Positions 1 through 37,846 of a stretch of DNA of 37,846 nucleotides are shown piece after piece. Below the pieces are notes generated by a model, which worked only from the letters and a program-made list of their open reading frames with translations, did no database searches and was not told the origin of the DNA. The translations under genes and the position numbers were made by a program. The DNA is from a virus (Duplodnaviria; Caudoviricetes). The stretch is taken from the IMG/VR virus record IMGVR_UViG_3300016665_000270, positions 1 to 37,846 of that record. One strand, given 5' to 3'. Numbering within the stretch: position 1 is the first letter of the stretch; every line of letters begins with the position of its first letter.

Positions 1-1471
1 TTGGGATGAGTTTGTTGCTGATCCGCTGATCCCTGAGCTGTCTTATGGGTTCGACCAGCTCACGGATTACACCAATGATGGCCAAGTTCAGAATTTTGAT
101 GGCGGAATTTCATCAGATGGTTCCACTTATCTGCAGGCAAGATCCGGAACAAACTTTGTAACTGATGTTGTCGGTACTCGTCTTGAAATCGCAAATGCTT
201 TAAATAGCAGCAATAATGTTTATTTTGTCTCTCGTGGCTTTCTAAAATTTGATCTTTCAACGGCCTTCAGCGGTGTTACAAATCCAATTGCTACCTCTGC
301 CGATATTGCCATGTCAATGGATGACAGGCAGGTCGCGTCTGTTTACACGCTGCGTGGATATGAGGCAACAATTTCCGATGACTCCACAGACCTTTCGACA
401 AGCAACTGGACTGCCTACAATAACACTCAGCTTTGGACTGGCATCGGATTTGCTAGTTTTACTCTGACTGATCCGCCGTCTTACACGCAATGGAATTTTA
501 ATGCTGACGGCGTTTCGCTGATCAACACTGAGATTGCAAGCATTCTAAAGATTGCCCTAAGACACTCTCAGGATGTCAGCGCTTCAACTCCGCAATTCCT
601 GCAGTACGGCCTTTTTTATACCGCCGATTATACTACCCATTCAGTAGCGCCCAAGGTCATCATTACCTACACGCGCGGTGTGTATCCAACCGGAATCGAC
701 TCAACCATCGTCCAGGGCGCAGTGGTTGCCACAGTCGGCAATCCGAAGATCTATCCTGATGGGATTGATTCAACGATTGTCTTGGGCTCTGTGGCATTAC
801 AAGGAACGGCGCAGATTGCCACGCCTACTGGGATTGATTCCACGATTGTTTTAGGCGTGCCACGGGTGGCAACGCTGGCTCCCACAGGAATTGACAGCTC
901 GATCGCTCTCGGTCTGCCACAGGTGGCAACGATCCAGCTGACGGGCATTGATTCCACGTTGGAGTTCGGTGAGTTTATTGTCACGTTTGGCCGAGTCGTG
1001 CGCCTTGATGGCATCGAGTCGACTACCGCTTTCGGCTCGCCCACAGTAAAGATTGAGACGTGGCAAGTCACGCTTGCCGGGATTGACTCAACCATCACCC
1101 TCGGTCTGCCCACGCTGACAATCCCCTATCCTGACGGGTTGTTGTACACCGGCCCATACATAAATCGAATCGTCGATCAGCCACTTGATTTTGGCTACAC
1201 GCTTTATGAATACGAGGATGGCGGAGTAGATGTCAACGTGCAGCCGTGCGGAGCCAAGCGGATCCAGCTGGATTATGATGGTTTGTCAGCGGCGGAGGTG
1301 ACGCAGCTGACGAGCCACTATAACGCAATGCGCGGGAAAGCTGGCACGTTTACGTTCTATCATCGCCGTGATGAGTATGGCTACACTTGCCGGTATGTGT
1401 CGATGACGATCCCCGCGCACGTCCGAAACTGGTCAAACTCTGTGCAGGTCGTTTTGGAGACGTTGTTCTAA
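1..1471 (+). CDS. Minor tail protein, 3' part (gene starts at 37569 and wraps; ~582 aa). Seven GIDST-type repeats and a C-terminal distal-tail (lambda gpM/Dit-like) domain
   Basis: The frame is open from base 2 (WDEFVADPLIPELSYGFD...) into the 311..1471 ORF. It lies between the tape measure and tail-tip genes. The C-terminus reads 'LDYDGLSAAEVTQLTSHYNAMRGKAGTFTF'. Confidence 0.75.
   Translation, partial: WDEFVADPLIPELSYGFDQLTDYTNDGQVQNFDGGISSDGSTYLQARSGTNFVTDVVGTRLEIANALNSSNNVYFVSRGFLKFDLSTAFSGVTNPIATSADIAMSMDDRQVASVYTLRGYEATISDDSTDLSTSNWTAYNNTQLWTGIGFASFTLTDPPSYTQWNFNADGVSLINTEIASILKIALRHSQDVSASTPQFLQYGLFYTADYTTHSVAPKVIITYTRGVYPTGIDSTIVQGAVVATVGNPKIYPDGIDSTIVLGSVALQGTAQIATPTGIDSTIVLGVPRVATLAPTGIDSSIALGLPQVATIQLTGIDSTLEFGEFIVTFGRVVRLDGIESTTAFGSPTVKIETWQVTLAGIDSTITLGLPTLTIPYPDGLLYTGPYINRIVDQPLDFGYTLYEYEDGGVDVNVQPCGAKRIQLDYDGLSAAEVTQLTSHYNAMRGKAGTFTFYHRRDEYGYTCRYVSMTIPAHVRNWSNSVQVVLETLF
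686..1110 (+). repeat. Seven degenerate peptide repeats (P/L)xGI(D/E)S(T/S)xxxG
   Basis: PTGIDSTIVQG, PDGIDSTIVLG, PTGIDSTIVLG, PTGIDSSIALG, LTGIDSTLEFG, LDGIESTTAFG, LAGIDSTITLG. Confidence 0.85.
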
Positions 1472-2478
1472 TGGCTATCGAAACTTTAGAGTGGTATCCG
1501 ATCGCCAATGCCACGGTCAGCGGCAACACCGTCACGAATGACAATGGCGGGTCAGATGCCTGCACGACGAATGCCACCACTGGGCCGGACTCGGGAGCCA
1601 GCACGCTCAACGCGCTCACGGAAAATCAGGACTGGGAGTTTCGCTGCCGTTTGACTGGCCGTGATCCGAACGGGAGGGCGTGGGTTGGGTTGGCCAGTGC
1701 TGACGTGGCATTCGGCGCAACGCCGCTTAATTACACGCTGTGGCAATACTGCCTGCATGTCTCAACAGAAATCTGGTCGTCGGCAAACCCGCCACATCCG
1801 GCAGGCTCTGTGTATGTCTACGAGGGATCAGCCACGCCCAAGACATGGGTGGATGGCATCTGGCAAAGCAACGGCCAGCAGATCAGAATCATATGCCTCG
1901 GCGGTGTGGTGCGGTATTACGTTGATTGCACTTTGATTTACAGGTCATTGAATGCCCCTGTATACAACCTCGAAGCGGTTGTTGGCTTCGCTTGCTACAA
2001 TATGGCGGTGACTGATGCAGAAGTCGTCACGGGGCCAATGGTCGGCGTAGGGACTGGCGCCATAGCGGAGGGTGACGCGAGCGGATTTGGCTGTCGAGGA
2101 TCCTGGACAATTCCCACGCCGACGGATCTCCCCCAGCCGCCGACGGTCAATGCGCCGATTGCTGTCAGGTTTCAGGAGGTAGTCAGCGACTGGCGCGAGT
2201 ACTCAGCTGACTTCAGCGACCAGACCAGCATCAGCAATACCAAGCTGGCGCAGCGAATCAGAATGTTCGAGGTTGAATGGCAGGGATTATCACTTGAGCA
2301 AGCGGCATTGCTCGACGCGCATTATCAGTCAACGGCGGGTGGTCTGCCTTTCGCGCTGACCATTCCCGGCACGAATGAGCGCGTGGTCAATTGCCGATAC
2401 GCCAGCTACTCAATCAGCCCACATACTCGAATTTGGTCGCAGACTCGGACGGCAACGATAATCAGGTACACGACGTAA
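1471..2478 (+). CDS. Minor tail protein: N-terminal beta-sandwich (SPRY/lectin-like) domain plus C-terminal Dit/gpM-like domain
   Basis: TAATG coupling puts the start at 1471 (MAIETLEW), not 1387. The C-terminus 'FEVEWQGLSLEQAALLDAHYQ..GGLPF' parallels that of the upstream gene. Confidence 0.7.
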   Translation: MAIETLEWYPIANATVSGNTVTNDNGGSDACTTNATTGPDSGASTLNALTENQDWEFRCRLTGRDPNGRAWVGLASADVAFGATPLNYTLWQYCLHVSTEIWSSANPPHPAGSVYVYEGSATPKTWVDGIWQSNGQQIRIICLGGVVRYYVDCTLIYRSLNAPVYNLEAVVGFACYNMAVTDAEVVTGPMVGVGTGAIAEGDASGFGCRGSWTIPTPTDLPQPPTVNAPIAVRFQEVVSDWREYSADFSDQTSISNTKLAQRIRMFEVEWQGLSLEQAALLDAHYQSTAGGLPFALTIPGTNERVVNCRYASYSISPHTRIWSQTRTATIIRYTT

Positions 2479-2479
2479 T

Positions 2480-5400
2480 ATGCAGAACGTATCAACTCCC
2501 CTTTACCAGATTTTGTCCTCGTTCCAGCGCGATCTGACGCCGGTTGACCTGTTCGAGTTCTACGCGCCAGATGTTACTGATCTGATCCCCGGTAACGCCA
2601 CAAAGCGATTTGCGGGGACATCGCTTGTTTGGTATGGGTGGGAGTATGAGCAGCAGGCGATCAGCCGCGGCGACGTGTCACGGTACATGACCGAAAAGTT
2701 TAACTCGGTGACCATCACGCTTTCCAATGTTGACCGGTCTGTTGGCAATTGGCTTTCCACCGTCAGCCTCGAGGGCTGGCGCGTCGTGATTCGAATGATC
2801 AGCCGATCGCTTACTGACGATTCTGTTGTGCTGTTTGTGGGAAGGTTGGAGAAACCTGGCGACATTGAGAACGCGCGGATTACCCTGACGGCCAAGCAGG
2901 ATCTTGGCACGATTGAAAATGAGATTCCCTTCAGGAAGTTTGACCTCAAATGCCCGTTGAAGTTCAAGGGCGAGGAGTGCTTGGCGGGTCAGGCGATCAC
3001 CGATAAGACGCAGAAGTACCAAGAGGCAGGAACGTGCAATAAGAGCTGGTCGCAGTGCTTTGAGTACGGCAACGTCAAGGCGTTTCAGGGCTTTCGATAC
3101 AAGGCGGTAGTGGGGTCGTTCAAGGTCAATTCTCGCTCCACAGGCGTTTCTAAAGTTTTCGGATCTCGTCGCGCAACGAAGCAATGGACATCAACGGACA
3201 ACGTCCCGATCGGTGAATCAGTGCCGGTGGGAATGGGACGCACTCAGATCGATCTGACGCCTGTCCTCTACGCCGACACCGGCCAATACCTCTATGGGCA
3301 TTTCATCGCGGGTGAGGGGGAGATCGCCGACTTTGCGGACGTGCGCAACACGTCGGCAGGCTGGGCCACGACGTTTCAATTCAAGGCGGAACACAAGGGC
3401 CAGTATGGCTATGAGCCGGATCAGGCGACTGACAGTGAGTTGCTGGGCGCGGAGCATTACTCCCACCGCGCTTATGTCGAGGCCACCATCGAGGGCAATA
3501 ACCCAGATACAGGCGATCCCGCGCCCGTGTTGGCCGCGCTGATCCTGTGGCAGAAAATGGCCAGCTTGGGCGGTGGGTGCTTCGACAATACCGAGTGGTC
3601 TGATAATCCCGTTGAACACGTTCGCGCTTTGCTGACCGATCCGCGCGCGCTTGGGTATCCCGAGAGCTGGATCGATGACGAAGTTGCGGTTGACACGGCC
3701 AGCTACTGCAACGAGCCGATGATTGACGAGTCAGGCTGTGAAGAGTTCTGGTATGACCAGAACAATGGTGTGGCTGGACTTGACTGGAAGCGATATCGGT
3801 CAACCGGCGTGCTTGACTGGCCTTACTACAAGTATCTGCTGGGCGAGACGACTGTCAGGCCGCAAACCCTCGGGCCGGATTACAATGCCTATGATCCAGA
3901 GAACCCGCCGGAAGATCCACCCGTCACCACGTTTTACCGTAAGAGGTACACGTCAAACTGGCACTTAAAAGAGCCGGTGAAGGTCGCTGATTTTCTCTTT
4001 AAGCACCTTCTGCCGTCGTTCCGTGGATACCTCGTGACGGGTGCAGATGGCAAGCTTCAGATCAAATCCGAACGACCGGCGGTGTCGTCATTTCTGCGCA
4101 ATGCCATCTCACCTGGTGACAGCTCTATTGCCGTCGAAGATGTCACCTCGTGGCAGCGGCTGGCGGTGAATCAGCTGTTTGTGCTGATCGGTGCAGGTCA
4201 GGACACGTCAGAGACGCGGCGGGTGACGGGCATCGAGTATTCAAGCGCAGGCAATTCGATCACGCTGTCAGTTACGCAAGGCGCGACGGCATACGCAGCG
4301 ACGTTTACCGGCGGATCTGCCAGCGCGCAGGCGTGGAATTACTTCACGGTGACGAGCGCGGCGACGACGGCTCCGGCGATTGTGGTTATTGATGGCGTAA
4401 CGATCACCGGCGGTGGTGTCGACGGTCAGGGCAATCCTTCGACGATCGGATCAGTGGCGGGCGAGCTGGCAGCGCGAATCAACGCCAATCCGACGCTGAA
4501 TCGGTATATCGAGGCCGTCTGGACGCCAGAGAATTTTGCGATTGTCACACTCAAGGCAAAGCTGGGCATTCTGCAAATTGACAGTGGCGTGACCTACTCA
4601 CACGGGACAGACGAGAAAGCTGTCCACGTTTATGGCGTGTTTGCCGACGAGGCAATGGGTGCGCTCGATCGGTCGAACATCATCCGCGATTCGTTTAAAT
4701 GGCCGCTGGGATCGCGTCAGTCGAGCTACAATCAATTTTCGATCACCTACACGGATAGTGTTCAGGACTTCCAGCAAACGGAGCTGCGCGAGAACGACTA
4801 TGACCATCAGGAGAAGGTCAACAAGATCAACAAGCTGGACATCTCCGGCGCTTGTGTAGACAACTACCATCAGGCCGATCGGCTGGTACAGGCGGCGCGT
4901 TACAAGTACCGGGACGGTGATTTCTTTTGCTCGTTTCAGACCTCCGGCGTGGGCCTCCTCCTTGAGGAGGGTGACGTGATTTGCGTAACTCACGCAAACA
5001 TGGCCGGGAATCCAAACCGGCTTTTCAGGATCGAAGAGCTTCGCGTTACCCAGGATCACAGAGTCAATATCGTTGCGCGCCTGTACTCAGATGAGCAATT
5101 CCCTGAGTCCGCCAACGTGCGCACGGTTGGTTTGAATACTGGCTCGGTGTGGATTGCGAAGGCTCCTCCGACCGTGACCGATGCGACCATCGTTTACACC
5201 ACGATTGATTCAGGGCGAGTGGAGTTCGACTTCGGCGCATTCGTCGGTGGCCAGACTGCGCGGATCGAGATCAAGCGTCCAGGGGATGCCGCTTTCCTTC
5301 CCTATACCGATGTTGTGCCTGATGGTCTTGGGCGAGGGGCGACAGAGATTCCGGCCCTGGAACCGAACACCGAGATCAGAATCACGCCGATCAGCAGTAA

Positions 5401-7327
5401 TGGGGTGGCCGGTAGTTCGACGACGTTGACCGCCACGAGTCCTTTGTACGTCTGGCCAGCCTCTTACCCCCCGACGTCTGGATATGTGCTTGCAAGCGAT
5501 ACTGACGGGAATTTGAGCTGGGTTGCGCAGAGCGGCGGAGGTGGTACGCCTGGCGGATCCAACACGCAGGTACAATACAATGACGGCGGTGCATTCGGCG
5601 GTGACAGCGGCCTAACCTACGATGAGACGAATAAGAATCTGACGGTCGGCAATGAGCTTCGGCTATCAGATGACGACGCGTCGAATTACATTGCGATCAA
5701 AGCGCCGTCAGACGTCACCTCAAACGTAACACTGACGCTGCCGTCGAACGACGGCGATAATGGACAGGTGCTGATCACTGACGGGTCGGGCGGTCTGTCG
5801 TGGGGGACGCCATCCGCAGGTGTCACAGACGGCGACAAGGGCGACATCACAGTCAGCGCGTCAGGTGCGACGTGGACAATCGATAGCGATGCCGTCACCT
5901 ATGCCAAGATCCAGAACGTAACCGATAATCGCCTACTTGGCCGGTCGGCTGGCACTAATGGCGACGTGCAGGAAATCACAGTCGGTTCAGGGTTGTCACT
6001 TGCCGCAGGGTCGCTGACGGCAACAGGTGGTGGTCGTGACGTACTTACATCAAATCGAACCTACTATATAGGCTTTGACCTTGGCTCTGTGACAGCGAAT
6101 GCGACGACCGATAAGATCGAGAAGACTTCGCACGGGCTAGAGAACGGCGACCCTGTGGTCTTTAGCGCCGCGACTGCACCAAGTGGCATTACGCTTGGAG
6201 CGGTCTATTACGTTGTCAATAAATCTACAAATGACTTTGAAATCTCAACTACTGTTGGCGGTTCAAAAGTAACGTGGGCTACAAACGGCACGACTGTTAC
6301 TTGCAGAACTGGCAATGACAACAATATCGGATATGGCACGAATGGGCGGACAGTTGCGCTTTTAACAGTGCAAAAGTTTTTTGACAAAGTATCAGGCCTT
6401 GATAAGGCCGGATATAACGTTACTGGCACACTGTGCGCGGGATTGTTTGTGGTTGCACAAACAATAAACGTGCAGACCGGCGTTGGCTCAGGCCGATGCA
6501 TACTGACAGGCGCATCAAACACGACATCGATAATTCAAGGCCGAGCGCAAGATTCTGTAATCCTTAGTGATTCGCAGGTTGGATTTCAGACTGGGGCATT
6601 CAAGCTGGAACGCAATAACGTCGTTACTACGGGGTCAGGCGTGTGTAATCTTGAGCTACATGGCTTGAGCGCTGGAGACCGCATTATATTTTATGGTACC
6701 ACTGCGCCGACTGGTATTACTTTTGTCGACCCCGTAACAGGTCAGCCTATATCGTATTACGTTATCGCAACAGACTTGACTGCGAATTCCTTTAAGTTTG
6801 CAACTACCGTCGGCGGCTCCGCTGTGGCGGTGGGCAGTGGCACGGTTCAAGTCAGAAGAAGTACCGCTTTTGACGTATTGCTTGAAAACAGAAATGGTTC
6901 GACATTGTTTTTGACTGACATAAACTTTGGCGCTCGCCCAACAAATGTTTATGGTACGCATCTATGGATTCAGTCTGCGCAAGTCCGACCGATTGGTAAT
7001 TGGACTATCAGTGGTGGAGGTGTGGGAGACTTTTTGCTGGTAGTGGGAAACGGTACTTATTCAGGGTTCTCCTTGCCAAGCAATATCACTGTTACGATTA
7101 CAGGGTCACCGGCTTTTACTTCTGGCGCTTTTCTACGAGCGCAACGCTGCGGAGTCGTTGAGATGGAGTTGCGTGAGTCACAGAACAGACATATTTTCTC
7201 AGGTTCTATCAGCGCGGGTGGTTCAGGTGCGGCAGCATTAAATGGAGTTATCTCTACGTTTTTTTCTGGCACTGGATTGCCCGGCACGGGAGGGATTACC
7301 ACGACAACAGGAGGTCAAACAAACTAA
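2480..7327 (+). CDS. Large tail tip/hub-fibre fusion protein (gpL/DUF2163-like Cys cluster, gpJ-like region, receptor-binding fibre)
   Basis: 1615 aa. 'CPLKFKGEEC...TCNKSWSQC...FQGF' cysteine motif; 'LLLEEGDVICVTH...FRIEE' tail-tip motif; fibre motifs GSNTQVQYNDGGAFGG and DGDKGDITVS; Gly/Thr-rich C-terminus. Confidence 0.85.
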   Translation: MQNVSTPLYQILSSFQRDLTPVDLFEFYAPDVTDLIPGNATKRFAGTSLVWYGWEYEQQAISRGDVSRYMTEKFNSVTITLSNVDRSVGNWLSTVSLEGWRVVIRMISRSLTDDSVVLFVGRLEKPGDIENARITLTAKQDLGTIENEIPFRKFDLKCPLKFKGEECLAGQAITDKTQKYQEAGTCNKSWSQCFEYGNVKAFQGFRYKAVVGSFKVNSRSTGVSKVFGSRRATKQWTSTDNVPIGESVPVGMGRTQIDLTPVLYADTGQYLYGHFIAGEGEIADFADVRNTSAGWATTFQFKAEHKGQYGYEPDQATDSELLGAEHYSHRAYVEATIEGNNPDTGDPAPVLAALILWQKMASLGGGCFDNTEWSDNPVEHVRALLTDPRALGYPESWIDDEVAVDTASYCNEPMIDESGCEEFWYDQNNGVAGLDWKRYRSTGVLDWPYYKYLLGETTVRPQTLGPDYNAYDPENPPEDPPVTTFYRKRYTSNWHLKEPVKVADFLFKHLLPSFRGYLVTGADGKLQIKSERPAVSSFLRNAISPGDSSIAVEDVTSWQRLAVNQLFVLIGAGQDTSETRRVTGIEYSSAGNSITLSVTQGATAYAATFTGGSASAQAWNYFTVTSAATTAPAIVVIDGVTITGGGVDGQGNPSTIGSVAGELAARINANPTLNRYIEAVWTPENFAIVTLKAKLGILQIDSGVTYSHGTDEKAVHVYGVFADEAMGALDRSNIIRDSFKWPLGSRQSSYNQFSITYTDSVQDFQQTELRENDYDHQEKVNKINKLDISGACVDNYHQADRLVQAARYKYRDGDFFCSFQTSGVGLLLEEGDVICVTHANMAGNPNRLFRIEELRVTQDHRVNIVARLYSDEQFPESANVRTVGLNTGSVWIAKAPPTVTDATIVYTTIDSGRVEFDFGAFVGGQTARIEIKRPGDAAFLPYTDVVPDGLGRGATEIPALEPNTEIRITPISSNGVAGSSTTLTATSPLYVWPASYPPTSGYVLASDTDGNLSWVAQSGGGGTPGGSNTQVQYNDGGAFGGDSGLTYDETNKNLTVGNELRLSDDDASNYIAIKAPSDVTSNVTLTLPSNDGDNGQVLITDGSGGLSWGTPSAGVTDGDKGDITVSASGATWTIDSDAVTYAKIQNVTDNRLLGRSAGTNGDVQEITVGSGLSLAAGSLTATGGGRDVLTSNRTYYIGFDLGSVTANATTDKIEKTSHGLENGDPVVFSAATAPSGITLGAVYYVVNKSTNDFEISTTVGGSKVTWATNGTTVTCRTGNDNNIGYGTNGRTVALLTVQKFFDKVSGLDKAGYNVTGTLCAGLFVVAQTINVQTGVGSGRCILTGASNTTSIIQGRAQDSVILSDSQVGFQTGAFKLERNNVVTTGSGVCNLELHGLSAGDRIIFYGTTAPTGITFVDPVTGQPISYYVIATDLTANSFKFATTVGGSAVAVGSGTVQVRRSTAFDVLLENRNGSTLFLTDINFGARPTNVYGTHLWIQSAQVRPIGNWTISGGGVGDFLLVVGNGTYSGFSLPSNITVTITGSPAFTSGAFLRAQRCGVVEMELRESQNRHIFSGSISAGGSGAAALNGVISTFFSGTGLPGTGGITTTTGGQTN

Positions 7328-7671
7328 TGGGCATCAGCTGGCAAGACTATCTGCTAACCTCGCAATTGCCGCCGTCTGACGTGGCCAGCTCTTGGGCATT
7401 GGTCCGCGATTACCGCAATTTACAGCTTCAATGGTCAGATATTGCCGTAACACGTTATGCCGAGGCCGGGATTGCCGTGCCTCCTGAATGGGTGGCTTAC
7501 CGACAGTCATTGCGGGACATCACAACGATATTCTCTGACCCTACCGACGTGGTATTCCCTGACCCTCCTGAGGTGGTCATTCCCCCGGTAGTCACGTCGC
7601 AGGAGGACAGGCTGGAGGCAGCAGAGCTGATGATTGATTTGATACTCGACACGCAACAGGAGAGCGCATAA
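7327..7671 (+). CDS. Tail fibre assembly chaperone
   Basis: 'RDYRNLQLQWSD...EWVAYRQSLRDIT...VFPDPP' motif, directly after the fibre gene. Confidence 0.8.
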   Translation: MGISWQDYLLTSQLPPSDVASSWALVRDYRNLQLQWSDIAVTRYAEAGIAVPPEWVAYRQSLRDITTIFSDPTDVVFPDPPEVVIPPVVTSQEDRLEAAELMIDLILDTQQESA

Positions 7672-7892
7672 TGGCAGACGTGGCGATTACCCCGCAGTAC
7701 CGCTTGGTGCTGAATCGCTGGACAGCTGGCACGATTACAATTCGGCAGGTTGAGCTATTCGTAAAAACAGGATGGCTCACCCGCGATCAGGCCGACCTGA
7801 TTTATACCTATCCTCGGAAGCAAACGGATCTTGTCCTTAACGATCCCTTTTCGATCGAGGTCGTCGAGGCATACAGACTGGAGGTGGAATAA
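7671..7892 (+). CDS. XkdX-like small phage protein
   Basis: 'RWTAGTITIRQVELFVKTGWLTRDQADLI' pattern and position after the fibre chaperone. Confidence 0.6.
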   Translation: MADVAITPQYRLVLNRWTAGTITIRQVELFVKTGWLTRDQADLIYTYPRKQTDLVLNDPFSIEVVEAYRLEVE

Positions 7893-8332
7893 TGGCGCAC
7901 GAACAAACGCTACCGGCAGACAGCAGGACGATCGCCTTGTCACCGCTCACGAAGCACGGCGTGTACTTGTGGAAGCTGGTCGTGGGTGATACCTGGGAGA
8001 TTGAGCGGATCTACACGGGGCTTGCCAATGGCTGCACCATCACCAAGGCCTATTGGACGGTCAAGCGGTCACTGTCAGATCTCGACGCGGCGGCGGTGTT
8101 TCAGATCGACATCACCTCGACCTCGACAGCGGCAGGTCAGATCATTGATGGCAATACGAATGGCGGCTCAATCCACCTATCGTTTATTGCCTCGATCACC
8201 CAGACGGCGATCCTGACGGCGGGTGAGACGTATTACTATGACATTCAGGGAATCGATACGCTTGGGCAGGTGTACACGTTTGAGACGGGGTGCCTGGAAC
8301 CACAGCCGCAAGTAACACGCGCGACTACTTGA
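7892..8332 (+). CDS. Virion structural protein with BppU-N-like Ig fold
   Basis: 'GDTW...YWTVKR...YYYDIQ...VYTFETG...VTRAT' pattern; last gene of the late operon. Confidence 0.6.
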   Translation: MAHEQTLPADSRTIALSPLTKHGVYLWKLVVGDTWEIERIYTGLANGCTITKAYWTVKRSLSDLDAAAVFQIDITSTSTAAGQIIDGNTNGGSIHLSFIASITQTAILTAGETYYYDIQGIDTLGQVYTFETGCLEPQPQVTRATT

Positions 8333-8570
8333 TGTAGCCGCGCTCTTTCAGCGTGGTATAGGATTTGATGCGCGTTTTGGCGAAGATCGCTTTGGGAGTC
8401 TTCGATAGGCGCAGCTTTCGTTCCCGTTGCATTCGGTTGTTTTTCTGACGACATCTCCCGCACCGCTGGGTTTCCTCCGCGTCACGGATCTGACAGTCAA
8501 CGCAAATCCCCTGCGCAATCAATTGATCACGCAGGGGGCGGCCAGTTTTGATAATTAACGTTCGTCTCAT
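8325..8570 (-). CDS. Small basic Zn-finger-like protein
   Basis: CVDC...CGRC; R/K-rich; ATGA-coupled to tmk. Confidence 0.6.
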   Translation of the reverse strand: MRRTLIIKTGRPLRDQLIAQGICVDCQIRDAEETQRCGRCRQKNNRMQRERKLRLSKTPKAIFAKTRIKSYTTLKERGYIK

Positions 8571-9133
8571 TGCCCAAGCACCTCGTCAATCAGCTTGATG
8601 GCGTCGGCCAGGACTTGGTCAGGCGACTGGCTGGCGCCGACAGGCTCCATCCAACCATCGTCTGCCAGCTCGGCATACCCTGCATGTACGCGCTTAAGCC
8701 GCGCAATTTCGCTTGCAGTTATACAGCCGTCACGCGCCATTAAACGCTTCACGGCAACACCTACCGGCACGTCCAGCCATATTCGCAAACTGAGGTCTAT
8801 TCCCTCGGTGGCGATGTCGTTCAGCGAGTCAATTAAATCAAGGTCAACACCATCGCCGTATCCCTGATAGGCTGCGGTCGAGAGATCGAAACGGTCGATC
8901 AGGATCAGGTCAGTTCTCAGCACGATCTTTTTGATCAGCTCGCAGTGGGCGCGCCGGTCGGCCATTAGCTGCATCGTTGCGATGAATGGGTCAGTTGATG
9001 GAATATCTGATCGTGGCTCAGACGTCTGCCAGCACAGTAGGCCAACGCCCTCATAATACTCGCGGATTTTGCTGGCCAGCGTGCTTTTCCCGCTGCCATC
9101 GATGCCCTCGAATGTGATGATTTTTGCGGCCAT
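8567..9133 (-). CDS. tmk: Thymidylate (dTMP) kinase
   Basis: ITFEGIDGSGKST P-loop, EP motif, ADR, DRF..S..AYQG. Confidence 0.93.
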   Translation of the reverse strand: MAAKIITFEGIDGSGKSTLASKIREYYEGVGLLCWQTSEPRSDIPSTDPFIATMQLMADRRAHCELIKKIVLRTDLILIDRFDLSTAAYQGYGDGVDLDLIDSLNDIATEGIDLSLRIWLDVPVGVAVKRLMARDGCITASEIARLKRVHAGYAELADDGWMEPVGASQSPDQVLADAIKLIDEVLGQ

Positions 9134-9318
9134 TATCGCACCTCTTCCCGCGGATATTCGCGGATCACTGCTGGTTTGTACGTTGCGCCTGATGGCTTAG
9201 GATCACCCGTAAATAATATGGCCATTACAACGCCAAATATCAGCCCTGCCAATCCAATCCAGTTTTCTGTTTTGATCAGATACAACGCCCACAATAATAA
9301 AAGAATTGGGATAATCAT
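9133..9318 (-). CDS. Small two-TM membrane protein
   Basis: Likely start MIIPILL at 9318 (ATGA coupling, GGAG upstream); two hydrophobic stretches. Confidence 0.6.
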   Translation of the reverse strand: MIIPILLLLWALYLIKTENWIGLAGLIFGVVMAILFTGDPKPSGATYKPAVIREYPREEVR

Positions 9319-9851
9319 CTCCACTCCCCCTGATAGCTGCGCCACGGGTTACAGTCGCGGTTCAGCGGTGAATTGATGGCCAGCCCGAGGACGCTGGCAG
9401 AATTGGCGCGCTGAAGGGCGTTGCCGGAAAACATATAGCGGAACCAAGCGTCGTAAAGCGTCGGCGTCGGCGCGATGGTCAGCGCATTTGCGTACAGGTA
9501 CGAGGCGACCGGCACGCCCTTTGCGGCCTGTACGCGCTGAGGGTGTAGCGCAATCGAAAGCATCACGGCGGCGGCAATCGCGTCGGCCTGCCGGTATGGA
9601 TCGCCAGATGACCACTCGCGCCGGATATATGGCAGCGCGTCTGCCGTCGTCGTGCCGTAGGTGGATCGCACCTGGATAATGACTGGCCTACCTGCCGGAT
9701 TGGTGCGCACCAGCGTCTCGGGATGATACAGACAGATCGTTGGCGCGTCCTGTGGTGTCGGCAGTGTCTGAGCATTGCCAGCAAGGGCGGCCAGCAAAAT
9801 AAAAAACACGAATAGTGCGACGAGTAGCAAGCCGTCAAGCTTTGAGTTCAT
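9315..9851 (-). CDS. Secreted or membrane-anchored hypothetical protein
   Basis: AGGAGG RBS; N-terminal signal peptide ending ...AGNA|Q. Confidence 0.7.
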   Translation of the reverse strand: MNSKLDGLLLVALFVFFILLAALAGNAQTLPTPQDAPTICLYHPETLVRTNPAGRPVIIQVRSTYGTTTADALPYIRREWSSGDPYRQADAIAAAVMLSIALHPQRVQAAKGVPVASYLYANALTIAPTPTLYDAWFRYMFSGNALQRANSASVLGLAINSPLNRDCNPWRSYQGEWR

Positions 9852-9902
9852 TGGTGTGTAGCCTCCTGCCGGGAGCCATAGCCCCCGGCTGATAGTGGGT
9901 GA

Positions 9903-10643
9903 TTATTTGCGCAAGCCAGCCAGTTTTTTCTGGTAGCTGGAGATCAGCTTTGCCGCTGCCGCCGCGGTGAGATGCTCGAGCGTCTCCGGCTCCCAGTCGG
10001 GGAAGTCCTCACCAGACAGATTGTTGATTCCGGTCAAGATTTTGTCGTACTCGACCCCAGCGTGCATCAGATCCGCGCAGATCTGCACCAGCTCGTCGAG
10101 CTGATCTTCACTGATGCACGGCTCTGGAGTCGGCAGGGCTGCGACGGGTGCAACGGCAGCGACGGGGATTGATTCGACCTCGGTTTCGTCGAGCATCCCC
10201 AGGCCACAGATTGACAAGGTAACTCTCCTTTTTGCCTTTGTCTCTGCCTTCATCAGCGCGTTAGCCAGCGCTTCGCCTTTGGCGTTGCCGATCGCCACCG
10301 CGCCGATCGACTCGTCTGACCGGCCATCGGTTGTGGTGGCGCGAGCGGTGACGACGTAGACATCCTCGACGCGCTCACGGCTGACGATGACGACCGAGAC
10401 GCCACGCAGGCTCCGCAACTGATCGGTGGCGTCTTTGCGTGCGTACAGGGTGAGCTTGCCGTTCAAGGTGATGTACTCGAACGGCTTGGTCAGCGGATTC
10501 AGCCCGATTGACTGGCAGACCGTGCTGTAATACTTGGCGCGCTCTTCTGGCTGCAGCTTGGCCAGATCGCCGCGCACGATCACGCTCTCCATGATCTCCC
10601 CGGCCGATGCCGAGGAGTGAATCATTGCTTGTGGTGTTGCCAT
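9903..10643 (-). CDS. Single-strand annealing protein (Red-beta/RecT-like recombinase)
   Basis: 'VCQSIGLNPLTKPFEYI...ANALMKAETKAKRRVTLSICGLGMLDETE'; GGAG RBS; own promoter. Confidence 0.75.
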   Translation of the reverse strand: MATPQAMIHSSASAGEIMESVIVRGDLAKLQPEERAKYYSTVCQSIGLNPLTKPFEYITLNGKLTLYARKDATDQLRSLRGVSVVIVSRERVEDVYVVTARATTTDGRSDESIGAVAIGNAKGEALANALMKAETKAKRRVTLSICGLGMLDETEVESIPVAAVAPVAALPTPEPCISEDQLDELVQICADLMHAGVEYDKILTGINNLSGEDFPDWEPETLEHLTAAAAAKLISSYQKKLAGLRK

Positions 10644-10699
10644 GGTTTCTCCGTTGTGATTTTCCTGATGTTATTGGTCGACCCCGTGTCGAGGTGGTG

Positions 10700-10738
10700 A
10701 ATATATGACAGGTTGATGAATTAGTCAAATGGAAAATT
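10700..10738 (-). promoter_or_regulatory. Leftward sigma70-type promoter for the SSAP-tmk operon
   Basis: Minus strand reads AATTTTCC-at-TTGACT-N17-TATATT. Confidence 0.8.
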
Positions 10739-10756
10739 CGCCAACCTGAAAAATAA

Positions 10757-11083
10757 TTACCACGTCCACCGGCGGGGCGGTTCCGCGTGGTAATCCTCCC
10801 CCTCATCCTCAAGGCGCTTGGTCGTGCAGGAGGGGCATTCGAAATGCCCCTCTTGATCAGCTGACCAGCCAATCTCAGTCAGAAAAGATGCCAGCTCCCG
10901 CTCTTGCTCTGCGGCCTGACGTTGCAATTTACCATCGGCGCCCTTGCCGACAAGCGGATGGGGACAGGGACCGGGCGCTTCCTCCGTGTATTTGTGCCAG
11001 ACGCCACACGTCCAGCAGCCGATATGCAGGTCATAGCCGATCATTTCGGCCAGCTGGGTCAAGTTCATTCCGTGATCGTTCAC
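10757..11083 (-). CDS. Hypothetical Cys-rich (Zn-binding) protein
   Basis: CWTC, CPH, CPSC; GGAGG RBS; coupled to upstream gene. Confidence 0.65.
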   Translation of the reverse strand: MNDHGMNLTQLAEMIGYDLHIGCWTCGVWHKYTEEAPGPCPHPLVGKGADGKLQRQAAEQERELASFLTEIGWSADQEGHFECPSCTTKRLEDEGEDYHAEPPRRWTW

Positions 11084-11403
11084 TCCCCACCTCCCTCAAT
11101 CTTGGCCAGCAATTGCTTTGCCTGACTGCTCAGGTTGCGCAGAGTATCCGCTAAAGCTGCCGCTGACATCATACTGCCATAGCCGCTGTTCGTTGATGTG
11201 GCTACCCGCGTTAATAGCTCATACATCTCAGATGCCGCCATCATTAGACAAGCGTAATAATGACGTTGCTCAGAGTCTTCGCCAGGTAGATGACAATGAG
11301 CCTCTTCGCAGACGCAAGTCTGAATGTAACGATTGGTATCTGGGTGACGAAGTGAGTAGCCCATATCGCGTCCCTTAAGAAGCCCGTCAATGTCCAGTTT
11401 CAT
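11080..11403 (-). CDS. Hypothetical protein with 'AA(S/P)EMxELL...AKIEG' C-terminal module
   Basis: ORF track; coupled start and stop; tail shared with the neighbouring gene. Confidence 0.65.
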   Translation of the reverse strand: MKLDIDGLLKGRDMGYSLRHPDTNRYIQTCVCEEAHCHLPGEDSEQRHYYACLMMAASEMYELLTRVATSTNSGYGSMMSAAALADTLRNLSSQAKQLLAKIEGGGE

Positions 11404-11428
11404 TCCCCACCTCCCTCAATCTTGGCCA
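11084..11428. repeat. 25-bp direct repeat TCCCCACCTCCCTCAATCTTGGCCA at 11084-11108 and 11404-11428
   Basis: Identical copies; each encodes ..AKIEGGGE and carries the RBS of the next gene. Confidence 0.9.
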
Positions 11429-11612
11429 TCAGTGCGTCAATTGCCTTCAAATCAATTTCCGCATAGCCGTCACTGCGCAGATTGGCATCGGCCACATACT
11501 GTCGTACATCGCGCAGCAGCTCCAGCATCTCAGGCGCGGCGTCACGGATGCGCGCATCTCTGTCCATAGCGGGTTGCACTGATAAATCGTAGTCAATAAT
11601 CAGCCTACTCAT
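11400..11612 (-). CDS. Hypothetical protein ('DARIRDAAPEMLELL...AKIEG' type)
   Basis: Common small phage early-protein pattern; coupled to neighbours. Confidence 0.7.
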   Translation of the reverse strand: MSRLIIDYDLSVQPAMDRDARIRDAAPEMLELLRDVRQYVADANLRSDGYAEIDLKAIDALMAKIEGGGE

Positions 11613-11887
11613 ATCGGCATCACCTCCTCATCGCAGCACATCGGGCAGGGCTCAACGCCTGACGGCTCGATCCAGCCGTATCCACGGCGCACGCCGTGAC
11701 TGATCTCGCCCGTACCATCGCACTCCGGGCAGGGTGGCTGGGCTGGCTCCTGCTCGTCAAGCCACTGCTCCCACGCGCAGTGCGCGCAGTCGGCGCGGTG
11801 CGGAAAGTGGGCCTCATGTGAACAAGGCCCGCATACAGGGTAATCGGCGAGATTCTCAGATCCGCAACGAAGGCAATTGGCGTCCAT
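11609..11887 (-). CDS. Zn-finger protein with DnaJ-like CxxCxGxG motif
   Basis: CLRC, CGPC, CAHC, CPECDGTG, CPMC. Confidence 0.7.
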   Translation of the reverse strand: MDANCLRCGSENLADYPVCGPCSHEAHFPHRADCAHCAWEQWLDEQEPAQPPCPECDGTGEISHGVRRGYGWIEPSGVEPCPMCCDEEVMPI

Positions 11888-12108
11888 TACCGCACCACCT
11901 TTGCTGTTAAAACATTGACGACTGGAAAACTGTCGCCGGGAATGGTGGCGAGCTCGTCCATCGTCAGGGACGTTGAGAAAACCGGCAGCTGATCGATGTT
12001 GCGCGCGACCATCTCCGCGATCGCCTCTGCGATCTGCTCTTTGGTGTCAACAGGGTAAATCAAGTCGTCGTTGATGTCGTTGCTCTGCGAAATAGTTACA
12101 AAAGTCAT
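11887..12108 (-). CDS. Hypothetical protein, first gene of the leftward operon
   Basis: AGGAGA RBS precedes ATG at 12108 (MTFVTISQ). The longer 12168 start overlaps the promoter. Confidence 0.7.
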   Translation of the reverse strand: MTFVTISQSNDINDDLIYPVDTKEQIAEAIAEMVARNIDQLPVFSTSLTMDELATIPGDSFPVVNVLTAKVVR

Positions 12109-12156
12109 TGTCTTTCTCCTGATTACCGGCGGCTTCATTGCCGCTTCGATGATGTG

Positions 12157-12195
12157 AATATATTCCAAGTCCTTGAATTAGTCAAACGGAAAATT
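12157..12195 (-). promoter_or_regulatory. Leftward sigma70-type promoter (PL-like)
   Basis: Minus strand reads AATTTTCC-gt-TTGACT-N17-TATATT; same boxes as the 10700-10738 promoter. Confidence 0.8.
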
Positions 12196-12230
12196 CAATT
12201 TATCGCAAAATATTTTTGACCGGTCACTCA

Positions 12231-12270
12231 AATTTTCCACTTGACAATTACGTTGAGTCTCCGTTACCGT
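12231..12270 (+). promoter_or_regulatory. Rightward promoter (PR-like)
   Basis: AATTTTCC-ac-TTGACA-N18-TACCGT. Confidence 0.65.
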
Positions 12271-12277
12271 GACGGCG

Positions 12278-12520
12278 ATGGATATGAACGAGGCAACAAA
12301 TCAGCTGTCAGTGGCGCAGGCGGCGGAATTTCGCGGCGTGTCGCGCCAGACTGTGGGCGTATGGATCAGGCGGCAGTGGTTACCTGCCACGCGTATCGGG
12401 TCGCGCTGGGTCGTTGACCGTCAGGTTTTGGCCGGATTCGAGGCTCCGCGCGGTGCGTACCGTGCGCGACGCCCCCGGCCTGTAGAGATTGTAGATGGTG
12501 CGTCAGATGGGGGCATTTGA
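12278..12520 (+). CDS. Excisionase/MerR-like (HTH_17) DNA-binding protein
   Basis: 'LSVAQAAEFRGVSRQTVGVWIRRQWLPATRIGSRWVV'. No SD sequence; ATG at 12278 lies about at the predicted +1. Confidence 0.8.
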   Translation: MDMNEATNQLSVAQAAEFRGVSRQTVGVWIRRQWLPATRIGSRWVVDRQVLAGFEAPRGAYRARRPRPVEIVDGASDGGI

Positions 12521-13088
12521 CGCATCAGCTGGCTGCTTGTTCTTTGGGTGCAGACTAATCCAATCTGCGACAGGCATGGCGAAGTAAGGGGCGATCCCCC
12601 GGGCAGCCAGCAGATTTATCCGAGCGGGGATTGGGAGCCGCTGTATCAACACGGTATAGTTAAGGTTAATGGTCGCAACGCGAGTAGGCCTTATTTGTTC
12701 CGTGCCCATTCCCCCATCGGGCCAAGATTGAGACATCCGACGACGGGCCACACACTCCCCGCGATAGCCTAACGGCTTTCAAATCGTCGGAAATCCGGCA
12801 ACGAACAGCAGCGTTGCCGCAGGAGAGGGGACAATACTTGCGCTCCTCTCCTCTCACCAGTTTGGGATGCTCGCTTTGTTCTCGCCGTGCAGTAGGCTGT
12901 GAGGTAGCCGGCAAGCGTCGTGCTATCAGCTGCGATCAGTAATGACTGAAATAGTTATTGATCGGCTGACAATTAAGTAAAAAAATAGGGATCCCCCGGC
13001 GAGCATCCCATCAAGTTCCGGCGTGTGCCGGATTTTCTCCTGATAGTGACTGGACTCCTCGGGGTGGCGTGTGCCACCCCACTTTTTT
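12497..13088 (+). ncRNA. Putative large structured non-coding RNA (~600 nt)
   Basis: No credible ORF; many nested stems with G-U pairs favouring the + strand; ends in an intrinsic terminator (see findings). Confidence 0.7.
13061..13088 (+). terminator. Intrinsic terminator
   Basis: GGGGTGGC-GTGT-GCCACCCC-AC-TTTTTT. Confidence 0.85.
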
Positions 13089-13101
13089 ATGAGGTGATGA
13101 G

Positions 13102-13242
13102 ATGGAGCTGATTTTCTGGGCAATTTTTGTTCTTGGTGGCATCAACTACCGGCCAGTGGAGCCGGACTATCTGACGGCACCACGGCGGATCGAGCCGGAG
13201 CAGCCTGTCAGACCTGTGCGGCAATCTCGCCCAGGTAGGTAA
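13102..13242 (+). CDS. 46-aa small protein with hydrophobic N-terminus (not in the ORF track)
   Basis: GAGGTG RBS; MELIFWAIFVLGGINYRPVEPDYLTAPRRIEPEQPVRPVRQSRPGR*. Confidence 0.55.
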   Translation: MELIFWAIFVLGGINYRPVEPDYLTAPRRIEPEQPVRPVRQSRPGR

Positions 13243-13278
13243 TTTTCCGCTTGCAAAATTCGCAGACCTGCGTATAAT
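13241..13278 (+). promoter_or_regulatory. Promoter for the replication operon
   Basis: AATTTTCC-gc-TTGCAA-N16-TATAAT. Confidence 0.75.
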
Positions 13279-13282
13279 TGCC

Positions 13283-13442
13283 TTGCGGTCGGGAGTGACG
13301 CCCCGCGAGACAGCCGCAAAAGGGAAACTGAAACGAGACGACATCAAAGCCTTCTGAGAAGGCGGGTCAGGCAACCGACAGGCCGTCAACCTGTCATCAG
13401 TTTCCCACCTGCCCGTTTTCTCAGAGGGCTTTTCTATTTTTT
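13283..13442 (+). promoter_or_regulatory. Structured 5' leader/attenuator upstream of the replication initiator
   Basis: Long stem 13346-13371/13408-13433 followed by a T-tract; additional pairing 13322-13331/13397-13406. Confidence 0.65.
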
Positions 13443-13451
13443 GAGGTGACA

Positions 13452-14354
13452 ATGAAACTTCTCAAGATTTTGAGTCGTCCCATAGCGTTTCACCGATGCC
13501 TGGCCGAGCTGACTGGCTCTGTTACGGCTGGCCTGATGCTGAGTCAGGCTCTTTATTGGACGCCACGGGCCAAAGATCCTGATGGATGGTTTTGGAAGAC
13601 GCAGGATGAGTGGTTCGAGGAGACGATGCTTTCCCGCAAAGAGCAGGAAACAGCTCGACGGCGACTCAAGGAACTGGGCAACGGCTCAGTTTGGCACGAA
13701 CAGTTGCGAGGAGTCCCGGCAAAGCTCTTTTACAGGATAGACCTAGACGCGCTTGAAGCTCTGCTATTGGCAACCAAGGATGCGCCAATCGGTCAAACCA
13801 GTATGCCCGAAAGTGACATACTGGAATGCACGAATCGGGCAAACAAGATAGCCCGAATCGGGCAAGCATTAATAACAGAGACTACAACAGAGATCACTCC
13901 AGAGACTACACATAGAGGGAGAGCGGTCGCGGTGATCCCGGCAGACGCGAAACCAGCAAGACCCCTCCCCCCTTCTGGTGGATCGGCGGTCGATGTTGCA
14001 CTCGAACACTTCCCGCAAATGGGGATCTGGCAGCAGGAGTTGATTGAAAACGCGCAGATCAACCACCTGACCATCTGGCGCAAATGCTGCGAGGACTGGC
14101 GCGACAACAGGTACAGCGAGCGCAACGTCAAAGGATTGATCGACAGTTACTACAAGGCCGAAACCCAGCACGCAAAGGAGAAAGCAACCAATGGACGCAA
14201 TAGCAATGCACCTCGACGAGAGAGCCACAACGAACGCGCAGCCCGTGAGACGTTCGAACTCATCAGACAACTCACCGGAGCGGAGAGCGGCTCTGATAGC
14301 ACTGATCCAGCAGACACGATCTTTAAGCTCCCTCCCGCTTTCGGCGGGAGATGA
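13452..14354 (+). CDS. Phage replication initiator (lambda O-analogous, N-terminal wHTH)
   Basis: 'RPIAFH...GSVTAGLMLSQALYW...DGWFWKT..EW.EET.LSR.EQETARR.L'; internal iterons; GAGGTG RBS. Confidence 0.85.
   Translation: MKLLKILSRPIAFHRCLAELTGSVTAGLMLSQALYWTPRAKDPDGWFWKTQDEWFEETMLSRKEQETARRRLKELGNGSVWHEQLRGVPAKLFYRIDLDALEALLLATKDAPIGQTSMPESDILECTNRANKIARIGQALITETTTEITPETTHRGRAVAVIPADAKPARPLPPSGGSAVDVALEHFPQMGIWQQELIENAQINHLTIWRKCCEDWRDNRYSERNVKGLIDSYYKAETQHAKEKATNGRNSNAPRRESHNERAARETFELIRQLTGAESGSDSTDPADTIFKLPPAFGGR
13780..13917 (+). repeat. Putative replication origin: four ~19-bp iterons at 23-bp period, then 12-bp CAGAGA repeats
   Basis: atgcgccaatcggtcaaac (13780), atgcccgaaagtgacatac (13803), atgcacgaatcgggcaaac (13826), tagcccgaatcgggcaagc (13849); then ATTAATAA and acagagactaca/acagagatcact/ccagagactaca. 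Confidence 0.8.
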
Positions 14355-14805
14355 GCTGGCCATCGCGGTGTCAACCTGGGGGCTGGCCGTCGAAGAGATC
14401 CCCGACCGACTCCTCGGGCCGTCGTGGGAGTTGAGCGTCAAGAATCACGACTGGTCGAGGCCGTTCTCGCCGATGTCCATCCGCGAGGCCTACAAGACGC
14501 TCCTGATCGAGGATCGAGAACGCCGCGAGAAAGACCGCTACCGCACCGCCAAGCGCGGCGACGACCTTTATGCCTGTCCCTTCTGTCAGGATACAGGCTA
14601 CACGGCCATTGCGATCTACTGCGGGTCATTTCGCGACTGGCACAAATGCGCGCGCGCCTGCGAGTGCGCCGCCACTCCGATCAACCAGCGGCGCCCGCGT
14701 GTAATCACTGACTCATGGATCTATGCCGATGATGGCCGGTGGTATCCGGCATCTACTGATCAATCACCGCAGTGCTACTGCGCATTCTGTCGAAACAGGA
14801 GGTAG
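14191..14805 (+). CDS. Putative helicase loader/inhibitor-like protein with Zn finger
   Basis: Follows and overlaps the initiator (lambda P position); AAGGAG RBS; CPFCQDTG, CEC, CYCAFC. Confidence 0.6.
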   Translation: MDAIAMHLDERATTNAQPVRRSNSSDNSPERRAALIALIQQTRSLSSLPLSAGDELAIAVSTWGLAVEEIPDRLLGPSWELSVKNHDWSRPFSPMSIREAYKTLLIEDRERREKDRYRTAKRGDDLYACPFCQDTGYTAIAIYCGSFRDWHKCARACECAATPINQRRPRVITDSWIYADDGRWYPASTDQSPQCYCAFCRNRR

Positions 14806-14807
14806 TA

Positions 14808-15134
14808 ATGGTCTACACAAATCAGACAATTCAGATTGACACCTACACGGGGCACCGGATTACCCGCGGCAAGATCCGGATATACGACATCACCAAGAAA
14901 GATGGCTTTAAGCTTGGCCGTGTGAACATTTATGACCAGATCGGCTTGCTTGTCCGCCAGATTGATCGGAGCTGGCCAGACGGGCAAAAGCACGCCTACT
15001 GTACCGACTGGTTTTTTTGCAACGAGAATGGGCAGCGCGTTCGGCGCGAATTCGCGGAAATGAACCAGCGGTGGATGGATTACATCTCGAAGAGCTGGGA
15101 TAGCCAGCACATGATGAGCGAACTTGGAGTTTAG
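14808..15134 (+). CDS. Hypothetical protein
   Basis: AGGAGG RBS before ATG at 14808. Confidence 0.7.
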   Translation: MVYTNQTIQIDTYTGHRITRGKIRIYDITKKDGFKLGRVNIYDQIGLLVRQIDRSWPDGQKHAYCTDWFFCNENGQRVRREFAEMNQRWMDYISKSWDSQHMMSELGV

Positions 15135-15145
15135 GAGAACACACA

Positions 15146-15451
15146 ATGAGACGAGCGGCAAAGGTAGACAGGAATCAGGCGGAGATCGTTGAAGCGTTCC
15201 GGCGGCTGGGTTGCACGGTGCATTGCACTCATACCCTTGGGCAGGGGTTTCCCGATCTGGTAGTTGGGCATCTCGGCAACAACTATCTGGTCGAGGTCAA
15301 AGACTGGCAGCAGCCACCAAGCAAGCGAAAGCTGACGGCTGACGAGGCTGAATGGCATGCCAACTGGCGTGGCCATGTCACCGTCGTCATGTGCGTGGCT
15401 GACGTTGAGCAGGTCGTCAATATCTGGCGCAAAGAATGGAGGGCAGCGTGA
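15146..15451 (+). CDS. VRR-NUC/PD-(D/E)XK nuclease (Holliday-junction resolvase-like)
   Basis: '[13 protein letters not shown]...GFPDLVVG...LVEVK...LT.DE..W'. Confidence 0.85.
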
Positions 15452-15645
15452 GAGAACTGATTCATTCAGTAGCAAGGGCAATCTGCACGGCTGGCGCGTG
15501 CCTGCTGGCCATTATCCTGATCGCAGGATATTTCGAATGGTGGTCATGGGAAGAGCTGACCACGCCAATTCAGGCGATCATCGGCGGGTGGTTTATCTCC
15601 CTGTTGATCATGATGGCCAGCCACGATCGGAGGGTGACACGATGA
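15448..15645 (+). CDS. Small two-TM membrane protein
   Basis: GTGA coupling on the left, ATGA on the right; two hydrophobic segments. Confidence 0.6.
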
Positions 15646-16439
15646 ACCAGTATCATGATCTTGTCCAGGGCGTCCTTGATCACGGCATCACCCGCGACGA
15701 CCGGACAGGCGTCGGCACTCGCTCTGTATTTGGTCGCCAGTTGCGCTTTGACCTGCGTGCTGGCTTCCCCCTGCTGACCACCCGAAAGATCCACTGGCGG
15801 TCAATTGTGAGCGAATTGTTATGGATGCTGCGCGGGGATTCCAACGTCCGATCGCTGCAGCGCGACGGAATCACCATCTGGAACGAATGGGCAGACGAGA
15901 ATGGCGACCTTGGGCCGGTCTATGGTGTCCAATGGCGGCATTGGGGCGGCGATCAACTGAAGCGAGTCATCAACGAGATCCGCACCAATCCGACCTCCCG
16001 ACGGCTGATCGTAAGCGCCTGGAATGCGGCGGAGATCAACCGAATGGCACTCCCCCCGTGCCACGCTCTGTTTCAATTTCACGTCGATCTGCGCAGCCTG
16101 ACCGATGGATATCTCGACTGCCATCTCTACCAGCGGTCATCAGATGTCTTTCTCGGCCTGCCGTTCAATATTGCGTCCTACGCCCTGCTGACTCATATGG
16201 TAGCGCACGTCTGCGGCCTCAATGCTGGCGATCTGATCATCTCGATTGGTGACGCTCACCTGTACCGCAACCACGAGGAGCAGGCGCGGCTCCTGCTGAC
16301 GCGCGATCACCTGCCAGCACCCGCGCTGCGGCTCAACCCTGATCTATGGCGCGGTCAGATTGATCGGTTCACGGCTGAGGATATCAGCCTCGAAAACTAC
16401 CAGTACCACCCGGCAATCAAAGCGCCGGTGGCAGTATAG
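15642..16439 (+). CDS. thyA: Thymidylate synthase
   Basis: Start MNQYHDLV; [55 protein letters not shown]. Confidence 0.97.
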
Positions 16440-16452
16440 GAGGAAACACACA

Positions 16453-17145
16453 ATGGCTTTGAAATGGCATAACGCAGCCATCAAAATGGCGAAAGAAGGG
16501 CGCACCGCCGAGCAGATCATGGACGGCGTGGGAATCTCCGCCGACGTCTACCACAGGCACTGTCAGCGCAATCCGGATCTGGCCGCGCAGCTCCCGCGAG
16601 TGATCAAAATCGACGAACCGCCGATCCTTACTGCGGAGATTTCCCTTATCGCTGCGATCGATCGCAATGGTGGGCTTGGGAAAAACGGCGACTTGCAGTG
16701 GCACCAATCAGCAGATCTTCAACGATTCCGATTTTTGACCCATGGGCATACTGTAATCATGGGCCGGAGGACGTATCAATCATTAAACATCGTTGCGCTT
16801 CCTGATCGGAAGCTCGTGGTTCTAACGAACAGGAAGAATTTTACTGTTGACCATCCTGATGTCCAGATTGCGTCATCCCTCGTGATGGCGCTGCTGGATG
16901 CGCAACAGGCAGGGGCCGAAAAGATTTTTTTGGCTGGCGGCGAAGAGGTCTACACCCTTGGTCTCGGTTTTGCGGACAGAATCTACCTGACCGAGATCGA
17001 CACCGCAATCAATCGGCCTGACGTTGTGTTTCCGATTTGGGATCTCCCGCACTGGGATCTGATCGAGACTCGCGGCCCATATCGGGCCGATGACAGCAAC
17101 CAATATCCCTACACCTACAAAACCTATACCCGGAGGCAAAAGTGA
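16453..17145 (+). CDS. folA: Dihydrofolate reductase with ~60-aa N-terminal HTH-like extension
   Basis: LIAAIDRNGGLGKNGDL.W..SADL.RF, VIMGRRT..S, LP.R..VVL, GG.EVY, RIYLTEI; GGAGG RBS. Confidence 0.92.
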   Translation: MALKWHNAAIKMAKEGRTAEQIMDGVGISADVYHRHCQRNPDLAAQLPRVIKIDEPPILTAEISLIAAIDRNGGLGKNGDLQWHQSADLQRFRFLTHGHTVIMGRRTYQSLNIVALPDRKLVVLTNRKNFTVDHPDVQIASSLVMALLDAQQAGAEKIFLAGGEEVYTLGLGFADRIYLTEIDTAINRPDVVFPIWDLPHWDLIETRGPYRADDSNQYPYTYKTYTRRQK

Positions 17146-17471
17146 TAGAAGAACTGACCAACGCTCAACGACTCTGCGACCTGCTGATTCTTGATCGGCT
17201 GGCATCGCAGGCCTATACGACCTATCTCAACCGCGCGCAGGCCGCGCGGAATGCTGGCCACGAGGATGAGGCGCAATTCTACGCCGATCGGGCGGACGCG
17301 ACCTTAATCGCAACAAACGAAATCCACAAGCTGAGAGACAAGGCCATTGCCAAGGCTCTTATTGAATGGGCGCAGCTGGACATCCTCGATTTCCGGCTTC
17401 ACGTCGAGCGGCTTGGGCTGACAATCCCCGCGCCAATCCTGCGGGATATGATGGAGGAGGTGACCAAGTGA
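17142..17471 (+). CDS. Hypothetical helical protein
   Basis: Coupled to folA and dcd; GGAGG RBS. Confidence 0.7.
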   Translation: MIEELTNAQRLCDLLILDRLASQAYTTYLNRAQAARNAGHEDEAQFYADRADATLIATNEIHKLRDKAIAKALIEWAQLDILDFRLHVERLGLTIPAPILRDMMEEVTK

Positions 17472-18100
17472 TACTCAATGACCAACAGATCCGCGCACGA
17501 TGCGAATGGGACGCTCCGCCAATGATATCGCCATATGTCTACACTCAGTGCCGTGAAGTGATAACCATAGACAATCCGTTGCAGCTTACCAGTCGCACTA
17601 CACCCGTAGTCAGCTATGGTCAATCATCATTCGGATATGATATCCGACTAGATGCTACTGTAATAGATGTGTTTAGAAGCGAGATGCCATTTCTTGGACA
17701 GATGATTGATCCGAAAGCGTTTGATGGCAAACAAACGCTAGTCCATCAACTGCCGGAACGTGATGAGACCGGGATCTTTTACACACTCCAACCCCGCGCC
17801 TATGCCCTTGGCGTAAGCGTCGAGACGTTCGATATTCCGCTCAACGTCCTCGGGATCTGTTATTGCAAATCAACCTATGCCCGATGCGGCCTGATGGTCA
17901 ACACCACGCCCCTCGAACCTGGTTGGCGCGGTCAGCTGGTCATCGAGCTGGCCAACCTGACCGACCTGCCGATGAAGGTTTATGCCAACGAGGGGATTGC
18001 CCAAGTGGTTTTCTTCGAGGGCGACCAGCCTTCAATCACCTACGCCGACAGGTCTGGCAAATATCAGGATCAGAAAGGAATCGTAACGGCGCGAATATGA
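17468..18100 (+). CDS. dcd: dCTP deaminase
   Basis: GTG start (ILNDQQI); VSYG.SSFGYDIRL, KSTYARCG..VNTTPLEPGW.G.L.IE..N, YANEGIAQ, Y....GKYQ.Q. Confidence 0.93.
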   Translation: MILNDQQIRARCEWDAPPMISPYVYTQCREVITIDNPLQLTSRTTPVVSYGQSSFGYDIRLDATVIDVFRSEMPFLGQMIDPKAFDGKQTLVHQLPERDETGIFYTLQPRAYALGVSVETFDIPLNVLGICYCKSTYARCGLMVNTTPLEPGWRGQLVIELANLTDLPMKVYANEGIAQVVFFEGDQPSITYADRSGKYQDQKGIVTARI

Positions 18101-18606
18101 GCGAACTTGCGATCAATACACGCGCAGGACGGGCGGCAGTCGAGCAGCAGCACCAGATCGAGGCGTGGCTGTCCGACTGCTACCCCGACACCTACACTGT
18201 CAGCACGCCATCGACAGCACCGGCGCCGTACGACGGGTTTCTGTGCCGTTGGGGTGAGGTTGTGGCGGTGTACGAGATCAAGACCCGCTTGACCTCAATC
18301 GAGCAGCTGAACCGGATGCCGATCCACCCCGGCTGTGTGATCCTGACCTACTCGAAAATCACCGAGGGCCAAGCGATCAGCCGCCAATTGAATGTGCCTT
18401 TTTTGTTTGTGGCATACCTTGAGGTTGACCGCAAATTAGCCATATGGCAAATTACAGAAAGTAACGGCGACCTGTGCCACCTGTGGCAATCCAGCCACAC
18501 TGAAACGCAGGCCACCATCAACGGGGGAAGGGCGGTCAGGCAAAACGTATACCTCCCCCTCGACAAGGCGCGGATCTTCCAGATTCAGCCGAACCGATAC
18601 TTATAA
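18097..18606 (+). CDS. PD-(D/E)XK nuclease-like protein
   Basis: 'PYDGFL...VAVYEIKTR'; ATGA-coupled start at 18097. Confidence 0.65.
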   Translation: MSELAINTRAGRAAVEQQHQIEAWLSDCYPDTYTVSTPSTAPAPYDGFLCRWGEVVAVYEIKTRLTSIEQLNRMPIHPGCVILTYSKITEGQAISRQLNVPFLFVAYLEVDRKLAIWQITESNGDLCHLWQSSHTETQATINGGRAVRQNVYLPLDKARIFQIQPNRYL

Positions 18607-18617
18607 CGGAGAACACA

Positions 18618-19274
18618 ATGGCATCAAACATCACTGACGAAAAGCGGAGCGCATTTGATTGGATCATGTTTCTGTTGATCCACGTCGTCCTTATTGGCGG
18701 CATCACCTATGCCGGATTCGCGATTTATGGCGAGCGGCTGGGCATCTGGGTGGGTGCATCCGCGTTCATCGCCGGAGTGACCAGCACCTACCTATACGCG
18801 AAGATCGTCCCCGGCGAAACCATAATGAAAGTCCTTCTCGGGCTGGCTGTGGCAGCGAATGCGGCCTATATGGTTCACAATGGGGCCAAGGCCATCGGCA
18901 TCAACGCCTACAATGACGCGCAGATCCGCAAATATGAGGCGGGGATGGCAGCGGCGGCGGGTGCCACATCTCGTGCGATCGCCCGCACAATTGGCGCATC
19001 GGCGAAGGATGCCTCGGCCATCGAAAAGACCTTCAGCGATGGCGTCTCGACTATGGCAGCTTTGCTGGCGTTCATTGAGATGAGCCTGGCGATCATCTTC
19101 TTTTCTGTGGCATCGAAGCGGATCAGCGCAATCAACCGTGGCAGCGCGGCTGACTCCCCACGGGTGGCAGGCTTTGCCACAAGCGGCACTCTCAACTACC
19201 CCTCACCGACGATTGCCACGCGTGGCAATGTGGGGGCCACAGACCCAAAAGCGCAGCCCCCGGCCCACTGGTAA
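18618..19274 (+). CDS. Four-TM membrane protein (short, non-frameshifted form)
   Basis: GGAG RBS; four hydrophobic helices; low-complexity C-tail. Confidence 0.85.
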   Translation: MASNITDEKRSAFDWIMFLLIHVVLIGGITYAGFAIYGERLGIWVGASAFIAGVTSTYLYAKIVPGETIMKVLLGLAVAANAAYMVHNGAKAIGINAYNDAQIRKYEAGMAAAAGATSRAIARTIGASAKDASAIEKTFSDGVSTMAALLAFIEMSLAIIFFSVASKRISAINRGSAADSPRVAGFATSGTLNYPSPTIATRGNVGATDPKAQPPAHW

Positions 19275-19281
19275 CCGGGGG
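19244..19281 (+). other. Programmed -1 ribosomal frameshift signal
   Basis: In-frame heptamer C CCA AAA (19244-19250), 6-nt spacer, then hairpin CCCCCGG...CCGGGGG. Confidence 0.75.
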
Positions 19282-19813
19282 GCCACCCATATGGCAAAAC
19301 TACGGCGTACCTGACACAGGGCCGCTTGCTCCACAGGTGGCAGCACTGCCACAGGGTCAGCGCGAGGCCATCACGGAGCTGATTGCCACTGCCACGTCGC
19401 CAGCCCCACAGGTGTCAGAGACCACGGCAGAACCGGACGTGGACTGGCCGGAAGAGTTGCCACAGATCGACAGCGGCAAGCTGGCATCTTCCACGGGTGG
19501 CAAGGTCGAGGTGGCAACACCTGCCACGCCAGCACCAACCGAAGCCCCACAGGTGGCGGAGGAGGAGCAGGGGCCGCAACTCCCGCCAGCGTCGATCCGG
19601 CTGTCGGTGGATCACGTCAGGGTGTCAGAGAACACCTACGCTTTCCGACTGCGGTGGAGCAATCCGGCGGGGGTGTCACCCAAGCGGCCAGCCATCTATT
19701 ACCAGTGGGTCAGAGAAGACGTGTTCAGGATGATAACAGAGGATAAAGAATCTTATGGACGTTACAAGAATCAAATCATTGCGCAATTCACTGAGCAGCA
19801 GGAAGCCGTTTGA
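19250..19813 (+). CDS. -1 frame extension of the membrane protein: Pro/Ala/Glu linker plus small beta-rich C-terminal domain
   Basis: The -1 frame is open from 19154 to 19813. The annotated GTG at 19337 has no SD. Predicted fusion is ~398 aa. Confidence 0.7.
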   Translation, partial: SAAPGPLVTGGPPIWQNYGVPDTGPLAPQVAALPQGQREAITELIATATSPAPQVSETTAEPDVDWPEELPQIDSGKLASSTGGKVEVATPATPAPTEAPQVAEEEQGPQLPPASIRLSVDHVRVSENTYAFRLRWSNPAGVSPKRPAIYYQWVREDVFRMITEDKESYGRYKNQIIAQFTEQQEAV

Positions 19814-20003
19814 CCCGATCACCCACGCCTGGGAGATCCCCGCGGCCTTGTTTGAATGCAAGCAACTCGCAGTAGATGGCAAGAATCTTGCCTTGCTTGC
19901 GCTTCTGGAATCAATTATAACCGTCTCAGGGGCTGACAAAAGGACTTGGATCGACCTTCCCCGGCAGGTCGCGGAACAGGCAGCAGCTGGGAGGATTGAT
20001 TGA
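19755..20003 (+). CDS. Hypothetical protein
   Basis: Fills the gap and is TTGA-coupled to the next gene; start uncertain. Confidence 0.5.
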   Translation: MDVTRIKSLRNSLSSRKPFDPITHAWEIPAALFECKQLAVDGKNLALLALLESIITVSGADKRTWIDLPRQVAEQAAAGRID

Positions 20004-20815
20004 GTACCGACCTTCAGAAAATCACTGATCATCTCATCGTGGCCGGGTTTGGTGTCCTCGACGGACACCTCCCGGTCTTTACCTCATCAGCTTGGGAGGA
20101 TCACGTCCAAGCGTGGATGGACGCTGAATCAGAAGTGACCACCCACAGGTGGCGACAGGCGGCAATATGCGCCTCAATCTCTGTGCATTTCGGCGAGCAG
20201 TCCATCAAGCGGTTTGCTGAGTCTGTGGGAGTCCACGAACGGCGGATCTACGAATACCGCGCCGCCTATCAGCTCGCCACGCAGTTTGCTGAACGTCCCC
20301 CCAATCTCGATTTCACTCATTGGATCGTGGCCAGTGCCGCCGATGATCCCGTCGCCGTCATCGAGGAGGCAGCCGAAACCAGCCTGTCGGTGCGCGGACT
20401 GAAGAAGCTCATCGCCGAGCGCACCGCCCCACCAACGTCCTCGACCCTCCCGGCAATCGCCGATAATCCACAGGTGGCAGCAGCGTGGCAACAGTTCCGC
20501 ACCGCCTGCCACACGCTTTCCCACATTGCGCCAATCACTGCCACTGCCATCAATTACGCCCTGGAAGAGGTGCAATATGCTCTCGAAATCCCTGAGCAGA
20601 CTGTGGCGGAGCGGATCATCCATTGCATCGGCGAACTCGGCCTAACCGAACTGGATCCGATAGCGCAGACCCTCGGTGAGCATCGCGACAGGGTAAGGGT
20701 CTGGCTTTCGCGGATGGTCGAGGGTGGCCAGCTGGCCAGCCGTCGGCAGGAGATCGACGAACGCGCACCTGGTGCGCGGGGGCCAGCACGCGTTTACTAT
20801 TCGATTGCAAGCTGA
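20000..20815 (+). CDS. Putative DNA-binding regulator (LmbU-like HTH region plus C-terminal wHTH); candidate late-gene activator
   Basis: 'FAESVGVHERRIYEYR..Y..F.ER..NLDFTHW...SLSVRGLK' and 'IAQTLGEHRDRVRVWLSRMVEGG...GPARVYY'. Confidence 0.6.
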   Translation: MSTDLQKITDHLIVAGFGVLDGHLPVFTSSAWEDHVQAWMDAESEVTTHRWRQAAICASISVHFGEQSIKRFAESVGVHERRIYEYRAAYQLATQFAERPPNLDFTHWIVASAADDPVAVIEEAAETSLSVRGLKKLIAERTAPPTSSTLPAIADNPQVAAAWQQFRTACHTLSHIAPITATAINYALEEVQYALEIPEQTVAERIIHCIGELGLTELDPIAQTLGEHRDRVRVWLSRMVEGGQLASRRQEIDERAPGARGPARVYYSIAS

Positions 20816-20862
20816 TCGGTCGTCTAGTATCTTCCATCCGTGATTCCTTTCATTTGGACTGC

Positions 20863-20894
20863 AGGGCTTGTGTTCTACAAGCCCTTTTTGTTTT
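20863..20894 (+). terminator. Intrinsic terminator ending the early/middle operon
   Basis: AGGGCTTGT-GTTCT-ACAAGCCCT-TTTTGTTTT. Confidence 0.85.
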
Positions 20895-20980
20895 CTAATC
20901 TCACCCGTCAAAAATTTCCGTGTCAGCCATGATAAGCCTCAACCGATGCCGCTTTCGGTGTCATTGTGTGTTTACCACTG

Positions 20981-21004
20981 GGGGCGGGTGTCCGCCCCGT
21001 TTTT
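20981..21004 (+). terminator. Terminator-like hairpin immediately before the late operon
   Basis: GGGGCGG-GTGT-CCGCCCC-GTTTTT. Confidence 0.65.
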
Positions 21005-21019
21005 ACAGGAGGCTTTCTG

Positions 21020-21238
21020 ATGGAAAATCTTGGAAATATTGGAGTCTGGCTCAAGGGTTTAATTGCCGCTGTGATCGGTGGCGCGGCCAATGCGCTGACT
21101 ATGGTCATCGTCGATCCGCTCAATTTCAACCTCAATGAGGGCGTGGGCAACCTGTTGACGGTTGCCGCCACCTCGGCGATCGTCGCCGCGGCGATGTACC
21201 TCAAGCAGTCGCCGCTCCCCAACGTGGAGGGCCAGTAA
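21020..21238 (+). CDS. Putative holin (2 TM)
   Basis: AGGAGG RBS; 'WLKGLIAAVIGGAANA...YLKQSPLP'. Confidence 0.65.
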   Translation: MENLGNIGVWLKGLIAAVIGGAANALTMVIVDPLNFNLNEGVGNLLTVAATSAIVAAAMYLKQSPLPNVEGQ

Positions 21239-21711
21239 TGCGCCGTGCATCTCTCGCGCTGATTGCGCTGATTGCTTTCACCTCCGCTTGCTCCGATCAG
21301 GGCAAGCAATTCGCCGCCACTACTGACCGCATTGCCGGATATGTTGGAACGGGCCTGATCATCGTCGACCAGCAGACAAGCACTGGTCAGATGTCACCCG
21401 AAACGGGCGTGGCCATCGTGACGGCTCTTCGAGCGGTGAACACGCTCAATGGGCAGGTCGTCGACGAGGCCAAAAAGTACGTCGATGAGAATGGCAACTT
21501 GAAGCTGACCGGGGATGGGCAGGACAAGCTCCTGAAGATCCTCGACAGCTCGACCGTCGTCGTCAATGGCCTGATCAACGATGAGCGGGTCTTGTCGCTG
21601 CAGCCGACGCAGCGTCAGCAGATCACCCTCGTTGCAATGAACATCGGCGCAACGATCGCCAGCCTGACCGAGCTGGTCAAAACCGCCAAGCTGGCCAAGG
21701 GGGGCAAATGA
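21238..21711 (+). CDS. Lipoprotein (possibly spanin-like)
   Basis: MRR, hydrophobic core, then TSA-C lipobox; located among lysis-like genes. Confidence 0.65.
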   Translation: MRRASLALIALIAFTSACSDQGKQFAATTDRIAGYVGTGLIIVDQQTSTGQMSPETGVAIVTALRAVNTLNGQVVDEAKKYVDENGNLKLTGDGQDKLLKILDSSTVVVNGLINDERVLSLQPTQRQQITLVAMNIGATIASLTELVKTAKLAKGGK

Positions 21712-21890
21712 ATATCCTTCAAATCCTGCCGATTCTGCCATCGTTCATCCTACTGATCACCAACGAGATCCTTCGTGAATCAGCGCGAACGGGCAAAACG
21801 CCTGAAGAGCTGCTCAACGATGCGGGACTCCGCACCGATGAGAACGAGCAGAAGGCGATCGAGCTGCTCAACCGCCTGACTGGTAAGTAA
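21708..21890 (+). CDS. Small hypothetical protein
   Basis: ATGA-coupled; amphipathic. Confidence 0.65.
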   Translation: MNILQILPILPSFILLITNEILRESARTGKTPEELLNDAGLRTDENEQKAIELLNRLTGK

Positions 21891-22003
21891 CGCTTACAAG
21901 TTCACCCACCCCGGCATATGGGCGGGGACTCTGCAGGCGATCAGCCTCTCGCCGGGGAAAAGCAGAGATCTCCCGCCCACCACTACACACGCGGTACATT
22001 ACG

Positions 22004-22255
22004 ATGATCCCCGACATCCCCGGAAGTGAACGAATGGACAAAGACTACATTGATGTAACCGTCTCATCGATAATTGCCCTTATGGCCGGATGGCTGATCA
22101 AGTCGTTCCACTCAGCCAGTCGAAAGGATCTCGAAGAGGTCAAGCAGGAGATGCGCCATTTTGTGACCACGCGCGCCTTTGACAAGGAGCTGGCCTCGAT
22201 CTCGACCCGACTTGACAGGATCGAGGAGAAAATTGATAAACTGATGTCGCAATGA
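22004..22255 (+). CDS. Single-TM coiled-coil protein (holin/XhlA-like); start may be 22034
   Basis: One TM then 'RLDRIEEKIDKL'; coupled to terS. Confidence 0.6.
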   Translation: MIPDIPGSERMDKDYIDVTVSSIIALMAGWLIKSFHSASRKDLEEVKQEMRHFVTTRAFDKELASISTRLDRIEEKIDKLMSQ

Positions 22256-22692
22256 AGAAAGCAACCAGATCAGGCGGGAGGCCCAAGTCGGATAAACCCA
22301 AAGGCAGGCCGACCAAGCTCAACGCCGACAAACAATCCAGAATCCTTGAAGCCGTGCGTGAAGGTCTACCCTACACCACGGCTTGTGCATTGGCGGGTAT
22401 TCATTACTCGACGTTTGCCGAGTGGAAGCTCAAAGGCGAACAAGATCCTGAATCAGTGTATGCCGATTTTGCCATGGCGGTAAAAGAAGCAGAGGCAGAA
22501 GCAGAGGCGGCAAACGTCAAGCGCATCAGATCCGCAGCCGATAACGGCCAATGGCAGGCCGCGGCGTGGATCCTCGAGCGGCGTCACCCTGACAAATGGG
22601 GCAGGACGGAGCGCACCGAGCAGCAGCACAGTGGCCAGGTTGAAATCGTGGTGAGACGTGAGCAGAAGAGCGGCACAACCAAAACAGATTGA
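22252..22692 (+). CDS. terS: Terminase small subunit
   Basis: GRPTKL, HTH 'ACALAGIHYSTFAEW', 'WQAAAWILERR.P..WG'; directly upstream of terL. Confidence 0.8.
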   Translation: MKKATRSGGRPKSDKPKGRPTKLNADKQSRILEAVREGLPYTTACALAGIHYSTFAEWKLKGEQDPESVYADFAMAVKEAEAEAEAANVKRIRSAADNGQWQAAAWILERRHPDKWGRTERTEQQHSGQVEIVVRREQKSGTTKTD

Positions 22693-23878
22693 GCTTGTCC
22701 TGCCGACCCTGCACGCAGGCCAGCAACAGATTGTCGACGAGGCGCGGCGCTTCAACGTATTGGCCTGCGGTCGTCGTTTTGGTAAGACGATGTTGGGCAT
22801 TGATCTCCTGATCGACAAAGCCCTCGATGGTCTGCCGGTCGGGTGGTTCTCGCCGACTTATCGAATGCTTGGCGAGGTCTGGAAGGCGGTTTACGATACC
22901 ACCAGACCACTGCACGCGCGGGTGTCGATCCAAGAGCATCGAATCGAGCTGATTACCGGGGGAGTGATTGATTGCTGGTCGCTGGACGCTGCGGACTCGG
23001 TTCGCGGTCGCAAATATCAGCGTGTGGTGATTGACGAGGCCGCGATGGTGGCCGGACTCGGTGACGCTTGGCAGGCTGCAATCCGGCCGACCCTGACCGA
23101 CTATCAGGGGGACGCGTTTTTCCTCAGCACGCCGAAGGGGATCAACTTCTTCCACGAGTGCTACAGTCGCGGCATCGACGAGACGCAAAGCGACTGGCAG
23201 AGCTGGCACGCGCCCACTACGGCGAATCCGTATATTGACCCAAGCGAGGTCGAGGCAGCACGGCAGGAGCTACCGGAGCAGATCTACCGGCAGGAATACT
23301 TGGCGGAGTTTCTTCAGAACGAAGGCGCGGTGTTCAGGAATATCGATGCGTGCCTGTCAGCAGACAGCGGCGATCACAAGAACCATCGTCTCTTCGCTGG
23401 GGTGGACTGGGGCCAGCAAAACGATTTCACGGCGATATCGATCATCTGCGCGACTTGTCGCCACGAGGTTGAGCTTGACCGGTTCAACAAGATCGAATGG
23501 GCATTCCAGAGAGCACGATTGAAAGCCGCGCTGGATCGTTGGCGAGTGATGGCGGTGATGGTTGAAACCAACAGCATCGGCCAACCAAACCTCGAGGCAT
23601 TGATGCGCGAAGGCTTACCAGTGCGGGGATTCGAGACGACGGCATCGAGCAAGCCGCCGCTGATCCAATCGCTGGCCCTTGCGCTTGAGCGGGTCGAATA
23701 TCAATGGCTACCGGATCAGGTTGGGCGGATGGAGCTTTTGTCGTACGAGGCCAAACGCAATCCGACCACTGGACGTGTCACCTATTCCGCACCATCCGGC
23801 GGCCACGATGACACAGTGATGGCTCGGGCAATCGCGCTGGAATGCATGCAACGAGGAGCGGTGGGGAATGCTTACTGA
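22658..23878 (+). CDS. terL: Terminase large subunit
   Basis: Walker A CGRRFGKT, Walker B VVIDEAA, STPKG, nuclease GVDWG, HDDTVMA. Confidence 0.95.
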   Translation: MSRRAAQPKQIELVLPTLHAGQQQIVDEARRFNVLACGRRFGKTMLGIDLLIDKALDGLPVGWFSPTYRMLGEVWKAVYDTTRPLHARVSIQEHRIELITGGVIDCWSLDAADSVRGRKYQRVVIDEAAMVAGLGDAWQAAIRPTLTDYQGDAFFLSTPKGINFFHECYSRGIDETQSDWQSWHAPTTANPYIDPSEVEAARQELPEQIYRQEYLAEFLQNEGAVFRNIDACLSADSGDHKNHRLFAGVDWGQQNDFTAISIICATCRHEVELDRFNKIEWAFQRARLKAALDRWRVMAVMVETNSIGQPNLEALMREGLPVRGFETTASSKPPLIQSLALALERVEYQWLPDQVGRMELLSYEAKRNPTTGRVTYSAPSGGHDDTVMARAIALECMQRGAVGNAY

Positions 23879-25079
23879 GATCTTATGCGGGGATAACCTG
23901 CCGATATTGCAAGAGATGTTGGACAACTCGGTCGATGCAATCGTGACTGACCCGCCCTATGGCCTATCGTTTATGGGCAAGCGGTGGGATTACGACGTGC
24001 CATCGGTTGAGCTATGGGCCGAATGCCTGCGGGTGTTGAAGCCTGGGGGCCATTTACTGGCGTTTGCCGGGACGCGGACTCAGCATCGGATGGCGGTCAG
24101 GATTGAGGATGCTGGGTTTGAGATACGTGACATGATCGCGTGGGTATATGGGTCAGGATTCCCGAAATCGCTGGATGTGAGCAAGGCAATTGATAAGGCG
24201 GCGGGAGCGGAACGGGAGGTGGTTGGTATTGCTGGACGGTCAAAGATTGGTGGTGGCAATATTGCAACAACAGGAATGCTAGGCGGAGATTATTACTTAT
24301 CCGCCCCCGCAACCGATGCCGCCAAGCAATGGGACGGATGGGGGACTGCGCTGAAACCCGCGCTTGAGCCGATTACGCTGGCAAGAAAGCCATTGGCCGA
24401 ACGCACCGTTGCGGCAAACGTGCTGGAGTGGGGGACGGGTGGGGTGAATGTGGATGGGTGTCGGGTGAGCACTAGCGATTCGTGGACACGAATCGCTAGT
24501 GAGACGCCTTGCCATGAGGGATATGGCGATGGCGCGTTTCGCTTTAAGAATGCAGGGCAGATGCATACTCAAGGCCGCTTCCCCGCCAACTTCATCCACG
24601 ATGGTAGTGATGAGGTGGTGCGGCTGTTTCCGCAGAGCACCAGTGGCGCGAACCCGACGCGGCGCGGTGGCATGGGCTACCACGGCGCAGAAGGGCAGGA
24701 ATCCTGCGACGCCCCCCGTGGCGCTGAGAGCGGGTCCGCTGCCCGTTTCTTCTACTGCGCCAAGGCCTCACGGTCTGAGCGCGAGGCGGGGCTGGAGGGG
24801 GATAAATGCACTCATCCAACAGTCAAACCCATTGCCCTGATGCGCTACCTTTGCCGCCTCGTTACCCCTCCCGGCGGTGTCGTGCTTGACCCGTTCACCG
24901 GCTCAGGAACTACCGGCTGCGCGGCGACGCTTGAGGGTTTCGGATTCGTCGGGATAGAGCGTGAGGCCGAATATGCAGAGATCGCACGACGGCGGATTGA
25001 GCATTGGCGAGACGTGGCCAGCCAAATCGAAACGATTATCGAAGACGTTCAAGAAAAGTTATTCGCAGAAATGGTTTAA
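23868..25079 (+). CDS. DNA N6-adenine/N4-cytosine methyltransferase (beta class), orphan
   Basis: TDPPY near the N-terminus; HPTVKP and LDPFTGSGTT near the C-terminus. Confidence 0.93.
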   Translation: MLTEILCGDNLPILQEMLDNSVDAIVTDPPYGLSFMGKRWDYDVPSVELWAECLRVLKPGGHLLAFAGTRTQHRMAVRIEDAGFEIRDMIAWVYGSGFPKSLDVSKAIDKAAGAEREVVGIAGRSKIGGGNIATTGMLGGDYYLSAPATDAAKQWDGWGTALKPALEPITLARKPLAERTVAANVLEWGTGGVNVDGCRVSTSDSWTRIASETPCHEGYGDGAFRFKNAGQMHTQGRFPANFIHDGSDEVVRLFPQSTSGANPTRRGGMGYHGAEGQESCDAPRGAESGSAARFFYCAKASRSEREAGLEGDKCTHPTVKPIALMRYLCRLVTPPGGVVLDPFTGSGTTGCAATLEGFGFVGIEREAEYAEIARRRIEHWRDVASQIETIIEDVQEKLFAEMV

Positions 25080-25091
25080 GCGTAACAGCGT

Positions 25092-27596
25092 ATGGGCATA
25101 ATAGACAGATTCAAAGCAGCTTCCACCGCCTTCCGATTCCCGTCAAATCTGACGCATCGGGCAGGCTCGTTTCTGTCGTTGGCTCCTCGAACCTTCCCAT
25201 ACGAGAACACCGACCCGCTTGGCGACTCCGCAGTGGTCAACGTGCTGGCGTGGATTCAGCGAAATTTCACGCAGGCCGAGCTTGGCGTTTATCAAAAGAA
25301 TCGTGAAGGTGAAAAGACTGAGCTCGTCGACCATCCGCTGACTCGCCTGATGTATCGCCCGAATGCGGGATACGGCGCGTCACAGCTTTGGGCCGGTACG
25401 CTCCTCAGCTACCACCTTGACGGCAACGCATACTGGATCAAGGCGCGTAATGCCCGAGGGTTCGGCGTGCCAACTGAGGTCTGGTATGAACCCCACTGGG
25501 GGATCAAGCCGCACTGGCCGGAGGATGGATCGCAGTTCATCGACTACTACGAGCGGCGCATCAACGGCACGATTGAGCGCATCCCGGTCGAGAACGTCAT
25601 CCATTTCCGCAACGGGCTGAACCCTGCGAACCCACGCTATGGACTCGCCCCGCTCAAGGCTGCGCTCCTTCAGGTCTTCACCGATACCGAGGTTTCACTC
25701 TGGGTCGCCGCGCTGTGCCGGAATATGGCGATTCCTGGCGTAATCGTTTCGCCTCAGGAATCGTTCGGGATGTCAGCCGAGAAGGCCGAACAGATCAAGC
25801 AGACGTGGAAGCGCAAGTTTGGCGGCGACTCTCGCGGCGAACCGTTGATCCTCGACTTTCAGGCCAGTGTGACCACGCTGGGTTACGATCCGAAAAACAT
25901 GGAGTTTGGCGCGATCACCAACCTCGCCGAGTCGCGCATTGCCGGTGCGATGGGTGTCCCGGCGATCGTCGCGGGGTTGAGTGCGGGTCTGGACTCGTCG
26001 ACCTACAACAACCTGGCCAACTTGAAGAAGTCGGCATTCGAGGAGTGCCTCATTCCAACGTGGGAGCAGTTCCAGACCACGCTGACGGCGCAGCTCCTGC
26101 CGGACTATGAGCGGGATATCGAAGCCAAGCGCATCAAGGTCTACTTCGACACCAGCGAGATCCGCGCACTTCAGGAGAATCAAGGGGAGAAGGAACAGCG
26201 CGCCATTGCCGCGTGGCAGGCTGGGGTTACGACGCTCAACGAAGCGCGCGCACAATTTGGCTATGATCCCGATCCGGCTGGCGATTACTACCTGCAGCCC
26301 AACAGCTCGACTCCGACCACGCCAGCCAAAACCCTCGACAAGATCGAGAATCCACCAGCTCCGGTGGTGCCAGTTCAGCCAATTCCGGGCGGCAGTAGCC
26401 AACCGCCAACGGCGGCTGAAGACGAAGGAGAGGCGGTCAAGTCCTCCTCGGGCCGCCTCTTCAAGTCTGTCAACTGGCAAGGGATGACGTTGCGCAGGGA
26501 ACCCACAGAGATCGAGGCGCGAATCATCAAGCAGGTTGATGAGGTTTACCAAAGCGGCAAGCTCTCGATGGAAGGGCGGCTCCTTTCTCTTCGTGGCAAG
26601 TACGTTGACCAGATCATCGATGAGCTTGACGACCTCGATCCAGAGGATTACTACACGGCAACGGTTATGCCGGTCGACGCTGACCGGCTGGCAGTCGCTG
26701 CGATCCTGACCGCGCTGTTTCTCCGTGGCGCGGCTTTGATCGTCGGCGAACTCAGGAATCAGGGGGCTGGCGATGGTGACCCGTCGGCCCGTCCTGATTC
26801 CCGACTGATCAACACGATTGCTGGCGCGCTGGTGAGCAAGATCGCAAACGACGTGCAGGCGCGTGGCACGGGCGCGGCGGTGTCCGCTTCCCTTCTTGGG
26901 CAAGATGTGCGCGCCAGTGTAACCACCGCGCTTGATCAGGGTTCAACGGCCTATGTCACCCGATCCGCAGCGGAGGCGACCAACTGGGCTCTCGGCAAGG
27001 GGCGTGACGCGGAGATTGAGCAGCGATCGGACGAGATTGAATATCTGGTCTACTCTGCCGTGCTGGATAACTCGACCTGCAGGCCGTGCGGCGAGGCTGA
27101 CGGCATGGGGGGACAGCTGGGTGAGATCCCCGACGCTCCAAACCCTGACTGTGACGGCGGGGCCAATTGCAGGTGTCTGCACATCCCGGTAGTGGCCACC
27201 GATGAGTTCAAGGGGCTCACCGGGAAGAAGGCAACTTATCGCGGCGAATCAATCGACCTGAAGCCAACCGACGGGATGAAAAGCGAAGCGCAGAAGGGGC
27301 TTGACTGGCGCAAGGAGCATGGCCGCGGTGGCACAGCCGTCGGCATTGCACGCGCACGCGACATCGTAAATGGGCGGGAGTTGTCGCCAAGCACGGTGAA
27401 GCGCATGTATTCATTCTTCAGCCGCCACGAGGTGGACAAGCAGGGCGAGGGCTTCTCCCCTGGTGAAGATGGCTATCCATCAAACGGGCGGATTGCGTGG
27501 GCCTTGTGGGGTGGTGATGCCGGCTTCTCGTGGTCAAAGAAGAAAATCGAGCAGATGGCCAACATCGACGAGTCAAAAAGTTTTGTCAGTGAATAG
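25092..27596 (+). CDS. HK97-type portal protein fused to a Mu gpF/SPP1 gp7-like domain and a further C-terminal domain
   Basis: Portal motifs LDGNAY, VIHFR, G..PL, T.NEAR; then 'AVLD..TC..C...G...NCRC'; then 'RMYSFFSRHE...GRIAWALWGGDAG..W'. Confidence 0.9.
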   Translation: MGIIDRFKAASTAFRFPSNLTHRAGSFLSLAPRTFPYENTDPLGDSAVVNVLAWIQRNFTQAELGVYQKNREGEKTELVDHPLTRLMYRPNAGYGASQLWAGTLLSYHLDGNAYWIKARNARGFGVPTEVWYEPHWGIKPHWPEDGSQFIDYYERRINGTIERIPVENVIHFRNGLNPANPRYGLAPLKAALLQVFTDTEVSLWVAALCRNMAIPGVIVSPQESFGMSAEKAEQIKQTWKRKFGGDSRGEPLILDFQASVTTLGYDPKNMEFGAITNLAESRIAGAMGVPAIVAGLSAGLDSSTYNNLANLKKSAFEECLIPTWEQFQTTLTAQLLPDYERDIEAKRIKVYFDTSEIRALQENQGEKEQRAIAAWQAGVTTLNEARAQFGYDPDPAGDYYLQPNSSTPTTPAKTLDKIENPPAPVVPVQPIPGGSSQPPTAAEDEGEAVKSSSGRLFKSVNWQGMTLRREPTEIEARIIKQVDEVYQSGKLSMEGRLLSLRGKYVDQIIDELDDLDPEDYYTATVMPVDADRLAVAAILTALFLRGAALIVGELRNQGAGDGDPSARPDSRLINTIAGALVSKIANDVQARGTGAAVSASLLGQDVRASVTTALDQGSTAYVTRSAAEATNWALGKGRDAEIEQRSDEIEYLVYSAVLDNSTCRPCGEADGMGGQLGEIPDAPNPDCDGGANCRCLHIPVVATDEFKGLTGKKATYRGESIDLKPTDGMKSEAQKGLDWRKEHGRGGTAVGIARARDIVNGRELSPSTVKRMYSFFSRHEVDKQGEGFSPGEDGYPSNGRIAWALWGGDAGFSWSKKKIEQMANIDESKSFVSE

Positions 27597-27610
27597 CCTA
27601 TAGGGGGCAT

Positions 27611-28507
27611 ATGGAAAAGCGGTTCGATTCAATCCAGCGCAAAACATTGGCCTTCGAGGTGAAGCAAGCCGAGATGACCGACGGTGGCCAGTATGCCGGA
27701 GAGTTTACCGGCTATGCTGCGGGCATCCTGAACATCGACAACACCGGCGATATGATCCTCCCCGGTGCGTTCTCTGCCGATCTGCCGCGATTCCTGAGTG
27801 AAGGCGTAGTGTGCTGGCAGCACGACTGGATGACGCCCATCGGCGTACCTGTTGCCGCGTCTGAGGATGGTTATGGGCTGCTCACCAAATCCCGCATCAG
27901 CCGCACTCAGCAAGGCATGGACGCGATGACGCTGATCAGAGATGGCGTTGTCAAGAAGCTCTCAATCGGTTATCAGGTGCAAGACTATGACGTAGTCGAC
28001 CGCTCTGGCCTCGCTCGCACCATGCAAAGCTACGGTCTGACTCAAGAGAAGCAGATGGCGACGTTGGCCACGTTTGACGAGATGGGGCGTGATGTCGTCT
28101 ATCTGCTAAAAAAGCTCAAGTTGTTCGAATACTCGCCGGTGACTGTACCGGCCAACGATAAGGCAATCATCATGGACGCAAAATCGCTTACTGGTTTGAC
28201 GTTCGCTGATCACTCCCGAGCCGTGCTGACTGCGGTTGAGGGACTCGAGGCGCGAATCAAGGACATCACGGATCTGCGCCTTTCACAGGGGCGGAAGGGT
28301 AATCCCGAGCATGGCAAGATGTGCGGAGAGATGGCCGATGAGCTGGAAAAGGCTTGTGGCAGGCTCCGCAAGATGGCAATGGAACTTGGGATGGATAACG
28401 GCGAATCTGAAGACGAGGACGAGCCGATGAAGCCAGAAATGGAATATGCCAAAGCCCTTTACGCTGAATTTCTCAAACTCGAAGCACGGCGGCTTGGAGC
28501 TGCCTAA
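27611..28507 (+). CDS. HK97-family prohead protease
   Basis: FTGYA, D..GD.I.PGAF, WQHD...PIG, LSIGY, LFEYSPVT.PAN. Confidence 0.93.
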   Translation: MEKRFDSIQRKTLAFEVKQAEMTDGGQYAGEFTGYAAGILNIDNTGDMILPGAFSADLPRFLSEGVVCWQHDWMTPIGVPVAASEDGYGLLTKSRISRTQQGMDAMTLIRDGVVKKLSIGYQVQDYDVVDRSGLARTMQSYGLTQEKQMATLATFDEMGRDVVYLLKKLKLFEYSPVTVPANDKAIIMDAKSLTGLTFADHSRAVLTAVEGLEARIKDITDLRLSQGRKGNPEHGKMCGEMADELEKACGRLRKMAMELGMDNGESEDEDEPMKPEMEYAKALYAEFLKLEARRLGAA

Positions 28508-28518
28508 GGAAGGAAACT

Positions 28519-29865
28519 ATGACGAAACTGCAAGAGAAGATCTTGGCCGCCGACAAGCTCAAGGGTGAGCAGCGCGCGGTTTTCGAGAAGCACGCGGATG
28601 TGTCGGCGATCCCTGCCGATCAGCTCGCGGAGATCAAATCACGCAACGAGCAGATTGCCGCGCTGGATGCGGAGATCAAGCAGCTCGAGGAGGTTGAGGC
28701 GATGCGTTCAACGGCCATCACCTACAGTCACAGCGGCGCGCCGACCTCAGCTAAAGCTGACAATACGATCCCGGCGCCAGCGATTGAGTTTGCGCGGGTG
28801 TCGAAGGTCAAGAACTTCCGCGGCACGGTGGCTGGAAAATCAGCCGATGAGCGCGCCTATCGCTTCGGCAAGTGGTTCAAGGGAATGGTCGTCGGTGATC
28901 CGGCCAGCCAGAAATGGTGTGCTGACAACGGCATCCAGACGAAGGCTCTCGCCGAAGGGACTAACTACCTCGGCGGATACCTCGTCCCACCTGAGTTCTC
29001 AACCGACATCATCGATCTGCGCGAAGAGTACGGCGTTGCCCGTCGTGTTGCGCGCGTCGTTCCAATGGCGTCAGATACCCTGATGATCCCCCGCCGCACT
29101 GGTGGCCTGACGGCCTATTTCGTTGGCGAGGCTGCGACCATCACCGACAGCAACAAGACGTGGGATCAGGTGTCACTGGTTGCCAAGAAGCTCGCGGCCC
29201 TGACCCTGTGGAGTTCAGAGCTGAACGAAGACGCAATGATTTCGATTGGCGACGACCTCGCCGGTGAGATCGCCTATGCGTTCAGTCAGAAAGAGGACGA
29301 GTGCTACTTCAACGGTGACGGCACTTCGACCTATGGCGGGATCACTGGCGTTCGGCAGAAACTCCGTGACGTTGACGCGACGATCGGCAACATTAAGGGT
29401 CTGCAGGTGGCGTCAGGCAACGCATACTCCGAGATCGTTCTCAGCGACTTCCATGGCGTTCTCGGTCGGCTCCCGCTCTACGCTCGCAATGGTGCGCAGT
29501 GGATTATGAGCGCGACCTTCTTCGATACCGTCGCCCACAAGCTCCAGACTGCGGCGGGTGGTAACACGGTCGTAAACATCGCTGATGGTGGTGTTCCGCG
29601 CTTCCTGGGCTACCCTGTTGTTCTTTCGCAGGTGATGCCGACAACCGAGGCCAACAGCCAGATTTGCGCGCTGCTTGGCAATTACCGGCTGGGTTCAACC
29701 TTCGGCGATCGCCGTCTCCTCTCGCTGGCCCTGTCGACCGAGTACAAGTTCGCCGAGGATCAGCTGGCGATTCGCGGGACGGAGCGTTTCGACATCAATA
29801 TTCACGACGTTGGCAACACGACTGCTGCCGGCCCGATCGTCGGACTCATCACGGCTGCCAGCTAA
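28519..29865 (+). CDS. Major capsid protein (HK97 fold with N-terminal scaffold/delta domain)
   Basis: Coiled-coil N-terminus; GGYLVP, S.EL..D, F.GDG, LGYPV, ERFD. Confidence 0.95.
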   Translation: MTKLQEKILAADKLKGEQRAVFEKHADVSAIPADQLAEIKSRNEQIAALDAEIKQLEEVEAMRSTAITYSHSGAPTSAKADNTIPAPAIEFARVSKVKNFRGTVAGKSADERAYRFGKWFKGMVVGDPASQKWCADNGIQTKALAEGTNYLGGYLVPPEFSTDIIDLREEYGVARRVARVVPMASDTLMIPRRTGGLTAYFVGEAATITDSNKTWDQVSLVAKKLAALTLWSSELNEDAMISIGDDLAGEIAYAFSQKEDECYFNGDGTSTYGGITGVRQKLRDVDATIGNIKGLQVASGNAYSEIVLSDFHGVLGRLPLYARNGAQWIMSATFFDTVAHKLQTAAGGNTVVNIADGGVPRFLGYPVVLSQVMPTTEANSQICALLGNYRLGSTFGDRRLLSLALSTEYKFAEDQLAIRGTERFDINIHDVGNTTAAGPIVGLITAAS

Positions 29866-29879
29866 CAGGAGGTGATCCA

Positions 29880-30320
29880 TTGAAAGACCTGAAGAAAATC
29901 AAAAGTGAGGTGATGATTGCTCCGGCAACCATCACGAGCGGGGCGACGGCAACGGCCAACCTCGATTGTAAGGGCCACGGCGACGTGGAGATTATGGTCA
30001 GCCTCGGCGCGCTGGCAGGTGCTGGCGTGGCTCCGGCCTCGATCAAGATCAGCGAGTCAGACGACACGGTAGTCACCAACTTCACGGAGATTACCGCGCT
30101 GTCAACTGGTGCTGCAGCGGTCGGTGCGTCGGAGTCGGTTCGCTTCTTCGTCGATCGGTCGAACGGGGCGCGGAAGCGTTACCTGCGCCTCGCGGTTACG
30201 CCGGGAACGGCCTCGACTAACTCCAACATCCCGGTCAGCGCGGTTGCGCGTCTCGACCGGTCGGCTGAGGCTCCGGCGTCAACGTCGGAGTATGGCTCAA
30301 ACGTCGTTAAGGAGATCTAA
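29880..30320 (+). CDS. Putative capsid decoration/cement protein
   Basis: AGGAGG RBS and TTG start at 29880; beta-rich; 'KRYLRL'; directly after MCP. Confidence 0.6.
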   Translation: MKDLKKIKSEVMIAPATITSGATATANLDCKGHGDVEIMVSLGALAGAGVAPASIKISESDDTVVTNFTEITALSTGAAAVGASESVRFFVDRSNGARKRYLRLAVTPGTASTNSNIPVSAVARLDRSAEAPASTSEYGSNVVKEI

Positions 30321-30323
30321 ACC

Positions 30324-31520
30324 ATGAAGCTGAATTTGGGGGGAGGCTTACAAAAGATCCCCGGATTCACGAATATTGACCGCCAGCTTGGTCAGGAAGC
30401 CTTCCCCCTTCCTGACTATGCTGATGGTTCTGTCGATGAAATCAGGGCTTCTCATATCCTTGAGCATTTCGGCCACCGTGAAGCGCCCGAAGTGCTGAAG
30501 GAGTGGGTCAGAGTCCTCAAACCCGGCGGCGAAATTCGAATCGCCGTGCCGGATCTTGACTGGCTGATCCAGCATCGCGAGAGTGACCAGCCGATCGAAA
30601 GCTACCTGATGGGTGGTCAGACGAACGATGATGATTTCCATCGATCGGTCTACACAGAGCGCAAGCTTCGCGATTTGATGAGGTATGTCGGCCTGACGGA
30701 TATCACCCGCTGGACATCAGAGATTCAGGACTGCGCATCACTGCCGGTCAGCCTGAATCTGAAGGGCGTCAAGCCAGCCAACGTTCGGCAGGTGGACGCC
30801 AACAAGATCGAGGTCAACGCGCGGGTGGCGGCTATTATGTCCGTGCCAAGACTCGGCTGGAATGATCATTGGGGTGCGGTCTGGCAGGCATTGCGCACGC
30901 CAGAATTTAATATCCCGATCTGGCGTTATGGTGGCGCGTTCTGGGAACAGGGCATGCAGAACGGTTTGAAGGATCTGCGGGACAAGGGTACAGAGTGGGC
31001 CATCACGCTTGATTACGACACGCTGTTTGATAGCGAGGACATCAAGCATTTGCTCACATTGGCTGCGCAATATCCCGAGGCTGATGCCATCGTTCCGATT
31101 CAGGTCAGGCGCAATAATGAGCAGTTTCTCTTCACGATGAAAGACGAGTACGGCAACCTGCGCCACAACGCATCATTGGACGAGCTGTCAGACGATCTGA
31201 CCCCAATCAGCACAGGCCATTTTGGGATGACGCTCATCAAGCTGCGATGCCTCGACGACATCCCAAAGCCGTGGTTATGGTCACAGCCTGACGCGAATGG
31301 CGATTGGTCGAATGATCGAACCGATGCTGACATCTACTTCTGGAACAAGCTGAAAGCGGCGGGGCGCAAAGTGTATCAGGCCAATCACATCAAGATCGGT
31401 CATCTCCAGGTTGTAGGGACTTGGCCAACGAATGACTGGCGCATCAAGCATCAGTATGTCAGCGAGTGGACGGAAAAGGGTAAGCCGAAGGAGTGCCGCC
31501 GTGAAGATCAAGCTGGTTAA
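30324..31520 (+). CDS. SAM-dependent methyltransferase-like domain fused to a GT-A glycosyltransferase-like domain
   Basis: LNLGGG..., ASHILEH, RVLKPGG.I.IAVPD; then 'ITLDYD', 'GHFGMTLI', 'DIYF...G.KVY...IGH'. Confidence 0.8.
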   Translation: MKLNLGGGLQKIPGFTNIDRQLGQEAFPLPDYADGSVDEIRASHILEHFGHREAPEVLKEWVRVLKPGGEIRIAVPDLDWLIQHRESDQPIESYLMGGQTNDDDFHRSVYTERKLRDLMRYVGLTDITRWTSEIQDCASLPVSLNLKGVKPANVRQVDANKIEVNARVAAIMSVPRLGWNDHWGAVWQALRTPEFNIPIWRYGGAFWEQGMQNGLKDLRDKGTEWAITLDYDTLFDSEDIKHLLTLAAQYPEADAIVPIQVRRNNEQFLFTMKDEYGNLRHNASLDELSDDLTPISTGHFGMTLIKLRCLDDIPKPWLWSQPDANGDWSNDRTDADIYFWNKLKAAGRKVYQANHIKIGHLQVVGTWPTNDWRIKHQYVSEWTEKGKPKECRREDQAG

Positions 31521-31698
31521 GGCGTGGGGGATGGCCGCGCCGGGAGAGGTGATTGACCCTCCTCCCGGCGTTGCTGCCCTGCTGATCGAGCGCGGCATCG
31601 CTGAACGCGTCGAAGAGAAGCAGTCATTTACCGATCGGTGGAACAAGCGCGAGGCGCGACCACCGCAACCGCAGCGAGAGGTACGTCGTGGCAAATAG
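31501..31698 (+). CDS. Small head-associated protein
   Basis: GGAG RBS and GTG start; 'KIKLVKAW...GEVID....A..LI.RGIAE'. Confidence 0.65.
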   Translation: MKIKLVKAWGMAAPGEVIDPPPGVAALLIERGIAERVEEKQSFTDRWNKREARPPQPQREVRRGK

Positions 31699-32359
31699 TG
31701 ATTACGTTACAATGGATCAGGTCAGGGCCTATGTCTATCAGTCGCAGGATGCTGACGAAGATCTGTTGATGCGGATCATGACACGGGCGGCGAGGATCTT
31801 CGATGCCGCCTGTGGTCTGCCTGACGAGTATTTCACGCGTGGCGATTCGGGACAAACGGCAACCATTCGTTACTTCTGGGGGGATGGCACGGATTACCTC
31901 AAGATCGATCCGTACCTTTCCGCCACTGCGCCGACTGTGACGATGCCGACCGGGTTCACCGTGTTGAACTGGGTGGCGGTCAACCCGTATGAGCGCGCAC
32001 GCTTGAACACTCCTGGCGAGTTCTTTCTGTCGCGTCGGTATGGAGACGATTACTCCACGCTGGCGGCATTGCATGAGCGGCGTGATTTCTTCTTCGCGGA
32101 GTTCTCCAACCAAGTCGATTATGTCGGCTGGCCTGCGGGGATCCGTGTAGGTGTCACCGCGAAATGGGGCTGGGACTCGACACCGGCCGAGGTACAAGAG
32201 GCCGTACTGGAGACGATCGCCAATATCTGGCGGAGCAAGGATCAGGGCTTTGCGCGAGCGGTCGCAATTGATGGCGTGGCGGTGATCAACCAGCCATTGC
32301 CACCCAGGGCGCAAATGGTCGCGGATGGATACCGACAGGCTACGAGGTTATTCGCTTGA
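31688..32359 (+). CDS. Head-tail connector/adaptor (gp6-like)
   Basis: 'YVT...V.AY...D.DLL...A....D..C' and 'GW...PAEVQEA.L'. Confidence 0.8.
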   Translation: MANSDYVTMDQVRAYVYQSQDADEDLLMRIMTRAARIFDAACGLPDEYFTRGDSGQTATIRYFWGDGTDYLKIDPYLSATAPTVTMPTGFTVLNWVAVNPYERARLNTPGEFFLSRRYGDDYSTLAALHERRDFFFAEFSNQVDYVGWPAGIRVGVTAKWGWDSTPAEVQEAVLETIANIWRSKDQGFARAVAIDGVAVINQPLPPRAQMVADGYRQATRLFA

Positions 32360-32874
32360 AGATCGGCGTGACAATAAATGGAGTCTTGCAGTCGACGAGG
32401 GCATTCAACACGCTCAACGAGTCGCTGCGGGATTTCCGCGAGGTCTGGCCAGAGATCCACATGTACTTTCTCCGCGCCAACCTCGAGCAGTTCAACAGCA
32501 CTGGTGCGCGTGGTGGCCAGGCTTGGGCGCCGCTGACCGAGAAATATGGCAAGTGGAAGGCAAAGCGATTTCCCGGCAAGCCCATACTGGTCAGGACTGA
32601 GCGCCTTCGCCGATCGCTGACGTTGGGCGGGAGTGGGACGGGTGATCAGGTGCTTGATATGCAGCCGACGACGCTCACGATGGGAACAATGGTTCCATAT
32701 GCGCGCTTCCACCAGCGAGGCACAAAGCGGATGGTGGCGCGGCCTGTCCTCCAGCCGACGCGCAGGGATATTGATCGAATGGTCAGCCGTCTCTATCGCT
32801 TCGCCGAGCGTGGCGCGCGTGATGCAGGATTCCAGACTCGCGGACGGTCGCGGTTTACAACGGGGGCTGAGTAA
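32356..32874 (+). CDS. Virion morphogenesis/tail completion protein (Mu gpG/P2 S-like)
   Basis: 'WAPL...K...IL..T.RL..SL...GT.VPYA.FHQ.GT..M.ARP'. Confidence 0.85.
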   Translation: MKIGVTINGVLQSTRAFNTLNESLRDFREVWPEIHMYFLRANLEQFNSTGARGGQAWAPLTEKYGKWKAKRFPGKPILVRTERLRRSLTLGGSGTGDQVLDMQPTTLTMGTMVPYARFHQRGTKRMVARPVLQPTRRDIDRMVSRLYRFAERGARDAGFQTRGRSRFTTGAE

Positions 32875-33371
32875 TGGCATATACCACGACTCGATATCAG
32901 GCCGAGTTTGCGCTTCGACTGATCGACAACCTGCAAGCATTCATTGAGGCTTCAACCGCAACGGCCCTGGCGGAGATCGACGCGACGTTGCCCAATTTCG
33001 TGGACTACCGGACGCCAACGCCAATCATCCTCAACTTCCCCGCGCTGTTCATCTCGATTAGTCAAGAGACTCTCGATCAGTCGGATGATGATTCATACAT
33101 CAGGGGCCGCAACGAGTTTTACATCGACATCGCGGTTGATGGTTATGACGCCTATGTCGTCGAGCGGAAGATGCTGCAATACACCCTGGCGGTGGATCGC
33201 GTGATCCGGTCGATGACCGTTGCTGATCTGCTTGGCGAGGCGACGACGGCCTATGTCAGCGAGCCAGTGTGGGAAGTCACTGAGCATCAATATGGCCTCC
33301 TCCGGCAGGGTGACACAATTTTCCGCAAAGATTCCCGTATTGTTTTGGTTGTACAAACTTTTGAGAGGTAG
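32874..33371 (+). CDS. Putative tail terminator
   Basis: Size and position before the tube gene; acidic; 'FPALFI'. Confidence 0.6.
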   Translation: MAYTTTRYQAEFALRLIDNLQAFIEASTATALAEIDATLPNFVDYRTPTPIILNFPALFISISQETLDQSDDDSYIRGRNEFYIDIAVDGYDAYVVERKMLQYTLAVDRVIRSMTVADLLGEATTAYVSEPVWEVTEHQYGLLRQGDTIFRKDSRIVLVVQTFER

Positions 33372-33375
33372 ACGA

Positions 33376-33582
33376 ATGACGTACTACGAGAAAGCAAAGT
33401 CGATGACACTCCCCCCGCTCCCGTGGACTGTGGAAGCGCTGGGTGAGCAGGTTTACTGCAAGCTGGCTTCGGAGCTGGGATATTTCAACCCTGCTTCGGA
33501 GCGTCGAGACTACCGGCCTTCCCTCGATCCGACGCCATACATGGATCTGATCAAAGCGAAGACCACCACAAAGGAGAAGTAG
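33376..33582 (+). CDS. Small hypothetical protein
   Basis: GAGG RBS; start MTYYEKAK. Confidence 0.6.
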   Translation: MTYYEKAKSMTLPPLPWTVEALGEQVYCKLASELGYFNPASERRDYRPSLDPTPYMDLIKAKTTTKEK

Positions 33583-33585
33583 CAA

Positions 33586-34209
33586 ATGGCTGGGACTGCG
33601 AAAAACTACAACGCAAATCAAATCGTCCTCGGGCCGTCCGACCTGTGGCTAAACGTCGCAGTTCCGGCGGCATCATCGCGGATGACCCTGGACACTGACG
33701 GCACGCCTGACGCGACCGCCAATCCAAACGCCATCCATCTCGGGATGACCGCGGGTGGTGTCACGTTCGAATATGTGCCTGAGATTCAGGACTTCAGTTC
33801 CGACGAACTGACGGCTCCGCACCTCTCGCGAATTATCTCAGAGCGCGCCACGCTCAAGGGTGAGTTCCTGCAGGTGTTCAACTGGAACCTGCTCGAGAAG
33901 ATGACGGTGGGCGGCACGAAGTCGGTTGACACTAACACCTCCACCGGATACGAACAGCTGACGATGGGCGGACTCTCGACGATCTCCACCTTCTCAATTG
34001 CGCTGATCGGGCCTGACATTTCAGGGACAAATCAGTGGTGGGTTGTGCAGCTCTACAAGACCTTCAACAGGGCAGGCTTTAACTTCACCGTGACCAGAAA
34101 AGATCAGAGCCGCGCGCCGTTCGAGTTCAACGGGCAGGCGGTGACGAGCAGAGCGGCAGGTGACCAGATTGGCAACTTCTGGCATCAGGGCGCGGCGAAT
34201 GCGGCGTAA
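33586..34209 (+). CDS. Major tail tube protein
   Basis: 'LGMT.GGV.FEY' and beta-rich body; precedes the chaperones. Confidence 0.8.
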   Translation: MAGTAKNYNANQIVLGPSDLWLNVAVPAASSRMTLDTDGTPDATANPNAIHLGMTAGGVTFEYVPEIQDFSSDELTAPHLSRIISERATLKGEFLQVFNWNLLEKMTVGGTKSVDTNTSTGYEQLTMGGLSTISTFSIALIGPDISGTNQWWVVQLYKTFNRAGFNFTVTRKDQSRAPFEFNGQAVTSRAAGDQIGNFWHQGAANAA

Positions 34210-34235
34210 CGTAGACCATCATTGAGAGGCTGACA

Positions 34236-34757
34236 ATGAAGGCGAGCGAGTATCGGAAAAGGCGTCAGGCGGTGGAGGTGACGGGACAAATCACCCTACC
34301 GTCTGGCGCGGTGTTTACAATGAGGCGTCCCCCGCTGGATCTCTGGATGGCGGCGGGACGTATACCCCAATCATTTCTTCGGGCAATGCTCGAGGCGCAG
34401 CAGGGTGGCGCAGGGGCAAGCGTGCAGTTCTCGACCGAAGAGACGCTTGAGGGAATGACCTTTCTGACCGAGGCGGTGATTTATGCAGCCGTTGAACCCA
34501 AGCTGGCTTTGCAATCCGATGATCCTGAAGTGCTGCTGCTGGCTGACCTCGATCCTGAGGATTTCCGGTTTCTGACCAGCTGGATTCAGGCAGGCTCTCC
34601 CGGCGTGCCGGTGAAGACCTCGACAGGCGGGGAGGTGCAGCCCGAGAAGCTGGCCCGGTTTCGCCAAAAGCGACCGGGGGGAAGGGCTGTTGATGCTGGC
34701 CCTGACGGCGGCGAAGTTCGGCACGAGGCCGAGCCAGCTGCTGCGATTGGCCGATGA
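34236..34757 (+). CDS. Tail assembly chaperone (G-like)
   Basis: Between tube and tape measure; 'LPSG..F..RRP'. Confidence 0.8.
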   Translation: MKASEYRKRRQAVEVTGQITLPSGAVFTMRRPPLDLWMAAGRIPQSFLRAMLEAQQGGAGASVQFSTEETLEGMTFLTEAVIYAAVEPKLALQSDDPEVLLLADLDPEDFRFLTSWIQAGSPGVPVKTSTGGEVQPEKLARFRQKRPGGRAVDAGPDGGEVRHEAEPAAAIGR

Positions 34758-34884
34758 CGCGATATCGCTCGACTTCGACAACGCGGCGGCAATGCGGCTT
34801 CAGCAATGGGAAGACGAGCGCACGGCGCAGATGTGGGGTGGTGGTGGAGATGAGAGGACAGAGGTAAGATTCGATGGCACTTGA
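34660..34884 (+). CDS. Tail assembly chaperone T-like extension, probably reached by a frameshift at TTT CG
   Basis: The +1 frame is open from 34660 (FAKSDRGEGLLMLAL...RPSQLL...LDFD). Confidence 0.65.
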   Translation, partial: FAKSDRGEGLLMLALTAAKFGTRPSQLLRLADDAISLDFDNAAAMRLQQWEDERTAQMWGGGGDERTEVRFDGT

Positions 34885-37153
34885 TCGCGACCAAGTTGGA
34901 TTGTTATTTCAGGTCAATGCCGACACGATGGATGCCCGTCAGCAGCTTGAGCTGTTCCAGGGCGTTGTCGAGGGTATGGCGCTTGAGGTGCGCGATCAGT
35001 TTCAGCGGATCAACGCATCCCTTGCCGATACCACGCGCGAAACTGGCAAGCTGACTCAGACGCTTGGCGACGCAACCACAAATCAGCTGCGCGGATTCCT
35101 CGGCCAGTTCGGGATGATTGGCGACGTTGCCAGCGATATGATTCCGGCATTGAGCGGAACCACCGCGGCCATTGTCGGAATGACCGGGGCCACCGTTGCG
35201 GCTGGTGCGGCTCTGGCTGGCGCGGCGATGCAGGCGATGGACTACACTGGCCAGATCGACGATTTGGCGCAGGTGACCAACTTGACGACAGAGACAATCC
35301 AGTCTCTTCGTTTGGCGGCGACCTTGTCAGGTCAGTCATTTGAGGATGCTAGTCAATCGGCAATCATTTTCCAGAAGCGCATCGAGGAAGCCAAAGGCGG
35401 CAATGAGGAGCTGATGGCAACCTTCAAGGCGTTGGGAGTTGACCTCAACGGCCCTGTGGACGCCGCCTTCAGGCAGACGCTTGAGCGAATGGGGCAGGTC
35501 ACCGATGGATCAGCAAAAACCGCGGCGACCCTCGATCTTTTCGGCAAATCGGGCGCAAAGCTGCTGCCGGTCATGGATCAGGTTGGCGGATCCTTCGACG
35601 CGCTGACAGCGCGCGCGCGTGAGCTGGGCCTCGTGCTTGACGAGGATGCCATCGCCAAGTCAAACGAGCTGGCCGACCGAATCGACGTTCTCAAGCTGCG
35701 AATGAGCGCGCTTGTTACCGATGTCGGCATCGCGGCAATCAGGACGTTCGACAACTGGTCGACGGCGGTCGGGCGCGTATCAATCACCCTTCGCGAGTTG
35801 TTCACTAATGCCTCGACGATTATCCCGAACCTCAAAAAGCTTTTGGCGGCGGGGCTACTCGCCACCATTCCCGGCGGTGCGCCGGTTGATCTGGCCAAGC
35901 TGTTTGGCGGCGGTGAAACTGGTCAGACAGGCTTTGCCGGGCCGGGAATCGATCAGGCAACAGGACTGCCCGAGCTGCTCTTACCAGGTAAAACCAAGCC
36001 AGCAGCAGGGGGAGGACGGGCAGCAGCTGAAAAGCTCGTCGGCCTTCCCTCCGGCGATGCCGTTGCACGAGCATACGAGGCCTATCGGCGCGCCATCCTG
36101 AACGAGGAGCAGCTTGTCGAGCGTGAGCGCGAACGGCTGCGAATCGCAATGATTGACGGCGAGGAGGAGCGGCTTCGAGATCGATTGATCCAGCAGGATC
36201 GGGCGATTGAAGAGGCACGAGCAGCAGCGGCGGCGGGCTCAACCACTGCACGCGCGGCCGTATTGGCGCAGGTCGTAGCGAACCTCGAAGCGGAGCGGGT
36301 GCTGATCACCGGCAAACTGGACGAGTTTCAAATGGCGCGTGATGCCAAGCTGGAAGCCGATGCGGCCAAAGAGCTTGAGCTATACCGGCAGACGCAGGAG
36401 GCCAAGCTCGATGAGTATTCCGCAATGCTGGATCGTGAAGAGGAGCTGCGGCAGGCGGCGGCAGCTCGACGACAAGCTGCGCTTGAGGCTGACCCGTCGT
36501 CACCGCTGAATATTTTCGGCGAAGCTGGGCAGGCGGCGGCAGACGCTGGCGCGGGGATCTTCGGCCAACTCGGAGCCAGTGCAAGCGAAGCCCTCGGTCA
36601 GGTGTCAGCGCAGATGGGCAGCTTCAAGGATATGATGACCGACGTTTTTGGCGGCATCGCTGGCGGCCTGCAAAGCATGATTCAAGGCTTCATTATGACC
36701 GGTCGCTTGGGTGGAGCCGCATTCAAAGCGATGGCCGCACAGATCGTTTCCGCGCTGACGGCACAAGCGGCAGTCAAAGCGATCTTTGAGCTGGCAGAAG
36801 GGTTCGCCGCGTCAGCGCGGTTTGATTATGCGTCAGCAACGCAGCATTTCACCGCGGCCAAATTCTATGGCGCAGTGGCTGGCGTTGCGGCGGCGGCATC
36901 GGTTGGACTGGCAGCGATCGGACCGGGGGGTGGTGGTGCTGGCGGTCAATTCCTGGCGCAAGATCGAGGGATGGGCGGCGGATCGGCAGCGGTGAGAGAG
37001 CAGGGCGGCGCGCGCAGGAGTAACGAGCCACAAGTGATCATAATCCGGGCCGAGACAGAGCCGGGGGTGATGGTCAGCAAGGTGGTGCAGGATTATCGGC
37101 AGAACGGCGAGATGCGGCAGGCATTGCGCCGCGATCTTCTGGGAGAATTTTGA
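34874..37153 (+). CDS. Tape measure protein
   Basis: 759 aa, Ala/Gly-rich and helical; 'LFGKSGAKLLP' repeat motif; follows the chaperones. Confidence 0.9.
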   Translation: MALDRDQVGLLFQVNADTMDARQQLELFQGVVEGMALEVRDQFQRINASLADTTRETGKLTQTLGDATTNQLRGFLGQFGMIGDVASDMIPALSGTTAAIVGMTGATVAAGAALAGAAMQAMDYTGQIDDLAQVTNLTTETIQSLRLAATLSGQSFEDASQSAIIFQKRIEEAKGGNEELMATFKALGVDLNGPVDAAFRQTLERMGQVTDGSAKTAATLDLFGKSGAKLLPVMDQVGGSFDALTARARELGLVLDEDAIAKSNELADRIDVLKLRMSALVTDVGIAAIRTFDNWSTAVGRVSITLRELFTNASTIIPNLKKLLAAGLLATIPGGAPVDLAKLFGGGETGQTGFAGPGIDQATGLPELLLPGKTKPAAGGGRAAAEKLVGLPSGDAVARAYEAYRRAILNEEQLVERERERLRIAMIDGEEERLRDRLIQQDRAIEEARAAAAAGSTTARAAVLAQVVANLEAERVLITGKLDEFQMARDAKLEADAAKELELYRQTQEAKLDEYSAMLDREEELRQAAAARRQAALEADPSSPLNIFGEAGQAAADAGAGIFGQLGASASEALGQVSAQMGSFKDMMTDVFGGIAGGLQSMIQGFIMTGRLGGAAFKAMAAQIVSALTAQAAVKAIFELAEGFAASARFDYASATQHFTAAKFYGAVAGVAAAASVGLAAIGPGGGGAGGQFLAQDRGMGGGSAAVREQGGARRSNEPQVIIIRAETEPGVMVSKVVQDYRQNGEMRQALRRDLLGEF

Positions 37154-37154
37154 T

Positions 37155-37565
37155 ATGGGAAATCAGTTTTATGGGCTTGCAAAGCAGTCTCTTTTGAGTC
37201 AAAACCCGTCAATTGACTTTGATACGGATACAATCAAGGTTGCACTGGTCGGCACTGGCTACACGCCTAACACGGCGACCAATGGCGATCAGTATTACTC
37301 GGTCGTCGGAACCCACGCGATTGCCACGGCAACGCTTGCGTCTAAAACAGTGGTCGGCGGTGTGTTCGATGCGTCTGACGTTACGTTTACCAGCGTCACC
37401 GGCGCAACGGTTGGCAAGCTGGTGTTGTATAAAGACACTGGCACGGCCAGCAATTCGCCCTTGATCTGCTATTTTGACAGCGGGACGGGCATTCCGATCA
37501 CCCCGAACGGCGGGGATATCACCATCAGCTGGGACAACGGCCCGAGCAAGATCTTCAAACTGTAG
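37155..37565 (+). CDS. Conserved small virion/tail protein
   Basis: 'IDFDTDTIKVALV...FDASDVTF...LICY.D...NGGDITI.W'. Confidence 0.7.
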   Translation: MGNQFYGLAKQSLLSQNPSIDFDTDTIKVALVGTGYTPNTATNGDQYYSVVGTHAIATATLASKTVVGGVFDASDVTFTSVTGATVGKLVLYKDTGTASNSPLICYFDSGTGIPITPNGGDITISWDNGPSKIFKL

Positions 37566-37568
37566 CCA

Positions 37569-37846
37569 ATGACAGACCAGACCAGACAGCCATGGAGAGC
37601 ATTTGATCGCGGGTGGTTCGATCGCCATCAGTCACTACTCCTGCGTCTGGTCAACGCCCCGCTGATCGGGCCTCGACTACGGCGACGGCTTAACCTCCGG
37701 CCAGATCAGCGCGTCATAAAGCTTGCGCCAAATGCCGCGCATTACGCTCAGGATGGCGGCCAGTGCGTTGCAGTCGTCTACTCAGGGCCAGTCATAGCGA
37801 TGGCCTGCTACGCTGCAGCCAAGCCGCTCTGGTGGGCAATTCACTA
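37569..37846 (+). CDS. Minor tail protein, 5' part (continues at base 1)
   Basis: MTDQTRQPWRAFDRGWFDRHQ...KPLWWAIH(Y), with no stop before the window end. Confidence 0.8.
   Translation, partial: MTDQTRQPWRAFDRGWFDRHQSLLLRLVNAPLIGPRLRRRLNLRPDQRVIKLAPNAAHYAQDGGQCVAVVYSGPVIAMACYAAAKPLWWAIH

Follow-up and report, generated by a model that had tools for sequence, protein, structure and literature searches.

A predicted array of shuffled, structured RNA modules behind the early HTH gene of a siphophage

The gene-free gap that follows a small HTH gene in this phage holds a real, conserved structured RNA (positions 12497-13088, + strand), whose modules are reordered, duplicated and dropped in related phages. 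The window that we analyzed, 37,846 bases long, spans an entire virus record with head and tail genes of the siphophage type, and in it this region takes up about 590 bases between an HTH_17 gene and a terminator. Judged by sequence comparison, it is a genuine, conserved and previously undescribed set of phage RNA modules. On balance, we favor reading it as a polycistronic array of independently folding modules, the early transcript of which would be processed into small stable RNAs. One giant molecule of the GOLLD/ROOL type, which is how the original prediction saw it, is probably not the form that this region takes.

The setting is that of an early control region. A PHROGs scan of 45 ORFs identified thymidylate-pathway genes and an O-like replication initiator, and no integrase. 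Among the four sequencing runs that cover the region, two are labeled freshwater metagenome. The features of the region, all on the + strand, are as follows.

12241-12270 (+): sigma-70-type promoter, TTGACA at 12242-47 and a -10-like TACCGT at 12265-70, scoring below the threshold of the consensus scan
12278-12520 (+): HTH_17 (excisionase/Cro-like) gene, the first cistron (PF12728, E 1e-8)
12496-12527 (+): hairpin across the HTH stop codon, overlapping the last HTH codons (z -7.8)
12528-12611 (+): module A, closing stem 12528-36/12603-11
12539-45 (+): single-stranded box of module A, GUUCUUU
12588-12600 (+): hairpin of module A, GGGG-CGAUC-CCCC, with variable cargo between the box and this hairpin
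12619-12721 (+): optional long hairpin X, with AGAUU linkers on both sides and pairing probabilities of 0.94-1.0
12730-12791 (+): module B, with a GAGACA lead-in, closing stem 12737-43/12784-90, a CCCGC motif and a GCC-UAAC-GGC hairpin
12796-12862 (+): hairpins C1 (12796-12819) and C2 (12821-12852), then a pyrimidine linker ending CCA-GUU
12863-13010 (+): module A', a second, degenerate A, closing stem 12863-74/12999-13010
12878-83 (+): box of A', GUUCUC, the cargo being a CAAGCG hairpin and a long hairpin
12988-97 (+): hairpin of A', GGG-AUCC-CCC
13017-13032 (+): small hairpin ahead of the terminator, a site that also has a hairpin in the L002 family
13061-13088 (+): intrinsic terminator, the likely end of the array transcript; the blocks of relatives also close with terminator-like hairpins

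A TTGAC...TAnnnT promoter lies directly ahead of the HTH start codon, with the same layout in all nine phages examined. Since the start codon is only 7 nt past the -10 box, the HTH mRNA is likely leaderless and the array likely sits on the same transcript, so that gene and array would together form one leaderless transcript. The replication gene lies downstream of the terminator, preceded by a second promoter (13251-78) and a structured leader. Between terminator and promoter is a 46-codon ORF (13102-13242, +) with a hydrophobic start and no Pfam match, in which strains differ at 13 of the 18 positions of 13120-13137; the L002 family and L380 have at its site a 47-codon ORF, alike among themselves. 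On the opposite strand, a hairpin at 12129-12152 (-), at the start of the leftward transcript, is conserved in L002, L003, L008 and L193.

Structured non-coding blocks occupy the same site, after the leaderless HTH gene, in eleven related phage records (locus numbers such as L002 denote these relatives), and the 12 blocks that were folded are all non-coding, structured and 300-740 nt long. Relatives were collected through the replication protein, which gave 7 and then 14 loci, three of them with a homologue of about 400 nt in the same slot that is hardly detectable by blastn. With a core pattern, L010 and several metagenome contigs belonging to the same close family joined the set, and a pattern for the conserved leader of the replication gene led to more distant phages. 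A blastn search of phages (50,697 records, E 1) and plasmids returned no match to the array. The metagenome scan (36 of 64 parts) yielded 119 loci, the true matches among them being close L002 relatives only; a second leader pattern yielded 22 loci and no new block. In genome contigs the leader pattern hit 120 loci, and HMMs recognized neither leader nor array at any of them. Sets of 401 genomes each from three phyla were scanned with the replication-protein profile: Acidobacteriota and Chloroflexota gave one distant match each, at loci without leader or array, and Planctomycetota gave none. Relatives of the thymidylate synthase are spread over many phyla.

The blocks differ from one another in the order and number of their modules. 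B precedes A in seven lineages, A precedes B in the L002 family, and the window reads A-B-A'. L174 has an A and no B, and L193 and L179 have two As each, the second A of L193 being located past the terminator, with a U run at its end. Whole hairpins turn over as well, as seen in an insert of about 70 nt in L042 and a tRNA-like insert in part of the L002 family. Five of the 12 blocks contain tRNA-like T-loop units (L003, L181 with two, L201, L180 with two, and L380), in which the T-loop is kept and the anticodon arm is extended or missing; one such unit scores 37 bits as an Rfam tRNA. ARAGORN reported 0 tRNAs in 14 loci, the window has none, and Rfam searches of 6 and 8 related loci gave nothing relevant apart from one tRNA. 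The units include 1714-1795 (-) of L181 and 3421-3501 of L003, and one of those in L181 has a promoter of its own ahead of it.

Module A combines a constant layout with changing contents. A closing stem is followed by 1-3 nt, the box G(U/G/A)UCUUU, a stretch of 30-170 nt with unrelated hairpins, a hairpin of 4 bp whose loop is NGAUC, 1-2 nt and the second strand of the closing stem. Across the fetched loci, 2.76 Mb with both strands and overlaps included, a descriptor of this layout matched 19 distinct copies, all within the array slot. A looser descriptor brought in L380 plus one probable false match (about 300 kb of whole records), and a third, relaxed one, applied to the slots only, added L181 and the degenerate second copy of the window, 12863-13010; all were composed after the motifs had been seen. 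The closing stems comprise about ten unrelated sequences, all still pairing: in 11 of 11 representatives each strand pairs over 6-11 bp with its own partner, while crossed stems average 2.7 bp and reach 6 bp in 8 of 110 cases. Covariation in module A lies above that of 500 out of 500 shuffles, as measured on an alignment (A5) that was fitted to the structure, in which 74% of the cells pair and lineages differ by one base in the register of the stem. The covariance model R1 recovered the held-out divergent copy of L165 (E 7e-4) and part of the L181 copy (E 0.025), and missed A', which the relaxed descriptor had picked up. In 151 Acidobacteriota genomes R1 gave two matches at E about 0.007, as expected by chance, and a scan for the GAUC hairpin returned 34 loci, known members only.

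Module B, introduced by GAGACA, folds into a three-way junction whose tetraloop is UAAC or GAAA; it is found in nine of ten lineages and is closed by a stem that exists in four covarying sequences. Its CCCGC motif is looped in most lineages and paired in the predicted fold of the window. Behind B come one or two hairpins, often with a CCA-(A)GUU end, and counterparts of C1/C2 are seen in the L002 family, L165, L180, L181, L201 and L380. The CAAGCG hairpin, inside or after A, recurs in 6 of 10 lineages, and L380 and L181 also have a hairpin at the HTH-stop site, followed there by a U run. No conserved helix between modules was found when the B motif was compared with the rest of the block and with the leader.

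Natural strains of the phage differ in this region as well. A deletion of 12616-12726 (111 bases) removes the whole of hairpin X in three of the four runs, and in two of the four the apex of X (12651-12711) is swapped for 21 bases. Strain-level covariation rests on 40 of the 183 substitution rows, among which seven substitutions fall in the element: six are at unpaired positions of the centroid fold and the seventh displayed turns a C-G pair into U-G. B-C is nearly invariant among strains, and the HTH gene varies: contigs over 12712-12873 show 0-1 strain differences across 109-162 bases, against 8-9 over comparable lengths in the HTH gene, where eight of the ten displayed differences are at third codon positions.

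The nine stem pairs listed in the original prediction are all complementary, most of them with a pairing probability of 0.82-1.0; the long hairpin placed at 12926-12969 consists of two helices offset from each other, 12926-32/12963-69 and 12933-43/12954-64, and the terminator announced after it was located at 13061-13088. The interval 12480-13110 folds better than 20 dinucleotide shuffles (z -4.91), and so does its reverse strand (z -5.35). Both strands thus fold well, and folding energy gives no choice between them; the + strand, which had been proposed, is backed by a promoter ahead of the region, by its terminator and by the tRNA-like pieces that relatives carry. Among the 126 windows (200 nt each) of a genome-wide fold scan, where z averages -0.53 with an sd of 1.38, two outside the element score below every one inside it, and z alone is consequently not decisive. 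Long-range pairings did less well. The helix 12624-30/12756-62, proposed as part of a pseudoknot, has a probability of 0.0 in a folding model that cannot form pseudoknots, and a local competitor (12626-35/12705-14) reaches 0.99-1.0; moreover, its 5' strand is lost outright in the strain variants of three of the four runs, with the deletion described above. The long-range stem 12789-800/13026-37 likewise has a probability of 0.0, compared with 0.98 and 0.96 for two local hairpins, both of which have counterparts in relatives, and the GCAGA/TCTGC stem reaches 0.12. A coding role had also been considered; the element contains four alternative ORFs, none with a Pfam match, and the one scanned in PHROGs has no match there. 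The window has no gathering-level Rfam match and four weak local ones at chance level. What stands, then, is a structured + strand RNA without an Rfam family; the pseudoknot, the longest-range stem and the single giant RNA are not supported.

The changing order and number of modules, the absence of helices beyond chance in the comparisons made and the RNWUU linkers together lead us to read the block as an array of independent RNAs. RNWUU, given as the RNase E core motif of Salmonella in PMC5222698, occurs at the 5' edge of seven of 12 A modules and at 8.6% of background positions (p 2e-5), in a post hoc test on related lineages in which the uridines of the motif are partly the first bases of the stem. 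It is missing from the other five, among them the intact A of the window, where RNWUU is found at 12612 and 12725, both unpaired, and next to A' at 12859. In the scheme that we propose, the array would be transcribed early from the HTH promoter, and host RNases would cut the transcript into several small stable RNAs acting in trans. An enzyme of the RNase E type, which the host may not use, would cleave within the AU-rich linkers, immediately upstream of the closing stems, and tRNA-like units and units with a CCA end would be handled by RNase P and 3' trimming, much as phage tRNA clusters are. The C-rich motif of module B-C would be offered to some RNA or protein.

The nearest working analogy would be the transcript of a phage tRNA cluster that includes further stable RNAs, for example RNAC and RNAD of T4, which are described as small phage RNAs transcribed with tRNA-type units (PMC3014915, PMC9697503). 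The likeness is that of small phage RNAs co-transcribed with such units, the processing of the array being predicted from its linker motif and its CCA-ended units. In contrast to RNAC/RNAD, which are classed as late RNAs, the array follows an early HTH gene, its tRNAs are absent or degenerate, its modules are shuffled, and there is no sequence homology (blastn, 50,697 phage records, E 1). A group II intron or a known self-cleaving ribozyme was also considered and rejected, with no Rfam model match and no reverse transcriptase among the 45 ORFs scanned; likenesses to group II intron, SRP, twister and rRNA words had been noted by eye and have no model support.

Because the invariant single-stranded bases of module A equal the boxA core, we tentatively suggest, as a guess much more apt to be wrong than right, that A may be a boxA-like strand in a nuclease-resistant frame, binding host NusB-S10. 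Among 12 A boxes, eight read GTTCTTT, two GATCTTT, one GGTCTTT and one GTTCTCG (A' of the window); the GYTCTTT core is exact in eight, and the L002 family and L193 deviate at position 2. The gamma-proteobacterial consensus, which may not be that of the host, is GYTCTTTAANA (10.1101/091223), and an A follows the core in none of the 12 boxes, although it does in the second A of L179, a further copy. The array box thus shares with the boxA of rRNA operons, the NusB-S10 site, a G-x-UCUUU core in an untranslated transcript, but lacks the AANA tail, has U, G or A at position 2 and sits in a stem-closed module with a GAUC hairpin. Its G-x-U-C could pair with the GAUC loop to give a compact pseudoknot, a pairing proposed by eye, without covariation. 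Binding of NusB-S10 by A would either shield the untranslated transcript from Rho or, once A is released, act as a decoy. The bolder version, which we consider unlikely, is that A is a phage-made, nuclease-proof decoy soaking up NusB-S10 and throttling host rRNA synthesis early in infection.

Several other readings have to be weighed against an array of processed modules. One large, ornate RNA, consisting of the whole block or of a B-C-A core with exchangeable outer domains, that would self-assemble like ROOL or like GOLLD with its 14-mer cage, for example via palindromic GAUC loops, is a possible but rather improbable alternative. Size (400-730 nt), phage context and embedded tRNA-like units recall GOLLD, GAUC is self-complementary, and the B-C-A order is common: seen in seven lineages and again with A' in the window, it also fits one multi-domain RNA. 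However, the GOLLD/ROOL class that had been named for this region finds no match. GOLLD RF02032 (a model of the conserved 3' region, run without a GOLLD positive control) and ROOL RF03087 each match 0 of 5 records, the window and four relatives, at E<=10; as a positive control, the L. salivarius ROOL scored 130.4 bits in cmscan. The segment that had been likened to GOLLD/ROOL belongs to the cargo of A, which varies, and relatives do not keep it; pattern scans with this 5' cargo of the window gave 1 and 12 loci, all unrelated. GOLLD, the linker of which sometimes contains tRNAs (10.1101/2024.12.08.627333; PMC6582537), is likewise a phage-borne large structured region; it has a tRNA or pseudo-tRNA inside, where five of the 12 array blocks have tRNA-like units and the window has none. 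The array is shorter, its domain order is not fixed and no conserved pseudoknots were found in it. ROOL, averaging 581 nt (PMC5737381), is similar in length and phage context, but has six junctions, three pseudoknots and intertwined 5' and 3' parts, whereas the parts of the array are separable. Nor does the array have the fixed architecture of ROOL, since its modules vary in order and number, L174 doing without B, and the proposed long-range helices are unsupported. In addition, the B motif pairs with downstream sequence no better than with that of other phages (p 0.43), and the GAUC loop is changed in L181 and in the second A of L179.

The nut and put systems are cis-acting antitermination sites, and module A could be such a site, recruiting Nus factors for read-through of the terminators before the replication genes. 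A boxA-like core beside a pentaloop hairpin, lying between a Cro-like gene and an O-like replication gene with terminators downstream, suits this idea, which we nevertheless hold to be unlikely: no A is present on the leftward transcript or elsewhere in the scanned records, bar the one probable false match, the replication gene has its own promoter (13251-78), the boxA tail is not conserved, and B, C and the tRNA-like units are left unexplained. The second A of L193, at the end of its transcript and past the terminator, could not antiterminate in cis. Less probable still is that module B is an antisense regulator like C4 of P1/P7 or its fellow, the CI RNA of P4, with CCCGC pairing to the conserved GGCGGGU of the replication-gene leader. 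That leader segment is the best match in five of nine phages (5-7 bp of complementarity), yet complementarity does not exceed that of shuffled leaders in any of the nine (P 0.07-0.88), the leader varies without compensatory change (L380), and near-identical arrays are paired with four different leader classes. Like the modules, C4 is small, structured and encoded in an early operon of a phage, and it is released from a precursor described as an RNase P substrate (PMC11143913), but there is neither an Rfam C4 match nor significant target complementarity. Equally remote is a role of the stems at the DNA level, as operators or as hairpins for recombination or an origin, or the idea that hairpins inserted again and again have left them behind as debris. 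Cargo turnover is fast and the reverse strand folds equally well, as this would have it; against it, multi-branch structures, conserved loops, G-U pairs, tetraloops and tRNA-like units all lie on one strand, and B-C is more conserved than the adjacent gene.

A second conserved structured RNA, of about 160 nt, lies at 13284-13445 (+), between promoter 13251-78 and the replication gene. Every related phage examined has this RNA, in front of genes that are not the same throughout, and G005 has it twice; Rfam gave no match. Between its 5' part and the apex of its long terminator-like hairpin runs a helix of 9-10 bp, for which at least four covarying sequence classes exist, and pairing is conceivable between a GUGAC loop and the GUCA apex. 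We regard this leader as a candidate attenuator, riboswitch or stand-alone small RNA. Elsewhere in this 38-kb siphophage, thymidylate kinase, thymidylate synthase, DHFR and dCTP deaminase are encoded at 8570-9133 and 15645-18100, and a 33-base direct repeat, 94% alike (11079-11111 and 11399-11431), lies at the starts of two adjacent leftward genes that both weakly match phrog_1273.

Within the literature covered, to which the supplementary files of the 224-motif paper do not belong, we came across no account of such modules; the paper on 10,006 viral RNA candidates (PMC10690425) gave no match in six of its files, and three others could list them. The modules add two covarying RNA families absent from Rfam 15, with the replication-gene leader as a third. 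They present a small siphophage with a shuffled operon of structured RNAs and without a real tRNA cluster, which bears on the purpose of phage stable RNAs such as T4 RNAC/RNAD, GOLLD and ROOL, and they caution that a folded gap of 600 bases in a phage may be several modules instead of one giant RNA. If the decoy idea were true, module A would be an RNA-only host-takeover factor, its dose set by module duplication, within a plug-and-play operon of small RNAs.

Follow-up and report, generated by a model that had tools for sequence, protein, structure and literature searches.

It is a largely open question by what means tailed phages of small size position their DNA within the cell, and how those without an integrase or ParA persist or keep their DNA separate from that of co-infecting relatives. 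The locus described here, found in a viral genome of 37,846 nucleotides (IMGVR_UViG_3300016665_000270, the whole of which is referred to as the window), offers a compact and testable answer: a domain of approximately 70 amino acid residues, a motif of 10–14 bp, and natural pairs of phages in which the two have been swapped. The ends of the window join in one open frame, from which we conclude that it is circular. The features under discussion are given in Table 1.

Table 1. Coordinates of the palindrome array, the membrane gene with its predicted frameshift and the adjacent genes in the window
Feature	Position	Strand	Remarks
Upstream gene	18097..18606	+	Weak PD-(D/E)XK-like match (E 0.21); holds the 18477 site
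CCACnnGTGG array	18477..20477	.	8 perfect sites and 4 near-matches
Membrane protein, short form (218 aa)	18618..19274	+	Four hydrophobic helices
Perfect palindrome, 18 bp	19212..19229	.	Surrounds the 19216 site
Slippery heptamer CCCAAAA	19244..19250	+	In-frame X XXY YYZ; predicted −1 frameshift site
187-aa extension in the −1 frame (398 aa for the long form)	19250..19813	+	Linker, then C-terminal domain
Predicted stimulatory hairpin	19257..19281	+	6 nt past heptamer; short-form stop codon in loop
C-terminal domain, family A	19592..19810	+	Predicted to form three β-strands, then two helices (pLDDT 90)
Small ORF, 82 aa	19755..20003	+	Overlaps domain end in another frame; exchanged with domain
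HTH-like protein gene	20000..20815	+	2 perfect sites inside; its occurrence does not follow that of the motif
Small membrane and lipoprotein-like genes, terminase small and large subunits	21020..23878	+	Downstream of the array

The window contains ten perfect copies of CCACnnGTGG, eight of which (18477, 19158, 19216, 19331, 19491, 19547, 20143, and 20468) constitute the array, with near-matches at 19177, 19406, 19823, and 20107. An earlier note on this DNA had reported at least eight perfect cores in 2 kb, the 18-bp palindrome at 19212, and near-matches, all of which were found again. The other two perfect copies (860 and 917) lie within a peptide repeat of a tail gene. The earlier estimate of about one copy per genome by chance agrees with Markov backgrounds of orders 0–5, which predict 0.66–1.12. 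The motif is enriched; dinucleotide shuffles averaged 0.63 copies, and none of 100 reached ten. Among 2816 palindrome patterns (4-mer halves, spacers of 0–10) CCACnnGTGG occurs eight times in 2.1 kb and the runner-up three times. Matches with one mismatch are barely enriched genome-wide (30 versus 17.4 ± 4.9), indicating that the signal is the perfect core. A matrix of 65 sites gives a family consensus of approximately (t)gCCAC-[AC/AG/GG]-GTGGc(a), in which the centers and flanks vary and the core is fixed. The array sites occupy all three codon phases and three genes, encoding CHLW, PRVA, ATRG, PQVA, STGG, and THRW, and resampling of synonymous codons with the proteins kept gave a mean of 0.65 sites (maximum of 5 in 3000) against the eight observed. 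These results support the proposal, already made from the differing reading frames, that selection on the array acts at the DNA level.

The membrane gene holds five of the eight perfect sites. Its short form has a polar helical segment of about 50 residues preceding the fourth hydrophobic helix (hydropathy; AF2 pLDDT 85.8), and polar residues N88, N99, and Q102 are conserved in a non-membrane segment of the protein; the membrane domain could be assigned to no known group by family or fold searches. An in-frame X XXY YYZ heptamer is present no more than 28 nt from the stop codon in 41 of 43 loci, many of which are near-duplicates, and in none of 30 control genes; three more loci, in which no stop was reached, were left out of this count. 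The hairpin ranks in the top 1.3% of sampled 45-nt windows here and in the top 10% in 16 of 23 loci, although shuffled versions of that short segment are about as stable (z −0.9). The −1 frame runs for 139–304 codons where complete, with the exception of L075. It is likely that a −1 ribosomal slip adds a linker and C-terminal domain to the membrane protein, and the conserved signal is in line with the earlier description of this gene as frameshifted. The linker is acidic and Pro-rich, and its DNA carries three perfect sites. In the tail chaperone genes (G/GT) of phages a slippery heptamer sets, by −1 frameshifting, the proportion of a short to a long product. The heptamer of the present locus belongs instead to a membrane gene, placed between the modules for replication and lysis, and what it would append is a domain that varies.

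The C-terminal domain has no match in Pfam, PHROG, NCBIfam, or PDB sequences, and fold searches gave a best Z of 4.6 without an assignment. Its E-E-E-H-H order presumably resembles that of the three-stranded β-sheet DNA-binding domains (integrase arm-binding, AP2); the comparison with the HPI integrase arm domain gave Z 3.2 and an rmsd of 4.7 over 56 aligned residues (rank 39). Most other C-terminal domain families are rich in Lys and Arg, unlike family A in this clade, where the region is near-neutral (net charge between −4 and +4 across the final 90 residues). Profile comparison linked families A and C weakly (probability 57%, E 1e-4), the other pairs being unconvincing. It is because of the co-variation of motif and domain described below, and not of any fold match, that the family-A domain is predicted to bind DNA sequence-specifically. 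The small overlapping ORF likely specifies a partner or regulator of this domain; a complex prediction for the two proteins scored 0.12 (mark 0.32), which speaks neither for nor against such a pairing.

Relatives possess other C-terminal domains, each accompanied by its own repeated motif. When 28 loci were scored for 11 motifs, 24 were found to hold 2–8 copies of the motif private to their domain type and off-diagonal counts were near zero, the diagonal being partly circular since the motifs were derived from the scored loci themselves. This is the co-variation that the earlier note had put forward as a check. Two cases are non-circular: L022, in which an unrelated N-terminal membrane domain is joined to a family-A domain (43%) with seven CCAC sites, and MW202444, which combines a family-F domain with the family-F motif. 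All six array-bearing genomes or loci possess both domain A and the small ORF, which none of six array-free ones does, so the small ORF tracks the motif as closely as does the domain. Phages L054 and L055 are 98% identical and differ by a cassette of about 0.6 kb comprising the motifs, the domain, and the small overlapping ORF, while L073 and L074 have identical membrane domains and different tails. On the membrane-domain tree, families B, C, and F require 3–4 changes each. Sites turn over, with repeated gains, and have been written into neighboring genes with amino acid changes. The family-F motifs are asymmetric and mostly on one strand; L073 carries 4–5 copies of an F-like motif, which is weak. 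Taken from sequence comparison, the C-terminal domain very probably binds the palindromes.

Two of the four exceptions to the motif–domain rule, L033 and L034 (family-A domain, ~40%), lack the motif within the gene. They contain displaced CCACnnGTGG arrays, with four of four sites in 506 bp and six of six in 855 bp, for which the chance probabilities are 6.5e-5 and under 5e-6; a local motif hunt in these two and in L071, a 3.3-kb fragment with domain A and the array not in view, found nothing. In G001 and G002 the array is situated at the endolysin gene, 9–13 kb from the membrane gene, with one site about 25 nt ahead of the endolysin start and sites also in the first kb of that operon. The earlier claim that the array is centered on the membrane gene consequently holds in this genome, and not in those two; they are sister lineages, the only ones in which array and gene come apart, and may represent one event. 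A scan for motif pairs in 10 of 64 parts of the viral contigs returned 121 loci. Most of these were pairs expected by chance (73 had two sites) or repeats of tandem or peptide type; of the three that belonged to this family, L115 exposed the displaced array.

Each array-bearing genome has one compact cluster rather than sites scattered throughout. In 11 of the 12 cases that could be measured the array precedes terL by 1.7–4.3 kb, and in the twelfth by 6.7 kb; here terL begins 2.2–4.2 kb past the array. The 31 de-duplicated spacings of no more than 130 bp have a period of 10.0 (R 0.68), which 0 of 20,000 jitters equaled, and this ~10-bp phasing holds when the jitter preserves codons. The spacings of family-F motifs, judged by eye, are off this phasing and were left out of the test. 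The small membrane and lipoprotein-like genes downstream presumably act in lysis, and a homologue of the latter follows the endolysin in G001 and G002. Terminator-like hairpins are found between the array and the lysis genes at 20863–20885 and 20981–20998, the total of five comparing with 2.9 in shuffles; with these in between, a plain roadblock mechanism might not operate in this genome.

The reading that we favor, at a probability of about 0.4, is that of a frameshift-built membrane clamp of swappable specificity acting on the region where lysis and packaging genes begin. The palindromes are likely binding sites for the domain added by the predicted frameshift. By means of the long form, these 2 kb of phage DNA just before the lysis and terminase genes would be clamped to the inner membrane, and the point at which the late/packaging region begins would be held or gated. 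Short subunits in large number and a few long ones could form an oligomer that grips several phased sites together, with the product of the small overlapping ORF serving as partner or release factor. The purpose would be to place and time late expression and packaging of the phage's own genome, and the code, with at least six domain families and eleven motifs, would tell self DNA from that of co-infecting relatives.

The same binding and tethering might instead serve partition, the array being a ParA-free centromere that maintains a plasmid-like, non-integrated state in the manner of SpdA2/sps or RacA/ram. As the earlier note had remarked for this phage, the integrase and ParAB are lacking: tyrosine integrase, ParA-type ATPase (PF13614), and serine resolvase were found in none of five complete array genomes, namely this one and four relatives. 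One compact array on a circular window also suits a centromere, motif swapping would avoid incompatibility, and SpdA2/sps affects segregational stability according to the available text of PMC4170104. On the other hand, G006 and MW202444, whose domains are of other types, have a tyrosine integrase adjoining the cassette, though it may be a dimer resolvase, and a centromere needs no place before the lysis and terminase genes, where the array is found even when displaced; we regard partition as unlikely. A membrane-bound transcription regulator, whose extracytoplasmic helices would sense a signal from the envelope and which would repress late or lysis genes with tethering incidental, is quite unlikely. 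The sites preceding the endolysin in G001 and G002, the conserved polar residues, and the one-sided family-F motifs speak for it, as does the resemblance of operator-plus-binder cassette swaps to immunity swaps. Stoperators furnish a further precedent in the available text of PMC9283540. Against this, the array here is upstream of the terminator-like hairpins and of any late promoter, and phasing over many coding-region sites, with the predicted excess of short form, would better suit an assembled structure.

There is a rather slim chance that the cassette handles kin DNA crossing the membrane, in superinfection exclusion or cell-to-cell spreading. The phage end that is packaged last is ejected first, and the stretch upstream of the terminase would be near that end if packaging starts at terS; the specificity, moreover, swaps rapidly. 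The spreading protein SpdB2, oligomeric and with four predicted membrane helices, is described in the available text of PMC4447253 as binding DNA non-specifically, forming pores, and having actinophage homologues. Exclusion should, however, favor loss of sites, yet they have been gained repeatedly; the cassette is without an ATPase or translocase, and PADLOC gave no match. That another protein reads the array is improbable. The small ORF accompanies the motif in six of six cases and swaps within the same cassette, and the fold comparison of the C-terminal domain with known DNA binders is no better than stated above; but the charge of small ORF products is neutral or negative (net −8 to +3), in contrast to the abundance of Lys and Arg in most C-terminal domains, and a change of motif between 98%-identical phages is beyond a host factor. 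The HTH protein at 20000, which the earlier note had proposed as a possible binder, was rejected: its gene is absent from the complete, array-bearing G005 and present in the array-free L054 and L055. A coding artefact, the copies having arisen in a disordered linker by repetition of peptides or by local duplication, could account for the PQVA peptide common to several sites, for the two copies in the tail gene, and for the CCACnnGTGG pairs of unrelated viruses, often tandem or peptide repeats. It is practically ruled out by the recoding null, by the spread over codon phases and genes, and by the arrays displaced to endolysin regions, and fits neither variable centers and flanks round a fixed core nor phasing that survives codon-preserving jitter.

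Clustered palindromes that mark one DNA region for anchoring are known from RacA/ram and Noc/NBS of Bacillus, MatP/matS of E. coli, and ParB/parS. Those proteins are chromosomal, peripheral, of fixed specificity, and not known to be built by frameshifting, whereas the phage protein is predicted to be integral, with four helices and swappable specificity; ParABS matches the phage in its single palindromic cis cluster, but its ParA-type ATPase has no counterpart here. SpdA2 of the Streptomyces plasmid pIJ101 binds a short palindrome, sps, present in 1–3 copies in its own coding region (PMC4170104), and is thus also a mobile-element protein with the palindrome in the gene of its binder, a predicted one in the phage. 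Within the available text of that paper, sps is one conserved sequence across plasmids, and SpdA proteins of 117–163 residues are reported with neither the membrane anchor nor the frameshift predicted for the phage long form; the phage code, by comparison, is swapped between relatives, and its arrays comprise as many as eight sites in phase and are able to relocate to the endolysin gene. The sps target CGTCACGTGACG is not shared, the phage core being different and relatives having 11 motifs; family searches gave no match, and SpdA was compared by description only. TraB of Streptomyces pSVH1 is a membrane protein whose C-terminus recognizes plasmid-specific repeats, clt, with an FtsK-type ATPase (PMC4447253), whereas the phage long form consists of anchor, linker, and a 73-residue domain with no Pfam match. 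The available text of that source reports no frameshift or overlapping partner ORF for TraB or SpdB2; the latter's likeness to the phage protein lies in the four predicted hydrophobic helices, no sequence or family match having been found. Mycobacteriophage stoperators are numerous sites in coding sequence whose binder and sites diversify into specificity groups, but as described in PMC9283540 (available text) they are asymmetric, genome-wide, and bound by a soluble repressor, as against one compact, phased, mostly palindromic array with a predicted membrane-anchored binder. Some phages encode proteins by which their DNA is positioned within the cell or at its membrane, among them p16.7 and p1 of phi29 (PMC4974454) and AlpA and AlpC of CGP3 (PMC4446434); in the accessible parts of these papers p16.7 acts via the terminal protein and displaced strands rather than an array of motifs, and AlpA serves as adaptor for an actin-like filament, for which no gene was detected in this phage.

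No comparable arrangement was found in the literature searched, and relative to that literature the arrangement is new. We tentatively suggest, at somewhat less than even odds, a new class of cassette in which a frameshift-dosed membrane oligomer, an exchangeable DNA-address code, and a phased array before the lysis/terminase genes give each lineage a private dock. Such a dock would determine where, when, and whose DNA is kept or packaged, and would do so with neither integrase nor ParA nor an NTPase of any kind. The relatives supply about eleven candidate domain–motif pairs with a predicted recognition code and, if binding is true, orthogonal DNA-to-membrane tethers. Two queries of GTDB genome contigs found no relative, and the terminase has no close match among named phages (best 39.5%). 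No RNA data set was listed as containing the region, and the contigs assembled from four DNA runs span it only as fragments.

CCACnnGTGG occurs ten times in the window, and eight of these sites lie inside 18477–20477; the expectation per genome is 0.63 from shuffles and 0.66–1.12 from Markov models. The dense cluster remarked upon in the earlier note is thus borne out against both backgrounds, and this is the sole pattern among 2816 palindrome patterns with more than three copies per 2.1 kb. The sites are spread over all codon phases of three genes, and synonymous recoding of these genes (3000 resamplings) yields a mean of 0.65 sites and a maximum of five, from which it follows that selection acts on the DNA itself, as the note had held. 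A peptide repeat in a tail gene also holds two perfect sites (860–869 and 917–926) with full extended flanks (recoding null mean 0.14; two sites reached in 9/3000). These are possibly secondary sites; such a pair is absent in five relatives. At 19415, close relatives in four DNA runs read T>G (among the 40 of 869 differences listed), by which the near-match at 19406 becomes perfect.

The membrane protein belongs to a small, unannotated family of 78 proteins at 90% clustering (23 representatives at 50%). From its sequence context we infer −1 frameshifting, with a predicted long form of 398 aa. Of 43 loci, many of them near-duplicates and with three further loci that reach no stop left out, 41 have a CCCAAAA, GGGAAAA, AAAAAAA or CCCAAAC heptamer no more than 28 nt from the stop, versus 0/30 control genes. 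Of 23 loci representing lineages, 16 have a hairpin ranking in the top 10% of local windows; that of the window itself does not exceed shuffles of the same stretch. A short peptide, (D/E)WP(E/D)E(L/I)P, is a possible interaction motif: it turns up again in linkers that otherwise vary, in the tails of some short forms and in one nested ORF of the integrase-bearing relative MW202444 (locus L097). The linkers of L022, L033, L034, L054, L055, L066, L073, L074, L077 and L097 contain nested ORFs of 35–106 aa in another frame, with a hydrophobic helix and in most a good ribosome-binding site; none was detected in the close clade of the window.

Features of the membrane gene and its surroundings in the window
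Feature	Position	Remarks
Membrane protein, short form	18618–19274	218 aa, four hydrophobic helices
Slippery heptamer CCCAAAA	19244–19250	in frame; hairpin 6 nt downstream, then 187-codon −1 frame
(D/E)WP(E/D)E(L/I)P peptide	~19436–19465	
Domain A	19592–19810	C-terminal domain family of the window
Small ORF	19755–20003	82 aa, overlaps the domain end
HTH gene	20000–20815	

At the end of the −1 extension stands a domain of 73 aa, with three strands and two helices in the predicted structure (pLDDT 90); fold searches assigned it no fold. Four to eight CCACnnGTGG sites are present in 11/11 close relatives (L001–L012 with the downstream region in view; one locus pair is near-identical) at partly non-homologous positions, and sites have been gained and lost within neighbouring genes, the amino acids changing too. 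In distant relatives the membrane domain and the slip are retained but the C-terminal domains differ; clustering puts these into seven groups (group G resembles F), each having a private motif, either palindromes (e.g., TGCCAACGTTGGCA, TTTAGTACTAAA, GCTCCCTAGGGAGC, TGCTAGTACTAGCA and GCTCACAAGTGAGC) or direct repeats (e.g., CAAATRCCCG). The earlier note had asked whether homologous loci have palindromes that co-vary with the C-terminal domain, and this is what we find: of the 28 loci scored, 24 contain their own motif in 2–8 copies and the other motifs hardly at all, counts which are partly circular except for L022 (domain A at 43% on a different anchor, with seven CCAC sites) and MW202444 (domain F paired with motif F).

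Loci L054 and L055 are 98% identical outside a 0.5–0.6-kb cassette comprising the motifs, the domain and the small overlapping ORF, and L073/L074 form a second swap pair with a common anchor and different tails. A tree of 25 membrane domains requires three to four changes for each of families B, C and F, indicating repeated exchange. In L021/L022 (L022 3420–4990), an unrelated membrane and coiled-coil N-terminal domain precedes the same CCCAAAA slip, a family-A domain and the motif; the anchor is therefore exchangeable as well. An ORF of 63–113 aa starting within the domain end is present in most families; it was not found in L065, L067 or L079, begins after the stop in L097 and L073, and was mis-called in L014.

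Domain A occurs at ~40% in loci L033, L034 and L071, whose genes contain no CCACnnGTGG, a result that for L071 refers to a 3.3-kb fragment. A motif-pair scan located six sites in another part of the L034 genome. Whole-record counts give one cluster per array-bearing genome (sites per cluster/record: G001 6/6 in 855 bp, G002 4/4 in 506 bp, G003 6/6, G004 8/9, G005 4/4, G009 7/7); genomes with other C-terminal domains have 0, 1, 2 and 0 scattered sites. The arrays of G001 and G002 are at a GH19 endolysin gene, which is separated from the membrane gene by 13.5 and 9.2 kb, and one site precedes the endolysin start codon by ~25 nt. G006 (38072–38300) carries seven GCCAC-N3-GTGGC palindromes that recur every 24 bp; they lie 10 kb away from the cassette and are probably a tandem or peptide repeat.

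As binder, the note had offered the frameshift domain or the HTH protein. The former remains the candidate; domain A and the small ORF occur in 6/6 array-bearing records and 0/6 others. The HTH protein is rejected, since its gene is missing in the complete, array-bearing G005 and present in the array-free L054/L055. Most C-terminal domains are rich in Lys and Arg, the small ORFs being neutral or acidic, although in the window's clade domain A, too, comes out near-neutral. Domain A, with or without the small-ORF partner, very probably binds the array.

The 31 de-duplicated palindrome spacings of up to 130 bp, some of which may share ancestry, are phased with a period of 10.0 (R 0.68; 0/20000 in two jitter nulls), and the two short spacings of the displaced arrays (38 and 77) agree. 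Such phasing suggests that several sites would be gripped simultaneously by an oligomer. In 11 of 12 cases the array lies 1.7–4.3 kb ahead of the gene for the terminase large subunit, and in the remaining case 6.7 kb; for G007/G008 the terminase is assigned from context alone, and in G006 none was found. Position and gene are separable in G001 and G002 only, which are sister lineages.

The most likely reading, with a probability of about 0.42, is a membrane clamp: short and long subunits would form a membrane oligomer with few long arms, which on a flexible linker would reach the phased array just ahead of the lysis and terminase genes, so as to hold that region at the membrane and position or gate late expression and packaging. 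Partition of a plasmid-like state is unlikely: in its favour, integrase, ParA and resolvase are all missing from five complete genomes, among them the window, whose lack of the first two the note had correctly observed, and against it a tyrosine integrase is present in two relatives. We rate lower a membrane-bound late repressor, against which stand terminator-like hairpins between the array and the lysis genes in the window, and lower again kin-specific exclusion or spreading. That another protein binds the array is improbable, and that the array is an artefact hardly credible. Array and cassette form a real and conserved system whose predicted DNA code is swappable.

RacA, Noc, MatP and G/GT are among the systems for comparison. 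SpdA2/sps (PMC4170104) would be closest in working, joined with the anchor logic of TraB/SpdB2 (PMC4447253); however, the defining single shared target of the former does not apply to the phage cassette, and the ATPase defining the latter is missing from it. Stoperators (PMC9283540), p16.7 (PMC4974454) and AlpAC (PMC4446434) are more distant likenesses. No account of such an arrangement was found in the main text of open papers, and the system is apparently undescribed so far.

The genome is complete (100%) and circular; its last ORF (37569–37846) runs on in frame into the first (1–1471), which makes the record circular or circularly permuted. For a 38-kb phage it encodes thymidylate kinase, thymidylate synthase, dihydrofolate reductase and dCTP deaminase (8567–9133 and 15645–18100), and a Mu-F-like domain is fused to the portal protein (25092–27596). 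In MW202444 (L097 1406–3740), CopG-like and omega-like small regulators and a tyrosine recombinase, which could be a plasmid-type resolvase, lie directly upstream of the cassette.
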